IMG/VR virus record: IMGVR_UViG_3300046615_000261
Span: 32,001-96,000 of that record
Reading direction: 5' to 3' (one strand)
Length of the DNA: 64,000 bases
From: a virus
Taxonomy: Duplodnaviria > Caudoviricetes
Of the stretch, positions 1-64,000 are shown piece after piece (within the stretch, counting starts at the first letter, position 1; every line of letters starts with the position of its first letter). The position numbers were made by a program, and so were the translations under genes. Below the pieces are notes generated by a model. The model did no database searches. It was not told the origin of the DNA and saw nothing but the letters and a program-made list of their open reading frames with translations.

Positions 1-14
1 CTATCCCACAAGAG

Positions 15-302
15 ATGTACCAACGTTTCAATGTGCAAGAACCTTCGACCGGTCCAGTGATGATGGCTGGTTACGTTGGTGACACTGACGCGCATTCTGA
101 GACTGTTCTGGTTCTTGGCGTTGACCCAGAAGCAGAAGGTCGGAACACTCTCCGCGTTGGCGTTGACAACCCATGGAGCGGCTCTGTTCAATCGAAGTAT
201 TTCCCAGACACGCGCGAAGGTTACCGTGACGCACTGCGTTACGCGAAGATGCTCCGCACGCTGAACCTGAAGACTGGCGGTCGTCCAGCTGAAGTGAAGT
301 AA
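15..302 (+). CDS. Hypothetical protein (95 aa)
   Basis: ORF with phage-typical codon usage, followed by a terminator hairpin. Confidence 0.7.
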   Translation: MYQRFNVQEPSTGPVMMAGYVGDTDAHSETVLVLGVDPEAEGRNTLRVGVDNPWSGSVQSKYFPDTREGYRDALRYAKMLRTLNLKTGGRPAEVK

Positions 303-317
303 ACGTGAACCTAGTTT

Positions 318-342
318 GAAAGGGCCTTCGGGCCCTTTCTTC
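318..342 (+). terminator. Rho-independent terminator
   Basis: GAAAGGGCC-TTCG-GGCCCTTTC stem with UUCG loop, followed by TTC. Confidence 0.8.
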
Positions 343-350
343 GTTACAAT
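343..350 (+). promoter_or_regulatory. GTTACAAT -10-like element upstream of exonuclease
   Basis: Same octamer at 45206 and 46781, each just upstream of a non-structural (nuclease or sigma factor) gene. Confidence 0.5.
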
Positions 351-360
351 TGAAACTTCT

Positions 361-1035
361 ATGAAATTCAACTACCAAGACTATCAGACGACGAGTGAGC
401 TCGGCCTTCGGTGGTATCACACACCAGATGGCGCGTTCCCCTCGATCACGACAGTCCTTGGTGTGTCTGAACCTCCAGAGAAGAAGGCTTCCCTTGTTGC
501 GTGGCAACAATCTCTCGGTGCTGTAAAGGCTGCTGAAAAATCGAAGGAAGCGACTGATCACGGCACGATGGTTCACCTTTTGGCCGAGCGATTTCTGAAG
601 GGTGAAGAGGTCTTTGCTCCTGTTGACGGGAAGCCAGTCTCTGATGTTAGCAAAGCCGGGTTCAACGGCTTGAAGCTGAAGCTTCGTCAGATCAACGAGG
701 TCTGGGGTCAGGAAGAATCGATCTACTCGCCGACCCTCGAGGTTGCTGGTCGCTTTGACTGCATCGGCCTGTACAAGAACAAGCCATCCGTGATTGACTT
801 CAAGACCGCTGGCCGTCTGAAGTCGCGGAAGGACATTGAAGATTACGAACTGCAGCTCGCGTTCTACGCTGCTGCGCACAATGAATTGTTCGGCACCGAG
901 ATCACTCAAGGTGTCGTGCTGATGAGCTCTGCCGGTGGAATGCCACAGGAGTTCGTTGTTGATGTCGACTCGAAGCTCGAAGAGCTGGTCGGCCGAATCC
1001 AGATCTTCTGGGAAAAGACTCTCTCCAAAGTATGA
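361..1035 (+). CDS. PD-(D/E)XK exonuclease (RecB/Cas4-like, T4-like phage type)
   Basis: AGRFD...IDFKT motif and QLAFYA; ATG at 361 preferred over the TTG at 316. Confidence 0.85.
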   Translation: MKFNYQDYQTTSELGLRWYHTPDGAFPSITTVLGVSEPPEKKASLVAWQQSLGAVKAAEKSKEATDHGTMVHLLAERFLKGEEVFAPVDGKPVSDVSKAGFNGLKLKLRQINEVWGQEESIYSPTLEVAGRFDCIGLYKNKPSVIDFKTAGRLKSRKDIEDYELQLAFYAAAHNELFGTEITQGVVLMSSAGGMPQEFVVDVDSKLEELVGRIQIFWEKTLSKV

Positions 1036-1208
1036 ACACCGCTCCGCTGACCGAAGAAGAGAAGGCCCTAATCATCGCTGGTGGTTGGAAGTTCCTGAGT
1101 GACGATCACATCTACATTCCGGAAGATTACGACGGATGCATGGCGTCCGGAATCGAGCAGATTCGTAAAGTGCTGTTCGCCATAAATAGGTCTCGCAATC
1201 GAGACTGA
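1032..1208 (+). CDS. Small hypothetical protein (58 aa, MNTAPLTEEEK...)
   Basis: Read directly from the sequence, below the ORF-track cutoff; start overlaps the exonuclease stop (ATGA-type coupling) and it fills the gap exactly. Confidence 0.6.
   Translation: MNTAPLTEEEKALIIAGGWKFLSDDHIYIPEDYDGCMASGIEQIRKVLFAINRSRNRD
1183..1188 (+). promoter_or_regulatory. T4-type late promoter box TAAATA
   Basis: 22 nt before ATG 1211. Confidence 0.6.
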
Positions 1209-1210
1209 AC

Positions 1211-1624
1211 ATGCTCCTGAATGAAATCAAACTTGGTACCAAATCTGACCCTGAAGCCCTGAAGGCTTTCATGGCTGACATGCGCGCGAACACTGAAGCG
1301 CATCCATTCGCTCGTGGAATGGTAATTCATAATGACTCCGTCGGGGTTGAGGTATCAATCTTTGACGGCAAGATTCACCTGAGCTCGATCATGAGCTTTG
1401 TTCAGAAGAACGCTGGTGAAGCTTCGAAGACTCTGAAATTCCTGACTGATCTTGCTGACAAGCACCAGGTGATCATGGATCTGGCCGTTTCGCCGATCAA
1501 GAACGCCGGCGCTCGTGAAGGTAAGAGCCTTACGAAGGCGCAGCTCACGGCCTGGTACGGTAGGTACGGTTTCAAGAAGGCACGTGGCGATTACATGGAG
1601 CGCCCACCTGGCGCCGCTGCGTAA
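1211..1624 (+). CDS. GNAT-family acetyltransferase with MLLNEIK leader
   Basis: GEASKTLKFLTDLADKH and LTAWYGRYGF fit GNAT motifs A and B. Confidence 0.7.
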   Translation: MLLNEIKLGTKSDPEALKAFMADMRANTEAHPFARGMVIHNDSVGVEVSIFDGKIHLSSIMSFVQKNAGEASKTLKFLTDLADKHQVIMDLAVSPIKNAGAREGKSLTKAQLTAWYGRYGFKKARGDYMERPPGAAA

Positions 1625-1627
1625 ATA
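1622..1627 (+). promoter_or_regulatory. Late promoter box TAAATA
   Basis: Overlaps the TAA stop; 25 nt before ATG 1653. Confidence 0.6.
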
Positions 1628-1652
1628 GAGCTGCACAATTAGGAAATTTCAA

Positions 1653-2237
1653 ATGCATCCAGTAGTCATCATGGCTTACGAGCCATCCGACGCGATCGAC
1701 GCGGCCGTTGCTGCTCTCGGTGAAGCGGGTCTGACAGCCATCGTCCTGAGCACCGCGAAGGCGAAGCTCGTCGATTTTCTCGGCGCTCTCGCCGCTGACG
1801 AAAAACCGGCAGACGACGAAAATATCGATAATTCCGGCGCCGAAGAAACCGGCGGTGGAGAACCCGCAGCTGATCTGCCTCCTGAGCCAAAGGGCAAGAC
1901 TGACCCAAAGGTCGAAGAATCCGTGATCGTTGACGGCGAGAAGATCGCAGTCAAGATCGTTGAAGGCATGACTGCTGAACTCTTCCCAAGCGGCCTGATG
2001 GTCGGTACGAAGACCGCGTACGCTCTGAACGAATCGCACTTCGCTTTCTGGCCGGCCGGTTCCGAAGGCATGTTCGATCTGACGCATGACATCCAAATCG
2101 AGCGCAATGGCCGTGCTATGTTCACGGCTGCTACGATCAAGGAAGCGGTCGCAGTACCATTCCTGAACCTTGGCATCGAGCTCTGGAAGAAGCTCAATGA
2201 GGTCGAACAAGAAACTGAACTCACAACGGACGTCTAA
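1653..2237 (+). CDS. Hypothetical late protein with acidic linker (194 aa)
   Basis: ORF behind a late box; phage codon usage. Confidence 0.7.
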   Translation: MHPVVIMAYEPSDAIDAAVAALGEAGLTAIVLSTAKAKLVDFLGALAADEKPADDENIDNSGAEETGGGEPAADLPPEPKGKTDPKVEESVIVDGEKIAVKIVEGMTAELFPSGLMVGTKTAYALNESHFAFWPAGSEGMFDLTHDIQIERNGRAMFTAATIKEAVAVPFLNLGIELWKKLNEVEQETELTTDV

Positions 2238-2440
2238 TGCTCGTTCAATATACACAGATCAGTGCTCTCACGCCTGACCAGAAGCAACGTCTGAAGGCGA
2301 CTTTCCGAGGCGCCGTGCTTGAAGGTATGCCGCACGTTCAGTTCGAAGGCCTGACTCTCAGCGTTGCTGAGCTGGCCTCTTTCCAACGCATGTGGGAAGC
2401 TGAACAGCGCCAAGGTGGTCGTCAGACCTTGTTCGGATAA
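2237..2440 (+). CDS. Hypothetical protein (67 aa)
   Basis: TAATG coupling to upstream gene. Confidence 0.6.
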   Translation: MLVQYTQISALTPDQKQRLKATFRGAVLEGMPHVQFEGLTLSVAELASFQRMWEAEQRQGGRQTLFG

Positions 2441-2443
2441 TAA

Positions 2444-3646
2444 ATGACATCTCCAGTCGATACCTCAGTTAAGTATTTCAGCTCGAATATGCCGAACGCT
2501 CCAGTGCTGAGCGGCACTGCCGGCGCGCTGATTGCATTGCTGGACGCTTGTCTCAAGGACGGCTTCAACTCGATTACACCGACATCGATTGTGGTCGCTG
2601 GAGGTATCGCTACTTTGAGCTGGGCCTCTGGTACGTTCGCGGCACTGCCAGACTCGGTAGTGCTGATTGCTGGCGTGACCGACAAGACCGGCCTGAACGG
2701 TGAGCAGAAAGTGCTCACCAAGAGCGCGCTGTCAATCACGTTCGCAACTGCTGAGACTGCTGGCACTGCAACGCTCTCCGCTGCCACGGTGAAGATCGCG
2801 CCGCTTGGATGGCTGAAGCCTCAATCAGGTACCAACCTTGCAGCGTACCAATCAAGTGATTCACTGTCTACCAAGATGCTACTGCGTGTTGATGACACCG
2901 GAACCACGATGGCCCGCGTTGTCGGATACGAGTCCATGACCGATGTGAACACTGGAGTGAACCCATTCCCTTCAGCGGCTCAGATGTCAGGTGGCGGTTA
3001 TTGGTCGAAGAGCGTGAATGCGAGCGCCGCTACCGTGAATTGGTCCTTGCATGGCGATGGAAGAATCTTCTATCTTAACGTTCAGCCAGGATCGTCGAAC
3101 GCTTTGGTGAATCAAATTTGTTCAGGCAAGGTCTTTGGAGACGTGATTCCGACCAAGCCGGGCGGAGACCCTTATGCCTGCTGCCTGAACTACGCCCAGA
3201 CCGCAACGATTGGTAACCAGACCGATGGCGCGTTCGGCGCGTCTGGCGACTTCAAGTTCGCCATGCCTCGCGATTTCACAGGATTGGGGTCTTCAGTGAT
3301 GTACGGCGCGTGGACTTTGACTGGAAATGGCGGAGTTTCAGGTCTAGCGAACGCCCTTGGCTCGTTCCCTTCCCCAATTGACGGCGGCCTTTGGCTGTGC
3401 AAGAAGTTCCTGTACACTTCTATTCTCAGTTCCCCTCGTGCCATTTTCCCAGGCCTCCTGAACGTCGTCCAGTCTGGCGTTTGGAATTCCTTCAAGCAAG
3501 GAGACTCAGTGCCGGGGTCTGGGATTTACGCGGGTAAGAACCTGATGGCGGCAACGACATCTGACAACTCGACGGCGTTCACCACAGCTTCTACTGCAGC
3601 TAACACTGGCATCATCTTTTTCGACGTCACAGGCCCTTGGAGATAA
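2444..3646 (+). CDS. Tail fibre / virion structural protein
   Basis: N-terminus MTSPVDTSVKYF...LSGTAGALIALLDACLKDGF is typical of a proteobacterial phage tail-fibre family; Gly/Ser/Thr-rich. Confidence 0.7.
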   Translation: MTSPVDTSVKYFSSNMPNAPVLSGTAGALIALLDACLKDGFNSITPTSIVVAGGIATLSWASGTFAALPDSVVLIAGVTDKTGLNGEQKVLTKSALSITFATAETAGTATLSAATVKIAPLGWLKPQSGTNLAAYQSSDSLSTKMLLRVDDTGTTMARVVGYESMTDVNTGVNPFPSAAQMSGGGYWSKSVNASAATVNWSLHGDGRIFYLNVQPGSSNALVNQICSGKVFGDVIPTKPGGDPYACCLNYAQTATIGNQTDGAFGASGDFKFAMPRDFTGLGSSVMYGAWTLTGNGGVSGLANALGSFPSPIDGGLWLCKKFLYTSILSSPRAIFPGLLNVVQSGVWNSFKQGDSVPGSGIYAGKNLMAATTSDNSTAFTTASTAANTGIIFFDVTGPWR

Positions 3647-3647
3647 G

Positions 3648-4274
3648 TTGATCCACAGTCCGTTCCATACCGTTGAGAACTTCATCTCTCCACTGCAATG
3701 TGAAATCATTGCAGATCGCCTGAAGCTGAATGTTCCAAGCTACGCTGAAGATGGTCAGCCTCTGAAGTACGAATGCCGTGTTCCCGTTGAACTGGCAGGA
3801 AATATCGCATCAGAGCTGGACGCCCTGTCACCGCTGCTTGAGCGACGTTATGGTGCTCAGATTTCCGCTGAACCAGCGCTGTTGTTCCAGCAGTACTGGG
3901 AGAACGCGAAAGCTCCAGCAGAACAGATCGGCTGCGAGAACTCAAAGTTCTCACGGAAGAAGTGGATCAAGACGAAGGACGTCGATCTGGTCGGATTTAT
4001 CTGGCTGAAGTCGTTCCACAACTCGGTTCCGCTCGATCCTCGCCACGAGGTCTATGGCGGCAAGCTCGAATTTCCTGGGTACAACTTCAGCCTGACGCCG
4101 GTCCGCGGCACGCTGGTAATCTTCCCAGCTACTCCGCACTTCATCACGGCCACGTCGCACGTGATGCTCGGTTCTCTTGAGCAAATCAAGCTGAACATCA
4201 AGCTCAAGGACTGGCAGTACCAGCCTGAGAGTTTTCCAGGCACGTACCAAGAGTGGTTCTTCCCTGAAGAGTAA
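3648..4274 (+). CDS. 2OG-Fe(II) oxygenase-fold protein, catalytic residues apparently lost
   Basis: YGGKLEF and P.RGTLVIFPA scaffold present; HxD, distal His and Arg appear replaced; TTG start. Confidence 0.65.
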   Translation: MIHSPFHTVENFISPLQCEIIADRLKLNVPSYAEDGQPLKYECRVPVELAGNIASELDALSPLLERRYGAQISAEPALLFQQYWENAKAPAEQIGCENSKFSRKKWIKTKDVDLVGFIWLKSFHNSVPLDPRHEVYGGKLEFPGYNFSLTPVRGTLVIFPATPHFITATSHVMLGSLEQIKLNIKLKDWQYQPESFPGTYQEWFFPEE

Positions 4275-4295
4275 TCTGTAACGGCGTTACAGATT
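4273..4295. repeat. Perfect 10-bp inverted repeat (hairpin or operator)
   Basis: AATCTGTAAC-GGC-GTTACAGATT between the oxygenase stop and the island promoter. Confidence 0.8.
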
Positions 4296-4297
4296 CG

Positions 4298-4334
4298 TTT
4301 ACACGCATTCCCAGGATGCTGTACAATTCACCAT
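4298..4334 (+). promoter_or_regulatory. Sigma70-like early island promoter
   Basis: TTTACA-18 nt-TACAAT; CAGGATGCTGTACAATTCACCAT matches 36751-36773 at 22/23 nt. Confidence 0.7.
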
Positions 4335-4347
4335 CGACACTGAAACG

Positions 4348-4674
4348 ATGATGAACATGAAAAATCCCGCCCTCGCAAATCTCACGCCGGTCAGCTCCGA
4401 ATCGCTGAGCTGCTCGATGGCGCGGAAACTGCTCCTGGGCGATATCAGCGATCTGAACGTCCGTCGCTTCGAACACATCTACAACGACCCCCGCCCGCAC
4501 GTCGGTCTTGCTCTGAAGGGCAAGGAAGGGAACGTCACGGTCTGGGCCCTCACGAAGGAACTCCGCGACGAACGCGAGAACGAGCTGATCGGTTGGGAAC
4601 TCACGCCGATTCGCGAAACCATCGAAGCTCAGCCGTCGCTCGCCGGCTGGACCCTCCGTTTGCTGAACGACTAA
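4348..4674 (+). CDS. Hypothetical protein (island 1)
   Basis: ORF directly behind the island promoter. Confidence 0.75.
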   Translation: MMNMKNPALANLTPVSSESLSCSMARKLLLGDISDLNVRRFEHIYNDPRPHVGLALKGKEGNVTVWALTKELRDERENELIGWELTPIRETIEAQPSLAGWTLRLLND

Positions 4675-4686
4675 GAAGGAAAAATC

Positions 4687-4965
4687 ATGGCAAGCTTCAA
4701 CGACTTCCCGGCGAACTGGCGCGAAATCACGCAAGAGGTGTTCGCCAAGAGCCGGCACTTCACGTTCGCGCCGGTGAACATCGAGTTCCGGCAGATGATC
4801 GATCGGAATGATCGCTCCAAGCCGCCGCTGAATGCCAGGCTCGAGTGGCAAGCCGACGGCACCGGGTACTCGATCGTGAACGACTACTGGGCCGGGACCG
4901 TGAAGCTCTTCGCGTTCGGCGAGCGTACGCCCGGTCTGGTCGAAAACTTCGATTCTTCGGACTGA
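4687..4965 (+). CDS. Hypothetical protein (island 1)
   Basis: SD AAGGA, then ATG. Confidence 0.75.
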   Translation: MASFNDFPANWREITQEVFAKSRHFTFAPVNIEFRQMIDRNDRSKPPLNARLEWQADGTGYSIVNDYWAGTVKLFAFGERTPGLVENFDSSD

Positions 4966-4967
4966 TC

Positions 4968-5273
4968 ATGTCGATCTCCATCGTCGCCGGCGGCGACCTG
5001 TACAAGCGGCTCCAGCAGGAGATGCTGATCAACGTTCCGCGCCAGACCACCCTGACCGGGTTTCAAGAGCGGATTGCTGACCGCGGCTTTCGCGGCGCTG
5101 AGCTGATCGAAGGTGCGCATGGTTGGTGCCTTCGGTACGACTCTGGTCTGCAGGGTTTCGACATCATCAAGGTCGACGGTCTTCCGGGCACGTTCTTCAC
5201 GGCATGCAAGAAGGCCACGGCCTGGGTCGCCGAAGACCCACTTCATCGGTACGCTTTTGTGAGGACAGTATGA
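4968..5273 (+). CDS. Hypothetical protein (island 1)
   Basis: Start moved to ATG 4968 (MSISIVAGG), just after the upstream TGA. Confidence 0.7.
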   Translation: MSISIVAGGDLYKRLQQEMLINVPRQTTLTGFQERIADRGFRGAELIEGAHGWCLRYDSGLQGFDIIKVDGLPGTFFTACKKATAWVAEDPLHRYAFVRTV

Positions 5274-5584
5274 GAGCACATCTCTGTTTCATCGGTGGCG
5301 GCGATCGCATCGAACGGTACTGCCCGGGCTGCATCGACGAAAGGCGAGCCATGAAAATGAACATCGTGTACTGCCATGTCGGGTACGACCAAGCGTCGGC
5401 CCACTCCAGAATCAAGCCGAACATGCCTGACAACATGAGGCTCACGTTCAATGACGCTGGCGTGCTGATCCGCGCCGATGTCCTGTCGCCGATCGAGCGG
5501 CGGGTGAAAGCCATGCGCGCGGCCGATGTGGAACAATCCGATCGCGAATACATTCTGTCTACTCAACGTAAGGGGAAAATCTGA
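5270..5584 (+). CDS. Hypothetical protein (island 1)
   Basis: SD GAGGA and ATGA overlap at 5270 (MRAHLCF...). Confidence 0.65.
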   Translation: MRAHLCFIGGGDRIERYCPGCIDERRAMKMNIVYCHVGYDQASAHSRIKPNMPDNMRLTFNDAGVLIRADVLSPIERRVKAMRAADVEQSDREYILSTQRKGKI

Positions 5585-5823
5585 TGTGGGAAAACCGTCG
5601 CAATGCTGGCTCGGCGAGCTGGACCGGAGTTGACAAGAAGAAGGTCGACGCGGCCAAGAAGAAGGAATGGCTCCAGAAGCTGAACCAAGGCAAGCGCGGC
5701 CAGAAGGGGTTCACGCTGATCGAGCTCATGATCGTGCTCGCGATGGTCACGATCGTTCTCGCCATGGTCGGCCCCGGCATGTGGGGTTACCTTGGTGAAC
5801 TTTTCGCGGTCGTGTCGAAATGA
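5584..5823 (+). CDS. Truncated type IV prepilin-like peptide
   Basis: QKG|FTLIELMIVLAMVTIVLAMVGP class III signal with E5, P22 and Y27; stop after 37 mature residues. Confidence 0.75.
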   Translation: MWENRRNAGSASWTGVDKKKVDAAKKKEWLQKLNQGKRGQKGFTLIELMIVLAMVTIVLAMVGPGMWGYLGELFAVVSK

Positions 5824-6071
5824 GCGACGCAATGAATGAGCTGTTCGCAGCGACTGAAAAGCGGCGCGCTGAAATCCAACTCGAGCACATCGAGAAGATG
5901 ATCGAGATGTCAAATCAGATCGCCAAAGATCTGCTGAACGGAATCGGCTTTGAGGAGCGGCCGAAGCTCAGCGATCATAAGATGCAGCTCATCTTGCTGA
6001 ACAACATGGCGAACAAGCTTCAGCGCCGTGTGATCATGATGCTGGCTGCGGCCGGTCAAGACGGCACGTAA
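5820..6071 (+). CDS. Hypothetical helical protein (island 1)
   Basis: ATGA coupling to the pilin-like gene. Confidence 0.7.
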   Translation: MSDAMNELFAATEKRRAEIQLEHIEKMIEMSNQIAKDLLNGIGFEERPKLSDHKMQLILLNNMANKLQRRVIMMLAAAGQDGT

Positions 6072-8470
6072 TCCTGCCAAGACCCGATGTTCTGACTTGG
6101 TCCTACCCAGTGGTAGACCTTGTTCAGAACGCCTAGATCGCCAGTGTCGAGCTCGGCGTAATTCATGTGAATCAAGACTCGCTTCGGTCCAGTGTTCAGG
6201 ACTGCAGGCGAGATTGGCAGGCCATCGCCTCCCGTGAGAGTCATTGGCTCGAACGCTGACAGAAGCTTCTCGTCTCCCTTGTCGTCTTGCGAGTCCTCGT
6301 TCTTTTTGGACGAGGACGGTCCGCTTCCGGAATCCCCACCAGCACTTGTTCCAACAATCGCGCCTGGAGTACCTTCAGGTCGATCTGGCATGTACACCCA
6401 CGTGTCGCCATTCAGGGAGGCCCGGAGCTCTCCAATGTCCCAGCCTGTTGTACTACTTGTACTGCCAGAGCCGGTGTCTCCGGTGTCGCCTGAAGAGCCC
6501 GAGTCGCCTCCTGCCGAGGTGTCTCCACCAGCAGAAGTATCTTCTGGCGTGATCGTCTTCAGGACGAGATCGTATGTGCGAACCCGAGGGCGAATGTACA
6601 GGACCCCGTTCGTCGGCCACACGACGGACCCGAGCTTGAACGAGACTGCAGGGTTGCTGAACAATTTGCCTGGGGTGACAGTTCCGAGATCCTTCACAAG
6701 GGTCCCGACGTCGTCGGCTATTTGCCAACTAATGCCGTATAAACTCGCCCCTAACGAGCCATTCGGCGCCTTTTGAATTCTGATCTCTTGGTCCCAGTCG
6801 AGTTTCAAGCTAAGCAGATCAATGTCGGGGATCGACATATTCTGCACGCTCAATGACTCGTCTGGAGCGAGAGCTGTGTGCTGGATTACGCAGAGACCTT
6901 CACTGAGATCGTCGTTCTCGACGACACTGATCCTAATCAAATTGGCTGCTTGACCACGTTCAACTGATCTAAAATAGGTACCACCTGCCCACAGTCGCGC
7001 GCGGGTGCTTGATGACGTCTTCAGGAACACTGGCCCCTGCATCGTCGGCTTGAACTCGCCCTTAACCGGCGCTTGTTGCGCAGCAATCTTAACGACATCC
7101 AGTGTCGCGGGTCTGCCAGTGATCTTGAACGTGCCAGCCGTCGCCCGTACAATCGGAGCAATCTTAGCGGTCGATGGGTAACCAGTGACAGTGAACGCGC
7201 CTGTTCCAAGGAACATTGGCCGATCAATGAGCCGCCAGACCGTGAAGTTCGCGCCATTGCTGCCGATCGTGAACGCACCAATACTTGGTGAGAGCTTGTA
7301 CGAGAGCTTGCTCTCAATCGACGTGCTGCCGATAATGAAGTTCGCCGTTCCAGCATTGATCTTCCGCTGGAACAGGTACTTGGTGTCGCGACCCTGAACG
7401 GCGTACGCACCTGTCGCTCCAGCTGGAACGTGGTTGTACACCCAGCGCATGCTTGGCGCACTGATTGTGAACGTACCCGCCAAGAACCCAGCGCCAGTAG
7501 ACGAAATTAGCGCTGTAGATCCGTCAATCGAGAATGCGCCAACGGCTGGCGACCACTGATGTCCGCGCCAGATCTTTGCCGAGCGGGTCCCAATGCTGAA
7601 CGAACCTGTTCCTGCTCGAATCGCGCGACCAAGCGATGTCGTGGAAAGAACACCGGTGATGTTGAACGCAGCGGGATCAACTCGCCAGGCGGTGTTGTTC
7701 TTCGTGAACGCAGCTGGAGGCGTATCAATCGTGAATGCCTGCGGAACAGGCACGTTGATACGACGGGATCTAATGTAAGACGCCGCTGGGTAATCAATCG
7801 TGAACGTGCTGGTCGATGTGAACCACTTACGTCCAGTGAACTTGAACAGGACATCGCGACCAGTGATCGTGTACGCACCAGTCGTCTCACCCCATGCTCG
7901 CGTTCTTGCAATTCGGCCATTTGATCCAACGACCGTGAATGACGATGGTGGCAGGAACCACTCAAGATCTGCGCGTTGGAAGAACGCCAGATAGCTGTTG
8001 TCGATCGTAAAGACGCCTGGCTGCGTTCTAAGCTTGTGCGCTACCGACGGCTGAACAGTTGCCCCAGTGTACGTGAATACGCCAGGTGATACAGGGAACT
8101 TATGGGCGAACGTGATTTTGGCTGGGAAGCCAACTACGTTGAACGCGCCAGTCGGCGCTGGCATTGTGCGCGTGAGCGATTGCCGTGCCGAATTTCCAGA
8201 GTAATTGAACGTGCCTGGTGCTAGCGACCAGAACACCGATGTCGAAATCGCCGCCGACGACGGCGTGATCGAGAACGCCCCTGGCGTTGCATCGAAGGAA
8301 TATGAGTTCGCGGTTCCAACAGAACCGAATAGCAGGGTAACCGAGGACGCCCCTGCAGTAGGAACGCCCGCGAACGTCAGGTGGGCCGCAGACGACATCG
8401 GCGTCAACGACCCAGAGACGGTACTTACGGCGAAAGAGCTAGGTGTACAACTGAGGAGATAGTCAGCCAC
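6056..8470 (-). CDS. Repetitive fibre-like virion protein (804 aa)
   Basis: About 19 G-x-F-x-I-x-G-type repeats; GTG start; in a late operon. Confidence 0.65.
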   Translation of the reverse strand: MADYLLSCTPSSFAVSTVSGSLTPMSSAAHLTFAGVPTAGASSVTLLFGSVGTANSYSFDATPGAFSITPSSAAISTSVFWSLAPGTFNYSGNSARQSLTRTMPAPTGAFNVVGFPAKITFAHKFPVSPGVFTYTGATVQPSVAHKLRTQPGVFTIDNSYLAFFQRADLEWFLPPSSFTVVGSNGRIARTRAWGETTGAYTITGRDVLFKFTGRKWFTSTSTFTIDYPAASYIRSRRINVPVPQAFTIDTPPAAFTKNNTAWRVDPAAFNITGVLSTTSLGRAIRAGTGSFSIGTRSAKIWRGHQWSPAVGAFSIDGSTALISSTGAGFLAGTFTISAPSMRWVYNHVPAGATGAYAVQGRDTKYLFQRKINAGTANFIIGSTSIESKLSYKLSPSIGAFTIGSNGANFTVWRLIDRPMFLGTGAFTVTGYPSTAKIAPIVRATAGTFKITGRPATLDVVKIAAQQAPVKGEFKPTMQGPVFLKTSSSTRARLWAGGTYFRSVERGQAANLIRISVVENDDLSEGLCVIQHTALAPDESLSVQNMSIPDIDLLSLKLDWDQEIRIQKAPNGSLGASLYGISWQIADDVGTLVKDLGTVTPGKLFSNPAVSFKLGSVVWPTNGVLYIRPRVRTYDLVLKTITPEDTSAGGDTSAGGDSGSSGDTGDTGSGSTSSTTGWDIGELRASLNGDTWVYMPDRPEGTPGAIVGTSAGGDSGSGPSSSKKNEDSQDDKGDEKLLSAFEPMTLTGGDGLPISPAVLNTGPKRVLIHMNYAELDTGDLGVLNKVYHWVGPSQNIGSWQDYVPS

Positions 8471-8491
8471 GTAACGGCACCGTTAGGCCGA

Positions 8492-8935
8492 TTACGTCAG
8501 CGTCAGAATCGTACCTGGCGTAGCCGAGTTGAACTGAATCGTGACCGTTTCCGTATCGCCCAGCGTAATGCTGGTACCGTAGTCGTACCAGCCAACAACA
8601 GCGTCGGCTGGCGACGTTGCGGTGTCATTGTACAGGACAGCGTACCGGAATGGACCGATCGAACCACCAGTTGCGGTGAACACAACCTGCGTACCGAGCA
8701 CCGAGGTAACGCCCGAAGAGACGCTCAGTGTGATCGTTGTTGCCGAACCACCAGTTGGGTAACCGACGGCCGAAGTTGGCGGCGCGTGTGCGCTGACCAG
8801 GTCAAGCGTTGTTTGCGAAGCAATAGGCGCAACGTTCGTCAGGCAGACCTTGTAAACGTCGGTAGCAAAGTGATGCACACCCTTGATGACCTGCTGCGAG
8901 AAGTCATTGAACTTGTTGAATGCTGAAACAGCCAT
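8492..8935 (-). CDS. Virion structural protein (fibre-associated)
   Basis: D.YKVCL and TLSVSSG..VVFTATGGSIGPFRYAVLY pattern of small fibre-associated proteins; late box upstream. Confidence 0.65.
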   Translation of the reverse strand: MAVSAFNKFNDFSQQVIKGVHHFATDVYKVCLTNVAPIASQTTLDLVSAHAPPTSAVGYPTGGSATTITLSVSSGVTSVLGTQVVFTATGGSIGPFRYAVLYNDTATSPADAVVGWYDYGTSITLGDTETVTIQFNSATPGTILTLT

Positions 8936-8967
8936 GATTATCCTTAAGAGGGACTGGAGATACCGGC

Positions 8968-8973
8968 TATTTA
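8968..8973 (-). promoter_or_regulatory. Late promoter box TAAATA
   Basis: 32 nt before ATG 8935. Confidence 0.6.
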
Positions 8974-8997
8974 CACGCTATCTACGCGGTCCAAAAA

Positions 8998-9294
8998 TCA
9001 CTCTTCGATTGAAACGTCAGGTGAGCCCTGGATCGCGACACCATCGTGCCAGCGCTTTCCACAGATGTGGAGCATGATCCGCGTCTTGTTCTTCAGAGCG
9101 ACAGGCTGCTTGTTCACAAAGACCGTGTTCGAAAAGTTCGAAATGAACACGGACGGTGGGAAGCAGTAATGTCCAGTCGTCATTCGCTGACCCATGTGCG
9201 TGATCGGCATTCCGTTCGCGAACACGTTATCAGATCCCTGAGCACTGAAGTCACCACAGGAAACGCCATCACCGATCCGGACTACGTTCCCCAT
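8998..9294 (-). CDS. PAAR-like spike tip protein
   Basis: RIGD..SCG...AQGSDNVFANG.P and terminal GSPDV with Cys/His metal ligands. Confidence 0.85.
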   Translation of the reverse strand: MGNVVRIGDGVSCGDFSAQGSDNVFANGMPITHMGQRMTTGHYCFPPSVFISNFSNTVFVNKQPVALKNKTRIMLHICGKRWHDGVAIQGSPDVSIEE

Positions 9295-10901
9295 TATGTC
9301 AGGCTCTGCACGTACGACATCGACTTCGAAGCACGATCAAGCCAACCGTTCTGATACTTCGGATTTCCGATGTTCTTGATGAACTGTACTCGAGCAGCGT
9401 TCAGCTTCCGGCAATCTTCAAGTGCCTTATCGGCCGAGTCACTTGTCGCGCTTGTGATCCCGGCATTCGCGTAGATCGTCCGAGCATTACCACAGCCATG
9501 GTGATAATTGATGTCGAACAACATCACCCCAACCTTCTTTGCCTTGTTCGCACAGGACGAAGAGCTGATCTTCCAGTAGTTGTTGAACCCCATCTGCTTC
9601 GCAGCAGCGTAGTCCATTGTCGTGACCTTCACGCTAGGATTCGGCTTCTGAGCAATCCCGAACTTCGTTTCTCCACCTGGGAAATTCTGCGTGTTCACGT
9701 ACCCGACCTTGTAGCGTTGCTGCTTCGTCTCAATCAGACCAGCATCGAGCTCAGAGTCGCCTGGAGAGAATTGCGGAGACGTCATCCAGTGTGGACCGAC
9801 CTCGCTTTGCATCGTGAACTTCCAAGCCTTTTCGAATGGATCGTCTGACTCTGGCGTAGGGTCTGTCGTCTCTGGAGGATCTGCAGCCGGGTATGTTGGG
9901 CCGTACGGCTCGCAGCTGTTCTGCTTTGCTTCGGCTTCCTTCTCGGACATCGAAGCATTCGAATTCTTGGTGCTCAGTGACGATTGATCTGCGTCACCAT
10001 TCGGCAGAGTCTTATCTGCAACAGTGAGCGAACCATTGATCAGCGGTTCTGGATCGACGAACTTGCCGTCAGGGAGCTTCACTTCAAAGTGCAAGTGATT
10101 GCCAGTGCTGGAACCAGTCGTACCTTCAAGCGCGATCTTTTGGCCAGCCATAACCTTCTGGCCTTGAGTGACGTAGATCTTGTTCAAGTGATTGTACGTG
10201 GTCGTACAAAGGTGCTTACCAGACGAAGTGGTGTGCTTCACCCAGACACGAATGCCGTACCCAGTGCTTGGATTACCGCCGCACATTTGAACTTCACCGT
10301 CAGCTGCAGCAACGACGTCCTTCACTGAACGATCAGAGTACTTCATGTCGATCCCAGTGTGCATCTTCTGCACCTTCTGGATTGGGTGCATCCGCAGTCC
10401 GAACTTAGAGTTCACGATTGCGCCAGGCAGTGGAGAGATCAAACGAATCTCGTCACTCTCACCGCCCTTTGTAGGAGCGATCACGAATGCACGATTGTCA
10501 ATTGTGCCGTCTGGATCAGAGGCTTCAACTTGGACGTTGTACGTCTTACCGATTGCTTCATCACTGAACGTGCCAGAGAGCAGACCTTCAGTCGTCATTG
10601 TCAGACCTGGAGGAGTCTCAGAGATCGTCCATGACGTTGCTGTCCGATCAGAGCCAGCAGTAAGCTTGAACTGAGTGTTCGTGCTCACTGCACTGGAAGA
10701 ACGAGTAAGAGGAACAGAGTTGTTCTCGATCTTGTTCTTCACGTTATCAGTTGCGTCATCATGCTTGCCAGAGGTGTTCCCACCACGCGCCATGTAGCAC
10801 TCGATACTTTCGCCTGGACGAATATCGGATTCAGCACCGTTCGCTTCATTGAAAGCTCCGCCGACTGATACCGCAGCCGGAGCGCCTGGGCAGCATGACA
10901 T
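9294..10901 (-). CDS. Multidomain peptidoglycan hydrolase: Ig-like + M23 peptidase + GH108-type lysozyme
   Basis: PPGL...GLLSGT (Ig-like); HTGID, YNHL, STGNHLHFEV (M23); GGETKFGI and GWLDR (GH108/PG-binding). Confidence 0.8.
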   Translation of the reverse strand: MSCCPGAPAAVSVGGAFNEANGAESDIRPGESIECYMARGGNTSGKHDDATDNVKNKIENNSVPLTRSSSAVSTNTQFKLTAGSDRTATSWTISETPPGLTMTTEGLLSGTFSDEAIGKTYNVQVEASDPDGTIDNRAFVIAPTKGGESDEIRLISPLPGAIVNSKFGLRMHPIQKVQKMHTGIDMKYSDRSVKDVVAAADGEVQMCGGNPSTGYGIRVWVKHTTSSGKHLCTTTYNHLNKIYVTQGQKVMAGQKIALEGTTGSSTGNHLHFEVKLPDGKFVDPEPLINGSLTVADKTLPNGDADQSSLSTKNSNASMSEKEAEAKQNSCEPYGPTYPAADPPETTDPTPESDDPFEKAWKFTMQSEVGPHWMTSPQFSPGDSELDAGLIETKQQRYKVGYVNTQNFPGGETKFGIAQKPNPSVKVTTMDYAAAKQMGFNNYWKISSSSCANKAKKVGVMLFDINYHHGCGNARTIYANAGITSATSDSADKALEDCRKLNAARVQFIKNIGNPKYQNGWLDRASKSMSYVQSLT

Positions 10902-11191
10902 TACTTCTTCTCTTCCTTAGTGACTGGTTGCTCGTAGAACGAGATCAACTCTTTGATCAGCGACTCGAGGTCCATCTGACGCTTCTCATTCGCGATGATC
11001 CACTGAGCGAGCTCAAGCTGATTTGCCGTTTGAACGTCAATCGGAGCTGGGTAAACGGGGATCTGCTTCTGAGCAGCCGAGGCAGTACGGACGACGTACT
11101 TCGTTTCAGTCACGACGTCTCGCTTTGTCTCGAACGTGCCAAAGCAGCCAGTCAACATCAGCGCTGCGATAATTGCAACAAGGTATTTCAT
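10901..11191 (-). CDS. Outer-membrane spanin (lipoprotein)
   Basis: Signal peptide with lipobox LTGC; directly after the i-spanin. Confidence 0.75.
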   Translation of the reverse strand: MKYLVAIIAALMLTGCFGTFETKRDVVTETKYVVRTASAAQKQIPVYPAPIDVQTANQLELAQWIIANEKRQMDLESLIKELISFYEQPVTKEEKK

Positions 11192-11595
11192 TTCACGACC
11201 TTTGGAGTGCGTTGAGCCTGAATCCGAGCGATAACTTCCTGCAGAACAGGGCTGAGCTTCACTTGATTCTCTGGGTTCGAGGCTTGGTTCTTGATCACAT
11301 CACCGAGAGCGGTGATCACCTTTGCATCACGTTGACGAGCAGCTTCCAGATTTGCGAGAGACACTTCAATGTCTTTCTTTTCTTTCTTCATCGCGTCAAT
11401 CGTCTCGGTGCTGGTCTTGTTCGCAGTGATTGCCGTATCAAGAGCGCGTTCAGCAGATTCCTTGGCAGCAACTGCCTCGACCCGAGCCGTGTTCGCTCTT
11501 TGGAGCTTCACGTACTGTAGTCCGCCCCAAGCACCAACGCTTGCGATCGCGATCGCTGCGAAAATCGCAATGATCTTAGTTGAGATACCGAACAT
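11188..11595 (-). CDS. Inner-membrane spanin
   Basis: N-terminal TM helix followed by a long Ala/Glu/Lys coiled coil. Confidence 0.7.
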   Translation of the reverse strand: MFGISTKIIAIFAAIAIASVGAWGGLQYVKLQRANTARVEAVAAKESAERALDTAITANKTSTETIDAMKKEKKDIEVSLANLEAARQRDAKVITALGDVIKNQASNPENQVKLSPVLQEVIARIQAQRTPKVVK

Positions 11596-11615
11596 GGGAG
11601 TTATCCTCTAGTATG

Positions 11616-13277
11616 TTAAACACCCATGACCACAACTTTGCAGGCGATCGAGGCGTTGAAGGTTACAGTCAATTGGTTCGCGCTATCGAACTTGATCGAC
11701 TGTGGAATGACTACTTCGTCAATGCTGTCGACGACCGTCACGTTGCAGTACTTCTGTCCGAGATTATGTGTCACGGTGTGGGTCGTTCCTGCTGTGCTGC
11801 CGTTGTACAGGAAGTAGATCTTCTTGTTCACGAAGTTCGTGCCATTGAACACGAACAGATCACCTGCAGTAGGCGCAGTTACCGAGACGTCTGACAGAGA
11901 GTCAGCGTTCTTCGCCACTGCAGAAACGCTTCCGGCAGTGACTGAGAAATCAGATGAGTTGAATGAAGCAATACCCTTCACGACTGTCGTAGCATCGACA
12001 CCGCTGAAGGTTACGCTAGATCCAGTAGCCTGAACAGTGAGACCATTCAGTGCTTCAAAATTTAGATTGCCGCCAAGACCAAGTGACCAAGTCTGAGCGC
12101 CAGAGTTCGAACGGATATTGACTGCACCGCTTGAAGCCAGCATCGTATTCGTAATACCACCAGCTTTGACGCGAAGAATATCAGAGGAAATCTCAATCGA
12201 TGAGCTATCCACGTTCACGTTCAGCACCAAACCGGCGTAAGACAGACCCAAGCCCGCTTGCGCTGGTTGAACACCGGCGAACTGCACCCAGGTGATTACG
12301 TCTGAACCAACCGTTACTACTTCAGCAGTCTGTGTCCAACCAGTATCAGCGTTCACTGATCCTTCGCGAACGAACACCGAAGCACTTGCGAATTCATCTG
12401 CAGAATCTAGATCCTCAGCCCGCGTAAGCGTGCCGCTGTTCAGAACGTAAACGCCGTTCTGTGATGCTGTAGTCTGGTTCTTTACAAGAACACGATCACC
12501 GCTGAGCAGAATAACACCGTCAATTACGGTGACTGAACTGAAGCTCGCAAGATTGACGATCGTCGCTGCGCGAACCGATGCCTTCCAGGCAAGACCATTC
12601 AGCGCAGCATCGAACTGAGCTTTGTTGATCGCATCAGTTCCCGCCGTACCTGGCAACAGACCTGTAAGCTTGTGCGAACCAAGTGAAATGTTCGCAGTAA
12701 CTGAAGAGGTACCATCGGTCTTGATGTAATCAGTACCGATCGACCCGAGGCCGAGAGCAGCTCGCGCTGCACTTGCATCAACAGTATTCAGCAGCGTTCG
12801 TGCATAGCTCGTGAGCGGTGTCGTTTGAACAGTCGTTGGGCTTGTGAAGTACGGGAACGTGTCCGCTGAAGGTGTTAGGGCTGCGATCGCAGTGAGCTTC
12901 ACATTCAGCGGGACGATCGCTGAATTGATCTGCTGCAGGACATTCGTCAGACTTGTAGGAGCCGTGACGTTCGCCCAACCAGTGAACGTACCCGGTACGA
13001 ATACGCCAAGTGAACTGACGGCTGCGCCAATGGAGGTTTCAAGAGCATCCAGTTCAGCCTGATCAGCACCACCGCTTCCACCACCGCCAGTGCCGCCTTG
13101 AATCGTTGTCCAGCCAGAGCTAGCACCGACGTAGATCAAATCTTCAGTGGTGTTCCAAAGGAGACGGCCAAGATCAGGCGTTCCGAATGTAGGCAGTGAC
13201 GCCACCTTTTCAATCCGAAGGTTCTTTGCCTCAGATGAACTGGAAGTGTCAAAAATCAGACTGCCCTTGATTCTCAT
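11616..13277 (-). CDS. Virion structural / fibre protein (553 aa)
   Basis: DRVLVKNQ..NGVY module and C-terminal HNLG..V.V.D module typical of large-phage tail proteins. Confidence 0.7.
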   Translation of the reverse strand: MRIKGSLIFDTSSSSEAKNLRIEKVASLPTFGTPDLGRLLWNTTEDLIYVGASSGWTTIQGGTGGGGSGGADQAELDALETSIGAAVSSLGVFVPGTFTGWANVTAPTSLTNVLQQINSAIVPLNVKLTAIAALTPSADTFPYFTSPTTVQTTPLTSYARTLLNTVDASAARAALGLGSIGTDYIKTDGTSSVTANISLGSHKLTGLLPGTAGTDAINKAQFDAALNGLAWKASVRAATIVNLASFSSVTVIDGVILLSGDRVLVKNQTTASQNGVYVLNSGTLTRAEDLDSADEFASASVFVREGSVNADTGWTQTAEVVTVGSDVITWVQFAGVQPAQAGLGLSYAGLVLNVNVDSSSIEISSDILRVKAGGITNTMLASSGAVNIRSNSGAQTWSLGLGGNLNFEALNGLTVQATGSSVTFSGVDATTVVKGIASFNSSDFSVTAGSVSAVAKNADSLSDVSVTAPTAGDLFVFNGTNFVNKKIYFLYNGSTAGTTHTVTHNLGQKYCNVTVVDSIDEVVIPQSIKFDSANQLTVTFNASIACKVVVMGV

Positions 13278-13286
13278 GACAAGCCT

Positions 13287-13514
13287 TTAGAGGATGCGCT
13301 TTGTTGCCGTGGTCAGGGCCTTGATCGCGTTATTCAGAGCGACTGGTTCGACCAACGATTGGCCGAGATTGAATTCGGTTAGAACTGACGCATCCACTTC
13401 AACGAAGCAGAAGATGCCCCGCTTACCGTCTTTCTCGATGCGATCGAGTCGAAACCCCTTGACCTTAAGGGTCGCAGCGAGCACGATGTCGCTGGTATTT
13501 GTCGTCTGGTTCAT
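13287..13514 (-). CDS. Small late protein, DUF5659-like
   Basis: TSDIVLAATL..KGF.L...RGIFCF pattern; late box upstream. Confidence 0.55.
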   Translation of the reverse strand: MNQTTNTSDIVLAATLKVKGFRLDRIEKDGKRGIFCFVEVDASVLTEFNLGQSLVEPVALNNAIKALTTATKRIL

Positions 13515-13540
13515 TTTGCACTACTTAACTTGGGACAGTG

Positions 13541-13546
13541 TATTTA
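13541..13546 (-). promoter_or_regulatory. Late promoter box TAAATA
   Basis: 26 nt before ATG 13514. Confidence 0.6.
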
Positions 13547-13600
13547 GTGCAGGATGGTCGCGTTGGGGCACAACCTTTATCGGCAGTGCCCCACGAAACA

Positions 13601-14239
13601 TTAGGTCACGGTGATCGTGAGCGTGTAAACCACGGTCAGTTCACGATTGCCAGTGTGCTCGATTGGCGAGAAGATCAGGTGCGAGAGCATCAGTTCATCG
13701 GTTTCGTTCAGCAGATCTGGAGCGCCAGTACCGTGCGTGAACAGGCCGAGTTCGTCAAAGAAGTACAGACCTTCGGTTGGAGTCGTGTCAACGCCGTCCA
13801 GACCACCACCTTCGTCTGTTTCACCGTCAGCACCGTCAGTAGGACGATTCACGGCTTCATTCGCTGCGACAACGCAGGTAACGATCACGCGAGTGCTCGT
13901 CGAAGAAGGAATGTTCGTGTACGTCACGCTGTTACCAACGCCAACGACTGAGTCGCTGTCATCCACAACTTCAACGTACGTTGGGTTGTACAAGTCAGCG
14001 GTCACACCAGTGGTGTTCGGCGGACGGAACACGATCTGCTGCGACGAGTCAACGTACGTGCCTTGGTTGCCGAGCTTGAGCTTGAAGATCTGGAAGTTGT
14101 TCCCGTTCGACAGACCACGAGCAATCGCTGTTGCCATATTGCCTGGGTGAATCGCGTTCTTCTTCTCCATGAGCACGTTCCCGAGGCTGTCCTTAACCTG
14201 GACGGTGCCTACGATGTGAGTGTTCAGAGTTGCTTTCAT
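13601..14239 (-). CDS. Baseplate/tail-collar-type structural protein
   Basis: FDELGLF...LSHLIFSPIEH...TVVYTLTI pattern of fibre-attachment proteins. Confidence 0.65.
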   Translation of the reverse strand: MKATLNTHIVGTVQVKDSLGNVLMEKKNAIHPGNMATAIARGLSNGNNFQIFKLKLGNQGTYVDSSQQIVFRPPNTTGVTADLYNPTYVEVVDDSDSVVGVGNSVTYTNIPSSTSTRVIVTCVVAANEAVNRPTDGADGETDEGGGLDGVDTTPTEGLYFFDELGLFTHGTGAPDLLNETDELMLSHLIFSPIEHTGNRELTVVYTLTITVT

Positions 14240-14269
14240 TTCTTTTCCTATTGGAAGGGTTGTACCCGG

Positions 14270-14275
14270 TATTTA
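14270..14275 (-). promoter_or_regulatory. Late promoter box TAAATA
   Basis: Overlaps the TAA stop of the 1601-aa gene; 30 nt before ATG 14239. Confidence 0.6.
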
Positions 14276-17200
14276 GATAACGATCAGTTTGAGTTCCGAG
14301 GCTTGCGCCTGACGGAACCTGAATACGCGATTGTTCACGCGTTCAACGACTGGAACTTGTTGTGGTGCTGCATCAGTTGGACGCCACAGGTAGATGGTCG
14401 GGATCACAGCAGTCGGTTGGCTGAACGAGATTTCGATCAGCTGCGAACCTGGAGCATCAATGACCATTGGAGTGACGAAGTCAGCGTACAGCACGCCACC
14501 ACCTGGCAATGCGCCGAACGGTCCAGTACCAACCGGGTACATCATCGTGACGGTGTCTGGAGGAGTGTCCAGGCCGTCAGCATCGTACCCGTACATGCTG
14601 TACCCGTTAGTGTCTACTGCTCGAGCCGTGAACGCCTCAACGATTGCCGTAGCAGCCGAGGCTGTTGGCTCATCCTTCACGCTGATACCCAAGCCAATTG
14701 CTGGAATACCGAAGCCGAACCCGGTCGGCGTGTAATTGATTGCATCATCGTCAGAGAGACGCTGAACGAATTCTTCCAGCGTCGTTCCGGTGATGTCGCC
14801 GTCTGTCAGGTAAGGATTAACCAAACTCGACAGATCGAGCATCGTGGCTTGCTCTTGCGGAGTCAGATCCACTGGATCCTTCAGCGCGAGCATCTTCGCG
14901 GTGATGAAGTGATCAGTCAGAGCTTGGCCAGCATCGTAGTAGCCGTCTACACCGTCTTCACCATCGTACGGCATGTTGTCGTAACCTGGCAAGAATCCGG
15001 TGAATGGGCCGTCGCTCATCACGACGTCCATGACGTTCGAGTAGTTCGCCTTGATGTAGAACTTGTACGAATCAGTGACCGAGACATGCAGCACGTCTTG
15101 GTACATCGAGTCTTCATCCAGACCACCGCCACTGATCATGAACGCGATACCTTCGGTCATGTTCACGTGGATGTTCTCGTTCATGCCATTGCCGTACGTG
15201 ACGATCGTGGCTTCTGCGTTCAGCGGCAGGTACTTCGACGCGAACACCGAGTCCCAGCTGAAGATCACAGGTTCGTTCAGCGACGTGCCGATCGAGCGAA
15301 CAGTACCGACCAACTCACCTGTAGTAGCGGCTCGGACCACGACGTGCGTCGCAGGGTCACTGAACTCGGCCTGTGTAGTACCATCAAGCTTAGTGATCAG
15401 CGTTGGAATCCAGCCTCTCAGGACCCCTGTCTCAGGGCTCGTGTTCACCAATGGAACGCCAGAACCTGTGGTGTGATCGACGACGCGGAGGTCAGTCGTC
15501 TGCAGACCGAGCGGAGCGAACGACGCGAGCTGAACGGGGTCACGGGAATTGATCGAGATTCGGATGTCGTCTGAGCGAGTCCGGGAGAACAGAACGAAGT
15601 CTTCGTTCGTTGGAGCACGACCTGCAGAGGTGCGAACGATCGCAAGATCATGCCCCATCGCCAGGTTGTAGTCATCGGAAACGAGATCGACAACGAACGT
15701 CTTACCAGCCTCAGCGATTGGCAGACCGAACTGAACGAACTTGTCAGAGACGGAGAATTCTCCACCACCAACAACCGCACCGTTCCGGTACAGCGTCCAC
15801 CAATTGTCGTTCAGCGCCTTGATCGTGTACACGCACGAAGTCGTGTCATCACGGAGACGCTGGAGCGTGATCAGACCGATGCTCGATGTCCATGGAGAAC
15901 CTGCGCCGAGGAGCAGACCATCTTCGAACACGGCCACTTCTGGCGTGACGAACTTGAAACCAATCTTGCCGTTCCAGTACCACTCGTTGATCGATGCTGG
16001 CTTGTTCCAGCCAGAGACCGAACCGTGCACCAAGAACATTGGACGCTTTTCGTACGTCTCGAACAGGAACGCATCAGGAGCGAGCAATCCGGACATGCCT
16101 TCATGGATCGTCCAGTGGATGTTCAGCTCAGTGTTGTAGTACGAGCGACCGTCTGTCGCCATGTTCACGGTGATCGGGGTGCTCAGAACAGGAGAACCGT
16201 TGTGAACGCCAGTCGTGTGAACACCTTGAATGGAGTACGTACGTGGACCAATCATTTGAACTGTCCACTTTGCAGGAACAGTTTCAAAGAAGTTATCAGC
16301 GCGTGGAACCAGGCGTGGAACGCGGTGCGAGACGATGCCAGCTGGAGTCGTTTGAACTGGTGGCTGATTCAGAACAGTCCAGCCAATCACGTCACCGCCG
16401 TCAGTCACGTCAGTCATGACTTCACCAGCTTCACCGAGGAGCTGAACGTCTGCGTACGATGTCGGGCACGTTGGGTTCCCCGAGTCAACATTGATGTTCA
16501 GCCAACTGATAGTCGCTGGCGGATGATCGCCTGTGAACGCTGTTTCTTCGAATACTCCGTTGCTCAGGCGAGTCAAACGAACTGTCGTGTTCCCTGCACC
16601 CGCAGCCAGCGTGAACATGGCTTCGTACCATTCACCATCGACGAGAGTGTCGGTCGAGATGAATTTTGATTCGGTGCCAATGTATGCTACTGGGCGGCGA
16701 GCAGAGTCGAATGCTGCTTCACGGCGTGGATTGATCGCGATCGTGTCGCCATCAGTCAGGAATTCGAACACCGCAGCATCGTCAAGAAGGGCTTCATCGA
16801 CCTTGAATTTGATCTTGATCGTCTCAGCGAAGAACGGATCATCGAGCTCCTTTACGAGAACGGCGTGGATTTCATTGTCTTGTGAATCAACGTTCACACC
16901 CTGGCCGTATGGAGTGCTCACGAACGTGAACAGATCTGGTCCAGATTCGCGAGTCCAAGAAGTGAAGTCCTCAGTGTACAGTGCAGTCGCTGTCTCGCTC
17001 CAAGTTGAGCGAGCACGGGCTGCAATGAATGGCTTACCAGCTTCTACGAGCTTGAACGAGATACCTTCCTCTTCATTCGAGTACGAATCGCCTACATTGA
17101 TCGTGTCAACGAGCATCCAAGACGTTTCGTCTTCCGAGTAGAACTCGAGAGCGAATGAGCTCGAGTACCAAAGTTCCAAGTCAGCGTTCACATCGGTCGA

Positions 17201-19078
17201 TGACTCGTCCATGTGGAACTTCGTAGCGGCATCTGGATTCGTTGGATCCAGCGAAGCAATCAAGTTCACCTTGTTCGTTGGCGTGCTGTTCTGGAGCAGG
17301 AGTGGACGCGATTCATCAGCGATCGCACGGAGACGCCATTGACGACCGTCAACCGCAGATTGCGTGATCTGCAGACCGAATTCGTACAGATCGTACGCAG
17401 TGAACCGCGAGTCGTATCCGAAATCCAGCGTTGTGAGGTAATCCTGAACTGCGTCATTCACGGTGTTGTACACCCACTCAGCACCATCGTACGGATCCAT
17501 GTCAAAGCCGTACGACAGATCCAGATCCTTTGCCGTTGGTTCTTCGTTCAGAACATCGATGTAGAATCGATCACCTGGCTCGAATGTGTACGATGTACCT
17601 TGGCGAATGCTGAAGATAAGGCGTCCATCATTGAACGTCGTATTCACTTCCGCAACTTCTTGGTAGAACGGTTCAGCAGTGTTCGTGACCGAGAATGTTG
17701 TCGCGGTCAAGGCAGTCAGAACGATCGTGCTCGTTGGGAACGTCAGATCCACGATGTTGATCATGTTCACGACGCCAGCATCGTCTTGTACGTACCCGTA
17801 CCGAGTCGACGTCAGCACTGGGCGTGAGTACGCCATTGGGTTCACTTTGATGATCGACCAGGTCTCACTCGAGGAGTCCTTGTGGATCGTGACCTTTGCT
17901 TGAGGCGTAAGCTGAATCTCGGTGCCAACAACCATTGGTGATGTGCCAGCCGAGAGGGTGAATCGAATTTGCGGCGCGTTGAAAACGCCTGGCATTGAAG
18001 CAACACCGATCACACCAGAACTCGAACCAGTTACAAAGAACGTGTTCGAAGTCGCTGCACGGAGAGTCCACTCTTCGTACTCAGGGCGATTAATGTTCGG
18101 AATGATGTTCGTGACCTTGATGTCATCACGATCGAGCTCAGTGATAGAGCTGTAGTACAGCATACCGGTTTCACGGCCAATACCCGAACCGTCTGAACGT
18201 GGTGTCAGATCGTTGTACGAGTTCCGGAACATCGAGGTTGTGCACGCCCCAAGTGCCTTGTGCACCTCAGCCCACGTAAAATAACCACCAGACGGAATCA
18301 CTGGTACATCAGCTGCAGCGAGTGCGTTCGTGAGAGCTTCGTACGTGTGCGGCAGATCGCCGTCATTAACGATCAGTTGAGTAGCATCAAGAGCTGCCTG
18401 TGAATCCGTGTCAGGAGTAATTGCAAGTTGAGCAGCGATCTGCGTCAGGATAAGCTGAACGCGGCTGATAGCTGAACTTGGATTCGTCTTGTCCAGAGCC
18501 TGGGCTTGAACAACCGCCGTAGCATGAGCGAGAACACCTTCAGTGCGGCGCTCAGCGAACAACGGCAAGTACTGACCTTCCATCGTCTGCGCTTGCTTCA
18601 CTTGGAAGACGTACGCACCGTGCGACAGGAAGACGTCATGACCCTCAAGCAATGGCTCAGAGGTAGCGCCATCACCCTTGCGCTGCAGGAAAGCATCAGC
18701 AAGACCGATACCTTCGAGAGCCGTTGGATCGTATGCGAATGGAACGAGAGGCAGATCGGTATTCTCATCGCGACCGACCTTGAATGCGCCACGATTCTCA
18801 GCGATCACGCTGTTCTTCGTGAACCCGCGGAAGAGCGGAGACACTACGCGGTGAATTGGCGTTTGCGGAGCAGGAGTCGAAACACCGTTCGCAAAATGGC
18901 TGTACATCCAGGCGCCCTTGGCCGTGACATTCGTGAACAGACGTTCCTTGATGTCTACAGTCATGTCATCGCTGAAGCGATACTCCTCGATGATTTCAGT
19001 CAGCTTGGAGTGATAGGGCTTGGTATCATTCAGGAACGATACCAGCGAGCCTACATATGTGGAATTTTTGTTCGCCAT
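14273..19078 (-). CDS. Large baseplate/virion protein (1601 aa)
   Basis: N-terminal FLNDTKPYHSKL motif; beta-rich; follows the 2960-aa baseplate gene. Confidence 0.7.
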   Translation of the reverse strand: MANKNSTYVGSLVSFLNDTKPYHSKLTEIIEEYRFSDDMTVDIKERLFTNVTAKGAWMYSHFANGVSTPAPQTPIHRVVSPLFRGFTKNSVIAENRGAFKVGRDENTDLPLVPFAYDPTALEGIGLADAFLQRKGDGATSEPLLEGHDVFLSHGAYVFQVKQAQTMEGQYLPLFAERRTEGVLAHATAVVQAQALDKTNPSSAISRVQLILTQIAAQLAITPDTDSQAALDATQLIVNDGDLPHTYEALTNALAAADVPVIPSGGYFTWAEVHKALGACTTSMFRNSYNDLTPRSDGSGIGRETGMLYYSSITELDRDDIKVTNIIPNINRPEYEEWTLRAATSNTFFVTGSSSGVIGVASMPGVFNAPQIRFTLSAGTSPMVVGTEIQLTPQAKVTIHKDSSSETWSIIKVNPMAYSRPVLTSTRYGYVQDDAGVVNMINIVDLTFPTSTIVLTALTATTFSVTNTAEPFYQEVAEVNTTFNDGRLIFSIRQGTSYTFEPGDRFYIDVLNEEPTAKDLDLSYGFDMDPYDGAEWVYNTVNDAVQDYLTTLDFGYDSRFTAYDLYEFGLQITQSAVDGRQWRLRAIADESRPLLLQNSTPTNKVNLIASLDPTNPDAATKFHMDESSTDVNADLELWYSSSFALEFYSEDETSWMLVDTINVGDSYSNEEEGISFKLVEAGKPFIAARARSTWSETATALYTEDFTSWTRESGPDLFTFVSTPYGQGVNVDSQDNEIHAVLVKELDDPFFAETIKIKFKVDEALLDDAAVFEFLTDGDTIAINPRREAAFDSARRPVAYIGTESKFISTDTLVDGEWYEAMFTLAAGAGNTTVRLTRLSNGVFEETAFTGDHPPATISWLNINVDSGNPTCPTSYADVQLLGEAGEVMTDVTDGGDVIGWTVLNQPPVQTTPAGIVSHRVPRLVPRADNFFETVPAKWTVQMIGPRTYSIQGVHTTGVHNGSPVLSTPITVNMATDGRSYYNTELNIHWTIHEGMSGLLAPDAFLFETYEKRPMFLVHGSVSGWNKPASINEWYWNGKIGFKFVTPEVAVFEDGLLLGAGSPWTSSIGLITLQRLRDDTTSCVYTIKALNDNWWTLYRNGAVVGGGEFSVSDKFVQFGLPIAEAGKTFVVDLVSDDYNLAMGHDLAIVRTSAGRAPTNEDFVLFSRTRSDDIRISINSRDPVQLASFAPLGLQTTDLRVVDHTTGSGVPLVNTSPETGVLRGWIPTLITKLDGTTQAEFSDPATHVVVRAATTGELVGTVRSIGTSLNEPVIFSWDSVFASKYLPLNAEATIVTYGNGMNENIHVNMTEGIAFMISGGGLDEDSMYQDVLHVSVTDSYKFYIKANYSNVMDVVMSDGPFTGFLPGYDNMPYDGEDGVDGYYDAGQALTDHFITAKMLALKDPVDLTPQEQATMLDLSSLVNPYLTDGDITGTTLEEFVQRLSDDDAINYTPTGFGFGIPAIGLGISVKDEPTASAATAIVEAFTARAVDTNGYSMYGYDADGLDTPPDTVTMMYPVGTGPFGALPGGGVLYADFVTPMVIDAPGSQLIEISFSQPTAVIPTIYLWRPTDAAPQQVPVVERVNNRVFRFRQAQASELKLIVI

Positions 19079-19096
19079 TACTTATTCGATCAAAGC

Positions 19097-22000
19097 TTAT
19101 TCGTACGCTGGCGCAATTGGGCTAGGGCGAACAACCTTGATCGAGTAAGCACTCAATCTAGACGTCTTGAAAACATCAGTCATCTCGTAGTTTGCTGCGC
19201 AAATGTCTTCCAACACCGCGAAGAACAACTCATTGATCTGACTGACCTTGCCTTCGTTCCAAATACGTGTCAACGTACCACGTGTGCTTTCAACCGTCTC
19301 GAACCATGTGTCGCTTCCATTGAAATCAAGGAAGTTCATGTAGTCAGGGATCGGAATCTGCCCACTGTCATCAACTAGTTTCGTATTTAGGATCGTGAAC
19401 AAGAGTGTCCCGCGCACCATTTCCGTCGGAGCAAGAACCTGATCCGAGCCGAAGCCGAACTGGGTCCGAGTGCCGTTCCGTTCATCATATGAAACGCGGC
19501 GAGCTGACGGGATCGTCGAACCAGCACTGTCCTTGCCACATGCCGTATTCACCATCTTCTGCCACAGAACTTCAGGCACCTTCGTGCGCTGACCTGGGCG
19601 AATGAGCGACCATTCGACGTGCGTGTTCTTCAGATCGAGCTGGTTCGGATCATCACGGAGAGTGAAGTTCCGAGTGAAGCGGAGCTTGAACGCGTCGTCC
19701 TTCGTGACGATGTACGACAGGCCAGAGATCGTGATCGCGTCGTAGAAGAACGGAGCCGAGTTGCTGATGTGTTGGAACGTCAGATAGTTCGACGGACCAT
19801 TGATCAGGAGCTGCGAAACTGCCTTCACCGAGAGGTTCTTGCCGTGCGCAGCCGTCGAGCGGTTCTTCACCCAGAAGTAGTACTTCGTGGTGCTGATCTG
19901 GCCGTTCTCGTTCCGGATCGGAACTGCAACGTACTGGTAGTCCAGCTTGTACTGGCGCTGAATCAGGAGATTGTCAGCGATTGCTGGATCGAATGCGAGG
20001 TCAGCAGCCGATGGGTTCACCGCGCGAACAATCAGAACGACTTCAGAGCCGCTCTGGACCGACAGAACTGTCAGAGTTCTACCAACAAGCTTGTACGTAC
20101 CGCTCAGCTGCGAAACACCATTCACGTACACAGAGACGCGATCGTTCGTCACACCTGCTGGAAGTGTGAATACCATTTGACCAGTAGATGTCGCGACCTC
20201 GTGAGTCATCGTGCTCTTCAGCTCGGACCATGCAGCCCAAGTCGTCTTGTACCGATCGATCTGTGTGCCGTCGTTCAACATGTACGGAGTCGTGCTTGCA
20301 GCATCCTGAACGATGTTCACTGGAGCCGATGGGAACGCGTACCATGGACCGACGTATGGGAACCACGAACTGTTCGGTACACGGGCGTCAGCATCAAGCT
20401 GAGCCTGAGTTGGAACAGCCCAAGCACGCCAGCCAACACCGTTATTCAGCGTGTACAGAGGATCTGTTGGGTCGTTCGACAGAGTCGAGCCATCCATGAC
20501 AAGATCGTTCTCAACCATTGGAACAACCAGTTCGACCTTTGCAGCATCATTCAGCTTCACGGAACCGGCAAGCGCTTCAGCGATCAGACGAACCAGCAAG
20601 TCAGAAGGGAATGTGCCGGAGTTCAGAACCTTCACGGTGATTTGCAGACCGAACGAAGGGACTTCGAACGTGTACTGCTCACCCGCAACTGCGTCGAATG
20701 TAGCAAAGTGCAGTGGAGAGTCGGCGTTGCTTGGATCAACACCGCGATCCTTGCGAATCAGGATGTGATCTGTTTGGCCGCTGTCGACTTCCATGACACG
20801 GAGGTACGTCGAAACATCCCAGTCAGAACCGGTCGAGCCAGTCAGAACAATAGCGTGACCATCAGTGTTCGAGCTGAACGTGACAATCACGGTGTTCAGA
20901 TCCACGACAGTGATCTCATCAGGCAGAACGACTTGGTTCATGCCGTCATAGAGCGACACTTGAACTGCAGTCGAACCCATGTCGTGCACGATAGTCCATG
21001 TGCTAGCTGGAACAGCCTGCAAATGGGTGTAAACGGTCTGTGCGCCATTCGATGCTGGCACGAGGCTTTCAACGACTGGCTCAGCGGTGAACAGGAGTTC
21101 GCCGACAGCTTCAGTGTGTTCAAGCACGGACAGATCAACGACAGCCTGGAGCGTATCCAGGCTGTGCACCACTGGAGTGAACAGATCACCTTCGTACGAG
21201 ACGAACTTCGTGAACTCACCGATCACGTTGTACTCAGACAGAGGACGCAGAACAGTTTCGTCTTCTTGCCATGCGCCAACTCGCATACCACCAGTAATAC
21301 CGTACTGAGCGAACGTACCGGACTCGAGCATGATCAAGCCGTCGTTCGTGAACGTCAGATTCGACTGGAAGCTCGAGTTGAACGATGGGTGCGCTGCTTC
21401 GATTGCAACACCAGCCTTCGACCAAGCGATCGCACGGGTGTTCCAGACACGTTCACGGGAATATGTCTTTGCACCGTACACTTGACCGTCCGCCTTCGTG
21501 CGAACATCAAGATCCGCGTTACCAGCATCGATCAGAGCTTGAGCGTTGTACTCAGCAGGTGGAACATTCGACTCAACCCATTCCACGACATCCATCGTGG
21601 CAAAGTCAGTCATTGTGCCCCAACGGCTCAGGCGTTCGTCAACAGTCTGGAAGATCATCGTGTCGTAGTACGGCACGTAGTCCAGATTCGTCGTATCCCA
21701 CCAGACACGGCCAACTTCCTTCGCACCCCACATGTGCAGCGGGTCGTAGTTGTTATTTCCAACAACCTGCGTCGACACATTGTATCGAGCTGGATCCAGA
21801 GTCGAGATGATGTTCACGCTTTCCAGAGCAACTGGGGTGTGCTGATCGTACGCTGGGTGCCAGACTGGAATTTCTTCGATCAGCTCGGCAGCAACATAGT
21901 TGAACAGCTTAACAGGATTGAACTTCGGAGTAGCTGGACCGTAACCTGTCACGGTGATTTCACCGTCTTCAGATGCAATCAACGTCGTCATGTTCACACG

Positions 22001-25000
22001 ATCAGCAGCAATACCAGCAGTCGTGAGCTCATCCGCAATGAACGGCAGCTTGATCAGATCACCAGCTTGAACGACCTTCGTGAACGTGCCGACGACCTGC
22101 GCATTGAAGTGCACATCGGTGTTCAAGTCGTCAATGCTGAACCAACGGTTTTCATCAGTCGAGTCGATCACGGTGAACGCATTGAAGTCTGTTGGGATCG
22201 ACACTGGGTCGAAAATCAGCTTCGTGAACTGCGTCAGAGTGTCATCAACCGAGAGGCGGAGCTCTGGGAAGATCTTCGAACGGCTGTCACCGTACTCAGC
22301 AACCTTGTACGCCCAGTACTCGTCGAGCTTGGCGTCTTGGAAGCGATCATTGTTCAGGAATGCGTCGATCGATGCGTTCGTACCCTTCATCTGGATCAGA
22401 CCACGCCAGAAGTTGAACTGCGAACGATCAGTCAGATCGAGATCGGCCATGTACTGCTTTGGCGTGAAGCCGAGAAGCGCGAGCGCGTGACGTGTCGACA
22501 GTTCATCTTCGAACGCATGATCTGGATCGTAGTACTGAGCGATCTTGTCAGCGCTGGACTGCAGATTGCGCTTCACTTCGTTACCAACGAGGTAGTGACC
22601 GCCGAATTCTGGACGCAGCGAGTTCGATCCTTGACGACGGCCGTTCAGCTTGATCGTCACGATGCGAGCACCAGAGAACGGATCGTAAATCAGGCCTTCA
22701 CCAGTGGATGGCGACATCAGATTGCTGAACACGAACAGGTGCTCGTACTCATCAACTTGTGCGTGCACCGAGAACATCGGAACCTTTGCGCTGATCATCG
22801 ACTTACCACGTGAACGCAGGATCGTCAGATCATCGGTGTTCATCTTCGCGCCAAGCACGTCGAACACGCCTGGATTTGCACGGACGTCGAACAGAGCGGT
22901 GTCAAAGTACTGGCTGAGCAGACCGACGTCTTGCTCGACCCAGAGCTTGTCCATGAATGGAACAAGCACGTGACCTTGGTTCAGCTGAATACCCGTGTAA
23001 ACGGCGTCGACGAACTTTTCAATTTCGAGCTGCCAATTGCGGATACGGCCAGTCGCCTTATCGGTGTTACCACCTTCTTCGTCTTGGAAGCGCCAGCCAT
23101 CAGCCTCGAGCTTCTGCGAGTAACCGAACAGGAAGTCAACGACGTTCTGCAGACCAGTGATCGTCAGTGGAAGCTGAGTGCTTGTCGTTCCAGCGATCTT
23201 TGTTGGCTGTGTCCAAGTACGATCGGTGTGCGCCGAGCTCAAGGCCTTGAACGTGACTTCGTCGCCAGAAGTGAACGTGAAGTACTCGATGCCGAGGAAG
23301 CGTGGGTTGTATCCTTCAACGCGGAAGATCCAGTCTTGACCAGCGTTCGATGGGACACGACCAGCAGGTGTCGTGTTCTCTGGGAGAGCCGAGCCGAGCT
23401 GAACAACCGTGATACGCAGACCTTGGACCCAGATGTCGCGAGCGAATGGCGAGCGCTTGAAGCGGAGCTCATAAGCCGACTCTGGGATTGCGTCTACGTC
23501 AGTGAACACGCGCAGATCGTCTGTCGAAACAAGACCACCAGCGCGGTAACCGAGATTCACATCCCAGCCGCGGTAAGCTTGGATCGCGTAACCTTGAGCG
23601 GTGTCAACAGATGAACCACGCAGAGCTTGCGTGAAGATCTGACCGAACCCGTGGAACTGCGCGTACGAAGCTTGATCGAACGTGACCAGCAGACCAGAGC
23701 CATCGGCATTCGCCGTGATGTTGAACGTGTCACCGATCCGGAAAGGCTTGCCTTCGTCTTCAATCAGAACGTCGTTCAGCGTGTATCCAGCACCAGTGAT
23801 AGTACCAAGTTCGCCTTCATTCACGTACCCAATCACGGTGCCGTCCTTAGCACGGACCGTGAACGAGAACTTACGACCTTCAGCGTATCCAGAGTGCTTG
23901 ATCGTCAGATCAATTGCCTTTGGACCAGACAGCGAAGACATCGTGAACGGTGTCTTGCGAGCGACTGAGCGGATCGCATCACCTTGCAGGCGGAAACGTG
24001 GGTGTCCTGGAACAGCGATGTCAAAACCATCGTACAGGATACCATCAACTTCAACCCACTCAAAGCCCCAGCAGTGACCAAGCCATGCCATTGGATCTTT
24101 GCGGAACAGAGCACGAGTCAGGGCGTACCGGAACTCGATCGAGCGGAGCCAGACCGTTTCAACTGGAGAACCTTCGCCGAACAGGTATGGATCGGCTGGG
24201 CTGAGCGGCAGACTGTTCGTCAGAGCGTTCGCCGCTTGTGGCGAGGAAGCATTCACGTACGGCGACAGGAGCGCGTCGTTCACAGTGTTCACTGAGAGCT
24301 TCAGACCTGGACGAGCTGCCTTGATGTCGTTCCACATCGAGAGCTTCCACGAGCGGACCTGTTCGAACAGAACATCTTCGAACGGCGAGTTCACGTCCTG
24401 CATCAGGACCCACTGTGTACCGCTGAATTGCTGACCAGTACCGATCGTGACGACCGTCTTGGCGACCAGCGGAGTCGCAGCACGGCTCCAGGCACCAGAG
24501 GAAACGATCCACAGACCATTGTTCGAAGCAGCAGCTTCGGAGGCAAGCAGAAGAACATCACCGTTCAAGAGGTTCTTGCCATCAACCGTTGGCAGACCAT
24601 TCAGTGGCGTGCCAGTTGGAGCTTCGGACCAGAGGACTGCCTTTGCGGTCACACCGATGTAACCAAGCGAAGGGTTCTGAACCATTGCCTGAGTGACGTT
24701 CGCCTTGTACAGAGTGTTCCAGTCCGTTGGCTTCACTGCGAAACCAAGGAGCTTCCATGGCTCGAGATTCGGACGGGAAGTAGGAATCACACCAGCGATC
24801 GAAGCTTGGTGCGCCTTCAGTGCGTCGAACCAGCGAGCTGGCATACCGAGCGAGCTGTAGTTCCACGTGAACGCGTCAGTGGAAACGTAGTTCGGTGCTG
24901 TTGGATCGTACTTGTTCGCAGCTGCCCATGAAGCGAGCTCACGCTGGAGCTCATCCTTCAGAGGACCAGTCAGGGCCGTTTGAACTTCTTGTTCATTGAA

Positions 25001-27979
25001 GTACGTTCTGTGCTGAGCATTGATCCCAGTGTACAGACGGTTCTCAACTTCAAGGAGAACGCCGTTCAGCAGGATCGCTGGATCGAGAGCGACCCATGGT
25101 GCAAGCAGATTCGACTCTGGCTGCCACAGAGCGCCGTCCCAGACGTTCAGCTCGTTCGTTGCACGATTGTACCAGTGTTGACCAACTGCCGAAGCAACTG
25201 GAGCGATCATACCGTCGCTCAGAACGTTGAACGCACGGAGCTCATTGCCGTTCGCTGCTGGGTAAATCCAGAGCTCACCACGGTGCGGTGCCGTTGGAGG
25301 AACAGTCGTGAATGAACCAACGGCTGGAGTGAACGTGCCATCTGCGCGTTTGATCAGCATTCCTGGCGACAGCATACGGTCACGGAATTCTTGCGTGAAT
25401 CGGTAGATCGGCGACAGGTGACCGTCATGGTGACGGAAGAGTTCAGTGCCGAGCTCGTTGTCGAACACGACGCCTGGCTTGACCAGTGGAGTCACGCCAA
25501 GCATTGGGAGCGTAGCTGGGAAACCGATCACTGGTGATGTGCTGTCGAACAGAACAGTGCGGACATCATTGTCCTTTGCACGAACGGAGAGCAGGTAGTC
25601 AGCGAGCTTTGAAGGCGAAGTCAGAACACCTTCATTACCGAAGAACTGCACGAGCTCCTTCAGGTAAAGATCAACAACCGAGTTCAGAGCCGATTCGTAC
25701 TTGCGCTGAGCGAAGTCAACGATCGACAGTGGTGTGTTGTCACGCTGCATCAGCAGAGCGGCAAGCAGATTTTGTTGCTCGGACCAGAGCTTGATCGAAC
25801 CACCGAACGCGTTGTCCTGGGTCTGACCGATCTGATTCACGAGGATACCACGGAAGTGGCTGTACAGCGTACCTTCTGGGATTGCATCGCCATTATCCGC
25901 AGCGACGTTGTTGTACAACATCCGCGGAATCTGCCATGCACCAATGCCTGCTGCGTCACCATTCGCACCTTCGAACAGGTCATAGATCTGTTCGTCAGTA
26001 TCACGGTAAACGTACCGAGCGCTCTCGAAATTACCAACCGCAAATTGGAACTTGTCGCCAGTCTTGAATGGAATCGAACCAGACAGGATCATCGCGGAGA
26101 ACAGACCATTGCTGTACGGTGTGTTCACGCCGATCGTAGAAAGATTGTCAGGCAAGCTCTTCATCTTCGAGCCAGTCACAGAGAACGTGGTCGCGCTCGT
26201 TGCTTCGAGCGTCCAGATCTGCTGCGCGCTGAATGGATCAATCACTTGAACATCGAACAGACCATTCCCGTCGCCAGTGAATGACTGAGAAGTGATCTCG
26301 GCGGACGAGTGGCCTGGATGCCAGATCGAGTGCAGTGCACCGTCGATCGTCTTGTAGAACAGGAGATTGTTTCCTTCTTCGATCAGACCGTGTCCGAACA
26401 AGAAGTCAGAGGATGCGTTCGAGGCATGAGCGACGCGGCGCTGCAGAGCAGGATCGATATCAGCCGTTGGGTCTTCCATGTAGAAGAAGATTGGCGACAC
26501 GAGCGATGCATGCGAACCATCGTACCGGTACAAGTCGAACTGTGGAGCCTGATTGAAATCAGTCTTCTGTTGTTCGTACTCAGTGCCACCGACATCAGTT
26601 GGCGTACCCACTGCTTCAGCGTGCGGCTGAGTTGGAGCGGCCATGCGACCAACGATACCCGAGTTCTCAATGAAGAACCGAGTGTTCAGCTTCAGGTTCG
26701 AGTTGTACTCAATGATCGGACGCGTAGCTTGGATGATCTTCGACAGATCGAGACCAGCGGCAGTCGCTTCATCACGGTGCATCCAGAAGTTCGACTCTTG
26801 CCAGTCGTTCGTGTTCGACACAGAGGTCGAGCCGTCAGCGACCCAGATGCCGGATGCTTGCGCAACGTACAGAGTTTCACGATTACGATCAAAAACGCGC
26901 GCACCATCAGTTGTGCTTGGGTAATCAGCAGCGCGAACGAACGCACCTGGTTTCACAACATAAATGCCGTTATCGACAGAGGCGCCTTGGTTCTTTACAA
27001 GGATACGATCGTTCTCTTTGATCTGAACGCCATCAATCACTTGGTACAGATCGAGCGAGTCGACTGCATTGATCTTGCCCTTCACACCCGGGCCGACGTT
27101 CGGCGTCACACCGTACGTGCTCGACAGGAATGGGGCTGCGATCGTGAAGCTATCGCCAGCAGCGAAGCTTTCGTTACCGATCCAAACACCGTCACCGTCA
27201 TAGATTGGATCGCGAATGATCTTGAACGTCAGGAGAGCTTCACCAGCGCCAGACGCCATGAAGTTCACGGTGTACGTCGAGGATTGCTCAGCTACGATCG
27301 TTGGGAGAGTGTATGACTGAACGATTTCGTCTGGAGCCAGGCCAGCACCCGAAGCCGTCACAGTGAAGTGTGTGCTGTCAGAGAAAGCGACGACCCACGA
27401 CTGTGCGTAGAAACCAGTGCCAGTCAGAACGATCGCGCGTGTCGTTCCTGCAACAACGTTCAGCTTGTCGAGATCGGTCGCCTTTGGGGCCGAGATCGTG
27501 TAGTATTCTGGCGCGAGCGATGGATTCCATGCGAGCGCTGGCGTATTAGGCAGCGACTTCGCGACCCAGTAGTAGTTGAAGAAGTTCGTGAACCGATCGA
27601 AGTTGATCGGTGGCGCGTAGTTGTTCCCTTGGGAGTACAACCACGAGGACTGATCTTCCGAGATCCCAAGGACTTCAGCCTTGCGGATCAGATCCTGTGC
27701 AGTGAACGAGTACGTCTCATTTCCGACCTTGAACGAGAACACAGGCACAAGGGCGTTCACGTCACGCTCTGGATTCGACTGCGGAACCTTTGGGGTACGG
27801 TCGTCTGGGGCCGATGGCTTGCGACCAACGTAACCGTACAGAGGTACCGCTTCATCCTTCGTCAGGAAGCGATTGAACAGATTATCAATCAGCGACGTGA
27901 TCATCGGGTTCCGAAGGTTCTTCGGAACGAGATTCGTCATATCCTGGAAGGGGAGGGAGTAGTCTTTCATGAGCTTCAT
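19097..27979 (-). CDS. Giant baseplate wedge-type virion protein (2960 aa)
   Basis: Uninterrupted ORF in the baseplate cluster with a late box; wedge-like motifs (NFDRFTNFFNYYW, QFNFWRGLIQMKGT, YYFWVKN). Confidence 0.75.
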   Translation of the reverse strand: MKLMKDYSLPFQDMTNLVPKNLRNPMITSLIDNLFNRFLTKDEAVPLYGYVGRKPSAPDDRTPKVPQSNPERDVNALVPVFSFKVGNETYSFTAQDLIRKAEVLGISEDQSSWLYSQGNNYAPPINFDRFTNFFNYYWVAKSLPNTPALAWNPSLAPEYYTISAPKATDLDKLNVVAGTTRAIVLTGTGFYAQSWVVAFSDSTHFTVTASGAGLAPDEIVQSYTLPTIVAEQSSTYTVNFMASGAGEALLTFKIIRDPIYDGDGVWIGNESFAAGDSFTIAAPFLSSTYGVTPNVGPGVKGKINAVDSLDLYQVIDGVQIKENDRILVKNQGASVDNGIYVVKPGAFVRAADYPSTTDGARVFDRNRETLYVAQASGIWVADGSTSVSNTNDWQESNFWMHRDEATAAGLDLSKIIQATRPIIEYNSNLKLNTRFFIENSGIVGRMAAPTQPHAEAVGTPTDVGGTEYEQQKTDFNQAPQFDLYRYDGSHASLVSPIFFYMEDPTADIDPALQRRVAHASNASSDFLFGHGLIEEGNNLLFYKTIDGALHSIWHPGHSSAEITSQSFTGDGNGLFDVQVIDPFSAQQIWTLEATSATTFSVTGSKMKSLPDNLSTIGVNTPYSNGLFSAMILSGSIPFKTGDKFQFAVGNFESARYVYRDTDEQIYDLFEGANGDAAGIGAWQIPRMLYNNVAADNGDAIPEGTLYSHFRGILVNQIGQTQDNAFGGSIKLWSEQQNLLAALLMQRDNTPLSIVDFAQRKYESALNSVVDLYLKELVQFFGNEGVLTSPSKLADYLLSVRAKDNDVRTVLFDSTSPVIGFPATLPMLGVTPLVKPGVVFDNELGTELFRHHDGHLSPIYRFTQEFRDRMLSPGMLIKRADGTFTPAVGSFTTVPPTAPHRGELWIYPAANGNELRAFNVLSDGMIAPVASAVGQHWYNRATNELNVWDGALWQPESNLLAPWVALDPAILLNGVLLEVENRLYTGINAQHRTYFNEQEVQTALTGPLKDELQRELASWAAANKYDPTAPNYVSTDAFTWNYSSLGMPARWFDALKAHQASIAGVIPTSRPNLEPWKLLGFAVKPTDWNTLYKANVTQAMVQNPSLGYIGVTAKAVLWSEAPTGTPLNGLPTVDGKNLLNGDVLLLASEAAASNNGLWIVSSGAWSRAATPLVAKTVVTIGTGQQFSGTQWVLMQDVNSPFEDVLFEQVRSWKLSMWNDIKAARPGLKLSVNTVNDALLSPYVNASSPQAANALTNSLPLSPADPYLFGEGSPVETVWLRSIEFRYALTRALFRKDPMAWLGHCWGFEWVEVDGILYDGFDIAVPGHPRFRLQGDAIRSVARKTPFTMSSLSGPKAIDLTIKHSGYAEGRKFSFTVRAKDGTVIGYVNEGELGTITGAGYTLNDVLIEDEGKPFRIGDTFNITANADGSGLLVTFDQASYAQFHGFGQIFTQALRGSSVDTAQGYAIQAYRGWDVNLGYRAGGLVSTDDLRVFTDVDAIPESAYELRFKRSPFARDIWVQGLRITVVQLGSALPENTTPAGRVPSNAGQDWIFRVEGYNPRFLGIEYFTFTSGDEVTFKALSSAHTDRTWTQPTKIAGTTSTQLPLTITGLQNVVDFLFGYSQKLEADGWRFQDEEGGNTDKATGRIRNWQLEIEKFVDAVYTGIQLNQGHVLVPFMDKLWVEQDVGLLSQYFDTALFDVRANPGVFDVLGAKMNTDDLTILRSRGKSMISAKVPMFSVHAQVDEYEHLFVFSNLMSPSTGEGLIYDPFSGARIVTIKLNGRRQGSNSLRPEFGGHYLVGNEVKRNLQSSADKIAQYYDPDHAFEDELSTRHALALLGFTPKQYMADLDLTDRSQFNFWRGLIQMKGTNASIDAFLNNDRFQDAKLDEYWAYKVAEYGDSRSKIFPELRLSVDDTLTQFTKLIFDPVSIPTDFNAFTVIDSTDENRWFSIDDLNTDVHFNAQVVGTFTKVVQAGDLIKLPFIADELTTAGIAADRVNMTTLIASEDGEITVTGYGPATPKFNPVKLFNYVAAELIEEIPVWHPAYDQHTPVALESVNIISTLDPARYNVSTQVVGNNNYDPLHMWGAKEVGRVWWDTTNLDYVPYYDTMIFQTVDERLSRWGTMTDFATMDVVEWVESNVPPAEYNAQALIDAGNADLDVRTKADGQVYGAKTYSRERVWNTRAIAWSKAGVAIEAAHPSFNSSFQSNLTFTNDGLIMLESGTFAQYGITGGMRVGAWQEDETVLRPLSEYNVIGEFTKFVSYEGDLFTPVVHSLDTLQAVVDLSVLEHTEAVGELLFTAEPVVESLVPASNGAQTVYTHLQAVPASTWTIVHDMGSTAVQVSLYDGMNQVVLPDEITVVDLNTVIVTFSSNTDGHAIVLTGSTGSDWDVSTYLRVMEVDSGQTDHILIRKDRGVDPSNADSPLHFATFDAVAGEQYTFEVPSFGLQITVKVLNSGTFPSDLLVRLIAEALAGSVKLNDAAKVELVVPMVENDLVMDGSTLSNDPTDPLYTLNNGVGWRAWAVPTQAQLDADARVPNSSWFPYVGPWYAFPSAPVNIVQDAASTTPYMLNDGTQIDRYKTTWAAWSELKSTMTHEVATSTGQMVFTLPAGVTNDRVSVYVNGVSQLSGTYKLVGRTLTVLSVQSGSEVVLIVRAVNPSAADLAFDPAIADNLLIQRQYKLDYQYVAVPIRNENGQISTTKYYFWVKNRSTAAHGKNLSVKAVSQLLINGPSNYLTFQHISNSAPFFYDAITISGLSYIVTKDDAFKLRFTRNFTLRDDPNQLDLKNTHVEWSLIRPGQRTKVPEVLWQKMVNTACGKDSAGSTIPSARRVSYDERNGTRTQFGFGSDQVLAPTEMVRGTLLFTILNTKLVDDSGQIPIPDYMNFLDFNGSDTWFETVESTRGTLTRIWNEGKVSQINELFFAVLEDICAANYEMTDVFKTSRLSAYSIKVVRPSPIAPAYE

Positions 27980-28000
27980 GCGCGTGTAATCACAGTTCGG

Positions 28001-28006
28001 TATTTA
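28001..28006 (-). promoter_or_regulatory. Late promoter box TAAATA
   Basis: 21 nt before ATG 27979. Confidence 0.65.
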
Positions 28007-28039
28007 GACCCGTGGCAAAAGTGTAAAAATTCACATCCC

Positions 28040-28079
28040 GTTACAGATTGGAGTTCGGGATGTAGTACAATTCATCCAT
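28040..28079 (+). promoter_or_regulatory. Early island promoter (island 2)
   Basis: GGATGTAGTACAATTCATCCAT resembles 4312 and 36751; GTTACAGATT at 28040 is identical to 4286-4295. Confidence 0.6.
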
Positions 28080-28094
28080 ACCACGGAGCTGAAC

Positions 28095-28421
28095 ATGCAA
28101 ATAACCAAGGAATTCCAAGTTCGATACACAACCCCGCGTGGTTCGAGCTGCTCTTGGCGAGACCTGCCGCTGCCGGCCCGGGACACCGATGACCTCGCTG
28201 CCAAGGTGAAGAGCGGCGAAGCAACCGAGATCATGCGCAGCCTGGTCGAAACGGAAATCTCCGGCACCACGGCCCTCGCAATCCGAACGCTGAGCTACGA
28301 GTTCGTGTCGTATGACGTCGGCATCCTGAAGGTCAAGATCGAGTACCTGCTCTGGGACATCCAGATGGACCGACCGCACGGCTGCATCGATCAATCCGCA
28401 ACTTTCAGCTTCATGGACTAA
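28095..28421 (+). CDS. Hypothetical protein (island 2)
   Basis: SD GGAG; first gene behind the island promoter. Confidence 0.7.
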   Translation: MQITKEFQVRYTTPRGSSCSWRDLPLPARDTDDLAAKVKSGEATEIMRSLVETEISGTTALAIRTLSYEFVSYDVGILKVKIEYLLWDIQMDRPHGCIDQSATFSFMD

Positions 28422-28430
28422 GGAGAAGAA

Positions 28431-28676
28431 ATGGCAACTGAATTCATCCGCTACGGCACCGGCTCCAAAGGTGGCGCGCACTTCGTGACAGTCGTCTTCC
28501 GTGAAGACGGTAAGGAAATCACGCGCAGACTGACGGGTTCCACCGGCGACGCTATGGAATTCGACAATCCAACGACGGCTGCCTGCGTCGCCACCCATCT
28601 GACATGGGCTCGCGAAGCCGAACGAAAAGAAGTGCAGAACCAGTTTCGCCGAGCGCTCGGCATCGTGGATCTGTGA
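28431..28676 (+). CDS. Hypothetical protein (island 2)
   Basis: SD AAGGAG. Confidence 0.75.
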   Translation: MATEFIRYGTGSKGGAHFVTVVFREDGKEITRRLTGSTGDAMEFDNPTTAACVATHLTWAREAERKEVQNQFRRALGIVDL

Positions 28677-28699
28677 CATCAAAACAAGAGGAGAACATC

Positions 28700-29074
28700 A
28701 TGAACGACAAACGTGAAGTGACGGAGTTCGATCTCCGTGCCGAAGAGTTCAAGCACCCGCAAGTGAAGCCGGAAGACTTCGAGTTCCGCGGCGATGGCAA
28801 GATCGTCCGCAAGGATCGCTGGGAGGTAGGCATCCGCACGATCGCTGGCCTGTTCGGCTGCTCTCGCGAGTTCGAGATCGATGACCTCGTCGAGAAGGTC
28901 GAGCGGCTCACGAACCTCGATCTGGAGGAGCTGCACGAGAAGCTGGCCGAAACCCAGCGCGTGTTGATGGACCAAGGCCTAACTGAAGCCGGCATCAAGC
29001 ACGCGACCGATAATCTGGACGAAAGCATTCAGGCCGTGTGGGTCGCCCGCGGCATCGTCGACGTGGCAGACTGA
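28700..29074 (+). CDS. Hypothetical protein (island 2)
   Basis: SD GAGGAG, ATG 28700 (MNDKREVTEF...). Confidence 0.75.
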   Translation: MNDKREVTEFDLRAEEFKHPQVKPEDFEFRGDGKIVRKDRWEVGIRTIAGLFGCSREFEIDDLVEKVERLTNLDLEELHEKLAETQRVLMDQGLTEAGIKHATDNLDESIQAVWVARGIVDVAD

Positions 29075-29271
29075 TGGCACTCCCGACCAAGACAGCGAAG
29101 GAGCTGTCGAATCTGATCAATCAGATGCTGTGCGGGATGGATGCACTCGCGCGAGCCGAGGCCCGGGACCCGCAGGTTCCAGGCGACATTCGGTACTGGT
29201 ACGAGTACCGACTGAAGGCCGAGCGCGATCTTCAAGCGCTCGGAATCCATCTGGCTGCCCCACTGGAGTAA
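29074..29271 (+). CDS. Hypothetical protein (island 2)
   Basis: TGATG coupling, MALPTKTAKEL... Confidence 0.7.
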   Translation: MALPTKTAKELSNLINQMLCGMDALARAEARDPQVPGDIRYWYEYRLKAERDLQALGIHLAAPLE

Positions 29272-29274
29272 ATA
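29269..29274 (+). promoter_or_regulatory. Late promoter box TAAATA
   Basis: Overlaps the TAA stop; 21 nt before ATG 29296. Confidence 0.65.
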
Positions 29275-29295
29275 GAGAATTCAACAAGGATTCTC

Positions 29296-29754
29296 ATGTC
29301 AGCACTTCTCCAGTCCGTCGTTCAAGACCTGATCAATGATCGCTCTGAACAAGCTCTCGCAACCATTCACCAGTATTTCGTCGAAAAGGTGCAAGAATCC
29401 ATGATCACCGAAGCCGAAGCTCCGTCTGTACATGATGCGGTCATGAAGGCCATCGAAGTTGCCATGGGTGTTCGCCACTCGCAACTAGCTGATCTCGACG
29501 TCGGCGCGAATTACGTCAGCTTCGCTGGCGTGTACGAGTTCCCAGAGCACCGCACAGGTCTCGTCGCTGAAGCGCGCAAGCACGTGAAGAGCATTGGCAC
29601 GATCAAGGGTTCGAACTCCACGCACTACAATGAGTTCGTGACTTCGTTCGAGATCGAATTCAAGGACAGCGTGCCTGACCTGACCCATGAAGAGGGCGAG
29701 AAGCTCGAAGCTGCGATCAAGGCAAGGTTCAAGGCGCAGCTCCAGCAGCGCTGA
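29296..29754 (+). CDS. Late protein with prohead-core (gp67-like) helical N-terminus
   Basis: LLQSVVQDLINDRSEQALATIHQYF then VQES and ITEA motifs; SD AAGGA. Confidence 0.5.
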   Translation: MSALLQSVVQDLINDRSEQALATIHQYFVEKVQESMITEAEAPSVHDAVMKAIEVAMGVRHSQLADLDVGANYVSFAGVYEFPEHRTGLVAEARKHVKSIGTIKGSNSTHYNEFVTSFEIEFKDSVPDLTHEEGEKLEAAIKARFKAQLQQR

Positions 29755-29820
29755 GCGACACCGAATCTGATCGGTGTTTAGCTAAACAAAAGAGGGACCC
29801 TAGGGTCCCTCGGCTGTTTC
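29751..29820. terminator. About 70-bp repeated element with bidirectional terminator
   Basis: Perfect 20-bp palindrome GAGGGACCCTAGGGTCCCTC (29792-29811) between convergent genes; inverted near-copy at 57743-57821. Confidence 0.8.
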
Positions 29821-29833
29821 TGGTGTCGCCGTC

Positions 29834-31129
29834 CTACTTCCGAACGTACTTGAAGATTGCGTGCCTTCCGTTCTTCTCGACCTCGCCAGACTTGTAGTCG
29901 TCACCCAGAATCTGATCGGCGATCCGCTTGTAGATTCGAGCACGTGAGTTCTTCGTGTCAAGCTTCGCCAGAAAGCTGATGATCTTTGGCTTGCGCTCAC
30001 GAACGAATTGTTCGAACGCCTTCTTGACCATCGCACCGACTTCGAACTCATTCCCAGATCCGGTCTTGCTGGTTGTTTCCCAAGTACCGTTGTCTTCGAC
30101 GAACTCAACGTCCCACTCAGAGAGCGAGTAATCCAGAGCTGCGGCCTTGAAAATGATTGAGCGATCGCCAATCTTAGCTCTCGCTCGGAAAACGTTCTCT
30201 GCGTCTGTGACGACTTTGAAATCAACCGCAGTATCAAGAGCCTCGTTCATCTTCCGAACGTACCTGTACACATGGTGCGTGCTAACTTCCTCTTTTTGTT
30301 CAGTGTACTTGTCGCCAAGGACTCGCTTCGCCATCCGCTGGTAGATCTTTGTGCGAGCGTTCTTCTGATCGAGCTTCGCTGAGAACTCAACCGCTTCTGG
30401 CTTACGGGTCTGAATGAACTCGGTGAATGCTTTCTTGATCAGCGAACCGACTTCAAGCTCCCCACCTGAACCAGTCGCTTCAGTGCTCCACTCACCGTCT
30501 TCCGTGACTTCATAGAAGTCCGTGTTCCAGAGCTGTGGCTTTGCTGCAGGCATCTCGCATTCAGCGGCAAAGATCACACGGCGACCGCCGATCTCGGCTT
30601 CAACAACGAACAGATAAGGCTTGTCAGTCGTGACCTTGTAGTTCACCTCAGTGTCGAGCAGTTCAGCGATCTTCTTTGGCTTGTCCTTCGTGACCGTGAA
30701 TACGACAGCATCATCCGGCACCCATCCACCAGAGTCGCTATTGCCGTTATCGTCGTTCATGATCGAGTACGTGTACCCTGGTGGCGTGAATCGCTTCACC
30801 ATCCGCGTGTAAGTAGCAACACGGCCTCGATCAGAGTGCTTCGCTGTGAACTCAATGTACTTCACGTTCCGCGACTTCACGAACGCCAGGGCAATCTCTT
30901 TGATCGTGCCCATCACTTCGAATTCACCACCAGAGCCGGTCATCTTTGTAGTCGCGCCCTTCTTTCCCTGCTCAATGAAATCAGCGTTCCAGTAGCCAAC
31001 TGTGCCACCTTCACCTGCTGAAAATCTAATGTCACGACCATTGCTGGAGAACACGGCCTCGAACTCGTCTGTCTCGTCAACAGTGATTTCGTAATTCTGA
31101 GTCTTGTTGAATAGTTCAAGCAGCTTCAT
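29834..31129 (-). CDS. Triple-repeat GNAT-like protein, MKLLELF leader
   Basis: Three copies of W..DF..TGSG(G/N)E.EV...F.A...R..Y.R; linkers KKIAELLD and RKMNEALD. Confidence 0.7.
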   Translation of the reverse strand: MKLLELFNKTQNYEITVDETDEFEAVFSSNGRDIRFSAGEGGTVGYWNADFIEQGKKGATTKMTGSGGEFEVMGTIKEIALAFVKSRNVKYIEFTAKHSDRGRVATYTRMVKRFTPPGYTYSIMNDDNGNSDSGGWVPDDAVVFTVTKDKPKKIAELLDTEVNYKVTTDKPYLFVVEAEIGGRRVIFAAECEMPAAKPQLWNTDFYEVTEDGEWSTEATGSGGELEVGSLIKKAFTEFIQTRKPEAVEFSAKLDQKNARTKIYQRMAKRVLGDKYTEQKEEVSTHHVYRYVRKMNEALDTAVDFKVVTDAENVFRARAKIGDRSIIFKAAALDYSLSEWDVEFVEDNGTWETTSKTGSGNEFEVGAMVKKAFEQFVRERKPKIISFLAKLDTKNSRARIYKRIADQILGDDYKSGEVEKNGRHAIFKYVRK

Positions 31130-31611
31130 ACTTCAAGGCCCTTCTTCACGAATGCAAAGTCAGTTGAGAAAACGTAATCGCCGCCGTTCGCATATTTCTT
31201 AGGACCTTCGAAAGCGTCGTACTCAGTGAATAGTTTCTTAGCAAGCTTGCGGTACACTGAGGCACGATTGTCTTTCTTGTTCTCGTCCTTATCAGCCGCG
31301 AATCTGACCACATCTGGGTCGTATTTCTCAAGGAACTTCTTGGTCATGCTAGCGACAAAAGAAAGAACCTGCATCTCGCCGCCCTTGCCTGTCTTGTCGT
31401 AATACCGGTCATGCTCATCTTCTTCAGAGAATGTGAGAACCCAGTACGGACCGCCTGGGCCGATCTTGTGATGATTGTACAAACCTAACTTGTATTCAGC
31501 AAGGAAATGGAATGCGCGATCATCGATGATAGCTCTGGCTTCAAAGGTCCTTGAATTATTTTCAAGGATTTCGTACTCGACCGAGCGGTCCATCAATTCA
31601 TTCAGTTTCAT
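31126..31611 (-). CDS. GNAT-like paralogue, MKLNELM leader
   Basis: KTGKGGEMQVLSF...RFAAD...NRASVYRKL. Confidence 0.7.
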   Translation of the reverse strand: MKLNELMDRSVEYEILENNSRTFEARAIIDDRAFHFLAEYKLGLYNHHKIGPGGPYWVLTFSEEDEHDRYYDKTGKGGEMQVLSFVASMTKKFLEKYDPDVVRFAADKDENKKDNRASVYRKLAKKLFTEYDAFEGPKKYANGGDYVFSTDFAFVKKGLEV

Positions 31612-32080
31612 TTTTCTTCAGATAGTGTCGGATTTCTGAATTGCTGTACCCGAGAAGTTTGCCAACCTTCGCGTCTGGATGATCCGCCGCGGTGCTGTTC
31701 TGATAGATCTTCGCGAGTTGCCGGCCACGCCATTCCTCTCCAGGCAGCGTAATAAAGTATGTAGAGGTCACGCCGTTCTCAGTAGCGTCTCCCCACTCCT
31801 TGTCGACCTTCTTGACCAGAACAAGCTTACCAGACTGAACGTGCTTCTCGAACGCCGCGTACTCATCATTGTCGAGCACAGCCGCTGGCTTCAAACCACG
31901 GAGCATCAAGTTCAGGTGCTTACCTTCGTGCGGGCCGATCTTGCTGTTATCTGGATCGGCTTTTCGCTTGGTCTCCAGCCAGTCAATGAATTCTGGAGAT
32001 GCATCATCGTCGTACGGAACATCGGTGATCTTGTGCACATCGTGACCAAACTTCGCTTCGAACAGTTCAATTAGCTTCAC
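31598..32080 (-). CDS. Unknown-domain protein, MKLIELFEA leader
   Basis: Leader shared with neighbours but different body (LRGLKPAA, GKLLGY). Confidence 0.7.
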   Translation of the reverse strand: MKLIELFEAKFGHDVHKITDVPYDDDASPEFIDWLETKRKADPDNSKIGPHEGKHLNLMLRGLKPAAVLDNDEYAAFEKHVQSGKLVLVKKVDKEWGDATENGVTSTYFITLPGEEWRGRQLAKIYQNSTAADHPDAKVGKLLGYSNSEIRHYLKKNETE

Positions 32081-32604
32081 AGATCTTTCCTAACCATGTA
32101 CAGAAGTTCGTCCTTCTGATCGTGCTCTTGGCGGCTCTTCATCAATGAAGCGACCTCTGGTGATTTCTTCGCCAGATGCACGCCATCCTCGTACTCACTG
32201 GTGCGAGAGAACTTCTTGATCAGCGATTTGTAGAATGATGTTCGGCTGCTTTCAGTCTTACGTGAGCTGAACGAGATAACAGCTGGACGTTCCTTGGCAG
32301 CGAACTCCTCCATGACCTTGATGACTGTCGAGAAGATCTTCAGCGCGTCGCCACCGTTCGTGATTGCGTACGCTGTTTCACCCGTCTCTTTGTCGACCCG
32401 AGAGAACATCACCTCAGCCACAGAGAACGAGTCGTCGCTCATGTAATCTTGTTCGTCTTCGTCCTCGAGCTTAACGTACGTCATCGCGAACTCTACGTGA
32501 ATCTGGTCACCATCCTCGATCGTGAATCTGGTTTCAGCGCCTTGGCTTCCCCAATAATCAAGCTCGAACTCGTAGCATGAGTTCAGGAGTTCATTCAGCT
32601 TCAT
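32077..32604 (-). CDS. GNAT-like paralogue, MKLNELL leader
   Basis: Start corrected to ATG 32604; TNGGDALKIF...SFSS...SRTSFYKSL. Confidence 0.7.
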   Translation of the reverse strand: MKLNELLNSCYEFELDYWGSQGAETRFTIEDGDQIHVEFAMTYVKLEDEDEQDYMSDDSFSVAEVMFSRVDKETGETAYAITNGGDALKIFSTVIKVMEEFAAKERPAVISFSSRKTESSRTSFYKSLIKKFSRTSEYEDGVHLAKKSPEVASLMKSRQEHDQKDELLYMVRKDL

Positions 32605-33076
32605 TTGAGTCCTTCTTCGTGTACGTGAAGTACGAGTACTCACCATCACTGCTCATGTTCACGGACAACGCGTAATCTTTGAACAGCCGTGTACCAAGCT
32701 TCTTGTACAAGTCGGCACGATTATCTTTGCTTCCTTCTTTTTCTGCACCGAAGCGGATCATGTCTGGATTGAACTTCGCGAGAGTTTTCTTGATCATAGA
32801 CGAGATGAACGAAAGAACCTGCATTTCACCACCGTTTCCGGTCTTGTCATACACACGACGCGGGTAAATCTCGCCATCAGCTCGCGTTGACATCCTCAGT
32901 TCACTGAACTCAATGTACACGTACGGATGGCCACCGCTTTCTTCACCAGCGCTATGGACAGCTGCAGAGAACAGGATCTCTCGATTCTCGATCACGGCCT
33001 TCACCATGAATGTTTTATCGGTGTCGCGTTCAATCGTGTACTTGATCTCACGGTCCATCAATTCTTGAAGCTTCAT
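32591..33076 (-). CDS. GNAT-like paralogue, MKLQELM leader
   Basis: KTGNGGEMQVLSF...RFGAEK...NRADLYKKL. Confidence 0.7.
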   Translation of the reverse strand: MKLQELMDREIKYTIERDTDKTFMVKAVIENREILFSAAVHSAGEESGGHPYVYIEFSELRMSTRADGEIYPRRVYDKTGNGGEMQVLSFISSMIKKTLAKFNPDMIRFGAEKEGSKDNRADLYKKLGTRLFKDYALSVNMSSDGEYSYFTYTKKDSNEAE

Positions 33077-36000
33077 CAGCGCACCTGACGGATGATCGTT
33101 GGGGTCAGAGCTTCGACGATTTCGATGTCAGTCAACTGAGCAGCTGATTGCAGGATTTCATCGAAGCCGCACTCGACCGTGAACATGTCACCGAACGAGT
33201 TCGTGCTGTACAACGGAACGAGAACAACCGAAGCGATCTCAGATGGCAGACGCTGGTGCATCAGAGCGATCAGCTCAGTCACATAGAACGTTTCACCGAA
33301 ATCCCAGTTCGAGATGTCGAAGTACGTGTTCATCGTGTTCAGCAGCTCTTCCTTGATGCGCTCGTTCGTGAGTGTCGCACCTGGAGCACGGACAACCTTG
33401 AACTTCGCGCGGAACTGAGGCTCAGCCAAAGAACCGAACAGCAGACGGAGCTTGCCAGGGTGGAGCACGATCGTGTCAGAGAGCATCTTGTTCTTCAACA
33501 GGTACCCATATGCCGAGCGCAGATCCAGTGGAGTTGGAGCAACTGGAGCTGAAGTCGTCAGACCACGGAGGAAGCTGATCACCGAGTCGTAGTAGCCCTG
33601 TGTCAGGACGTACGCATCATGAATGTTCGTGACCGAAGGATCGATGATGTTCGTGCTTGGTGCAAAGTGCTGCCACATGAAGTCCAGACCGGAGTCAGCT
33701 TGAGCTGCTTCGATCGAAGGCATGCGTTGACGACGGCCGAAGACCATGTCAACATCAACGAACGCCCCAGGCAGGTACGTTGCGTTCTTCGCGTCAGCGT
33801 ACTTCAGCGCATCATCGATTGGATCGAGGAGCGCTGTAGGAATTGCGAGCTCGAAGTACTCGTACGAGTCGTTCGAGAACGTTTCGTACTGGAGCAGACG
33901 GTCAGGAACCAAGTCACCAGACGAGTCTTCTTGAAGCAAATCAGTTGGAACAACTTGAAGCTTGTGGAAGTCAATAAGGCCTTCACCGCTCTTCACAGCG
34001 CCAACAACGTCGTACACTTGGCTCTTGCCGAGTGGAGCACCAGTGCTGTCCAGATTTGAGCGCAAGATCTTGATGTTATCAAATACGCGCTTCTTCGTGT
34101 CTTGGTCAAGGATCTGATCGACCTCATTGAACCAGAACTTCGTGGAAGGCGATTGGATCGTGAGCTTCAGATCGCGGTGATGGACTTCGTAGCCGATCAC
34201 GTTGTTCGTTGGTTGTTGACGAATCTTACGAACGAACACGAGCCAGCTGTGTTGCTTCATGGCAACGCTGTCGTCCATCGTGAACAGCAGTTCGTCACCG
34301 TTGATAACTTGACCGCCAGAGTAATGTGGAAGCTGCGAGTAGCCGAGGATTTCCCACCAACCGTTCAGATTGATCGCACCTGGAGTAGACGACACACCAT
34401 TGTTCCGGTAAGCGCCGCCATGCGAGGATGTCGAGCGTCCAACTGGCGCGCCAGAGACACCAGTGTCGAGAACGAATGCGTCACCTGGTTCGAACAGAAT
34501 CGAGCTCTGCGTAATCAGGAAGAACGGCACTGGAGTCTGATAACCAGTTGGAGTGATGTCGTACGTCGTACCGACCGAGCCCGTTGGGAACGTGCCGCGC
34601 AGATTCGAACGAACATTCAGCGTCTGACCGTCAGCAGCAACTTCAATCGTCCAGACTTCACCTTGCACAGCGCCCTGTGGGCGGTTCAAGATCGTGATTG
34701 TACCCGAACCGATACCCGTCACATAACGATTGTACCGAAGCGCGAAGTAATCCTGCTCAGCGATTGGCTGCAGACCGGAACCGATGTCGCCTGGTGGGAA
34801 CTTGTTCACGCCGTCGATCGTGCGTGGCACAGCCGCAGCGTAGATACGCGAGTCGTCCTTCGGGAACAGATCTGGATCAGGGATGCGAGCGTAAATCTGC
34901 GAGTTCTGACCTTCAACGTACTCGAGTGGTTCACCGTACCAGTGACGGTCAATCAGACCCTGCATCGCTGTCTTTTCTTTCAGCGAGCCGTCAGCAGTGG
35001 AACCATCAAGAAGCTTCACATAGCCGCCAGTAGGCGCCTTGTAAAGACCAGCACGATTGTCCTCAATGAACGAGCGACGTGGCGAGGACACAACACCTTG
35101 CGTTGCAGGATCCGTAGCCGAGATGTGCAGCATTGCGTTGATCACGCCATTCGACTCGAGCAGAGGCTCGATCACGGAGTCAATCAGCGCTTGGCCAGAC
35201 AGGGACGTCGTCAAAGAGTTCAGACCCAGTTCGTACCGCATCACGAGGTCATCACCGAAGATGTTCACGTTCTCGTACGAGCCGGAAGCGTCGTTCCAGT
35301 CGATGTACTTTGGCTGACCAGCGAACGTGCGATTAACCGCCTTCAGGCGAAGGATCGAAGGATCCTTGAGCATGAATGTGTTCGCATCTTGACCGTTCAC
35401 AATACGGTTCTGAGCGTAGTACGTGCTTGGAGCGGACTGACGAACGTGCTCGATCGATTCCGATGCAGCACCGTTCTGGAGAGTGGTTGTCAGGCTGAAC
35501 GTGACCGAGCAGGACTGGGTGTTCCCAGTGTTCGACACGTACGTGAACGTCATTGGCTCGTTCACGATCTTGTTCTTCTGGATCACGATCGCGCGGTTAG
35601 CGGACGAGCGCATCCAGAAGCGGAACAGACCTTGCGGAGCGTTCACGAAGTCGCCGTCGCCGAACACGATCGCAATTTGATCGTTCTCCATCGTGTCGAC
35701 TTCGTACTTCGAGCGTGTAGAACGATCATCGTTGAAGATCAGGTTCTGCTCGTTCACGGTCGAAACTTGCTTCCAGCGTTCCGAGATGTTCTGCTGTTCG
35801 TCGAGCTTCTGAACCCAGACGTCAGTGTGATTCACGTTGTTCGGCAGGAACTCAACGCGACGATTTGGGAGCTTGTCGGCCAGGGTGTAGTCAATGCGAG
35901 CAAGCATACCCTGCTTCACGTACATCAGGAAGCCGGTGTAGTCAGAGCCGTCGCCAATACCGTCGTTCGCGTACAGCAGCGACAGAGGAGCGGACATGTC

Positions 36001-36675
36001 TGGCTCGCGTTCCAGTGGACCATTCTCATCGACGTCAGCAGGAACAACTTCCATTGGGTAGCTGTCAAGGCCGGTCGAAGCGGTGAATGCGTGCACACCG
36101 TTCGTGAACGACGAGGACTCAGCGTTCAGCGCGTACAGATCCATTACAACGTCACCGACTTGGTACGTCTTCTGTGGTTGGCCGAAACGAGTGCTCAGGA
36201 CGCGATTCGCGACGAGGAAGAATTGTTCCTTCCAGTTCGCGTTGTTCGGGTCATTCCAAACGATTGTCAGACCGGACAGGTCAACACCGCGGGAGTCGAT
36301 CACTCGTTCCGAAGTCTTGATCGAGGTCATCTTCACGAGGCCACGGACTGGGATGTTCCGAGTTGCCTTGTACGAAATGAGCTTCGCGAGACGCAGGATC
36401 GATTGCTTACGCTGCGCGGTCGTGATGAAGTTCTCATGGCTGACCATGTCGACACGGTACGCGAGCTGTTCAGCAACGTACGCGAACATCTCGAGCATGG
36501 CGATCAGTTCAGAGGACTGGATCAGGTCATTGAATACTTCTGCGTAATAGATCCGCAGATAGTCAACGAGCGATTGCTTGATCGTGTTCGCGTCGAACGA
36601 GGTGAAGTTCACCTGTGCGAAAGCTTCGTAGATCTTTTCCCAGCTCTCGGCTGAGTTTGTATTGCGAAATGCCAT
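33076..36675 (-). CDS. gp6: Baseplate wedge subunit, T4 gp6-like
   Basis: FTSFDANTIKQSL.DYL, ENFITTAQRKQSILRLAKLISY, GAASESIEHVR..AP..Y..QNR.V. Confidence 0.85.
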   Translation of the reverse strand: MAFRNTNSAESWEKIYEAFAQVNFTSFDANTIKQSLVDYLRIYYAEVFNDLIQSSELIAMLEMFAYVAEQLAYRVDMVSHENFITTAQRKQSILRLAKLISYKATRNIPVRGLVKMTSIKTSERVIDSRGVDLSGLTIVWNDPNNANWKEQFFLVANRVLSTRFGQPQKTYQVGDVVMDLYALNAESSSFTNGVHAFTASTGLDSYPMEVVPADVDENGPLEREPDMSAPLSLLYANDGIGDGSDYTGFLMYVKQGMLARIDYTLADKLPNRRVEFLPNNVNHTDVWVQKLDEQQNISERWKQVSTVNEQNLIFNDDRSTRSKYEVDTMENDQIAIVFGDGDFVNAPQGLFRFWMRSSANRAIVIQKNKIVNEPMTFTYVSNTGNTQSCSVTFSLTTTLQNGAASESIEHVRQSAPSTYYAQNRIVNGQDANTFMLKDPSILRLKAVNRTFAGQPKYIDWNDASGSYENVNIFGDDLVMRYELGLNSLTTSLSGQALIDSVIEPLLESNGVINAMLHISATDPATQGVVSSPRRSFIEDNRAGLYKAPTGGYVKLLDGSTADGSLKEKTAMQGLIDRHWYGEPLEYVEGQNSQIYARIPDPDLFPKDDSRIYAAAVPRTIDGVNKFPPGDIGSGLQPIAEQDYFALRYNRYVTGIGSGTITILNRPQGAVQGEVWTIEVAADGQTLNVRSNLRGTFPTGSVGTTYDITPTGYQTPVPFFLITQSSILFEPGDAFVLDTGVSGAPVGRSTSSHGGAYRNNGVSSTPGAINLNGWWEILGYSQLPHYSGGQVINGDELLFTMDDSVAMKQHSWLVFVRKIRQQPTNNVIGYEVHHRDLKLTIQSPSTKFWFNEVDQILDQDTKKRVFDNIKILRSNLDSTGAPLGKSQVYDVVGAVKSGEGLIDFHKLQVVPTDLLQEDSSGDLVPDRLLQYETFSNDSYEYFELAIPTALLDPIDDALKYADAKNATYLPGAFVDVDMVFGRRQRMPSIEAAQADSGLDFMWQHFAPSTNIIDPSVTNIHDAYVLTQGYYDSVISFLRGLTTSAPVAPTPLDLRSAYGYLLKNKMLSDTIVLHPGKLRLLFGSLAEPQFRAKFKVVRAPGATLTNERIKEELLNTMNTYFDISNWDFGETFYVTELIALMHQRLPSEIASVVLVPLYSTNSFGDMFTVECGFDEILQSAAQLTDIEIVEALTPTIIRQVR

Positions 36676-36699
36676 GGTTTGTCCGGAACTGAAGTAAGC

Positions 36700-36705
36700 T
36701 ATTTA
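36700..36705 (-). promoter_or_regulatory. Late promoter box TAAATA
   Basis: 24 nt before ATG 36675. Confidence 0.65.
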
Positions 36706-36750
36706 CGTTCTGCTCGGAATGGGTGAATGTAACAGTTTTCCTGGTTCGCG

Positions 36751-36773
36751 CAGGATGCTGTATAATTCACCAT
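36751..36773 (+). promoter_or_regulatory. Early island promoter (island 3)
   Basis: CAGGATGCTGTATAATTCACCAT with consensus TATAAT; 22/23 identical to 4312-4334. Confidence 0.7.
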
Positions 36774-36972
36774 GCACGCAAAACCTGATCTTGACGACTT
36801 CGTTTGGTACGGCCAGCTCGCCCACTGCGCCGGGATCAAGAACACCGAAGCAGACTACTCGGAAGAACGCGCGTCTGTTCACCGTGGGCAAACGGTCCAG
36901 ATGAACGCGCAGTTCGTGGAAGGCGTTATCGCCGACCCCCGGATGGATCTGGACCTGATTAAGGACTTCTGA
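36772..36972 (+). CDS. Hypothetical protein (island 3)
   Basis: ATG 5 nt after the -10 box, possibly leaderless; start uncertain. Confidence 0.55.
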   Translation: MHAKPDLDDFVWYGQLAHCAGIKNTEADYSEERASVHRGQTVQMNAQFVEGVIADPRMDLDLIKDF

Positions 36973-36974
36973 TC

Positions 36975-37217
36975 ATGAGCCGCTTCTTCCTGTTTAAGAT
37001 GAAGGACCTGGAAATCCCGCCGTTCTTCACGGTAGTGACCACCTCTGGTTGCCTGGAACCGCCGCCGATCGACGCGGATGGCGAGGTCGTTCAGGTCGAG
37101 TGCGACGAGAACTCCCTCGCGTTCTGGCTGCTCGGCATCGGCAAAGTCTGGATGTCCGAGAACCCGGAAGAAGGCTGGTACGCGGTCGAGCTCACCCCAA
37201 CCCCCATGGCGAACTAA
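36975..37217 (+). CDS. Hypothetical protein, tandem paralogue A
   Basis: MSRFFLFKMKDLEIPPFFTV... Confidence 0.75.
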   Translation: MSRFFLFKMKDLEIPPFFTVVTTSGCLEPPPIDADGEVVQVECDENSLAFWLLGIGKVWMSENPEEGWYAVELTPTPMAN

Positions 37218-37225
37218 GGATACCT

Positions 37226-37453
37226 ATGAGCCGCTTCTTCCTGTTCAAGACGAAGGACCTGGAGATCCCGCCGTTCTTCACGGTGCTCGATGGTACGCTC
37301 GATCTGGAACCGCCGATCGCCGCGAAGGGCGATATCGTTCACATCGAGTGTGACGAGAGCGCCCTTACGTTCTGGCTGCGCGGTATGCTCTGTAAAGGCA
37401 TCTGGATGGCCGAGAACACTGAAGATGGTTGGTACATCGAGTTGCCAAACTAG
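37226..37453 (+). CDS. Hypothetical protein, tandem paralogue B
   Basis: SD AAGGA, ATG 37226, MSRFFLFKTKDLEIPPFFTV... Confidence 0.75.
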   Translation: MSRFFLFKTKDLEIPPFFTVLDGTLDLEPPIAAKGDIVHIECDESALTFWLRGMLCKGIWMAENTEDGWYIELPN

Positions 37454-38154
37454 ACCAGTCCGAGCTCGCGCTTGAAGCGGAACTGCACGATCGCCCAGTA
37501 GTTCTGCAGGTCTTTGCTGACCTCGCCCTTGACCTTTTCCCATGCAGCTTCTGCATCGGCAAGGGTCTTCCCGGCTTTCTGAGCCGTGTTCGCGAGCATC
37601 TTCTTGTGCGGTGAAAGATCGCTCCGGAACTTGGCATCCTTCTGGACTGGGTAATCCTGCTCGCCGCTGATGTACGGATCCGAGCGCTTCATTGCGCCTT
37701 CGTCCACGGTCACGCGTCGATTCAGCTCGAACAGGATGTACTTCTCGGCACGACCCAGGCCTGTTTCGAACTCACGAACGAGGTATGCATCGGCGAATCG
37801 CTTGACCATTCGTCTGTACAACTTCACGCGCGACTCTTCGGACTTCTTAGCCGAGAATTCCATTCGCTTCGGATTGTGTTCCTTGATCAGTGAACGGAAG
37901 CAATTCAGAACGAACTGGAAAACCTCGACTTCATTGCCGCTTCCAGTAAGATCGGTCTTTACTTTCTGCTCACCATCGGCCCAGACATCATCAGTCAATT
38001 CAGAGAATAGAACTTCCCAAGTGATTCTGTCTTGGTGCGCGACAAATCGAATGACGCGATCGCCGATCTTCTTTTCAATCTCAAACATTCCATGATTGCG
38101 GTCACGAACGGTACCACCGTGATCAGCAGCTTTAAAAAGTTCATTCAGCTTCAT
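37450..38154 (-). CDS. GNAT-like paralogue with extra C-terminal helical domain, MKLNELF leader
   Basis: Start corrected to 38154; TGSGNEVEVF...SRVKLYRRM; then VDEG|AMKR and a second domain. Confidence 0.7.
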   Translation of the reverse strand: MKLNELFKAADHGGTVRDRNHGMFEIEKKIGDRVIRFVAHQDRITWEVLFSELTDDVWADGEQKVKTDLTGSGNEVEVFQFVLNCFRSLIKEHNPKRMEFSAKKSEESRVKLYRRMVKRFADAYLVREFETGLGRAEKYILFELNRRVTVDEGAMKRSDPYISGEQDYPVQKDAKFRSDLSPHKKMLANTAQKAGKTLADAEAAWEKVKGEVSKDLQNYWAIVQFRFKRELGLV

Positions 38155-38615
38155 TTGTCTTTCCTTGTCAGGAGGAATACCGTGGATTCGTACCCAACGC
38201 GGCCTTGCCATGCCTTTTCGACTTCCTGAGTGTCGAAATCATTTGCGAATCGCTTGATCATCCGTTTGTAAAGCTGAACACGTGATTGCTCGGTTTTAAA
38301 CGCACTAAATTCCATGGCCTTTGGATTGAACTTTTGAATGAACTCTCGCATGCACGCCATCACGAACGACATCACTTCAATTTCATTTCCACTACCAGTC
38401 AAGCCGTGATTTGATTTCTCGCCAGACTCGGTTTGCTCAGAGTCTTCGCTGAACGAGATCACGTATCTCACACCCAAATCTTTTTCAACGGTGAACGTGA
38501 TTTCACGGCCGCCAATCTGCTTCGTGACTTCAAAGACAGGGTCATATCCGTTCTTACGATCTACGGCAACTTTACCGCCGTGATCTTCTTTATCAAACAG
38601 CTCATTCAGCTTCAT
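38151..38615 (-). CDS. GNAT-like paralogue, MKLNELF leader
   Basis: TGSGNEIEVMSF...SRVQLYKRM. Confidence 0.7.
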   Translation of the reverse strand: MKLNELFDKEDHGGKVAVDRKNGYDPVFEVTKQIGGREITFTVEKDLGVRYVISFSEDSEQTESGEKSNHGLTGSGNEIEVMSFVMACMREFIQKFNPKAMEFSAFKTEQSRVQLYKRMIKRFANDFDTQEVEKAWQGRVGYESTVFLLTRKDK

Positions 38616-39028
38616 TTGTCTTTCCTTGTCAGCGCGAACAGGTCAAGGCCATGTTCACCATCATCTGGAGACAATTCGTAGTCGCCACCGAATCGCTTCA
38701 CCAAATGGTGGTACACCGTTGATCGCGACTTGTCGCTGAATTCCGACCCAAAGACAATTCGCTCTGGGTTTCGCCGCTTAATGAAGTCGCGCATGCACGC
38801 CACCACGAATGACATCACCTGGATTTCATTCCCGCTACCTGTCATATCGACAGATACCTTATCACCACGCCATTCAGCGAATGAAACTTCCCAATCGTCT
38901 CTGTCGCTACGGTCTGCAGAGAAGGAAATCAGTCGATCACCAATCATCTTCTTCACGTTGAAGTGGTGCTCTGAGTTCTCAACTTCGGCGCCGTGATCAG
39001 CAGATCCAAAAAGCTCATTCAGTTTCAT
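38612..39028 (-). CDS. GNAT-like paralogue, MKLNELF leader
   Basis: TGSGNEIQVMSF...SRSTVYHHL. Confidence 0.7.
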   Translation of the reverse strand: MKLNELFGSADHGAEVENSEHHFNVKKMIGDRLISFSADRSDRDDWEVSFAEWRGDKVSVDMTGSGNEIQVMSFVVACMRDFIKRRNPERIVFGSEFSDKSRSTVYHHLVKRFGGDYELSPDDGEHGLDLFALTRKDK

Positions 39029-39030
39029 GA

Positions 39031-39417
39031 TCAGCCTACGTTGAATTCTAGACGGAGGGTTTCTTTCACATCGAGCTCGACGAACAACAGATCCACGAAC
39101 GCAGCGATTGCATTCAGATCTGGCAGCGCGTTGATCGACATGTCAATCAGACGGACGCGTGGATCATAATCAATGACCTTCGTGAGGTCTTCACGGACGA
39201 TGTCAAGTGTCTTCTGATCGAGCGGTTCGAATGCAAGCAAAGGAATGCGCGTGCCGAAGTTTGGCTGATGCACGCGCTCGCCTGGAATCGTGTACAAGTG
39301 GTTCCACAGATCCTGCTTTACGAGATCCACGCCAGTCAGGCTGAAGCCACGCTTCTTGTTCGACAGGTACGAAGCGGTGCTGAACCCTCGGTACAGTGGT
39401 AGTTTGCTAGCCATCAA
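39031..39417 (-). CDS. gp25: Baseplate wedge subunit gp25-like
   Basis: LWNHLYTIPGERVHQPNFGTRIPLLAFEP. Confidence 0.9.
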   Translation of the reverse strand: MMASKLPLYRGFSTASYLSNKKRGFSLTGVDLVKQDLWNHLYTIPGERVHQPNFGTRIPLLAFEPLDQKTLDIVREDLTKVIDYDPRVRLIDMSINALPDLNAIAAFVDLLFVELDVKETLRLEFNVG

Positions 39418-40532
39418 GCTTTCCAGTTCTTATTCCGCTTGCCCTTCGTGCCAGGGCGAGTCCAAGGTTCATGATTCGGTACAACTGTCGGAGCCGTTGG
39501 ACATTCAGCTGCTGCAGCACCAGGGCCGTTCAAGTGAATGTTCGAAGCAGTCTGAAGCAGATCACCTGAAGCAAGGATGTTGAACGCTGCACCGGAGTCC
39601 AGATTGATCCCTTTACCCGAGATGTTCGTTGCACCACAAGCCGCAAGAAGCATCGCTCCGCCAGCCTGGATATTTACAGCACCACCAACACCGACGTTGA
39701 AGTTCCCTGTTGCGGTGAAGTTGAAGTCTCCACCAGTGCTCATGCTGACCGAGTCGGCCGCGTACATGTGGATCCGACCGTCTTGGTCCATTTCGAAGTA
39801 CGACTTCCCGCGAGCTGTGGAAACGTAGATCCGTTCGTTCGCGTCGTCCAGAATGATCTGATGGCCGGCCGAAGTCTTCACTCGAACTCGGCCTGTCTCC
39901 GGATTGTCCTGGAAGATCAACGAGTGACGCCCAGGTGTTGTCAGAACGTAAGTCTGAGGATCATATTGAGCCGCGCCTTCTTTGTCACTCGGCGTCACCA
40001 GGTCCTTTTGGTACCCTTCAGTTCCATCCTTGTCGGTCTTGTCCTGAGCGACAGCACGTTCGTACACGCCACGGGTCTTGGCTTCGCTGGCATCGAGCTT
40101 ACCGTCGAACTGCGCAGCAAGATTCGATGACTGTGGCTCGACCGGCTCGAACGTGTCCGAGAGCGGCATCTTGTTGATGTCGGCTCGATTGCGGCCCTGC
40201 GGCAGGGAACGATTCCCGTGATCACGGAAGTACGAACCCATGTACATCCGACGATTCGGGTCATTGTACAGGAAGCCGACGATCGCTTGAGCACCAGTCT
40301 TTGGCACAGCCCAGAAACCGTACGACATGAGGCCGGACGTTGTCGTACCTCCAGGCCCTGCTGGATAATCACGAGTCTGACCTGCCATTGGAGAGACGTA
40401 CGTCGCCCACGGCAGATCATCAATGTTGTACATGTCGCCGTCAACTGCTGGAACCCAGATCTTGACACGCCCCATTTGCTGAGGATCGTTCGTGTCAACG
40501 ACGACACCTTCCATGAGCGATGAGAGAATCAT
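39414..40532 (-). CDS. gp5: Baseplate central spike gp5/VgrG-like (OB-fold + beta-helix, no lysozyme domain)
   Basis: GVVVDTNDPQQMGRVKIWVP, VPKTGAQAIVGFL, C-terminal beta-helix repeats. Confidence 0.85.
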   Translation of the reverse strand: MILSSLMEGVVVDTNDPQQMGRVKIWVPAVDGDMYNIDDLPWATYVSPMAGQTRDYPAGPGGTTTSGLMSYGFWAVPKTGAQAIVGFLYNDPNRRMYMGSYFRDHGNRSLPQGRNRADINKMPLSDTFEPVEPQSSNLAAQFDGKLDASEAKTRGVYERAVAQDKTDKDGTEGYQKDLVTPSDKEGAAQYDPQTYVLTTPGRHSLIFQDNPETGRVRVKTSAGHQIILDDANERIYVSTARGKSYFEMDQDGRIHMYAADSVSMSTGGDFNFTATGNFNVGVGGAVNIQAGGAMLLAACGATNISGKGINLDSGAAFNILASGDLLQTASNIHLNGPGAAAAECPTAPTVVPNHEPWTRPGTKGKRNKNWKA

Positions 40533-42604
40533 TTCAGTGTCGCTCCGTTCTGTGTTGCAGGTGCTGCATTACTCTTTGACGAGGCGCCGAACACGCTGAA
40601 CTTATTCAGCTCAAGTTCCTGTGTGAAGTGCGCACCTTCAATCTTTGTCTTGATCATGCCGCACCAGTAGAAGTTATCCGTCAGGAGCTGCTTCGTGAAG
40701 TTCTCGTTCGAGTCGATTGGATCGAGTGTCATGAAGTCGACGTTCGGGCCGTACACGTTCACCTTCACGAACATCGGTGATTGCGCAATTGACGTACCAT
40801 CGATCTGCTTCGAGAGACGGTCCATCAGATCGGTCCGCCACTTCTCTTTCACGCCTTCATTCGTTTCACTGTTCGCCTTCGCTGATGTGATCGTGACAGC
40901 CGAGACGTGCTGTGGAATGAAACCGAATGTGCAACGAGCGAGCAGATCGGGATTACCGCGAACTGTCATCTTCGCTTGACCGCTCAGATTGTAGAAGTCA
41001 GACAGATTCTGCGTGTACTGTTGCGACACTTGCTGAGGAGTCGCTTCACCGTCAGACTTCGCATTCGCGCCGAGATTGCTGAAGTTCGATCTTTCCTGCT
41101 CAGTGAGCATCCGCAGTGGGATTGGATCATTCCGTGAACGACCGAGAATCGACGTCGTGTCCTTTGCAGCCGTTGAACCGTCTTCTGGCTTCTTAGCTGC
41201 AGTGTCACCGCCCGTAAAGAGCTCACCTTGACCAAGCTTCACACCCTGCATCAGGAGCAGATTGAAGTTCTCGATCTTCAGGTCCAACGTCAGAACGTCC
41301 ATGTTCCGGCCAGAGAAAATGTAGTCGTACTCGAGGTACGATTTAGGCAGGCGCTTGTTCCCAGTGGTCTCGTACAGTGCGTCTTCCGAGGACACGGCGG
41401 TTGAGGTCATGCCCTTCTGCGCATTTGGCACCGTGAACTCAACAACGTCAACGTGCACCGTGAACGAGTCATCGTCCGAGGTGATCGTGATCAGGTGCTT
41501 GTAGAACTTGATTGAGTCAGCCGACTTACCATTCGGCCCGAAGTTCGACAGCTTCTGAATCTGAACGACCTGCTTGAATACGACATCAAGAACTTCAGTG
41601 ATTGTCAGGTAAGGATCGACTGCAATGTACGAGCTCTTTGCTGTAGCAGCCGAGTTCGCTTGCGCCTTCTTCTGCGCTTCAACTGCCGAGTCGTTCTGCT
41701 TCTTCGCGTTCGATGCTTTACGATCAGCTTCCTGCTTCAGGAGCTCAGCGAAATTGATCTCAGTTGCGGCACCTTGAGCTGGTCCGGAGAATGTAAATGC
41801 TTCCCATTCCTTTGGGATCGTGATCATGTACTGCACTGGACGGCCGAGGCGCTGCGCCTTGTCCTTGCTGTCAGCATCGACACCGTTCACGGTCTTGTAC
41901 CGCGTCAAAGACTCATCGTTCAGCCGACCTTCGAACGACTTCACGAGAGCACCCAGGGTGTTCCCCGATCCGCCCGTATAGTAGTTAGATGCCGTTCCGA
42001 TCGATGTCCACGACGTGTTCACTCGTGCATTCGAGGTCATACCGATCAGTGGGAAGCAAGAGCAAGCGTACACGCCCTTCACGTCGTTCAGATCGACCTG
42101 GATCGTGCTGAAGATTGCAGGGATGCCAATCGACTGAACGATCTTCGTGTCGCCTTCGGCCGTGTGTCCAACGAAGATCACACGGATCAGGAGCGACATC
42201 CCATCAAAGCTGACTTGGAGTTTCTCGGCCATCAAGTACTGCAGGAAGTTCGCGAACGAAATGCCTGTGTTGTCGACAATGCTGAAGTCCATCTTCAGGC
42301 CGACGGAATTCGGTGAGTTCGAGCCAGGCACTGACATCCCAGCGATCATTGTATCAATCGAAAAGTTTTCGATCGTGAACTGAGAGAAACGGCGCGTATC
42401 AATCATCAGGAAAGCTGACTCAGCCTTTCCGTCCATTGAGATTGATCCACCAAGTTTCTTGCACGAGTCAATCGCTTTCAGCGAGGCCGAAAGCTTGTTC
42501 TCATCGCTGAAGTCTCTGAGCGCGTCAGTCGACTTCGCAGCAAGCACCACATAGTGGATCGTGTGCGATTGGAACTGATCTAGTTTGTTTGTGACGTTGA
42601 TCAT
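40529..42604 (-). CDS. Baseplate hub protein (gp27/P2 D-like)
   Basis: Position between LysM-like and spike genes; MTVRGNP and KIEGAHFTQEL motifs. Confidence 0.6.
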   Translation of the reverse strand: MINVTNKLDQFQSHTIHYVVLAAKSTDALRDFSDENKLSASLKAIDSCKKLGGSISMDGKAESAFLMIDTRRFSQFTIENFSIDTMIAGMSVPGSNSPNSVGLKMDFSIVDNTGISFANFLQYLMAEKLQVSFDGMSLLIRVIFVGHTAEGDTKIVQSIGIPAIFSTIQVDLNDVKGVYACSCFPLIGMTSNARVNTSWTSIGTASNYYTGGSGNTLGALVKSFEGRLNDESLTRYKTVNGVDADSKDKAQRLGRPVQYMITIPKEWEAFTFSGPAQGAATEINFAELLKQEADRKASNAKKQNDSAVEAQKKAQANSAATAKSSYIAVDPYLTITEVLDVVFKQVVQIQKLSNFGPNGKSADSIKFYKHLITITSDDDSFTVHVDVVEFTVPNAQKGMTSTAVSSEDALYETTGNKRLPKSYLEYDYIFSGRNMDVLTLDLKIENFNLLLMQGVKLGQGELFTGGDTAAKKPEDGSTAAKDTTSILGRSRNDPIPLRMLTEQERSNFSNLGANAKSDGEATPQQVSQQYTQNLSDFYNLSGQAKMTVRGNPDLLARCTFGFIPQHVSAVTITSAKANSETNEGVKEKWRTDLMDRLSKQIDGTSIAQSPMFVKVNVYGPNVDFMTLDPIDSNENFTKQLLTDNFYWCGMIKTKIEGAHFTQELELNKFSVFGASSKSNAAPATQNGATLK

Positions 42605-42976
42605 TTATACGATCGGAGTGATGTTCGAAAGTGGAATTGTCCGGGCGCTCTTGAATCCGCCGACTCGACCGTTCATGAGCATTCCAGCCCGATCCTTCGA
42701 TGGGATACGGAGAACGCGGCCGATCGTGATCTCAGAGAATGGATCAAGGATCGCGTTGTACTGCGCGATCAACCACCAGAGATGAGAGTCGCCAAGGAAT
42801 GCGGCAGCAATCAGATCAAGACGACCTTCAGTCTTGATGTCGACCGTGTACCGCATGTCGCTAGGATCTACTTCGAATTGAATGCGTTCCCACCATTCAA
42901 GGCGAGTGCTGTTCACTTCGGTCTCGCCGCCAGAGACGTACCGAGAGTTCTGAACGTTTACAGAGTTTTTATCCAT
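42605..42976 (-). CDS. LysM-like baseplate protein (gp53/P2 X-like)
   Basis: RLDLIAAAFLGDSHLWWLIAQYN.ILDPF...G..LRIP. Confidence 0.8.
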   Translation of the reverse strand: MDKNSVNVQNSRYVSGGETEVNSTRLEWWERIQFEVDPSDMRYTVDIKTEGRLDLIAAAFLGDSHLWWLIAQYNAILDPFSEITIGRVLRIPSKDRAGMLMNGRVGGFKSARTIPLSNITPIV

Positions 42977-44415
42977 TATGCGCTCTTCAATTGATCAATC
43001 TTTGCCTGGGCCGCCGATGCCTGGGTGTTCAGGAACTCCTTCTGCGAGGTCCACTTTGCACGATCTGCATCTGTCGCCGCCGCGGCGAGTGCCTTATCGG
43101 CCGATTCCATACGGGAACCTTGAAGCTCACTGATGTACTTCTCAAGGCGAGCAATCTCAGTTTCGTTCGAAGGAGCAGCAGGAGCGGGGGCCGGTGCTGG
43201 AGCAGCTGCTGGCTCTGGGGTGTCCTTGGTCATGATCGGCGTGCCTGACGCCAGCAGCGAATCGGCCGTGAAACCAGGGTCCGTTGAGGTGTCAGAAGCT
43301 TCAGTTGGATAGTTAGACTCGAACGGCTCGCTCGCTGTCGAGGTTGGGTAATCCGATTCGAACGAAGTAGCTTGCACGCCACTCTCTTGCTTAGCGTCAG
43401 ACTCAAGTTCGCCAGACGGTTCAGAGCGATTAACCTTACGATCACCACCGTATGCTTCGATCATGTCGCCGTTGCTGAACGCCAGCAGGTCAAATGCGTT
43501 GAACTGCACTGCAGAGAACGACTCAACCAGATTGATTTGAACATTAATCACGGATGGGAATGGCTTCGACTCGACTGCATCGTCAATTGGAATCCAGTCA
43601 CAGTCACGCGGCCATTGCCAGTTCAGTGAAGTCAGAACGACCGGAACCTTGCCAACGATACCACGCCAGCCGCTGAATGCCAGCACTGGAGGTGGAGCGC
43701 CTAGCATCTTTCCACGTTGGTTCTCACCGAAGTACGGCATCACCCATGAGCGAAGACGATTGATGAACTCGTAATTCTGACGAGCTTGTTCACGAGTACT
43801 TGCCGTGAACATCGCGTTCACGTTCCACTGGGTAGCCTTCGTGCCCTTGTACTTCTGGAATTCGCCAGGCATCTGGGTAGCAGAGAGTGCTTCGTACTCA
43901 GCGTTCCGTTGCTCACCAACTTCAGGCATGATCACGAACTTCACGAGCGTGTCATCAACCATCGAGACGAGTTGAACGATGTGATCGTCATTCCCGGAAC
44001 TCGTGCCACCGCCAGCAGCATTGATCTGCGAAGCAGAGACTGAACTGCTTTTGACGGCTGAAGTACCTTCAAGTCCAGTGCCATCGAACATGTTCATCGC
44101 ATCGAACTTAGCGATCAGCGAATCGAATTCTGCTTGATCGGCGCCGAATCGATCAGTGACCGCGCCGACAGCCTCATCGAGCAGTTTAGTGCTTCCAGCT
44201 GACGAGTAATCGATCGAGTCATCACGGACCATGATCGGTGTTCGGCTTGCCCAAACAGCGTCAACATCAAAGCCGCCGTCATTCAGATCGGCAGAGTCGA
44301 GGGTACCGAGACCGGCTGGGCTCGAGGTGTACAGATCCTCCGAGTAATCAGGCAGAGTAAGGTTCTCTGGCTCATTCACCTTCGGCAGGCTGAATACGGA
44401 ATCAAGCAGTCCCAT
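42976..44415 (-). CDS. Tail-tube initiator-type baseplate protein (gp48/gp54-like) with acidic extensions
   Basis: GAPPPVLAFSGWRG..VPVVLTSLNWQWP core; start at 44415 (MGLLDSVF) with SD AGGTGG. Confidence 0.65.
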   Translation of the reverse strand: MGLLDSVFSLPKVNEPENLTLPDYSEDLYTSSPAGLGTLDSADLNDGGFDVDAVWASRTPIMVRDDSIDYSSAGSTKLLDEAVGAVTDRFGADQAEFDSLIAKFDAMNMFDGTGLEGTSAVKSSSVSASQINAAGGGTSSGNDDHIVQLVSMVDDTLVKFVIMPEVGEQRNAEYEALSATQMPGEFQKYKGTKATQWNVNAMFTASTREQARQNYEFINRLRSWVMPYFGENQRGKMLGAPPPVLAFSGWRGIVGKVPVVLTSLNWQWPRDCDWIPIDDAVESKPFPSVINVQINLVESFSAVQFNAFDLLAFSNGDMIEAYGGDRKVNRSEPSGELESDAKQESGVQATSFESDYPTSTASEPFESNYPTEASDTSTDPGFTADSLLASGTPIMTKDTPEPAAAPAPAPAPAAPSNETEIARLEKYISELQGSRMESADKALAAAATDADRAKWTSQKEFLNTQASAAQAKIDQLKSA

Positions 44416-45076
44416 CTGTACCACCTGCATTCTTGATCTTGTTGAACATCATCTTTGCCAGCTTCACATTGTCTTTCAGTCCGACTAGGATCGCGAACTT
44501 CTCGAATTCATTCTGTTTCACTGCGAGACGTGCCAGCGATCCGCTGACCATGCTCACAGGAATCGTCTCGTCCACGTACTTCAGGATGTCGGCATTCGCT
44601 GCGTTCTTGTCGAACTTGCTCTGCTTATCATCCGCGTTATCCGAGACGGTCTCGTCTCGGTCAAGAGTGATCGCGACGTGCTTGATCGTCTTACCGTCTT
44701 CACTCTTCTCGAAGTACTTGTCCAGCATCTCGAGGTACTTCGAAGCACGATCAGAGCCTGCAGCGATCGCAACCGGTTCGTATCCTTCTTCACGGACCTT
44801 CTCGAACGCGTCGTATGCAGAGCCGGCGATCAGAAATTTCACACCATCGGCCTTGCCGGAACCCGTCATGAATCGGACTCGTTCGTCTCCGGAGAGCGGG
44901 TTCTTTACCTTGTCTTTGCTGGTCTCTTTACCAGCGATGATCACGACGATCGGCATGGCATCGAGAAGCAGGTTCTGATTGTCGATCACGTACTTCTTGA
45001 CCATGTCGATCACGGCGTAATGCCCCAGCGTCGGTGGCTGGAATCTCCCAATAACGACTGCGGCACGCTTAAGCAT
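44402..45076 (-). CDS. Cytidylyltransferase-like (HIGH-motif) nucleotidyltransferase
   Basis: GRFQPPTLGH and AGSDR; start at ATG 45076 behind a late box. Confidence 0.8.
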   Translation of the reverse strand: MLKRAAVVIGRFQPPTLGHYAVIDMVKKYVIDNQNLLLDAMPIVVIIAGKETSKDKVKNPLSGDERVRFMTGSGKADGVKFLIAGSAYDAFEKVREEGYEPVAIAAGSDRASKYLEMLDKYFEKSEDGKTIKHVAITLDRDETVSDNADDKQSKFDKNAANADILKYVDETIPVSMVSGSLARLAVKQNEFEKFAILVGLKDNVKLAKMMFNKIKNAGGTDGTA

Positions 45077-45099
45077 TCTGGAACCCTGTGAACATCTTC

Positions 45100-45105
45100 T
45101 ATTTA
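45100..45105 (-). promoter_or_regulatory. Late promoter box TAAATA
   Basis: 23 nt before ATG 45076. Confidence 0.65.
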
Positions 45106-45205
45106 GACCTTGATGAAAAGCGCTCGACGGGTCAACCGCGAGCGTACAATAGTGGTGGAGCGATTCGGTTATCCCGGGTGACCCGCGCGCGGGTGCAGGA
45201 GGAAC

Positions 45206-45244
45206 GTTACAATACACACATGCCGTCACATTACTTAGACGGCA
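45206..45244 (+). promoter_or_regulatory. GTTACAAT element plus leader hairpin upstream of gp55
   Basis: GTTACAAT 45206-45213; TGCCGTC-10 nt-GACGGCA ends 1 nt before ATG. Confidence 0.55.
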
Positions 45245-45245
45245 A

Positions 45246-45734
45246 ATGACCGAAACAACAACCAAGCCCAAGACAGTTAAGCCAGCCAAGAAAGAGCGTT
45301 CAAAGACCACCCAAGGTCATTACGTAAAGAACGCCGAGCTGCTCGCTGAATTCCATATCTGCAAAGCCAAGGGCGAGCTTTCCCCCCTGATGGCGAAGTA
45401 CCTGATGATGATCGCTGAACGGTACTCGTACCATCAGTGGTTCGCAGGATACTCTTTCCGTGAAGACATGGTTTGCACCGCTGTGGTGAATCTGTGTGCG
45501 AACTGGCATAAGTTCAATCCCGAGAAGTCCGATAATCCGTTCGCTTACTACACGACGGCCTGTTATCGCTCTTTCCTATCGTACCTTGACGCTGAAAAGA
45601 AAGAGCGTACGATTCGTGATGAACTCCTGATTGAAGCTGGCGCGAACCCGTCGTTCAACTATCAGGCTCGGCACGGTACTTCGGGTAAGACTTCTGATGA
45701 TACCGCATTCTCTGGCGGTGGTGGAGACGATTGA
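45246..45734 (+). CDS. gp55: Late-transcription sigma factor, T4 gp55-like
   Basis: HYVKNAELL, IAERYS..FAGYSFREDMV, FNPEKSDNPFAYYTTACY.SF. Confidence 0.9.
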   Translation: MTETTTKPKTVKPAKKERSKTTQGHYVKNAELLAEFHICKAKGELSPLMAKYLMMIAERYSYHQWFAGYSFREDMVCTAVVNLCANWHKFNPEKSDNPFAYYTTACYRSFLSYLDAEKKERTIRDELLIEAGANPSFNYQARHGTSGKTSDDTAFSGGGGDD

Positions 45735-45940
45735 TGATTCTCAAATACGGTTCATTTGACGATTACTGGAACGGAGACGGCGTTTACGTGTCTCTGCTCT
45801 GGAAGCGCGGTCACTTCCTGATCGGCGTTCGAAAGTGTCTGTTCGTTCTGCGAGCACTGAAGCCGCCAGGCAAGCCTGGTTATGCTCGCCTGTACATCGG
45901 GCCGTTCGAGTTTGAGGTAGCGCATGTCCACAAAGATTGA
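45731..45940 (+). CDS. Hypothetical protein (69 aa)
   Basis: Overlaps the gp55 stop. Confidence 0.55.
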   Translation: MMILKYGSFDDYWNGDGVYVSLLWKRGHFLIGVRKCLFVLRALKPPGKPGYARLYIGPFEFEVAHVHKD

Positions 45941-46742
45941 CGGGAACGGTTACTTCTCGCCAGGAATTGCGTACGGTCAGTGCAGACTTGTTTATACGAG
46001 TTCTAGCGCGATCACTCTGTTCCCGTACCTAGGGAACAAGCTCAGCATCGGCCCGAACGCCGACATTTACACGGTTCCTGATGCAGGTGTTACGTTGGCA
46101 CCTACTGGTCTAACGGCCGGTAGCACGTACAACATTTACGCGTACGCATCTGGCGCGAACATCGTGCTCGAAGCGTCATTGACTGCACGTGCGAAAGACA
46201 CCACGACCGGCATTGCGATCAAGACCGGCGATAACACTCGCACTCTGGTCGGTAAGGCGTACTGCCAAGCTGGTGTTACTTGGGACACGACGGTAGGTGC
46301 AAAGCTTGTGATCAGCTGGTTCAATCGTCGTCCAGTTATGGCGACGCAAAATCTGGCATCGAACGTAACGTTGACCTCTACCACACCGGTCGAGTTGAGC
46401 ACCCAGAACCGTTCGTACGGTCTGTGCTGGGGTGAAGACATCGTTGAAGCTCGCATGAGCGCAGTACTGAGTGGCGGAACACTGAACGTCGTGTACTATG
46501 GGAACGCCACTCTGCACGCGTCCGCTGGCGACACAGCTGGGAATAACTCGTATTTTCAGACAGCATTTGCTGGTCAGTACGGTTCGATGTACAGCACTGT
46601 GGTCGCTCAACCTGCCGAAACTCTTGGCCCGACGAACAATCTGGTCTGGTCGACGCAAATGTCGTGGCTGAACGCTGCTGGGACGTCAACGTTCTACTCG
46701 GGTGCAACGAACACGACGAGCACACTGATCATTCAGGGTTAA
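45924..46742 (+). CDS. Tail-fibre-domain-like protein
   Basis: GQCRL, YNIYAY, IKTGDNTRTLVG pattern seen in phage fibre domains; Thr/Ser/Ala-rich. Confidence 0.55.
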   Translation: MSTKIDGNGYFSPGIAYGQCRLVYTSSSAITLFPYLGNKLSIGPNADIYTVPDAGVTLAPTGLTAGSTYNIYAYASGANIVLEASLTARAKDTTTGIAIKTGDNTRTLVGKAYCQAGVTWDTTVGAKLVISWFNRRPVMATQNLASNVTLTSTTPVELSTQNRSYGLCWGEDIVEARMSAVLSGGTLNVVYYGNATLHASAGDTAGNNSYFQTAFAGQYGSMYSTVVAQPAETLGPTNNLVWSTQMSWLNAAGTSTFYSGATNTTSTLIIQG

Positions 46743-46763
46743 CCCGACCCTGATCTGAACAGG

Positions 46764-46819
46764 AATTGTAACGGCAGGGAGTTACAATTTGAACTGAGCT
46801 GTCTAATCCAAGCGACAGC
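46764..46819 (+). promoter_or_regulatory. Inverted repeat containing GTTACAAT plus leader hairpin upstream of gp47
   Basis: AATTGTAAC-8 nt-GTTACAATT; GCTGTC-10 nt-GACAGC ends 2 nt before ATG. Confidence 0.55.
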
Positions 46820-46821
46820 AC

Positions 46822-47874
46822 ATGACTTTGAAAACCCCTATGCGCCTCATGATGTTCACGGACATCCATTGGGGCGCACGTACAAACTCCGATCAGCATC
46901 TGCAGGACTGCCTCGATTACATCGACTGGTTCTGCAAGCTCGCGATCGAACAGGAAGCGACGCACATCGCATTCCTCGGTGACTGGTTCGAGAATCGGAA
47001 TCAGATCAACGTTCGTACCCTGAAGTACTCGCAAGAGGGCGCGCGTCGTCTGAACGCTCTCGGTCTGCCGATCTTCTTCATCGTCGGCAATCACGATCTG
47101 TACCATCGCTCGAATCGCTCGATCTACTCGACCGATCAGTTCGGTGACCTGAAGAACTTCATCATGGTGAATGAACCGGTCGAGATCAGTGACGAGATGT
47201 TCATGTCTCCGTTCCTGTTCAAGGACGAGTACCCTGCTCTAGCTGAGCAGATCAACTCACACAAGTACGTTCTCGGGCACTTCGAGTTCCGGAACTTCGT
47301 CGTTACCGGGAATGACCGAGTGCTCGATCACGGTCCTGACGCGTCGCTGTTCACTGGCCCGAAGTACCTCCTGTCTGGTCACTTCCACAAGCGCCAAGCA
47401 AGCAAGAACATCATCTACATCGGGAACACTTTCCCAACATCGTTCGGCGATGCTGGCGACAACGAACGTGGTGCCGCTCTGCTCGTGACCGACACTGAAG
47501 AACTGTCGTTCTTCAATTACGACGCGGCTCCTCTGTTCTTCAAATGCCGTCTCTCGAACGTTCTGGCCGGTGACGTGCAATTCACGCCCCGCGCTCGGGT
47601 ACGTTGTCTGCTCGATGCTGACGTACAGTACTCAGACGTACAAGCGTTGCGTGAAGAGATGATGACGGCGTTCGAACTCCGTGAGTTCTCCGTTGAAGAG
47701 GATCTGCAATCAAAGAAAGACTCGATCGCCTCGGGTCTCGAGATCGAGGGTGAACTCGATCTGTCATCGCTGGACGGCACGGTCCGCCAGCTGATCAATG
47801 AAGGCGTAACGCCAACCGCAACAATCGATCCGAGCATTCTGGTCGAACTGTACGAAGAACTTAAACTTGATTAA
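46822..47874 (+). CDS. gp47: Recombination nuclease subunit, T4 gp47/Mre11-like
   Basis: DIHWG, LGDWFE, VGNHD, GHFE, SGHFH metallophosphoesterase motifs. Confidence 0.92.
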   Translation: MTLKTPMRLMMFTDIHWGARTNSDQHLQDCLDYIDWFCKLAIEQEATHIAFLGDWFENRNQINVRTLKYSQEGARRLNALGLPIFFIVGNHDLYHRSNRSIYSTDQFGDLKNFIMVNEPVEISDEMFMSPFLFKDEYPALAEQINSHKYVLGHFEFRNFVVTGNDRVLDHGPDASLFTGPKYLLSGHFHKRQASKNIIYIGNTFPTSFGDAGDNERGAALLVTDTEELSFFNYDAAPLFFKCRLSNVLAGDVQFTPRARVRCLLDADVQYSDVQALREEMMTAFELREFSVEEDLQSKKDSIASGLEIEGELDLSSLDGTVRQLINEGVTPTATIDPSILVELYEELKLD

Positions 47875-47883
47875 GGAAGCAAA

Positions 47884-48423
47884 ATGACTTGCATCGTTGG
47901 TATTGAATTCAATGACAAGGTTCTGATGGGTGGCGACATCCAAGGGACCGGGTACAACAACAAGGTTGTGCACACGCAACCGAAGGTGTTCAACAAGAAG
48001 GGCGTTCTGTTCGGCTTCACGACCAGCTATCGCTTTGGCCAGCTCCTCGAGCACGGTCTTGCCGATCCAGTCGTTCCAGAAGACGACAATGAGATCTACC
48101 GTTGGCTGATCACTGTCCTGATTCCGGACATCAAGAAAGCGCTGAAGACCGGCGACTACGAAAAGGGTGGCACGTGTCTGATCGGCGTGAAGGGTCAGCT
48201 CTGGGAACTGCAAGACGACTTCAGTGTCTTGCGCTCTGTGAAGGGTTACACCGCTTGCGGCTCTGGCTATGAGTACGCAATGGGCTCGATGTTCACCACT
48301 GCAGGTCAACGCCCAAGCCTTAGCACCCAGCAAGAGTACACGAACGCAGTGAAAGCTGCGATCCTCACGGCCGGTACATTCAGCCCGTCCGTTGGTACCG
48401 ACTCCGTCGTCATTTCGAACTAA
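47884..48423 (+). CDS. HslV-like Ntn (threonine) peptidase
   Basis: N-terminal (M)TCIVG...MGGD and ACGSG. Confidence 0.75.
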   Translation: MTCIVGIEFNDKVLMGGDIQGTGYNNKVVHTQPKVFNKKGVLFGFTTSYRFGQLLEHGLADPVVPEDDNEIYRWLITVLIPDIKKALKTGDYEKGGTCLIGVKGQLWELQDDFSVLRSVKGYTACGSGYEYAMGSMFTTAGQRPSLSTQQEYTNAVKAAILTAGTFSPSVGTDSVVISN

Positions 48424-48426
48424 ACA

Positions 48427-50166
48427 ATGAGCTCCTCCCTTTATTTCCGCGAACTGTCGATTCGGAACTTCCTCTCGTTCGGCCAGAATGAAACGATCAT
48501 CGATCTGTCTGAGGCCGGTACGATTGAAGTCATTGGACAGAACTTGGACAAGGGCGGCTCGAACGGTTCAGGCAAGACGACGATCATCAACGCGATCTGC
48601 TACGCGTTGTACAACAAGCCGTTCGACAACATCTCGCTTCAGCGGCTGATCAACAGCACGAACGCGACGAAGAACACCTTGATGGAAGTGAAGCTTTCGT
48701 TCGAACGTGCTGGTGACGAGTACGAGATCACTCGTGTTCGTGGTGAGCATTACACGATCCGTCTGACGAAGAACGGTGAAGACATCACGCCAGGTAAGGG
48801 TGTTGCCGAGTGCGATGCCTTGATCGAGAGCGTGATCGGTATCAGCTACGAGTTGTTCACGAAGACGATCATCTTCTCGGGGAACGCGCAAGCTTTCCTC
48901 GAGCTGCCAGTCGCTCAGCAACGTCTGCAGATCGAAGAGCTGTTCAACATCACGTTGCTCTCTGAGAAGGCGAAGGTCCTTCGTGAGAACATCAAGGTCA
49001 CTGAAGGCGACATCAAGGTCCAGAAGGCCGTCGTGAAGCAGCAAGAAGTTGCTGTCGAGCTGTACAAGAAGCACATCACCGAAGCCGAGCAGCGAATCAC
49101 TAAGTGGGATCAGACTCGTCAGAAGGACATCGCCGAGATTGAGAACACTCTGGCAGTGGTCGGTACTGTTGACTTCGAACTGGAGCAGCTCTTGCACGAC
49201 GAGCGCTCGACGCTCGTTCAAGAAGGCGCGTACCTGGCTGCGAAGCTTGCTCCTGCCCGCAAGGATAATCAACAGCTTACTGCGGCTGTTGAGAAGCTTC
49301 TCGGCGAACAGGCTCATCTGGCTGACGCGACCTGCCCGTACTGTGCACAGAGTTTCGCCGATGCTCCAGCACGACTGGCAAAGATCGAAGACGAAATTGA
49401 TGTGAAGGGTAAGCTCCTGATCCAGGTCGAGGCTGATGTTCAATCACTGACCGAGAAGGCACGTGAACAGCAAGCGCGTCTGAAGGAAGTCGAAGCCGGT
49501 ATTCAGCACTCGAATCTGAACGAGCTCCTGTCTGCCCGTGAGAATGCATCTGTCCTTCGCACGAAGATGAACGATCTGAAGAACGCCGTGAATCCTCACG
49601 TCGAAGCTCTGGAACGCCTGCTTGCCGAAGACTGCAAGGAAGCCGATCATGCAAAGGTCGATGCCCTGCACAAGCGGCTCGAGCACATGCAGTTCCTGAT
49701 GAAGCTCTTGACGAACAAGGACTCGTTCCTCCGTCGCCGAATCATCAACAAGACGATTCCGTTCCTGAACGATCGAATCAACGGGTACACCGCTCAACTC
49801 GGGCTGCCACACATCGTTCGATTCGATGCTGACATGAGCTGCACGGTCTCTGAGTTCGGCCGTGAGCTGGACTTCGGTAATCTTTCAGCTGGTGAAAAGA
49901 AGCGAGTGAACGTCGGGCTGGCTCTTGCCTTCCGAGACGTGCTGCATCACATGCACGCGAAGTCGAATCTGATGCTGGTCGATGAACTCGACGGTCAGCT
50001 CGATGGTGGCGGTATTGATGCGGTGATTCGAATCATCAAGGACAAAGCCCGAGACGAAGAGATGTCCGTGTTCATTATCTCGCACCACCCGAACGTGTCT
50101 GGCCGACTGGATCGAACGCTTATCGTTTCGAAACAACATGGCTTCAGTACGATCAGCGACGGCTAA
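48427..50166 (+). CDS. gp46: Recombination ATPase subunit, T4 gp46/Rad50-like
   Basis: Walker A GSNGSGKTT, zinc hook CPYC, signature LSAGEK, Walker B LMLVDE. Confidence 0.93.
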   Translation: MSSSLYFRELSIRNFLSFGQNETIIDLSEAGTIEVIGQNLDKGGSNGSGKTTIINAICYALYNKPFDNISLQRLINSTNATKNTLMEVKLSFERAGDEYEITRVRGEHYTIRLTKNGEDITPGKGVAECDALIESVIGISYELFTKTIIFSGNAQAFLELPVAQQRLQIEELFNITLLSEKAKVLRENIKVTEGDIKVQKAVVKQQEVAVELYKKHITEAEQRITKWDQTRQKDIAEIENTLAVVGTVDFELEQLLHDERSTLVQEGAYLAAKLAPARKDNQQLTAAVEKLLGEQAHLADATCPYCAQSFADAPARLAKIEDEIDVKGKLLIQVEADVQSLTEKAREQQARLKEVEAGIQHSNLNELLSARENASVLRTKMNDLKNAVNPHVEALERLLAEDCKEADHAKVDALHKRLEHMQFLMKLLTNKDSFLRRRIINKTIPFLNDRINGYTAQLGLPHIVRFDADMSCTVSEFGRELDFGNLSAGEKKRVNVGLALAFRDVLHHMHAKSNLMLVDELDGQLDGGGIDAVIRIIKDKARDEEMSVFIISHHPNVSGRLDRTLIVSKQHGFSTISDG

Positions 50167-50169
50167 ATA
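50164..50169 (+). promoter_or_regulatory. Late promoter box TAAATA
   Basis: Overlaps the gp46 TAA; 22 nt before ATG 50192. Confidence 0.65.
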
Positions 50170-50191
50170 GCCGTTATACAATGGACTGATC

Positions 50192-51019
50192 ATGAAACTC
50201 TCCGAAATCAAAGCCCCAAAGAAGGACGAAGTCGTTCGCGACTCACAAGGTCGACCACTGCGTGGTCTCGCCAAGGAACGTGCTCTGCAGCAGCGGAAAC
50301 TCGACAAGAACTTCAAGGACTACGATATCAAGGATCATCGGATCGGGGTCGCAAAGGTCGTGAAGGAAGCAGCAATCAAGGAACTGGACAAAATTGCTGC
50401 CGAGCGCTTCGGCAGCTTTGGGTTCGCTGATCTAGAAGAAGACCAGGCAGCGCGACTGATCTACATCGAACGCGCGAACAAAATCGCTGAAAAGGAGTTT
50501 GGTGAGTTCGGTCTTATGTCATGCAACGCCACTGAAATTGCGCAGATCATTAACGCCAATCCTGCGCTGATTAAGAAGGTGAACGAAGAAGAGCTCGAAT
50601 CAAAGACTGCAGAGGACCTGTGGTCGGAGAACTCGAGCTCTGCCTCGAAGTACATCAGCACGGCGACTTATCAGGTCCGTCCAATCAAGGACAGCAAGCC
50701 AGTGAAGTACGAAGCTTTCTCTGTGATCAGCACGACGCGGAAGCCGTACGGCACGTTCACAGCTGACGAGCTGAACGCAGCCCTGAAGCCGATCCGTCCG
50801 AATCAGACTCCTGACGCTGAAGGATTCACGACGTACATCGACCCTGTGAAGGTCGACGCGTTCCAGTACTCTGGTGACCCAGTGAAGGTTGATCTCGGCA
50901 AGGGTGATATTCAGACAGCCGACGATAGCGACTACATTGTTCGCACTGTTGACGGGAACAACTTCGTGTACCGCATTGAAGAAGCCGGTGACTTTGAAGC
51001 TGGACTGAAGAAAGCCTGA
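50192..51019 (+). CDS. Unknown late protein, MKLSEIK leader
   Basis: Leader; internal duplication KIAAERFGSFG / KIAEKEFGEFG; VKEA and VNEE motifs. Confidence 0.7.
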   Translation: MKLSEIKAPKKDEVVRDSQGRPLRGLAKERALQQRKLDKNFKDYDIKDHRIGVAKVVKEAAIKELDKIAAERFGSFGFADLEEDQAARLIYIERANKIAEKEFGEFGLMSCNATEIAQIINANPALIKKVNEEELESKTAEDLWSENSSSASKYISTATYQVRPIKDSKPVKYEAFSVISTTRKPYGTFTADELNAALKPIRPNQTPDAEGFTTYIDPVKVDAFQYSGDPVKVDLGKGDIQTADDSDYIVRTVDGNNFVYRIEEAGDFEAGLKKA

Positions 51020-51021
51020 TC

Positions 51022-51798
51022 ATGAAACTTGCCGATCTATTCGAGGCAGTCGTCTCCGATTCTGCCCAAGCACTCAAACTTCTTGGTCTCGCATCCGATG
51101 CGTCCATGACCGACGTGAAGGCTTCATACCGCAAGCTTGCGCAAAAGCTTCATCCTGACAAGAATGACGGCAGCGCTGAAGCTACCGAGAAGATGAAGAT
51201 GGTCAATGCGGCGAATGACTTCCTACTGAAGCATGGGTTGTCAAAGGCGACAGCTTCAGCCCAGCCTCCTGCAGAGGATGTGAAGTTCACCAAGGAAGGC
51301 ATCAAAGAGGTCGACGATAAGCTAGAAGTGATTCTTAAGAATCCGGCATGGTTCGACAAGAAGGGCCGCTCAAAGTACATTGGACCAGTTCTTTTTGCAC
51401 GTGAGCGCCTCAAGGTTGCCGAACAGCTGATCGAAATTCTCCCAGCGTACGAAGCTGTCATGAAGAAGATCGTTGCCTCTTGGAAGAATCGTTTCGAGAA
51501 GCCAGAACCTTTCAAGGCTGCAGCGAAGGAATTTGAAGAGTTCTTCAAAGAACATAAGCCAAATGATCTTCAAGCCCTTCTTAATCGCATTGCAAAGAGA
51601 CAGCGCACAGCAGGGTGCACCTACCTTAAGGTGGAAACCCCACTTCGTAACAAGGTCAGCGACGAGCTCAGCGAGATCCTGAGTTCTCGTGAGAAGATCA
51701 AGGAAGCGGTAGTTGCAGTGGACAGAACTCCTGAGCAACGTGAACGTGCTGCGAAGGCTTCTGCTCGAATGAAAGCTCAGTGGGGTTCGACTTTTTAA
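51022..51798 (+). CDS. J-domain (DnaJ-like) protein, MKLADLFEA leader
   Basis: LLGL...DVKASYRKLAQKLHPDKN with intact HPD. Confidence 0.85.
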   Translation: MKLADLFEAVVSDSAQALKLLGLASDASMTDVKASYRKLAQKLHPDKNDGSAEATEKMKMVNAANDFLLKHGLSKATASAQPPAEDVKFTKEGIKEVDDKLEVILKNPAWFDKKGRSKYIGPVLFARERLKVAEQLIEILPAYEAVMKKIVASWKNRFEKPEPFKAAAKEFEEFFKEHKPNDLQALLNRIAKRQRTAGCTYLKVETPLRNKVSDELSEILSSREKIKEAVVAVDRTPEQRERAAKASARMKAQWGSTF

Positions 51799-52673
51799 TG
51801 AAGCTCTCTGAAATCAAACTCTTTGAGGCGCCACTCGCTGACGTCTCGTACCACAAAGCTGCAACGACTGGATCGTTCTCCGCGAGCGACTTGAAGCTGA
51901 TCAAGAAGTACATGGAGAGCGGTCACTACAAGGACAAGCTCAAGGGCCTGCCTTTTGATCTGTACTTGTACATCGTAGACAACGGTGACGAGGGTGCAGC
52001 AGCGGCAGACAGCTATCCTGAGGGTGAAGTCATTCCGTCGATCTGGAAAGATCAGACGCGCAAGCTTTATCACAAGACCGACAGAGAGCGGATTGAGGGT
52101 GGCTATGAGCCTGATCCTGACGGTCTGGACTTCAGCGTTCAGCCATTCCCAGCGATTTTCGCGGCTGTTCGTGAACGAATTCAGAAGAATCCGAACAGCG
52201 TGCACTTCTTGCTTGGCGACAACTACTCAGATGAGCACCAGATGGGTGTGACACCGTGGATCGTCGCGCACAGACTCTGCCATTGCTATTCTGTTGGTGG
52301 CGGTGTGAGCGTCCCGCCTGAGTTGATCGCAGCGTACAAGAAGAAGAAGGGCATTCCAGCAGGCGAAGCGTTCACTGCAGGCTGGAAGGCTCTGCAAGCT
52401 TCACTGACATTCAAGAGCGCAAAGTCGAACAAGCTTATTGAGTCTGAAACCTCCGTCGAAATGAACGCGCAGTTCCTTGTCACTGGAGATATTCCACTTG
52501 ATCTTCCTGCGTACAGCGCGAAACTGAAGGAGCTCAGCGACGTCAGTGGTTTCACTCTGACCGATGATGAAATCGTTCAGCAGACTGAGATCTGGAACAA
52601 TGAAGTTAGCGAGTTCAAGGATCGCTGCAAGAAGGCCGCTGAACGTATTCGCGGCAAAGTGTTCTACGTGTAA
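51798..52673 (+). CDS. Unknown late protein, MKLSEIKLFEA leader
   Basis: TAATG coupling, start 51798; TPWIVAHRLCH motif. Confidence 0.7.
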   Translation: MKLSEIKLFEAPLADVSYHKAATTGSFSASDLKLIKKYMESGHYKDKLKGLPFDLYLYIVDNGDEGAAAADSYPEGEVIPSIWKDQTRKLYHKTDRERIEGGYEPDPDGLDFSVQPFPAIFAAVRERIQKNPNSVHFLLGDNYSDEHQMGVTPWIVAHRLCHCYSVGGGVSVPPELIAAYKKKKGIPAGEAFTAGWKALQASLTFKSAKSNKLIESETSVEMNAQFLVTGDIPLDLPAYSAKLKELSDVSGFTLTDDEIVQQTEIWNNEVSEFKDRCKKAAERIRGKVFYV

Positions 52674-52687
52674 GCTCCGGGGGCTGA

Positions 52688-52693
52688 TAAATA
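52688..52693 (+). promoter_or_regulatory. Late promoter box TAAATA
   Basis: Only 4 nt before ATG 52698, possibly leaderless. Confidence 0.5.
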
Positions 52694-52697
52694 CAGG

Positions 52698-53099
52698 ATG
52701 CAAAGTCCTGTATCCCCGAAGCTCAAATCCAAAGACGTGAAGAAGACACGCCTTGCACTCCTCGAGTCGCAAGGTTTCAAGTGTGCTATCTGTCAACTCC
52801 CATGTGATGAAGAGCAAGCCGTTCTAGATCACTGCCACAAAGGCGGTTGGATCAGAGCGGTCCTGCACCGTGCCTGCAACGCAGCCGAAGGTAAAGTGAT
52901 GAACTCCCTTCGTCGGTACGGTATCAAGGATCCACAGAACTTCTTGCGTGAATTGATGAAGTACCATGAGGTTCATGCTACTAATCAGACCGGGTTGATA
53001 CACCCGCTGCACTTCACTCCTGAAGAGAAGCTCGAGCGCTCGAAGGCGAAAGCCAAGAAAGCTCGGGCGAAAGCCAAAGCTGCTAAGTCAGCACAATAA
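52698..53099 (+). CDS. gp49: Recombination endonuclease VII (Holliday junction resolvase, gp49-like)
   Basis: CAIC...LDHCH...IRAVLHRACNAAEGK. Confidence 0.88.
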   Translation: MQSPVSPKLKSKDVKKTRLALLESQGFKCAICQLPCDEEQAVLDHCHKGGWIRAVLHRACNAAEGKVMNSLRRYGIKDPQNFLRELMKYHEVHATNQTGLIHPLHFTPEEKLERSKAKAKKARAKAKAAKSAQ

Positions 53100-53114
53100 C
53101 TGAAAAGAGACTCT

Positions 53115-53708
53115 ATGACAGAACTTCCGCGCTGGACAGTGCGGCTTAATGCGACACGTCCAACTCCTGACTACCATGACCTGATCGCAATTGTTGCTCA
53201 GCACTATCACACGTACGTGTCTGCTGAGAACTTCCTTGCTCCGTACAACGCACGGGAACGATCGAAGTCTTTTTATACTCCGCCCGATCGTGAAACCCTG
53301 AAGCAGGTCGTGAAACAAGGTGGCATGAATAACGCCTCGTACTTCGCTCTCCTGAACGGCCTGATCAAGTTCTGCGAGACCACAAAAGGCATGCGCGCTC
53401 TTGCTGCTCCCCACCCAAGCACGATCCATTCGATTCAGGTTCCCCAACCTGCGTTTGAGTTGGTCGAGACGGCTCAAGACTGTACAATGGGAACTCATCA
53501 GCTCACTGTGCCAGGTGCTGAACCGATCTATCTGAAAGGCGTCCGCAATCCGGAGTCGATCAGGTTCGTGATCGTTCGCCCGAAGCTCAGTCAGTTGGGT
53601 ACTCCATCAGCCAAGGAGTGGGAAGCATTGCTGTTCAATCAGAACTACGGATACGTTCCGAACTGGGTGGACAGCACGTTGAACACTCGCTGGGCTGGCA
53701 AGTTTTAA
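53115..53708 (+). CDS. Hypothetical protein, possibly TnpB N-lobe-like without RuvC
   Basis: Architecture resembles TnpB WED/REC; weak, by eye. Confidence 0.4.
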   Translation: MTELPRWTVRLNATRPTPDYHDLIAIVAQHYHTYVSAENFLAPYNARERSKSFYTPPDRETLKQVVKQGGMNNASYFALLNGLIKFCETTKGMRALAAPHPSTIHSIQVPQPAFELVETAQDCTMGTHQLTVPGAEPIYLKGVRNPESIRFVIVRPKLSQLGTPSAKEWEALLFNQNYGYVPNWVDSTLNTRWAGKF

Positions 53709-53723
53709 CCTGAAGAACTGACA

Positions 53724-53936
53724 ATGAACGCAAAGATCGCAAAGCAACTCCGTCGTATCGCCCGTGGCATGGTTGTTGCCGCTGAAGCTGAAGCCGCACC
53801 GAAGGGTCCGGAAGCAACTGGCAAACCTCTCTCGATCAAGAAGGTCGCTTACCAGCAGAACCAAAAGGGCACGATCAGCGTGGCGAAGAACACGTACAAG
53901 GGTGCGTACAAGGCGCTGAAGGCCGGCACTCTGTAA
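53724..53936 (+). CDS. Small basic hypothetical protein
   Basis: MNAKIAKQLRRIAR...; Lys-rich. Confidence 0.7.
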   Translation: MNAKIAKQLRRIARGMVVAAEAEAAPKGPEATGKPLSIKKVAYQQNQKGTISVAKNTYKGAYKALKAGTL

Positions 53937-53939
53937 CTC

Positions 53940-54410
53940 ATGGGCAAGATCAAGAATAATTCGATTCCGGTCGGATATCAGATCCAAGTTCAATCGTGGG
54001 AAGGTGACGCAGATCGCTACCACACGTGTACCCTGAGCGGGCTGACCTCTCACGAGGTCGACTTTATCGCGTTCATCGTTCGACACTTTCGATCGGTGAA
54101 CGCGATGACCAAGCCTGGCCTTGGGAACATGTACGTTCATGGTTGGCAGTTGAAGCAACTGATCGACGAAGCGACCGTGAAGTTCGGCGTGCCGCAATCG
54201 CAGAGCATGCAGTACTTCGTGTTCGACGAAGAAGATGAGTACAAGGAAGATCACGCGTACAGCATGATCAGCACGCTGCTCGGCGAGGTCCAGTACACTG
54301 GCGACTACTCCGGGTATGCGCCCGATAAGCACTTCTGCCGCGTGTTTGATCTATTTGTGGTGTACGAGTACGAAGCTCCGGTCAAGGACGTTACGAAGCG
54401 ATTCACCTGA
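53940..54410 (+). CDS. Hypothetical protein (156 aa)
   Basis: Contiguous ORF. Confidence 0.7.
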   Translation: MGKIKNNSIPVGYQIQVQSWEGDADRYHTCTLSGLTSHEVDFIAFIVRHFRSVNAMTKPGLGNMYVHGWQLKQLIDEATVKFGVPQSQSMQYFVFDEEDEYKEDHAYSMISTLLGEVQYTGDYSGYAPDKHFCRVFDLFVVYEYEAPVKDVTKRFT

Positions 54411-54430
54411 TCCGCCTCCGGGTGTATAAT
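54402..54430 (+). promoter_or_regulatory. Sigma70-like promoter
   Basis: TTCACC-17 nt-TATAAT. Confidence 0.55.
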
Positions 54431-54452
54431 GCCACATCACCTGGAGGTTTCT

Positions 54453-54965
54453 ATGGACATGCGTGATTCGAGTTGGTACCGTGGGTGCACCAAAGCACGG
54501 CGTGGTTTTGGTGCACGTCGCTTGGAGCTGATCGAAAAGCTCTGGGAAGAGCAGAACCTGCTCACGCACCTGATCATTCAGGGTCAGGCTTCTGGCCGCA
54601 CGCCAGCAGAGCTGGAGCTGGTCAAGAAAGGCATCGACGCGCTCAGGGTCGAGCTCGATGAGATCACGCTTCCGAAGGACGTGCGCTCGAAGCGCGAGAT
54701 CTGGATCGAGGAAACTCAGCTCCAGCGGAACGTCGCGAACCTTCCGAAAATCTCTGACGCTGCTCTCGGCGCAGAGTACGATCGTGATCTCGAAGAGCGG
54801 GTCTGGGCGAAGAAGATCCGCAAAGAGCGAAAGACCGATCACCCGGGCGGCGAGCTCGGGCTGATCGCAGATGGCATCCTCGGAGATCGCAAAGTACGTG
54901 AAGTGCTCCTTGGCGATATTCCGTTCGGCGTTCACCGTGACAAGACCGTACAAACTAAGCGCTAG
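54453..54965 (+). CDS. Hypothetical helical protein upstream of the polymerase-like gene
   Basis: SD GGAGG, ATG 54453 (MDMRDSSWY); the ATG at 54429 lies inside the -10 box. Confidence 0.7.
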   Translation: MDMRDSSWYRGCTKARRGFGARRLELIEKLWEEQNLLTHLIIQGQASGRTPAELELVKKGIDALRVELDEITLPKDVRSKREIWIEETQLQRNVANLPKISDAALGAEYDRDLEERVWAKKIRKERKTDHPGGELGLIADGILGDRKVREVLLGDIPFGVHRDKTVQTKR

Positions 54966-56190
54966 AACGCTCCTTCACCCTCAGCACCCGCTGCACTGGA
55001 CTCGGTTCTGGCCGGACCTGCAGCGGTTGCATCGGACGCGCGTCGAAGCTCGCCAAGACCTTGTGCTCTGGCTGGCGAATCTGTACCACGGCGCGATCCA
55101 CTGCGGGAAACCGCTCGGCTTCTGCTCGATCCAAGTTCGCTTGATGGACCTCCGCGAGTGGGTCCGCGACTACAAACCCGCGCTCGATCATTTCTTCGAA
55201 GTGAAGCAGCTCGGTTTCCATTTCGACGAAGACAACACCGAGCTCACGACCCTCGTTCCGAGGAAGCTCCCGCCTGAGGAGCTGAACATCGTGGGCGAGA
55301 CGGCCGAGTCCCTGAGGTACGAGCCTCCGGTGGTGCCGGTGCACTCCGTTATTTCGAAGGTGTACCTATCACCGGGGCTGGACCATAAGAGCCTGGTGGC
55401 CCGGGTGTTGGTCCATGGCCGCCCTGAGCTCGTACCCCAGTTGAACTGGCTCCTGAAGCAGGGGCAGACCGAGCTGAACTTCCATTTCCAGCCGAGCGGG
55501 AAGCTAAAGCAGCGGGACACGAGTGTCTGGCCGATCGCTGCAATCGAGACGTGGCCGTCCTGGCTGCGTGAAGAGCTGTTCGGCCCCGGGATCGATCTCG
55601 ACTCGGCGTACGTGCAGTTCCTGATGCACCACCTGAAGGTCGTGTTCAAGGGTCGAGACACGCTGATGCAGACCCTGTTCCCAGACTTGATTCGACTGCT
55701 GGAAGACAAGGAAAATTTCCGCAAGGAATTATGCACACAAGTTCTCCAGCGGCCGTACAACGAGAAGTACCGATCGCTGATCAAGCAGGTCGTGATGAGT
55801 CTGGCGAACGGTTCGAAGATCAGCCCGGCCCTGCTCACGAACGGAGGCGGGTTCAGCCTGACTGCTGAACTGATCGTCGATGCTGCTCCGGACGCGACGA
55901 TCTCGGACTTGACAGCAATTGGAGAACGACTGAAACGGATCGCAGATCAGTTCGCTTCGGCTCGACGGTACGCATGCATGGATCTGCTGAAAAAATCGCC
56001 AACGCGGAAAAACGTGAAGCAGGTTTTTAGCGGGTATTTTTCGTGGGAAAGAAAAGCGCGGTACGCGTTATGGGAAGAAGTCGGGCGGCACGGGATCATG
56101 GTTCATGACGGGCTGGACGGGGTCCCGAAGGATCAGCTCGCCCGTCTTCCGGAGTTGATCAAGAGCCTGGATCTGAAGCTGACCGCGTAG
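54871..56190 (+). CDS. Small superfamily-A / T7-RNAP-like nucleotide polymerase
   Basis: Motif A GIDLDSAYVQF, motif B RSLIKQVVMSLANGSK, motif C MVHDG; start codon uncertain. Confidence 0.65.
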   Translation: MASSEIAKYVKCSLAIFRSAFTVTRPYKLSARTLLHPQHPLHWTRFWPDLQRLHRTRVEARQDLVLWLANLYHGAIHCGKPLGFCSIQVRLMDLREWVRDYKPALDHFFEVKQLGFHFDEDNTELTTLVPRKLPPEELNIVGETAESLRYEPPVVPVHSVISKVYLSPGLDHKSLVARVLVHGRPELVPQLNWLLKQGQTELNFHFQPSGKLKQRDTSVWPIAAIETWPSWLREELFGPGIDLDSAYVQFLMHHLKVVFKGRDTLMQTLFPDLIRLLEDKENFRKELCTQVLQRPYNEKYRSLIKQVVMSLANGSKISPALLTNGGGFSLTAELIVDAAPDATISDLTAIGERLKRIADQFASARRYACMDLLKKSPTRKNVKQVFSGYFSWERKARYALWEEVGRHGIMVHDGLDGVPKDQLARLPELIKSLDLKLTA

Positions 56191-56234
56191 GCGCGAATTT
56201 AGAGGCATTAGGTGGCAGATAGCGGCCGGTTCCG

Positions 56235-56240
56235 TAAATA
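56235..56240 (+). promoter_or_regulatory. Late promoter box TAAATA
   Basis: 35 nt before ATG 56276. Confidence 0.65.
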
Positions 56241-56275
56241 CGGCTGCTATCCTCACAACATTACCGGACACCACA

Positions 56276-57712
56276 ATGGATAAATTCAATTTCGGCAAGC
56301 TGCGCGCGCTGGCTTCCGGCCAAAAGCTCGACGAAGCCAAAACCAAGTACCGCGCCGTAGAAGACTACGAGAAGAACGACGGCACTTGGCATGTCCTTGA
56401 CGACAAGGACAATCAAGACTCCCGCGGTATGCCAGAGTTCGAAGCGAAAGAACGTGCTGAATACCTGAACACCGGTATCCGCAAAGAGCGTCCAGTCTCT
56501 GCGCCTGTAAAGCGCGTAAAGCCAGGCGTCGTCAAGGAAGGCGTTTCGGACGCTGAGGACGTGTTCAATCGTCTCGAAGGCATCGCCAAGAATGGTATTG
56601 ACGCACGAGATGCAGAGAATATCAAGAAAGACATCGCCACCAAGCTCAAGCAAGGTTGGACTGCAACCGAAATCGTTTCGTACGTCCGTTGGACCGAAGA
56701 AATCAATCCTGACATCGAAGAAGATGAAGCGCTTGCAAAGATGAAGCGCGTCAAGACGGTCGTCCAAGATCGCCTCGGCAAGAAGGTTGACGAAGCGAAG
56801 GCCGACGAGCCAGAGAAGAAGATGTCGTGCCCAGGTTGCACCAAGAACGGTAAGAAGCTGTTCAGCAAGTTCACCGTGAACGCTGGTGCATGGTCCTGCG
56901 CTGATTGCGGCTGGGTGAAGGAAATGACCAAGACCGAAAAGAAGTCGCTCAAGGAATCAGCCTTGAACGAAGCCACGCACGAGACGAGCCTTGCAGATGA
57001 CGACACGACTGGCAAGTCCCCCGAGCAGACCGCTCAGTGGTTGGCCAAGAAGTTCAAAGTGCAAGTGAAGCTCATTGACGCTAACCCAAAGCACTCTGGC
57101 GGCTGGCCAATCTACGCGTTCACCGGTTCGGACGAAGCTATCAAGAAGCTCACGACGTACATCGGTGAACAAGACCTGAATGAATCAACCAAGGAAACTA
57201 AAATGAACGAAAGCATCAACAAGGCCCGCGCCCTCGCAGGTCTCCCACCAATGAAGCTCGTCGAAGCTGCTCCAGTCATGGAAGCAGGCGATGCAGCGAT
57301 CCTCGCGAAGGTCAAGGAAATCGGCAATGGCGGTTACATGGACCAGATCATTGTTCGCGCAGTGAAGCAACGCCTGGAATCCGGCAAGGAATCCGGCTTT
57401 GAGCACCCAGCGATTGTTCAAGCTGACAAGGTCATCAAGGCCCTCGGCCTGAAGGTCAAGGTCGCTGAAGCTGTCGTGACTGAAGGTACCGCTGGTCACT
57501 TCATGGAGCCAAGCGTTGGCCAAACCGGATCGATGCTTGTTCTTGACGACAACGCAGTCGTGAAGAAGCTTGCTAAGGTTCTCGGCCTTGATAGCGACTG
57601 GGTCCTGAAGGACATCGGCTCCGGTCTGTTCGCTGCGTACAACAGTGGCGATCGTCTCTCGATCTTCACGAACAAGAGCGACTACGTTGACGATCACCCA
57701 GACGCTGAGTAA
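56276..57712 (+). CDS. Probable internal head polyprotein (478 aa)
   Basis: 11 (L/V/M)xE(A/S/G) motifs, two RALA(S/G) motifs, CPGC..CADC zinc ribbon. Confidence 0.6.
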   Translation: MDKFNFGKLRALASGQKLDEAKTKYRAVEDYEKNDGTWHVLDDKDNQDSRGMPEFEAKERAEYLNTGIRKERPVSAPVKRVKPGVVKEGVSDAEDVFNRLEGIAKNGIDARDAENIKKDIATKLKQGWTATEIVSYVRWTEEINPDIEEDEALAKMKRVKTVVQDRLGKKVDEAKADEPEKKMSCPGCTKNGKKLFSKFTVNAGAWSCADCGWVKEMTKTEKKSLKESALNEATHETSLADDDTTGKSPEQTAQWLAKKFKVQVKLIDANPKHSGGWPIYAFTGSDEAIKKLTTYIGEQDLNESTKETKMNESINKARALAGLPPMKLVEAAPVMEAGDAAILAKVKEIGNGGYMDQIIVRAVKQRLESGKESGFEHPAIVQADKVIKALGLKVKVAEAVVTEGTAGHFMEPSVGQTGSMLVLDDNAVVKKLAKVLGLDSDWVLKDIGSGLFAAYNSGDRLSIFTNKSDYVDDHPDAE

Positions 57713-57742
57713 GCGCTAGGTACGGCACTTACCGTGCCACCA

Positions 57743-57821
57743 GAAACGACTGAGGGACCCTAGGGTCCCTCTTTTGTTAGCTAAACACCGATCAGAACCG
57801 GTGTCTCTGAGTGTCGCTCAG
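57743..57821. terminator. Second (inverted) copy of the 70-bp terminator element
   Basis: GAGGGACCCTAGGGTCCCTC at 57752-57771 followed by TTTT; between convergent genes. Confidence 0.8.
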
Positions 57822-58120
57822 AACTTGAACGTGACGATCGAGCTTGGTCGCGCGTACGTGTCTGATGTCCAGTCGTACGTGCCCTTGTAATCGGTCGCGT
57901 TCATCACGATCCCGTTCGGGCTCTTCTTCACGAAGTCAGCCAGGTCATCGGCCAATTCACCGTCGTTGTCGAGCTCGATGTAGTACACACCGCCATTCGA
58001 GCTGAACCGCAGATCGCCGAGATTGCACTTCCCTTTCATGCTCTTCACGTAAGCAGTGACCTTACGCTGAATTGCTTCGAAGTCCTTCTCGTTCCGGGCT
58101 TTGACATCAACCAATTTCAT
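57818..58120 (-). CDS. Hypothetical protein (100 aa)
   Basis: SD AGGAG; extended -10 TGATACAAT on the minus strand at 58144-58152. Confidence 0.75.
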   Translation of the reverse strand: MKLVDVKARNEKDFEAIQRKVTAYVKSMKGKCNLGDLRFSSNGGVYYIELDNDGELADDLADFVKKSPNGIVMNATDYKGTYDWTSDTYARPSSIVTFKF

Positions 58121-58149
58121 GTGTTCTCCTAGTCGGGATCAGGATTGTA

Positions 58150-58380
58150 TCACAACCCGAGACCGCCGAACGGGCTCTTCGATGCTGCCTCAATCCGCTT
58201 GTTGATACTTTCGATCACCAGGTCACGTTCGAACGCAGACATGTTCAAGGCCGTCTCGTACGGCACGCCACCACGGGTGTACGTAGCGATGTCGATCGCG
58301 GCCTGAATCAGGCCCTTGATTTCAATCTGCATTCGATCGATCATCTGAACGATTCTGGTGTGATCGCCAGTCAGAATCAT
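58150..58380 (-). CDS. Baseplate hub assembly protein, gp51-like
   Basis: PYETALNMSAFERDLVIESINKR; follows the gp26-like gene. Confidence 0.6.
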   Translation of the reverse strand: MILTGDHTRIVQMIDRMQIEIKGLIQAAIDIATYTRGGVPYETALNMSAFERDLVIESINKRIEAASKSPFGGLGL

Positions 58381-59165
58381 TCGGAGAAAAAAGATACAGG
58401 ATTGAGCGGGAGCTCAACCTTCATCTCACCACCACAGTCCTTGCACTTCAGCGGCACGGTCTGCTCTGGTCCCCAACCGTTCAACTCAGCCGCAGCTTCG
58501 TTGATTCGATTCACCATTGGCGATGTGAGCTTCCGGATCCATTCTTCGATGAACTTCGGATCAGTGACATCGTCAACCTTCTCGACCATCGATACGAGAT
58601 TGATCACGGCCATTTCCTTCACGTCTTCAGCCGTGAATTCCTTCTTGTTCGCTGAACGATGGAACAGCTCGATCACGTCCTTGAACTTCATCGGACGAGT
58701 GTACACCTTCTGACCGGTCACGAGCTCAACGACACGCTTCTCTTCGATCTGAGTTGGGTCTAGCAGAACCATCTTCTGCGCGAGCGCTTCGAGATCAACG
58801 ACGTACGAGTGCTGCTTAGCTTCAGCACAGTCGTGCTTCACTTCGATTCGGTACTCCGAACCGTACGTCACGAGGCGTAGGAAGAACAGGAGCGCGTCGA
58901 TGTCGCGGCCAAAGAGCTCAAGCGGCTTCTTGATCGATGGGACGCAGTCCGCCATCACGGCCTCGAGCGCCTTCCCGTTGAACAGCAGGTCGGGATTCTT
59001 CAAATTGATTTCAGCCAGTGCAGTCATTGGGTGCACATGGATTTCGCCGTTCTTGGTAGACGAATCAAGCTCGCCGTTCACGTACAGCGCTGCTCGGGAT
59101 GGGAGCTGGAACGTTCTGCCTGGCAGTTTGATCTTTGCCAGGAGTGGATTTGTGGTGTCGGACAT
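58377..59165 (-). CDS. Baseplate hub subunit, T4 gp26-like
   Basis: LPSR..Y, HPMTALAEI.LK, DIDALLFFLRLVTYG, CKDCG. Confidence 0.8.
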   Translation of the reverse strand: MSDTTNPLLAKIKLPGRTFQLPSRAALYVNGELDSSTKNGEIHVHPMTALAEINLKNPDLLFNGKALEAVMADCVPSIKKPLELFGRDIDALLFFLRLVTYGSEYRIEVKHDCAEAKQHSYVVDLEALAQKMVLLDPTQIEEKRVVELVTGQKVYTRPMKFKDVIELFHRSANKKEFTAEDVKEMAVINLVSMVEKVDDVTDPKFIEEWIRKLTSPMVNRINEAAAELNGWGPEQTVPLKCKDCGGEMKVELPLNPVSFFSE

Positions 59166-59182
59166 CAGTGTCGCCTTCGATC

Positions 59183-59188
59183 TAAATA
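59183..59188 (+). promoter_or_regulatory. Late promoter box TAAATA (tape measure)
   Basis: 51 nt before ATG 59240. Confidence 0.55.
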
Positions 59189-59199
59189 TGGAACCTACC

Positions 59200-59205
59200 T
59201 ATTTA
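59200..59205 (-). promoter_or_regulatory. Late promoter box TAAATA (gp26-like)
   Basis: 34 nt before ATG 59165. Confidence 0.6.
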
Positions 59206-59239
59206 CGGGCTTTAGAAAAGCCCCTCTCGGGACCACTGG

Positions 59240-62098
59240 ATGGCAATCGACAACGACATTCTTAAAACACTGCAGAGCATTGAGAAGCTTCTCAAGAGCA
59301 CGTCGTCTGCTGCTTCCGGTAAGTCAACGTTCTCTCAGAAATTCGACAAGATCCGCGGGAAGAAACAAGACGATAACTCTGGCGACGGTAAGACCTTCCA
59401 AGCTTTCACGAAGAGCATGGATAAGGCTGATGACGCTCTGCTTGGACTGTCAAGCAATCTGTCTGGCTTGAACAAGGAAGTCGGCAGAACGACGTCTGGA
59501 TTCAGCGCTCTGAATGCGCAGATGTCGAAGTTCATGTCGGCTCTGCAAGTCACGCCACCAGGTGTGACACAAGCTGCAGGCGCTCCGAGAACTCGTATCC
59601 CTGGTAAGAACGGGCTTGGTGGTGTCGCACCAGGTATCACGATTCCTGCTCCAGCGGCAGGTGTAGGCGCTGCCTCACCAATGAAGCAAGTCATGGGGCG
59701 AATGCTTCAGAACTTCGGCCAAGCATCCGTTGGTTCTGGCGGCCTTGCACTCGCATTCGGCGCACTGATTGACGCAACAAAGCGTGTCACTGGCGAGTAC
59801 TTTAATTTGGCTGAAATGGGCATGGGCTCAGTCAGCAATCTGGCGACACTCTCTAAGAACGCGCTGATGTCGGGCATGGCTCTGAAAGAGTACACGGCCC
59901 TGATCGGTTCGAGCATTAATGTCGCTTCCCGCGCCGGCAATCTCGAGAACTTCCAGAAGATCATCTCGGCGCAGGATGCCCAGCTCGCAGCAATTGGCGT
60001 GTTCGGTGCAGAAGCCCGCGCAATGCAGGCTTCGCTGGCCCAGAGTTCGGCGCAGCTTGGTGTTCCGATCGGTGATCTGACGAAGGCAACTTCATCGCAG
60101 ATCGACATCTTTGATAAGCTCCGCAAGTCGTCGAACATGACGGCTTCTGAGTTCGCAAGCATGACTCGTTCTGTTGCGAACAGTGAAGAAGCTCAGAAGG
60201 AACTGCTTGGACTTGCGCCATCAGAACGTATCGCTCGCATGAATCAGCTCGTGCAGCTGAACAGCATCGGTACGAAGATGGGTATGGCTGCTGACGCTTC
60301 CGCGAAGCTCGGCCAGGCTCTGATGGCGGCACGTCAATCGACCGTCAAGGAACGTATCGACACTTCCGGCCTGATGTTGCAGATGGGTGCGTTCACTGGG
60401 AACGGCGCCGCTGGCCAACGTGGCATGGAACTTCAAATGAAGGGCCGCCGCCGCACAGAGGCTGAAGACGAAGAACTGCTGCAGATCTCGCAGACCTTTG
60501 AGCGTTCTGCTCAGACGATGTACCAGCAGGGTTCGCTTGGCGTTCAGAATGTTCTTGATCAGTTCGAAGAACAATCCTCAAAGGGTGCGTACGGCCAGAT
60601 GGTCAAGGCTGGCCGAGGAAAGTCGCTCGCTGAAGATACTGGCACGGTAAATCAAGTTGCGTTCGGACAGCACGTTGGTGAATTCGGCCAGGCAGTTGGT
60701 AAGCTCACTTCACTGTTCAACGGTTTCGAACAGAGTGTTCTCGGCCCACTCGTCGCAGGTCTTGGTGGTGGTCTGCTCACGATGTTCCGCGGTCCAATCG
60801 TGAACATCCTGTCTAAGGCACTTGGATTCGGTGGTGGAGCAGCAAAGGCTGCAGGCGCAGTTGCTTCGGCCGCTGGAGGTGGTGGAGCTTCAGCTGCGTA
60901 CGGCGCTGGCCAGGCAGTCGGTAAGACGATGTCTTATTTGTCAAATGCATTCTCGACAGGTAAGAGCGCAATTGCTGGATACATCCAGAACGTAAGACTC
61001 TCGAGCGCAATCATCAAGGATGCTGGCGGCACGACAATGGAAGTCGTCGGTCAGGTCTTCAAGGATGGTATTACCGCAGTGAAGGGTAGCGGCACGATGA
61101 TGGCGGACGGCATGAAGTCATTCACCTCAGTCCTGAAGGCATCCGCACCTGAAATGAAGGCAGCGTTCGTGGGTGGTCTTGATGTGCTCAAAGGTGGCGC
61201 GGGAATGCTCTGGACCGGTTTGAAGGGTATCACGAAGATCTTCGGCCCACTGAGCGGTCTGATTGATGCTGCGATCGAAATGTTCACTGGCGATATGTCG
61301 GATGCGCTGAACCCAAGTGGCGGCGTATTCAACCGCATGGGCGGGATGATCACGGCATTCTTCACAGCAATTCCGAACATGCTCATTGACGCGCTTGCGT
61401 TCGTGTTCGGTGATGAGAACATCCAGCCTCTGAAGCGCGGTTTTGACCTGATCGTCGGGTACATGAACTTCGCGATCAAGGACTTCCTCGCTCGTCTCGC
61501 AGGTGGTGCTGCTGACTTGATGGAATCGCTGCCATTCGTTGGCAAAGACTCTCGCATGGTCAAGATGCTGCGCGGTTGGCAGGATGGTCTGGTTGACTCG
61601 GCGACTGAGAACGTCGCGATGGTCGAGAAGCTTTGGGACAACAACAGCGCGACGATGGCCTCGATCTCGAAGGAGAACAAGGCAGTCGCTGACAAGCAAT
61701 CAGCTACCTCAGAGCAAGCTGCCACGAAGGTCGTCGCTTCTCAGAGCAAGTTCAACAACGTGATGGAGGCCGGTGCAGTGACGGCCGCTTCTGTCTATGC
61801 CGACGCTGCAGCACTTGCTGCACCACAGGTTCAGGTTGCAAAACAGGTCAGCACGGCCCCTGTAAATACTGCTGATCAGCAGACCGCTCAGGCACAGGCC
61901 GCGGCTGCAACCCAACAACAGCAAGCTGCAACAGTGACGTCCGATCTGGCGTCGGTGATGCAGTCCATTCTACAAGTTCTACGTGAGAATCTGCCTCGTC
62001 AAACTGACAGCTCTGAAGCGCTGGTCAAGCTCGTTAAACCGCAGACCTCTTTCCAATCAGCAGAAGACGCCGCAAATCAACTCTTGCGCCGCAGGTAA
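59240..62098 (+). CDS. Tape measure protein (952 aa)
   Basis: Long Ala/Gly/Gln-rich helical protein with hydrophobic central segments, next to hub genes. Confidence 0.75.
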   Translation: MAIDNDILKTLQSIEKLLKSTSSAASGKSTFSQKFDKIRGKKQDDNSGDGKTFQAFTKSMDKADDALLGLSSNLSGLNKEVGRTTSGFSALNAQMSKFMSALQVTPPGVTQAAGAPRTRIPGKNGLGGVAPGITIPAPAAGVGAASPMKQVMGRMLQNFGQASVGSGGLALAFGALIDATKRVTGEYFNLAEMGMGSVSNLATLSKNALMSGMALKEYTALIGSSINVASRAGNLENFQKIISAQDAQLAAIGVFGAEARAMQASLAQSSAQLGVPIGDLTKATSSQIDIFDKLRKSSNMTASEFASMTRSVANSEEAQKELLGLAPSERIARMNQLVQLNSIGTKMGMAADASAKLGQALMAARQSTVKERIDTSGLMLQMGAFTGNGAAGQRGMELQMKGRRRTEAEDEELLQISQTFERSAQTMYQQGSLGVQNVLDQFEEQSSKGAYGQMVKAGRGKSLAEDTGTVNQVAFGQHVGEFGQAVGKLTSLFNGFEQSVLGPLVAGLGGGLLTMFRGPIVNILSKALGFGGGAAKAAGAVASAAGGGGASAAYGAGQAVGKTMSYLSNAFSTGKSAIAGYIQNVRLSSAIIKDAGGTTMEVVGQVFKDGITAVKGSGTMMADGMKSFTSVLKASAPEMKAAFVGGLDVLKGGAGMLWTGLKGITKIFGPLSGLIDAAIEMFTGDMSDALNPSGGVFNRMGGMITAFFTAIPNMLIDALAFVFGDENIQPLKRGFDLIVGYMNFAIKDFLARLAGGAADLMESLPFVGKDSRMVKMLRGWQDGLVDSATENVAMVEKLWDNNSATMASISKENKAVADKQSATSEQAATKVVASQSKFNNVMEAGAVTAASVYADAAALAAPQVQVAKQVSTAPVNTADQQTAQAQAAAATQQQQAATVTSDLASVMQSILQVLRENLPRQTDSSEALVKLVKPQTSFQSAEDAANQLLRRR

Positions 62099-62107
62099 GG
62101 ATATTTC

Positions 62108-63826
62108 ATGTCTCAAATGACTTCGTTCTGGCGCATCGTTGCTCCTAAGACACGTAAGCAACTGTACACAACGCTCAGCACGGATGCGTACGATCCACGC
62201 TCGACAGATATGTCGTCCATGGCTGCAGTTACTTGGTACTCGCAGATCATGCGCGGGCCAGGTACTCGGATGGCTTCGTACAAGCAGTACGACACAATGG
62301 ATACCGACATCGACATCTCGCGTTCCCTCGACATTATCGCCGAAGAAATGTCCGGCAAGGATGACAAGACTGATCTGCCGTTCGTGATCAAGTGGCAGAA
62401 GGAAGACAACCAAGACGTGTCTGACACGACAGTTGTGACAGTTCGTGCTGCTCTTCGTCAGTGGGCGCAGATGCAGGATCTGAAGAAGCGCGTGTTCAGC
62501 ACGGCTCGAACGATGATCAAGTACGGTGATTGCTTCTTCCGCAAGGGTTCTGACACGCGTAAGTGGACGTACGTCGATCCATCGCTCGTGATTGGTATCG
62601 AGGTTGACGAGCTCGGCACGAAGGTCGCTTATCATGTGAAGCGTCCAGCTCAACAGCAACAGCAATCGCAGATGTACACGACCCAGCGTATGGATGACGT
62701 TGACGTCGTTCCAGCGGCTGCGATGATTCACTTCTCGATGTGTGACGACATGGGCGACTCTGCTCCGTTCGGTCACTCAGTGCTGAAGCCAATCTTCCGT
62801 GTCTACCGTCAACTTTCGATGCTTGAAGATGCGGTGATCATTTACCGTATCGTTCGTGCTCCAGAACGCCGTGTGTTCTACATCGACGTCGGGAACATGA
62901 ACCAACAACAGGTCAAGCGTTACCTCGAGTCGGTCAAGAACGAAATCCGTCAGAAGCGCGCGCCAGGAACGACTGCTGGCGGCAAGGCTGAAGTTGACGG
63001 CCAATTCGATCCTACGTCGCTCCAAGAAGATTACTTCTTCCCAGTCACGGCCGCAGGTAAGGGTTCACGTGTTGAGACTCTGCCAGGCGGCACTGAAGAC
63101 TTCGGTACGAATCTGCTCCGCTCGTTTGCTGAGAAGATCTTCCGTGGTCTGCGTATTCCGACCTCGTACCTTGGCGGTCAAGAGGGTGCTGGCGCTCAGA
63201 CGAACGACGGCAAGGTCGGTATCGCGTACATCGAAGAACTTCGGTTCGCGAACTTCATCACGCGTCTGCAAGACCGGATGAACGAAATCTATGACCAAGA
63301 ATTCAAGATCTACTTGAAGGTCTGTGGTCTCCGCATTGACGATGAAGTGTTCCAGGTCCGTCTGCCAGATCCAGCGAACTTCGCGCTGTACCGTCAGGCT
63401 GCGCTCGATGCCGATCTGATTGCATCGTTCCAGAACATTCAGGAAGTTAAGTTCCTGTCGCGTCGCTTCATCTTGAAGCGTTACCTCGGTCTGACGGATG
63501 ACGAAATCCAGATGAACGAAGTGATGATCAAGGAAGAGAAGAACATGTCTGACAACGCGATTGTGCCGATCATGCAGCAGATGTATGACGATGCAGTGTA
63601 CGCGAATCGTGCCGAGATCACGGTTGACGGTGAGAACGTTGATCAAGGTGGCGGTGGTACTGACGAAGCTGGCGATCCAGGAGCAGGTCTCTTGGATAAC
63701 GACTTCGAAGACAAGCCATTCGCATCAGCGCCTGATGAGTCTCCAGAGGCAGCTCCACCTGAAGGTGCTGATGAAACTGGTGCAGAACCACCAGCGGCAG
63801 GTGAAGAACCGCCAGCAGCCGGCTAA
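62108..63826 (+). CDS. gp20: Portal vertex protein, T4 gp20-like
   Basis: QLSMLEDAVIIYRIVRAPERRVFYIDVGNM, EDYFFP, SRVETLPGG, EELRF. Confidence 0.95.
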   Translation: MSQMTSFWRIVAPKTRKQLYTTLSTDAYDPRSTDMSSMAAVTWYSQIMRGPGTRMASYKQYDTMDTDIDISRSLDIIAEEMSGKDDKTDLPFVIKWQKEDNQDVSDTTVVTVRAALRQWAQMQDLKKRVFSTARTMIKYGDCFFRKGSDTRKWTYVDPSLVIGIEVDELGTKVAYHVKRPAQQQQQSQMYTTQRMDDVDVVPAAAMIHFSMCDDMGDSAPFGHSVLKPIFRVYRQLSMLEDAVIIYRIVRAPERRVFYIDVGNMNQQQVKRYLESVKNEIRQKRAPGTTAGGKAEVDGQFDPTSLQEDYFFPVTAAGKGSRVETLPGGTEDFGTNLLRSFAEKIFRGLRIPTSYLGGQEGAGAQTNDGKVGIAYIEELRFANFITRLQDRMNEIYDQEFKIYLKVCGLRIDDEVFQVRLPDPANFALYRQAALDADLIASFQNIQEVKFLSRRFILKRYLGLTDDEIQMNEVMIKEEKNMSDNAIVPIMQQMYDDAVYANRAEITVDGENVDQGGGGTDEAGDPGAGLLDNDFEDKPFASAPDESPEAAPPEGADETGAEPPAAGEEPPAAG

Positions 63827-63829
63827 ATA
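63824..63829 (+). promoter_or_regulatory. Late promoter box TAAATA
   Basis: Overlaps the portal TAA; 26 nt before ATG 63856. Confidence 0.65.
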
Positions 63830-63855
63830 CAGGACTATTAGGCTAAGGAGCACTC

Positions 63856-64000
63856 ATGCAGCTGTTGAAAGAATACCTCGATCCAAGCACCACCAATCTG
63901 ACCGAAATGAAGAAGGTTGGCGGCGATCTCTACCTGTCTGGCATCATGATGCAAGCAGCACTGAAGAACGGCAATGGCCGCGTCTATCCAGTGAATGAAA
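63856..64000 (+). CDS. gp21: Prohead protease, T4 gp21-like (5' part, runs off the window)
   Basis: Read directly: MQLLKEYL...LYLSGIMMQAALKNGNGRVYP; SD AAGGAG. Confidence 0.9.
   Translation, partial: MQLLKEYLDPSTTNLTEMKKVGGDLYLSGIMMQAALKNGNGRVYPVNE

Follow-up and report, generated by a model that had tools for sequence, protein, structure and literature searches.

A predicted minimal family-A-type polymerase, encoded beside recombination genes, in uncultivated jumbo T4-like phages

A giant phage of the T4-like type, uncultivated and originating from rhizosphere soil, has in its genome a single copy of a gene for a 417-residue protein whose predicted fold resembles the cores of DNA polymerase I (Pol I) and T7 RNA polymerase (RNAP), without proofreading (54937..56190, + strand; positions are those of the window, i.e., the whole 64,000-nt stretch of phage DNA analyzed here). 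On balance, we lean toward the view that this protein is a catalytically competent, exonuclease-free minimal polymerase of the family-A/T7 RNAP/TV-Pol superfamily, which would serve as an accessory enzyme for DNA synthesis during recombination or repair. The gene was delineated from its open reading frame (ORF), the starts of its homologs, the structural model, and fold matches. The initial annotation had described a stand-alone polymerase of about 400 aa in an ORF at 54871..56190 (+). That frame is indeed open (439 aa counted from ATG), but the true start is most likely GTG 54937 rather than ATG 54871, because approximately 250 homologous sequences, 414-418 aa in length, have an N-terminus reading MT(R)PY, and initiation at ATG 54871 would add 22 residues that are present in no homolog.

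The predicted structure of the polymerase has a pLDDT of 91.7. When it was compared with the PDB by Foldseek, the best 50 matches were all family-A DNA polymerases (probability 0.84-1.0, best E value 1.3e-3), and every one of the best 16 VIA matches (Z 9.6-5.7) was either a family-A DNA polymerase or a T7-like RNA polymerase; among them were Pol theta at Z 9.6, Klenow at 9.5, mitochondrial RNAP at 8.4, and T7 RNAP at 7.9, each of these four alignments covering about 245 residues over positions 134-417. N4 RNAPII was also among the VIA matches (Z 5.4), and the nearest models in AFDB and BFVD include SF3-helicase fusions, replication proteins of the virophage V13-like kind, and TV-Pol-type proteins fused to a helicase. 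A fold search of the ESM Atlas returned nothing useful. The feature search of the same resource returned unnamed phage clusters, the nearest named cluster being DNA_pol_A (score 0.78).

In the model, an RRM-type palm is present with fingers inserted past strand beta1 and with a beta-hairpin and thumb before it; RRM-only fold matches begin at residue 216-217. The N-terminal globular domain (residues 1-133; 54937..55335, +; domain model pLDDT 88) holds a conserved FF..Q.G[FY] motif and, when searched alone, showed no recognized fold (best VIA Z 4.3, nothing by Foldseek). Many weak winged-helix rows (Z 3.1-3.6) were seen in its VIA results. Downstream of this domain are a two-helix thumb-like unit and a beta-hairpin (55336..55530, +; H150-159, H163-173, E179-187, and E193-198 by DSSP), and the start of the second hairpin strand carries an Arg (R215 in ORF numbering, 55513-55515) that is invariant in 26 relatives. 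The order of elements (hairpin Arg, short helix, motif A strand, fingers, and motif C hairpin) is that of family-A DNA polymerases, whose members (Klenow/Taq/Bst, Pol theta, Pol nu, and T7 DNAP) are the best fold matches (Z 9.6-8.0). However, the phage protein differs from them in having no 3'-5' exonuclease domain or relic, a thumb of only two short helices, Asn for the O-helix Tyr, and Gly for the motif C Glu, and it is not matched by Pfam DNA_pol_A.

Motifs A, B, and C, whose positions are assigned here as predictions from secondary structure and conservation, lie on the expected elements of the model, in agreement with the earlier proposal of a stand-alone minimal polymerase of the PolA/T7 RNAP/TV-Pol superfamily; the motif starts given at that time are exact (IDLDSAY at 55591, RSLIKQVVMSLANGSKI at 55771, and VHDG at 56101). 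Motif A (G-I-D-L-D-S-A-Y-V-Q; 55588..55617, +) covers strand E219-221 and leads into helix 224-236, its invariant Asp, D242 (ORF numbering; 55594-55596), being placed by the model on palm strand beta1. Tyr or Phe occupies D+5, the Pol I steric-gate position, and an invariant Gln occupies D+7, as in T7 RNAP. Motif B, recognized by its conservation and by an O-helix-like helix (residues 276-290; motif at 55771..55821, +), contains invariant Lys K305 and Gly G314, and the Tyr-Gly of Pol I and T7 RNAP is replaced by Asn-Gly. The Asn, N313, which takes the O-helix Tyr position, is nearly invariant (Met in two members), and the Arg of the RxxxK pattern (R301, four residues before K305) is not conserved, many members having K, L, I, N, or S in its place; either of these features could alter or lower templated synthesis. 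Motif C (M-V-H-D-G-L-D-G; 56098..56121, +) has an invariant His-Asp (D413, ORF numbering) at the turn of the modeled palm beta-hairpin, where strands E387-389 and E392-394 flank H390/D391. In the 26 relatives, which extend down to 21% identity, the invariant residues are R215, D242, Q249, R284, K305, G314, W392, E393, R397, H412, D413, and G417, and conserved residues coincide with the expected secondary-structure elements of the model. The predicted positions of the two metal-binding Asp residues, D242 closing the motif A strand and D413 in the motif C turn, fit those of a polymerase; the O-helix Lys is present, and the C-terminal Tyr-Gly of family A reads Asn-Gly.

Residues 627-643 of T7 RNAP (V01146), RSVTKRSVMTLAYGSKE, are identical to RSLIKQVVMSLANGSKI at 10 of 17 positions, which reproduces the match reported in the initial annotation with Asn opposite Y639, and this Asn proved to be conserved across the family. 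The match is the top ungapped 17-mer match anywhere between the polymerase and T7 RNAP, and none of 500 query shuffles reached 10 identities (the best value, 9, occurred in 4 of 500 and, in a separate run, in 1 of 60). Both motif A (D-x6-Q) and motif B are nearer to T7 RNAP than to Pol I, a point against any firm assignment of dNTPs as the substrate.

Sequence searches provided no link to polymerases. The protein had no match in Pfam (E<=1) or PHROGs, an HMM search of the PDB gave a chance match only, and neither blastn nor tblastn found one among 50,697 phage records. Across the whole phage genome, the DNA_pol_A model (PF00476) had no match; neither had the RNA_pol model (PF00940), a result that is uninformative because the control likewise went unmatched. 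The family HMM detected nothing in the genomes of T7, N4, and Ma-LMM01, the last of which is reported to encode a TV-Pol. Comparisons by hhalign with T7 RNAP alone, T7-like RNAPs, N4 RNAPII gp16, and divPolA2 all gave Prob <=2.5%, none significant. Against the T7-like RNAP alignment (Prob 1-2.5%), motif B was aligned rightly and motifs A and C wrongly; the T7 RNAP profile was shallow because the homolog search yielded only relatives with at least 74% identity. The best local piece against N4 RNAPII gp16 was its motif B, at a value that is not significant. The family alignment reached Prob 0.3% against a six-member divPolA2 alignment and 1.1% against AUR84708, and no divPolA2-related loci were found in IMG/VR. 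Alignment of motifs A-C to the polymerase palm, which the initial annotation had set as the critical test, was thus not obtained with sequence profiles but was obtained at the level of fold.

Two kinds of extra, stripped-down family-A polymerases, divPolA1 and divPolA2, were recognized only in 2024 in phages that also have a replicative polymerase. The present family was compared with divPolA2, a PolA that has diverged in barbaviruses, Vibrio phage ICP1, and their relatives and for which a role as a repair DNAP or RNAP was proposed (Yutin et al. 2024, Virol J 21:200, PMC11348598). Both are approximately 415-435 aa in length, begin with an N-terminal globular domain of no recognized fold followed by PolA palm and fingers, lack an exonuclease and a normal thumb, are encoded beside a regular PolB, and have structural matches to both DNA and RNA polymerases. 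However, the motifs of divPolA2 are of the Pol I type (D-Y-K-A-F-E, R-x3-K, an aromatic residue past the helix, and [HF]-D-[EDS]), whereas those of the present family read D-L-D-S-A-Y-V-Q, K-x3-M-S-L-A-N-G-S, and H-D-G-x-D-G; there is no detectable profile similarity between the two, and the neighborhoods of divPolA2 are variable, in contrast to the fixed synteny observed here. The present family would be a third group of extra minimal phage family-A polymerases, unrelated in sequence to divPolA1 and divPolA2. It also resembles the TV-Pol family of predicted primase-polymerases (Iyer, Abhiman and Aravind 2008, PMC2579912) in its minimal family-A core, short thumb, hairpin Arg, two palm Asp residues, small fingers, and lack of a nuclease domain. 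On the other hand, it has neither fusion to nor proximity of a D5/SF3 helicase, no integrase or resolvase-transposon context, no conserved small partner gene directly beside it, and no conserved Arg in the RxxxK pattern that TV-Pols have in the first fingers helix; moreover, the gene belongs to the fixed core of a phage clade and not to a mobile element. CCPol of SCCmec, a member of the TV-Pol family, requires the small MP protein for priming with dNTPs (Bebel et al. 2020, PMC7581432); in this type of primase (Bebel et al. 2020; Rice 2023) the gene for a small ssDNA-binding partner with an OB fold lies between those for the polymerase and a helicase, an arrangement not seen in the phage locus, where no helicase adjoins and the neighboring ORF is variable. 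T7-like RNAPs share with the phage protein the palm and fingers fold, the motif B match, D-x6-Q in motif A, and HD plus a small residue in motif C, but T7 RNAP is more than twice as large and has Tyr (Y639), part of the RNAP-type motif B pattern K-x-x-V-M-T-x-x-Y-G-S, where Asn is found here; moreover, the N-terminal domain has no match in T7 RNAP, and neither N-terminal promoter-binding elements, such as those for AT-rich recognition and the intercalating hairpin, nor a specificity loop is evident in the model.

The polymerase is accessory, extra to a T4-type replisome, because the phage encodes its own PolB, a Toprim primase (an ORF of 345 aa, below Pfam's cut-off), and a DnaB-type helicase (DnaB_C), the primase gene adjoining the helicase gene. 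The gene neighborhood of the polymerase, described below, is shared by relatives with 24-84% identity and recurs at 66 IMG/VR loci, where nearly all polymerase matches are full-length and the remainder are cut by contig ends. In our view, the polymerase gene has been passed on by vertical descent and belongs to the core of a deep clade of T4-like jumbo phages, all uncultivated, that are related to Ralstonia phage RsoM2USA. It is absent from RsoM2USA itself, the nearest cultured relative, in which the syntenic gap contains no remnant (tblastn) and no Rfam family, implying that the gene is dispensable for that lineage.

On one side, the polymerase gene is flanked by gp47/gp46-type (SbcD/SbcC, Mre11/Rad50-like) recombination nuclease genes (46822..50166, +), which head the same-strand cluster, by an Endonuclease VII gene (gp49-type resolvase; 52698..53099, +; Pfam 7e-16, PHROG 6e-38), whose position is taken by a PDDEXK_15 nuclease in other relatives, and by a gene for a conserved 197-aa protein (53115..53708, +); a baseplate hub gene lies on the other side. 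Examination of 10 annotated and 66 IMG/VR loci revealed gp47/gp46, a Holliday-junction resolvase, the 197-aa protein, and baseplate/portal genes as neighbors, and no helicase or integrase was found among them. This synteny with recombination genes may merely reflect T4-type gene order. Of the 66 related loci, 47 encode the 197-aa protein upstream of the polymerase, at distances from 7 nt to 2.6 kb. The protein has no Pfam, PHROG, PDB, or Atlas match; complex prediction for the two proteins scored 0.00, which gives no verdict and weighs neither way. The + strand cluster holding the polymerase gene ends at a strong bidirectional terminator-like hairpin (57752..57771, +; an 8-bp stem in which 6 pairs are GC, and then a T run), and the T4 late promoter TATAAATA has no match in the window.

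Directly upstream, a 170-aa ORFan (54453..54965, +) overlaps the start of the polymerase gene by 29 nt. It has a GGAGG 5 nt ahead of its ATG (54453) and the best codon usage among the six frames, and the only homolog found besides itself was one 53-residue match in one related locus; it is probably a real gene confined to this phage lineage. The initial annotation had viewed its product as a helical partner of the polymerase, co-transcribed from a sigma70-like promoter of their own. The partnership is not borne out: no homolog of the ORFan lies beside any relative of the polymerase, the slot is hypervariable, and the adjoining ORF changes from locus to locus, so that it is not a conserved polymerase partner. 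As to the promoter, a site is present ahead of the ORFan (TTCACC-17-TATAAT; 54402..54430, +; 10/12 consensus) but is not significant by itself, since the scan gave 2 sites with 1.7 expected by chance. The search for a nearby replication origin, also suggested earlier, found no iterons or origin-like repeats near the polymerase gene.

These data bear on several other readings of the gene. Its product could be a DNA-dependent RNA polymerase of the single-subunit type and of very small size, or an enzyme making RNA primers, of the T7/N4 RNAPII lineage, whose task might be the transcription of a special set of phage genes or the production of primers or R-loops, although we consider this rather unlikely. 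Its motif B is of the RNAP type (K-x-x-V-M-[ST]-L-A-x-G-S), with the 10/17 identity to T7 RNAP not reached in 500 shuffles, and in the hhalign comparison with N4 RNAPII gp16 the best local piece is again motif B; motif A has D-x6-Q as in T7 RNAP, and the HD plus small residue of motif C resembles T7 HDS. Furthermore, mitochondrial and T7 RNAPs score within about 1.5 Z of the best DNA polymerases, with N4 RNAPII at Z 5.4. However, Y639 of T7 RNAP, which reads the 2'-OH, corresponds to Asn, and the helix register suggests an aromatic residue at the position of T7 RNAP Gly542 and of the Pol I steric-gate Glu. Motifs B and C are only about 100 residues apart, a spacing that would seem too short to house a specificity loop; Pfam RNA_pol is unmatched, the hhalign values are not significant, and a putative gp55 (ORF at 45246 according to the initial sequence reading) implies that host RNAP serves the late genes. 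An RNA polymerase role has also been raised for divPolA2 (Yutin et al. 2024). It is doubtful that the T7 RNAP lineage has in the 417-aa protein its smallest self-contained single-subunit polymerase, acting as a de novo RNA polymerase or primase; if this were true, the Asn-for-Tyr O-helix would represent a new mode of nucleotide selection or translocation.

It appears quite improbable that the protein is a primase-polymerase of the TV-Pol/CCPol type that begins DNA chains de novo, whether at a phage origin or on intermediates that are stalled or arise in recombination, with a separate DNA-binding partner. The 197-aa protein, encoded beside the polymerase in 47 of 66 loci, is a candidate for such a partner, the nearest models include virophage V13-like and helicase-fused TV-Pol-type proteins, and some TV-Pols, which are predicted primase-polymerases, have an adjacent stand-alone partner; CCPol primes with dNTPs only when given MP. 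Nevertheless, the phage has its own Toprim primase beside a DnaB-type helicase, and recombination nuclease genes adjoin the polymerase gene in place of a helicase, integrase, or resolvase-transposon context; the directly upstream ORF is not conserved, no iterons lie nearby, the family HMM drew a blank in the Ma-LMM01 genome, and the TV-Pol RxxxK Arg is not conserved. The presence of a separate primase, helicase, and PolB, the lack of origin-like repeats, and the recombination nuclease neighbors likewise weaken the role in priming, primase-like or at an origin, that the initial annotation had proposed. A polymerase-derived protein that no longer polymerizes, acting as a DNA-binding or structural factor or as a template-independent nucleotidyl transferase, is in our view very unlikely. 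The lost O-helix Tyr and variable RxxxK Arg would be compatible with it, and RRM-only relics without catalytic residues have been described (Rice 2023), but the metal-binding Asp pair, motif B Lys, hairpin Arg, and motif C His are invariant down to 21% identity, a pattern expected of an active site under selection.

In the reading that we favor, that of an active accessory polymerase, the enzyme would consist of an N-terminal domain of about 130 aa, a very short thumb, a hairpin bearing the invariant Arg, a palm of the RRM type whose motifs A and C each supply an Asp, and small inserted fingers that contain the motif B Lys. It would most likely act as a helper polymerase of low processivity that makes short stretches of DNA in recombination-dependent replication or repair. 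We infer this role because the gene belongs to the gp47/gp46-resolvase-197-aa protein cluster and because, at the position of the Pol I steric gate, its product has an aromatic residue. What the data show is the predicted fold, the conserved catalytic positions, the synteny, and the accessory status; polymerase activity and a preference for dNTPs are presumed.

Among jumbo phages of soil and rhizosphere, the family has remained a core gene across deep divergence. It joins a Pol I-like minimal scaffold to T7 RNAP-like motifs A and B, and it has a conserved Asn where T7 RNAP, Pol I, N4 RNAPII, and divPolA2 have Tyr. As far as we are aware, none of the extra family-A polymerases of phages has been assayed. 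The present family might help to establish what constitutes the superfamily's minimal catalytic unit and might reveal how the choice between DNA and RNA is encoded, and at 417 aa the protein is a candidate small polymerase for biotechnology. It might also reveal which task a T4-type replisome hands to a helper enzyme.

The reading frame at 54871-56190 (+ strand) is open over 439 codons counted from its ATG, but the true start of the polymerase is most likely GTG 54937, giving a product of 417 aa, because approximately 250 homologous sequences are 414-418 aa long and begin with MT(R)PY; the 22 codons upstream of this GTG are conserved in none of the relatives. The motifs reported in the initial annotation lie exactly where it placed them (IDLDSAY at 55591, RSLIKQVVMSLANGSKI at 55771 and VHDG at 56101), and its comparison with T7 RNA polymerase (RNAP) was reproduced: RSLIKQVVMSLANGSKI and RSVTKRSVMTLAYGSKE, the latter being residues 627-643 of the enzyme in the T7 genome record and corresponding to T7 motif B, share 10 of 17 residues, with Asn opposite Y639. 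As this is the best pair among all ungapped 17-residue windows of the two proteins and no shuffled query (60, then 500 shuffles) reached 10 identities (maximum 9), the match exceeds chance.

Sequence profiles did not extend this similarity. No match to the polymerase was found in the Pfam or PHROG families, in the PDB (searched with a profile of 62 relatives) or, as DNA or protein, in a collection of 50,697 phage records, and the family HMM did not match the genomes of T7, N4 or Microcystis phage Ma-LMM01. Comparison of the family profile by hhalign with T7 RNAP alone and an alignment of T7-like RNAPs (probability <=2.5%), with N4 RNAPII gp16, and with divPolA2, both as its representative AUR84708 and as an alignment of six members assembled from phage records, was not significant in any case, and motif B was the piece placed in these non-significant alignments to both T7 RNAP and N4 RNAPII. 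The expectation that a profile search would align motifs A, B and C to the polymerase palm thus failed at the level of sequence (hhalign and HMM), whereas it was borne out by the fold.

The AlphaFold2 model built on the family alignment is confident (mean pLDDT 91.7, pTM 0.84), and the best 50 Foldseek matches in the PDB are all family-A DNA polymerases (best E 1.3e-3, probability 0.84-1.0). In the VIA structure search, the matches included Pol theta (Z 9.6), Klenow (Z 9.5), mitochondrial RNAP (Z 8.4), T7 DNAP (Z 8.1), T7 RNAP (Z 7.9), N4 mini-vRNAP (Z 5.7) and N4 RNAPII (Z 5.4, rank 18), with about 245 residues aligned within model residues 134-417. Bare RRM domains rank below these polymerases, and their alignment, which begins at residue 216-217, marks the palm core in the model. 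The closest predicted structures are uncharacterised phage proteins; SF3-helicase fusions come next, together with virophage replication proteins (from Zamilon and the Qinghai Lake virophage) and palm proteins annotated as family A. As judged from the model, this is the neighborhood of the TV-Pols.

In the model (417-aa numbering), residues 1-133 form an N-terminal globular domain. Next come a pair of short helices (150-159 and 163-173) and a beta-hairpin with strands at 179-187 and 193-198, then a short helix (208-215) with a three-residue strand (219-221). A further helix (224-236) precedes an insert made up entirely of helices (241-381), after which a second beta-hairpin (387-389 and 392-394), two helices and the last strand complete the chain. 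Pol I has its elements in the same order, from the Arg of the hairpin through the short helix and the strand of motif A to the fingers and the motif C hairpin. Modelled by itself (pLDDT 88), the N-terminal domain did not clearly resemble any structure in the fold search (best Z 4.3); many weak matches (Z 3.1-3.6) are winged-helix DNA-binding domains, which may hint at such a fold.

Conservation was read from an alignment of 26 relatives, down to 21% identity, and residues were assigned from this conservation together with the secondary structure of the model and the match in motif B. In ORF (439-codon) numbering, the invariant residues are R215 in the hairpin, D242 in the motif A strand, Q249, R284, K305 and G314 in the motif B helix, W392, E393, R397, and H412-D413 with G417 in the motif C turn. 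N313 varies only in two relatives, which have Met, whereas R301, the Arg needed for an RxxxK motif, lacks conservation. Five residues after the motif A Asp (D+5), in the first turn of the next helix, family members carry Tyr or Phe in place of the steric-gate Glu of Pol I and the Gly of T7 RNAP; the Gln at D+7 is common to the family and T7 RNAP. Since all catalytic positions are invariant over such deep divergence, the protein very probably has nucleotidyl transferase activity of the family-A type.

The family is large and tight: clustering at 90% identity gives it 253 representatives, and when 1.84 billion representatives at 50% identity were searched exhaustively, only 40 were found. IMG/VR contains 66 polymerase loci on contigs of up to 368 kb, with full-length matches in nearly all. 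Near-identical DNA is present in several rhizosphere metagenomes, and the source record is 234.5 kb in length. By portal, the nearest cultured phages are all jumbo phages: Ralstonia RsoM2USA (49% identity), Xanthomonas XacN1 and Xoo-sp13, Stenotrophomonas CM1 and Agrobacterium Atu_ph07.

T4-type genes in the region encode the gp47/gp46 nuclease (46822-50166), a J-domain protein (51022), Endonuclease VII (52698), a gp26-like hub (58377, minus strand) and the gp20 portal (62108). The gene order is constant in all relatives examined, those at 24-38% identity included: gp47 and gp46, a junction nuclease (Endonuclease_7 or PDDEXK_15), the family of a 197-aa protein, a variable slot, the polymerase, two genes on the opposite strand (one of 76 aa and that of the hub), and a large gene with the portal gene. 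The genes in 45246-57712 all share one strand, and their cluster is closed by a strong hairpin (57752) resembling a terminator, which places the polymerase in a DNA-metabolism cluster rather than in the virion block. In RsoM2USA, the neighbors are kept and the exact place of the gene is occupied by a 1.4-kb stretch (L016:8523-9923, MG752970.1 251624-253024) with the GC content of its surroundings, no ORF >77 aa, no detectable polymerase remnant and no Rfam family.

The 197-aa protein (53115-53708, + strand), encoded directly after the resolvase gene, has no match in Pfam, PHROG, PDB or Atlas; its family, conserved over the full length, lies 5' of the polymerase in 47 of the 66 loci at distances of 7 nt to 2.6 kb, and the motifs HS.Q, RPK, WE.L and GY....D..N are strongly conserved. 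At the Holliday-junction resolvase position after gp46 (compared at 52698-53099 and, in related loci, L005:2980-3531, L012:5481-6083, L013:300-848 and L014:5366-5905), some relatives carry Endonuclease_7 and others a PDDEXK_15 nuclease, as if non-orthologous genes had displaced one another at a constant position. In another related locus, an Intein_splicing domain annotated inside Portal_T4 (L007:10374-11251, 953-aa product) suggests that the portal protein contains an intein.

The initial annotation also proposed a helical partner co-transcribed from a sigma70-like promoter. This 170-aa ORFan (54453-54965, + strand) most likely starts at ATG 54453, 5 nt after GGAGG, ends 29 nt inside the polymerase gene and has gene-like codon usage. 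Among 5.8 billion proteins it matched none but itself, its likeness in the 66 related loci is confined to one 53-residue stretch at one locus, and its place before the polymerase gene is taken by other, unrelated small genes in the closest relatives. The slot (54410-54937) is hypervariable, with unrelated ORFs of 61-284 aa across loci L006, L007, L004, L005 and L017-L082. A conserved partner is therefore not what the slot holds: because the ORFan lacks other homologues and the slot varies from locus to locus, it is, by sequence comparison, a lineage-specific insert and not a conserved subunit. The promoter site is present (TTCACC-17-TATAAT, 54402-54430, + strand), but such sites are no commoner than chance predicts. 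Occupied here by an ORFan with its own SD and sigma70-like site, the slot looks like a moron-type insertion site. The 478-aa gene 3' of the polymerase (56276-57712) has no homologue at the equivalent position in relatives, and L006 carries an unrelated 387-aa gene there, so the downstream slot is variable too.

A recurring TACAAT element (GTTACAAT, TATACAAT, GATACAAT) was observed 15-35 nt before gp55, gp47, a 275-aa gene and a 100-aa minus-strand gene (45190-45245, 46770-46821, 50160-50191 and 58121-58160 on the minus strand); most genes in this region lack an obvious SD. TAAATA elements, possibly late promoters, occur 5' of endoVII (~52685) and the 478-aa gene (~56240), and each of the two genes that diverge from the hub/952-aa intergenic region (59166-59239) is preceded by such an element as well. 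A complete T4 box, TATAAATA, does not occur within the window.

TV-Pols were defined as family-A polymerases pared down to a minimal core that contains RxxxK, two Asp and an Arg in the hairpin, with linkage to D5 helicases or to genes of transposons (Iyer et al. 2008, PMC2579912), and SCCmec CCPol, bound to a small OB-fold protein, primes with dNTPs (Bebel et al. 2020, PMC7581432; Rice 2023). A primase-polymerase of this style is a possible reading of our protein; however, the phage encodes its own primase, and the polymerase locus has neither a helicase nor a conserved adjacent partner. Additional diverged PolAs, divPolA1 and divPolA2, have been described in phages with a regular polymerase, and divPolA2 matches our protein in architecture and size and raises the same question of DNA or RNA polymerase (Yutin et al. 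2024, PMC11348598). Considering that the motifs of divPolA2 are Pol I-like and differ from those of our family, and that its genomic position is variable whereas that of our family is fixed, we regard the family as divPolA2-like in kind but as a separate sequence family.

The genome encodes a family-B DNA polymerase (934-aa frame) and, adjoining a DnaB-type helicase, a Toprim ORF of 345 aa that Pfam matches weakly and below its cut-off, so the T4-type replisome is complete without the gene for the 417-aa polymerase, which is accessory to this replisome. Its processivity is expected to be low, as it has no proofreading and almost no thumb (cf. the thumb truncations in Rice 2023). The main rival reading, a small RNA polymerase or a maker of RNA primers, is supported by the T7-like motifs A and B and by fold scores for RNA polymerases that are only slightly below those for DNA polymerases. 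Two inferences, from the fixed place beside the Mre11/Rad50-like nuclease and resolvase and from the aromatic residue at the steric-gate position, suggest but do not prove the reading that we favor, a helper DNA polymerase that would act in recombination-dependent replication or repair.
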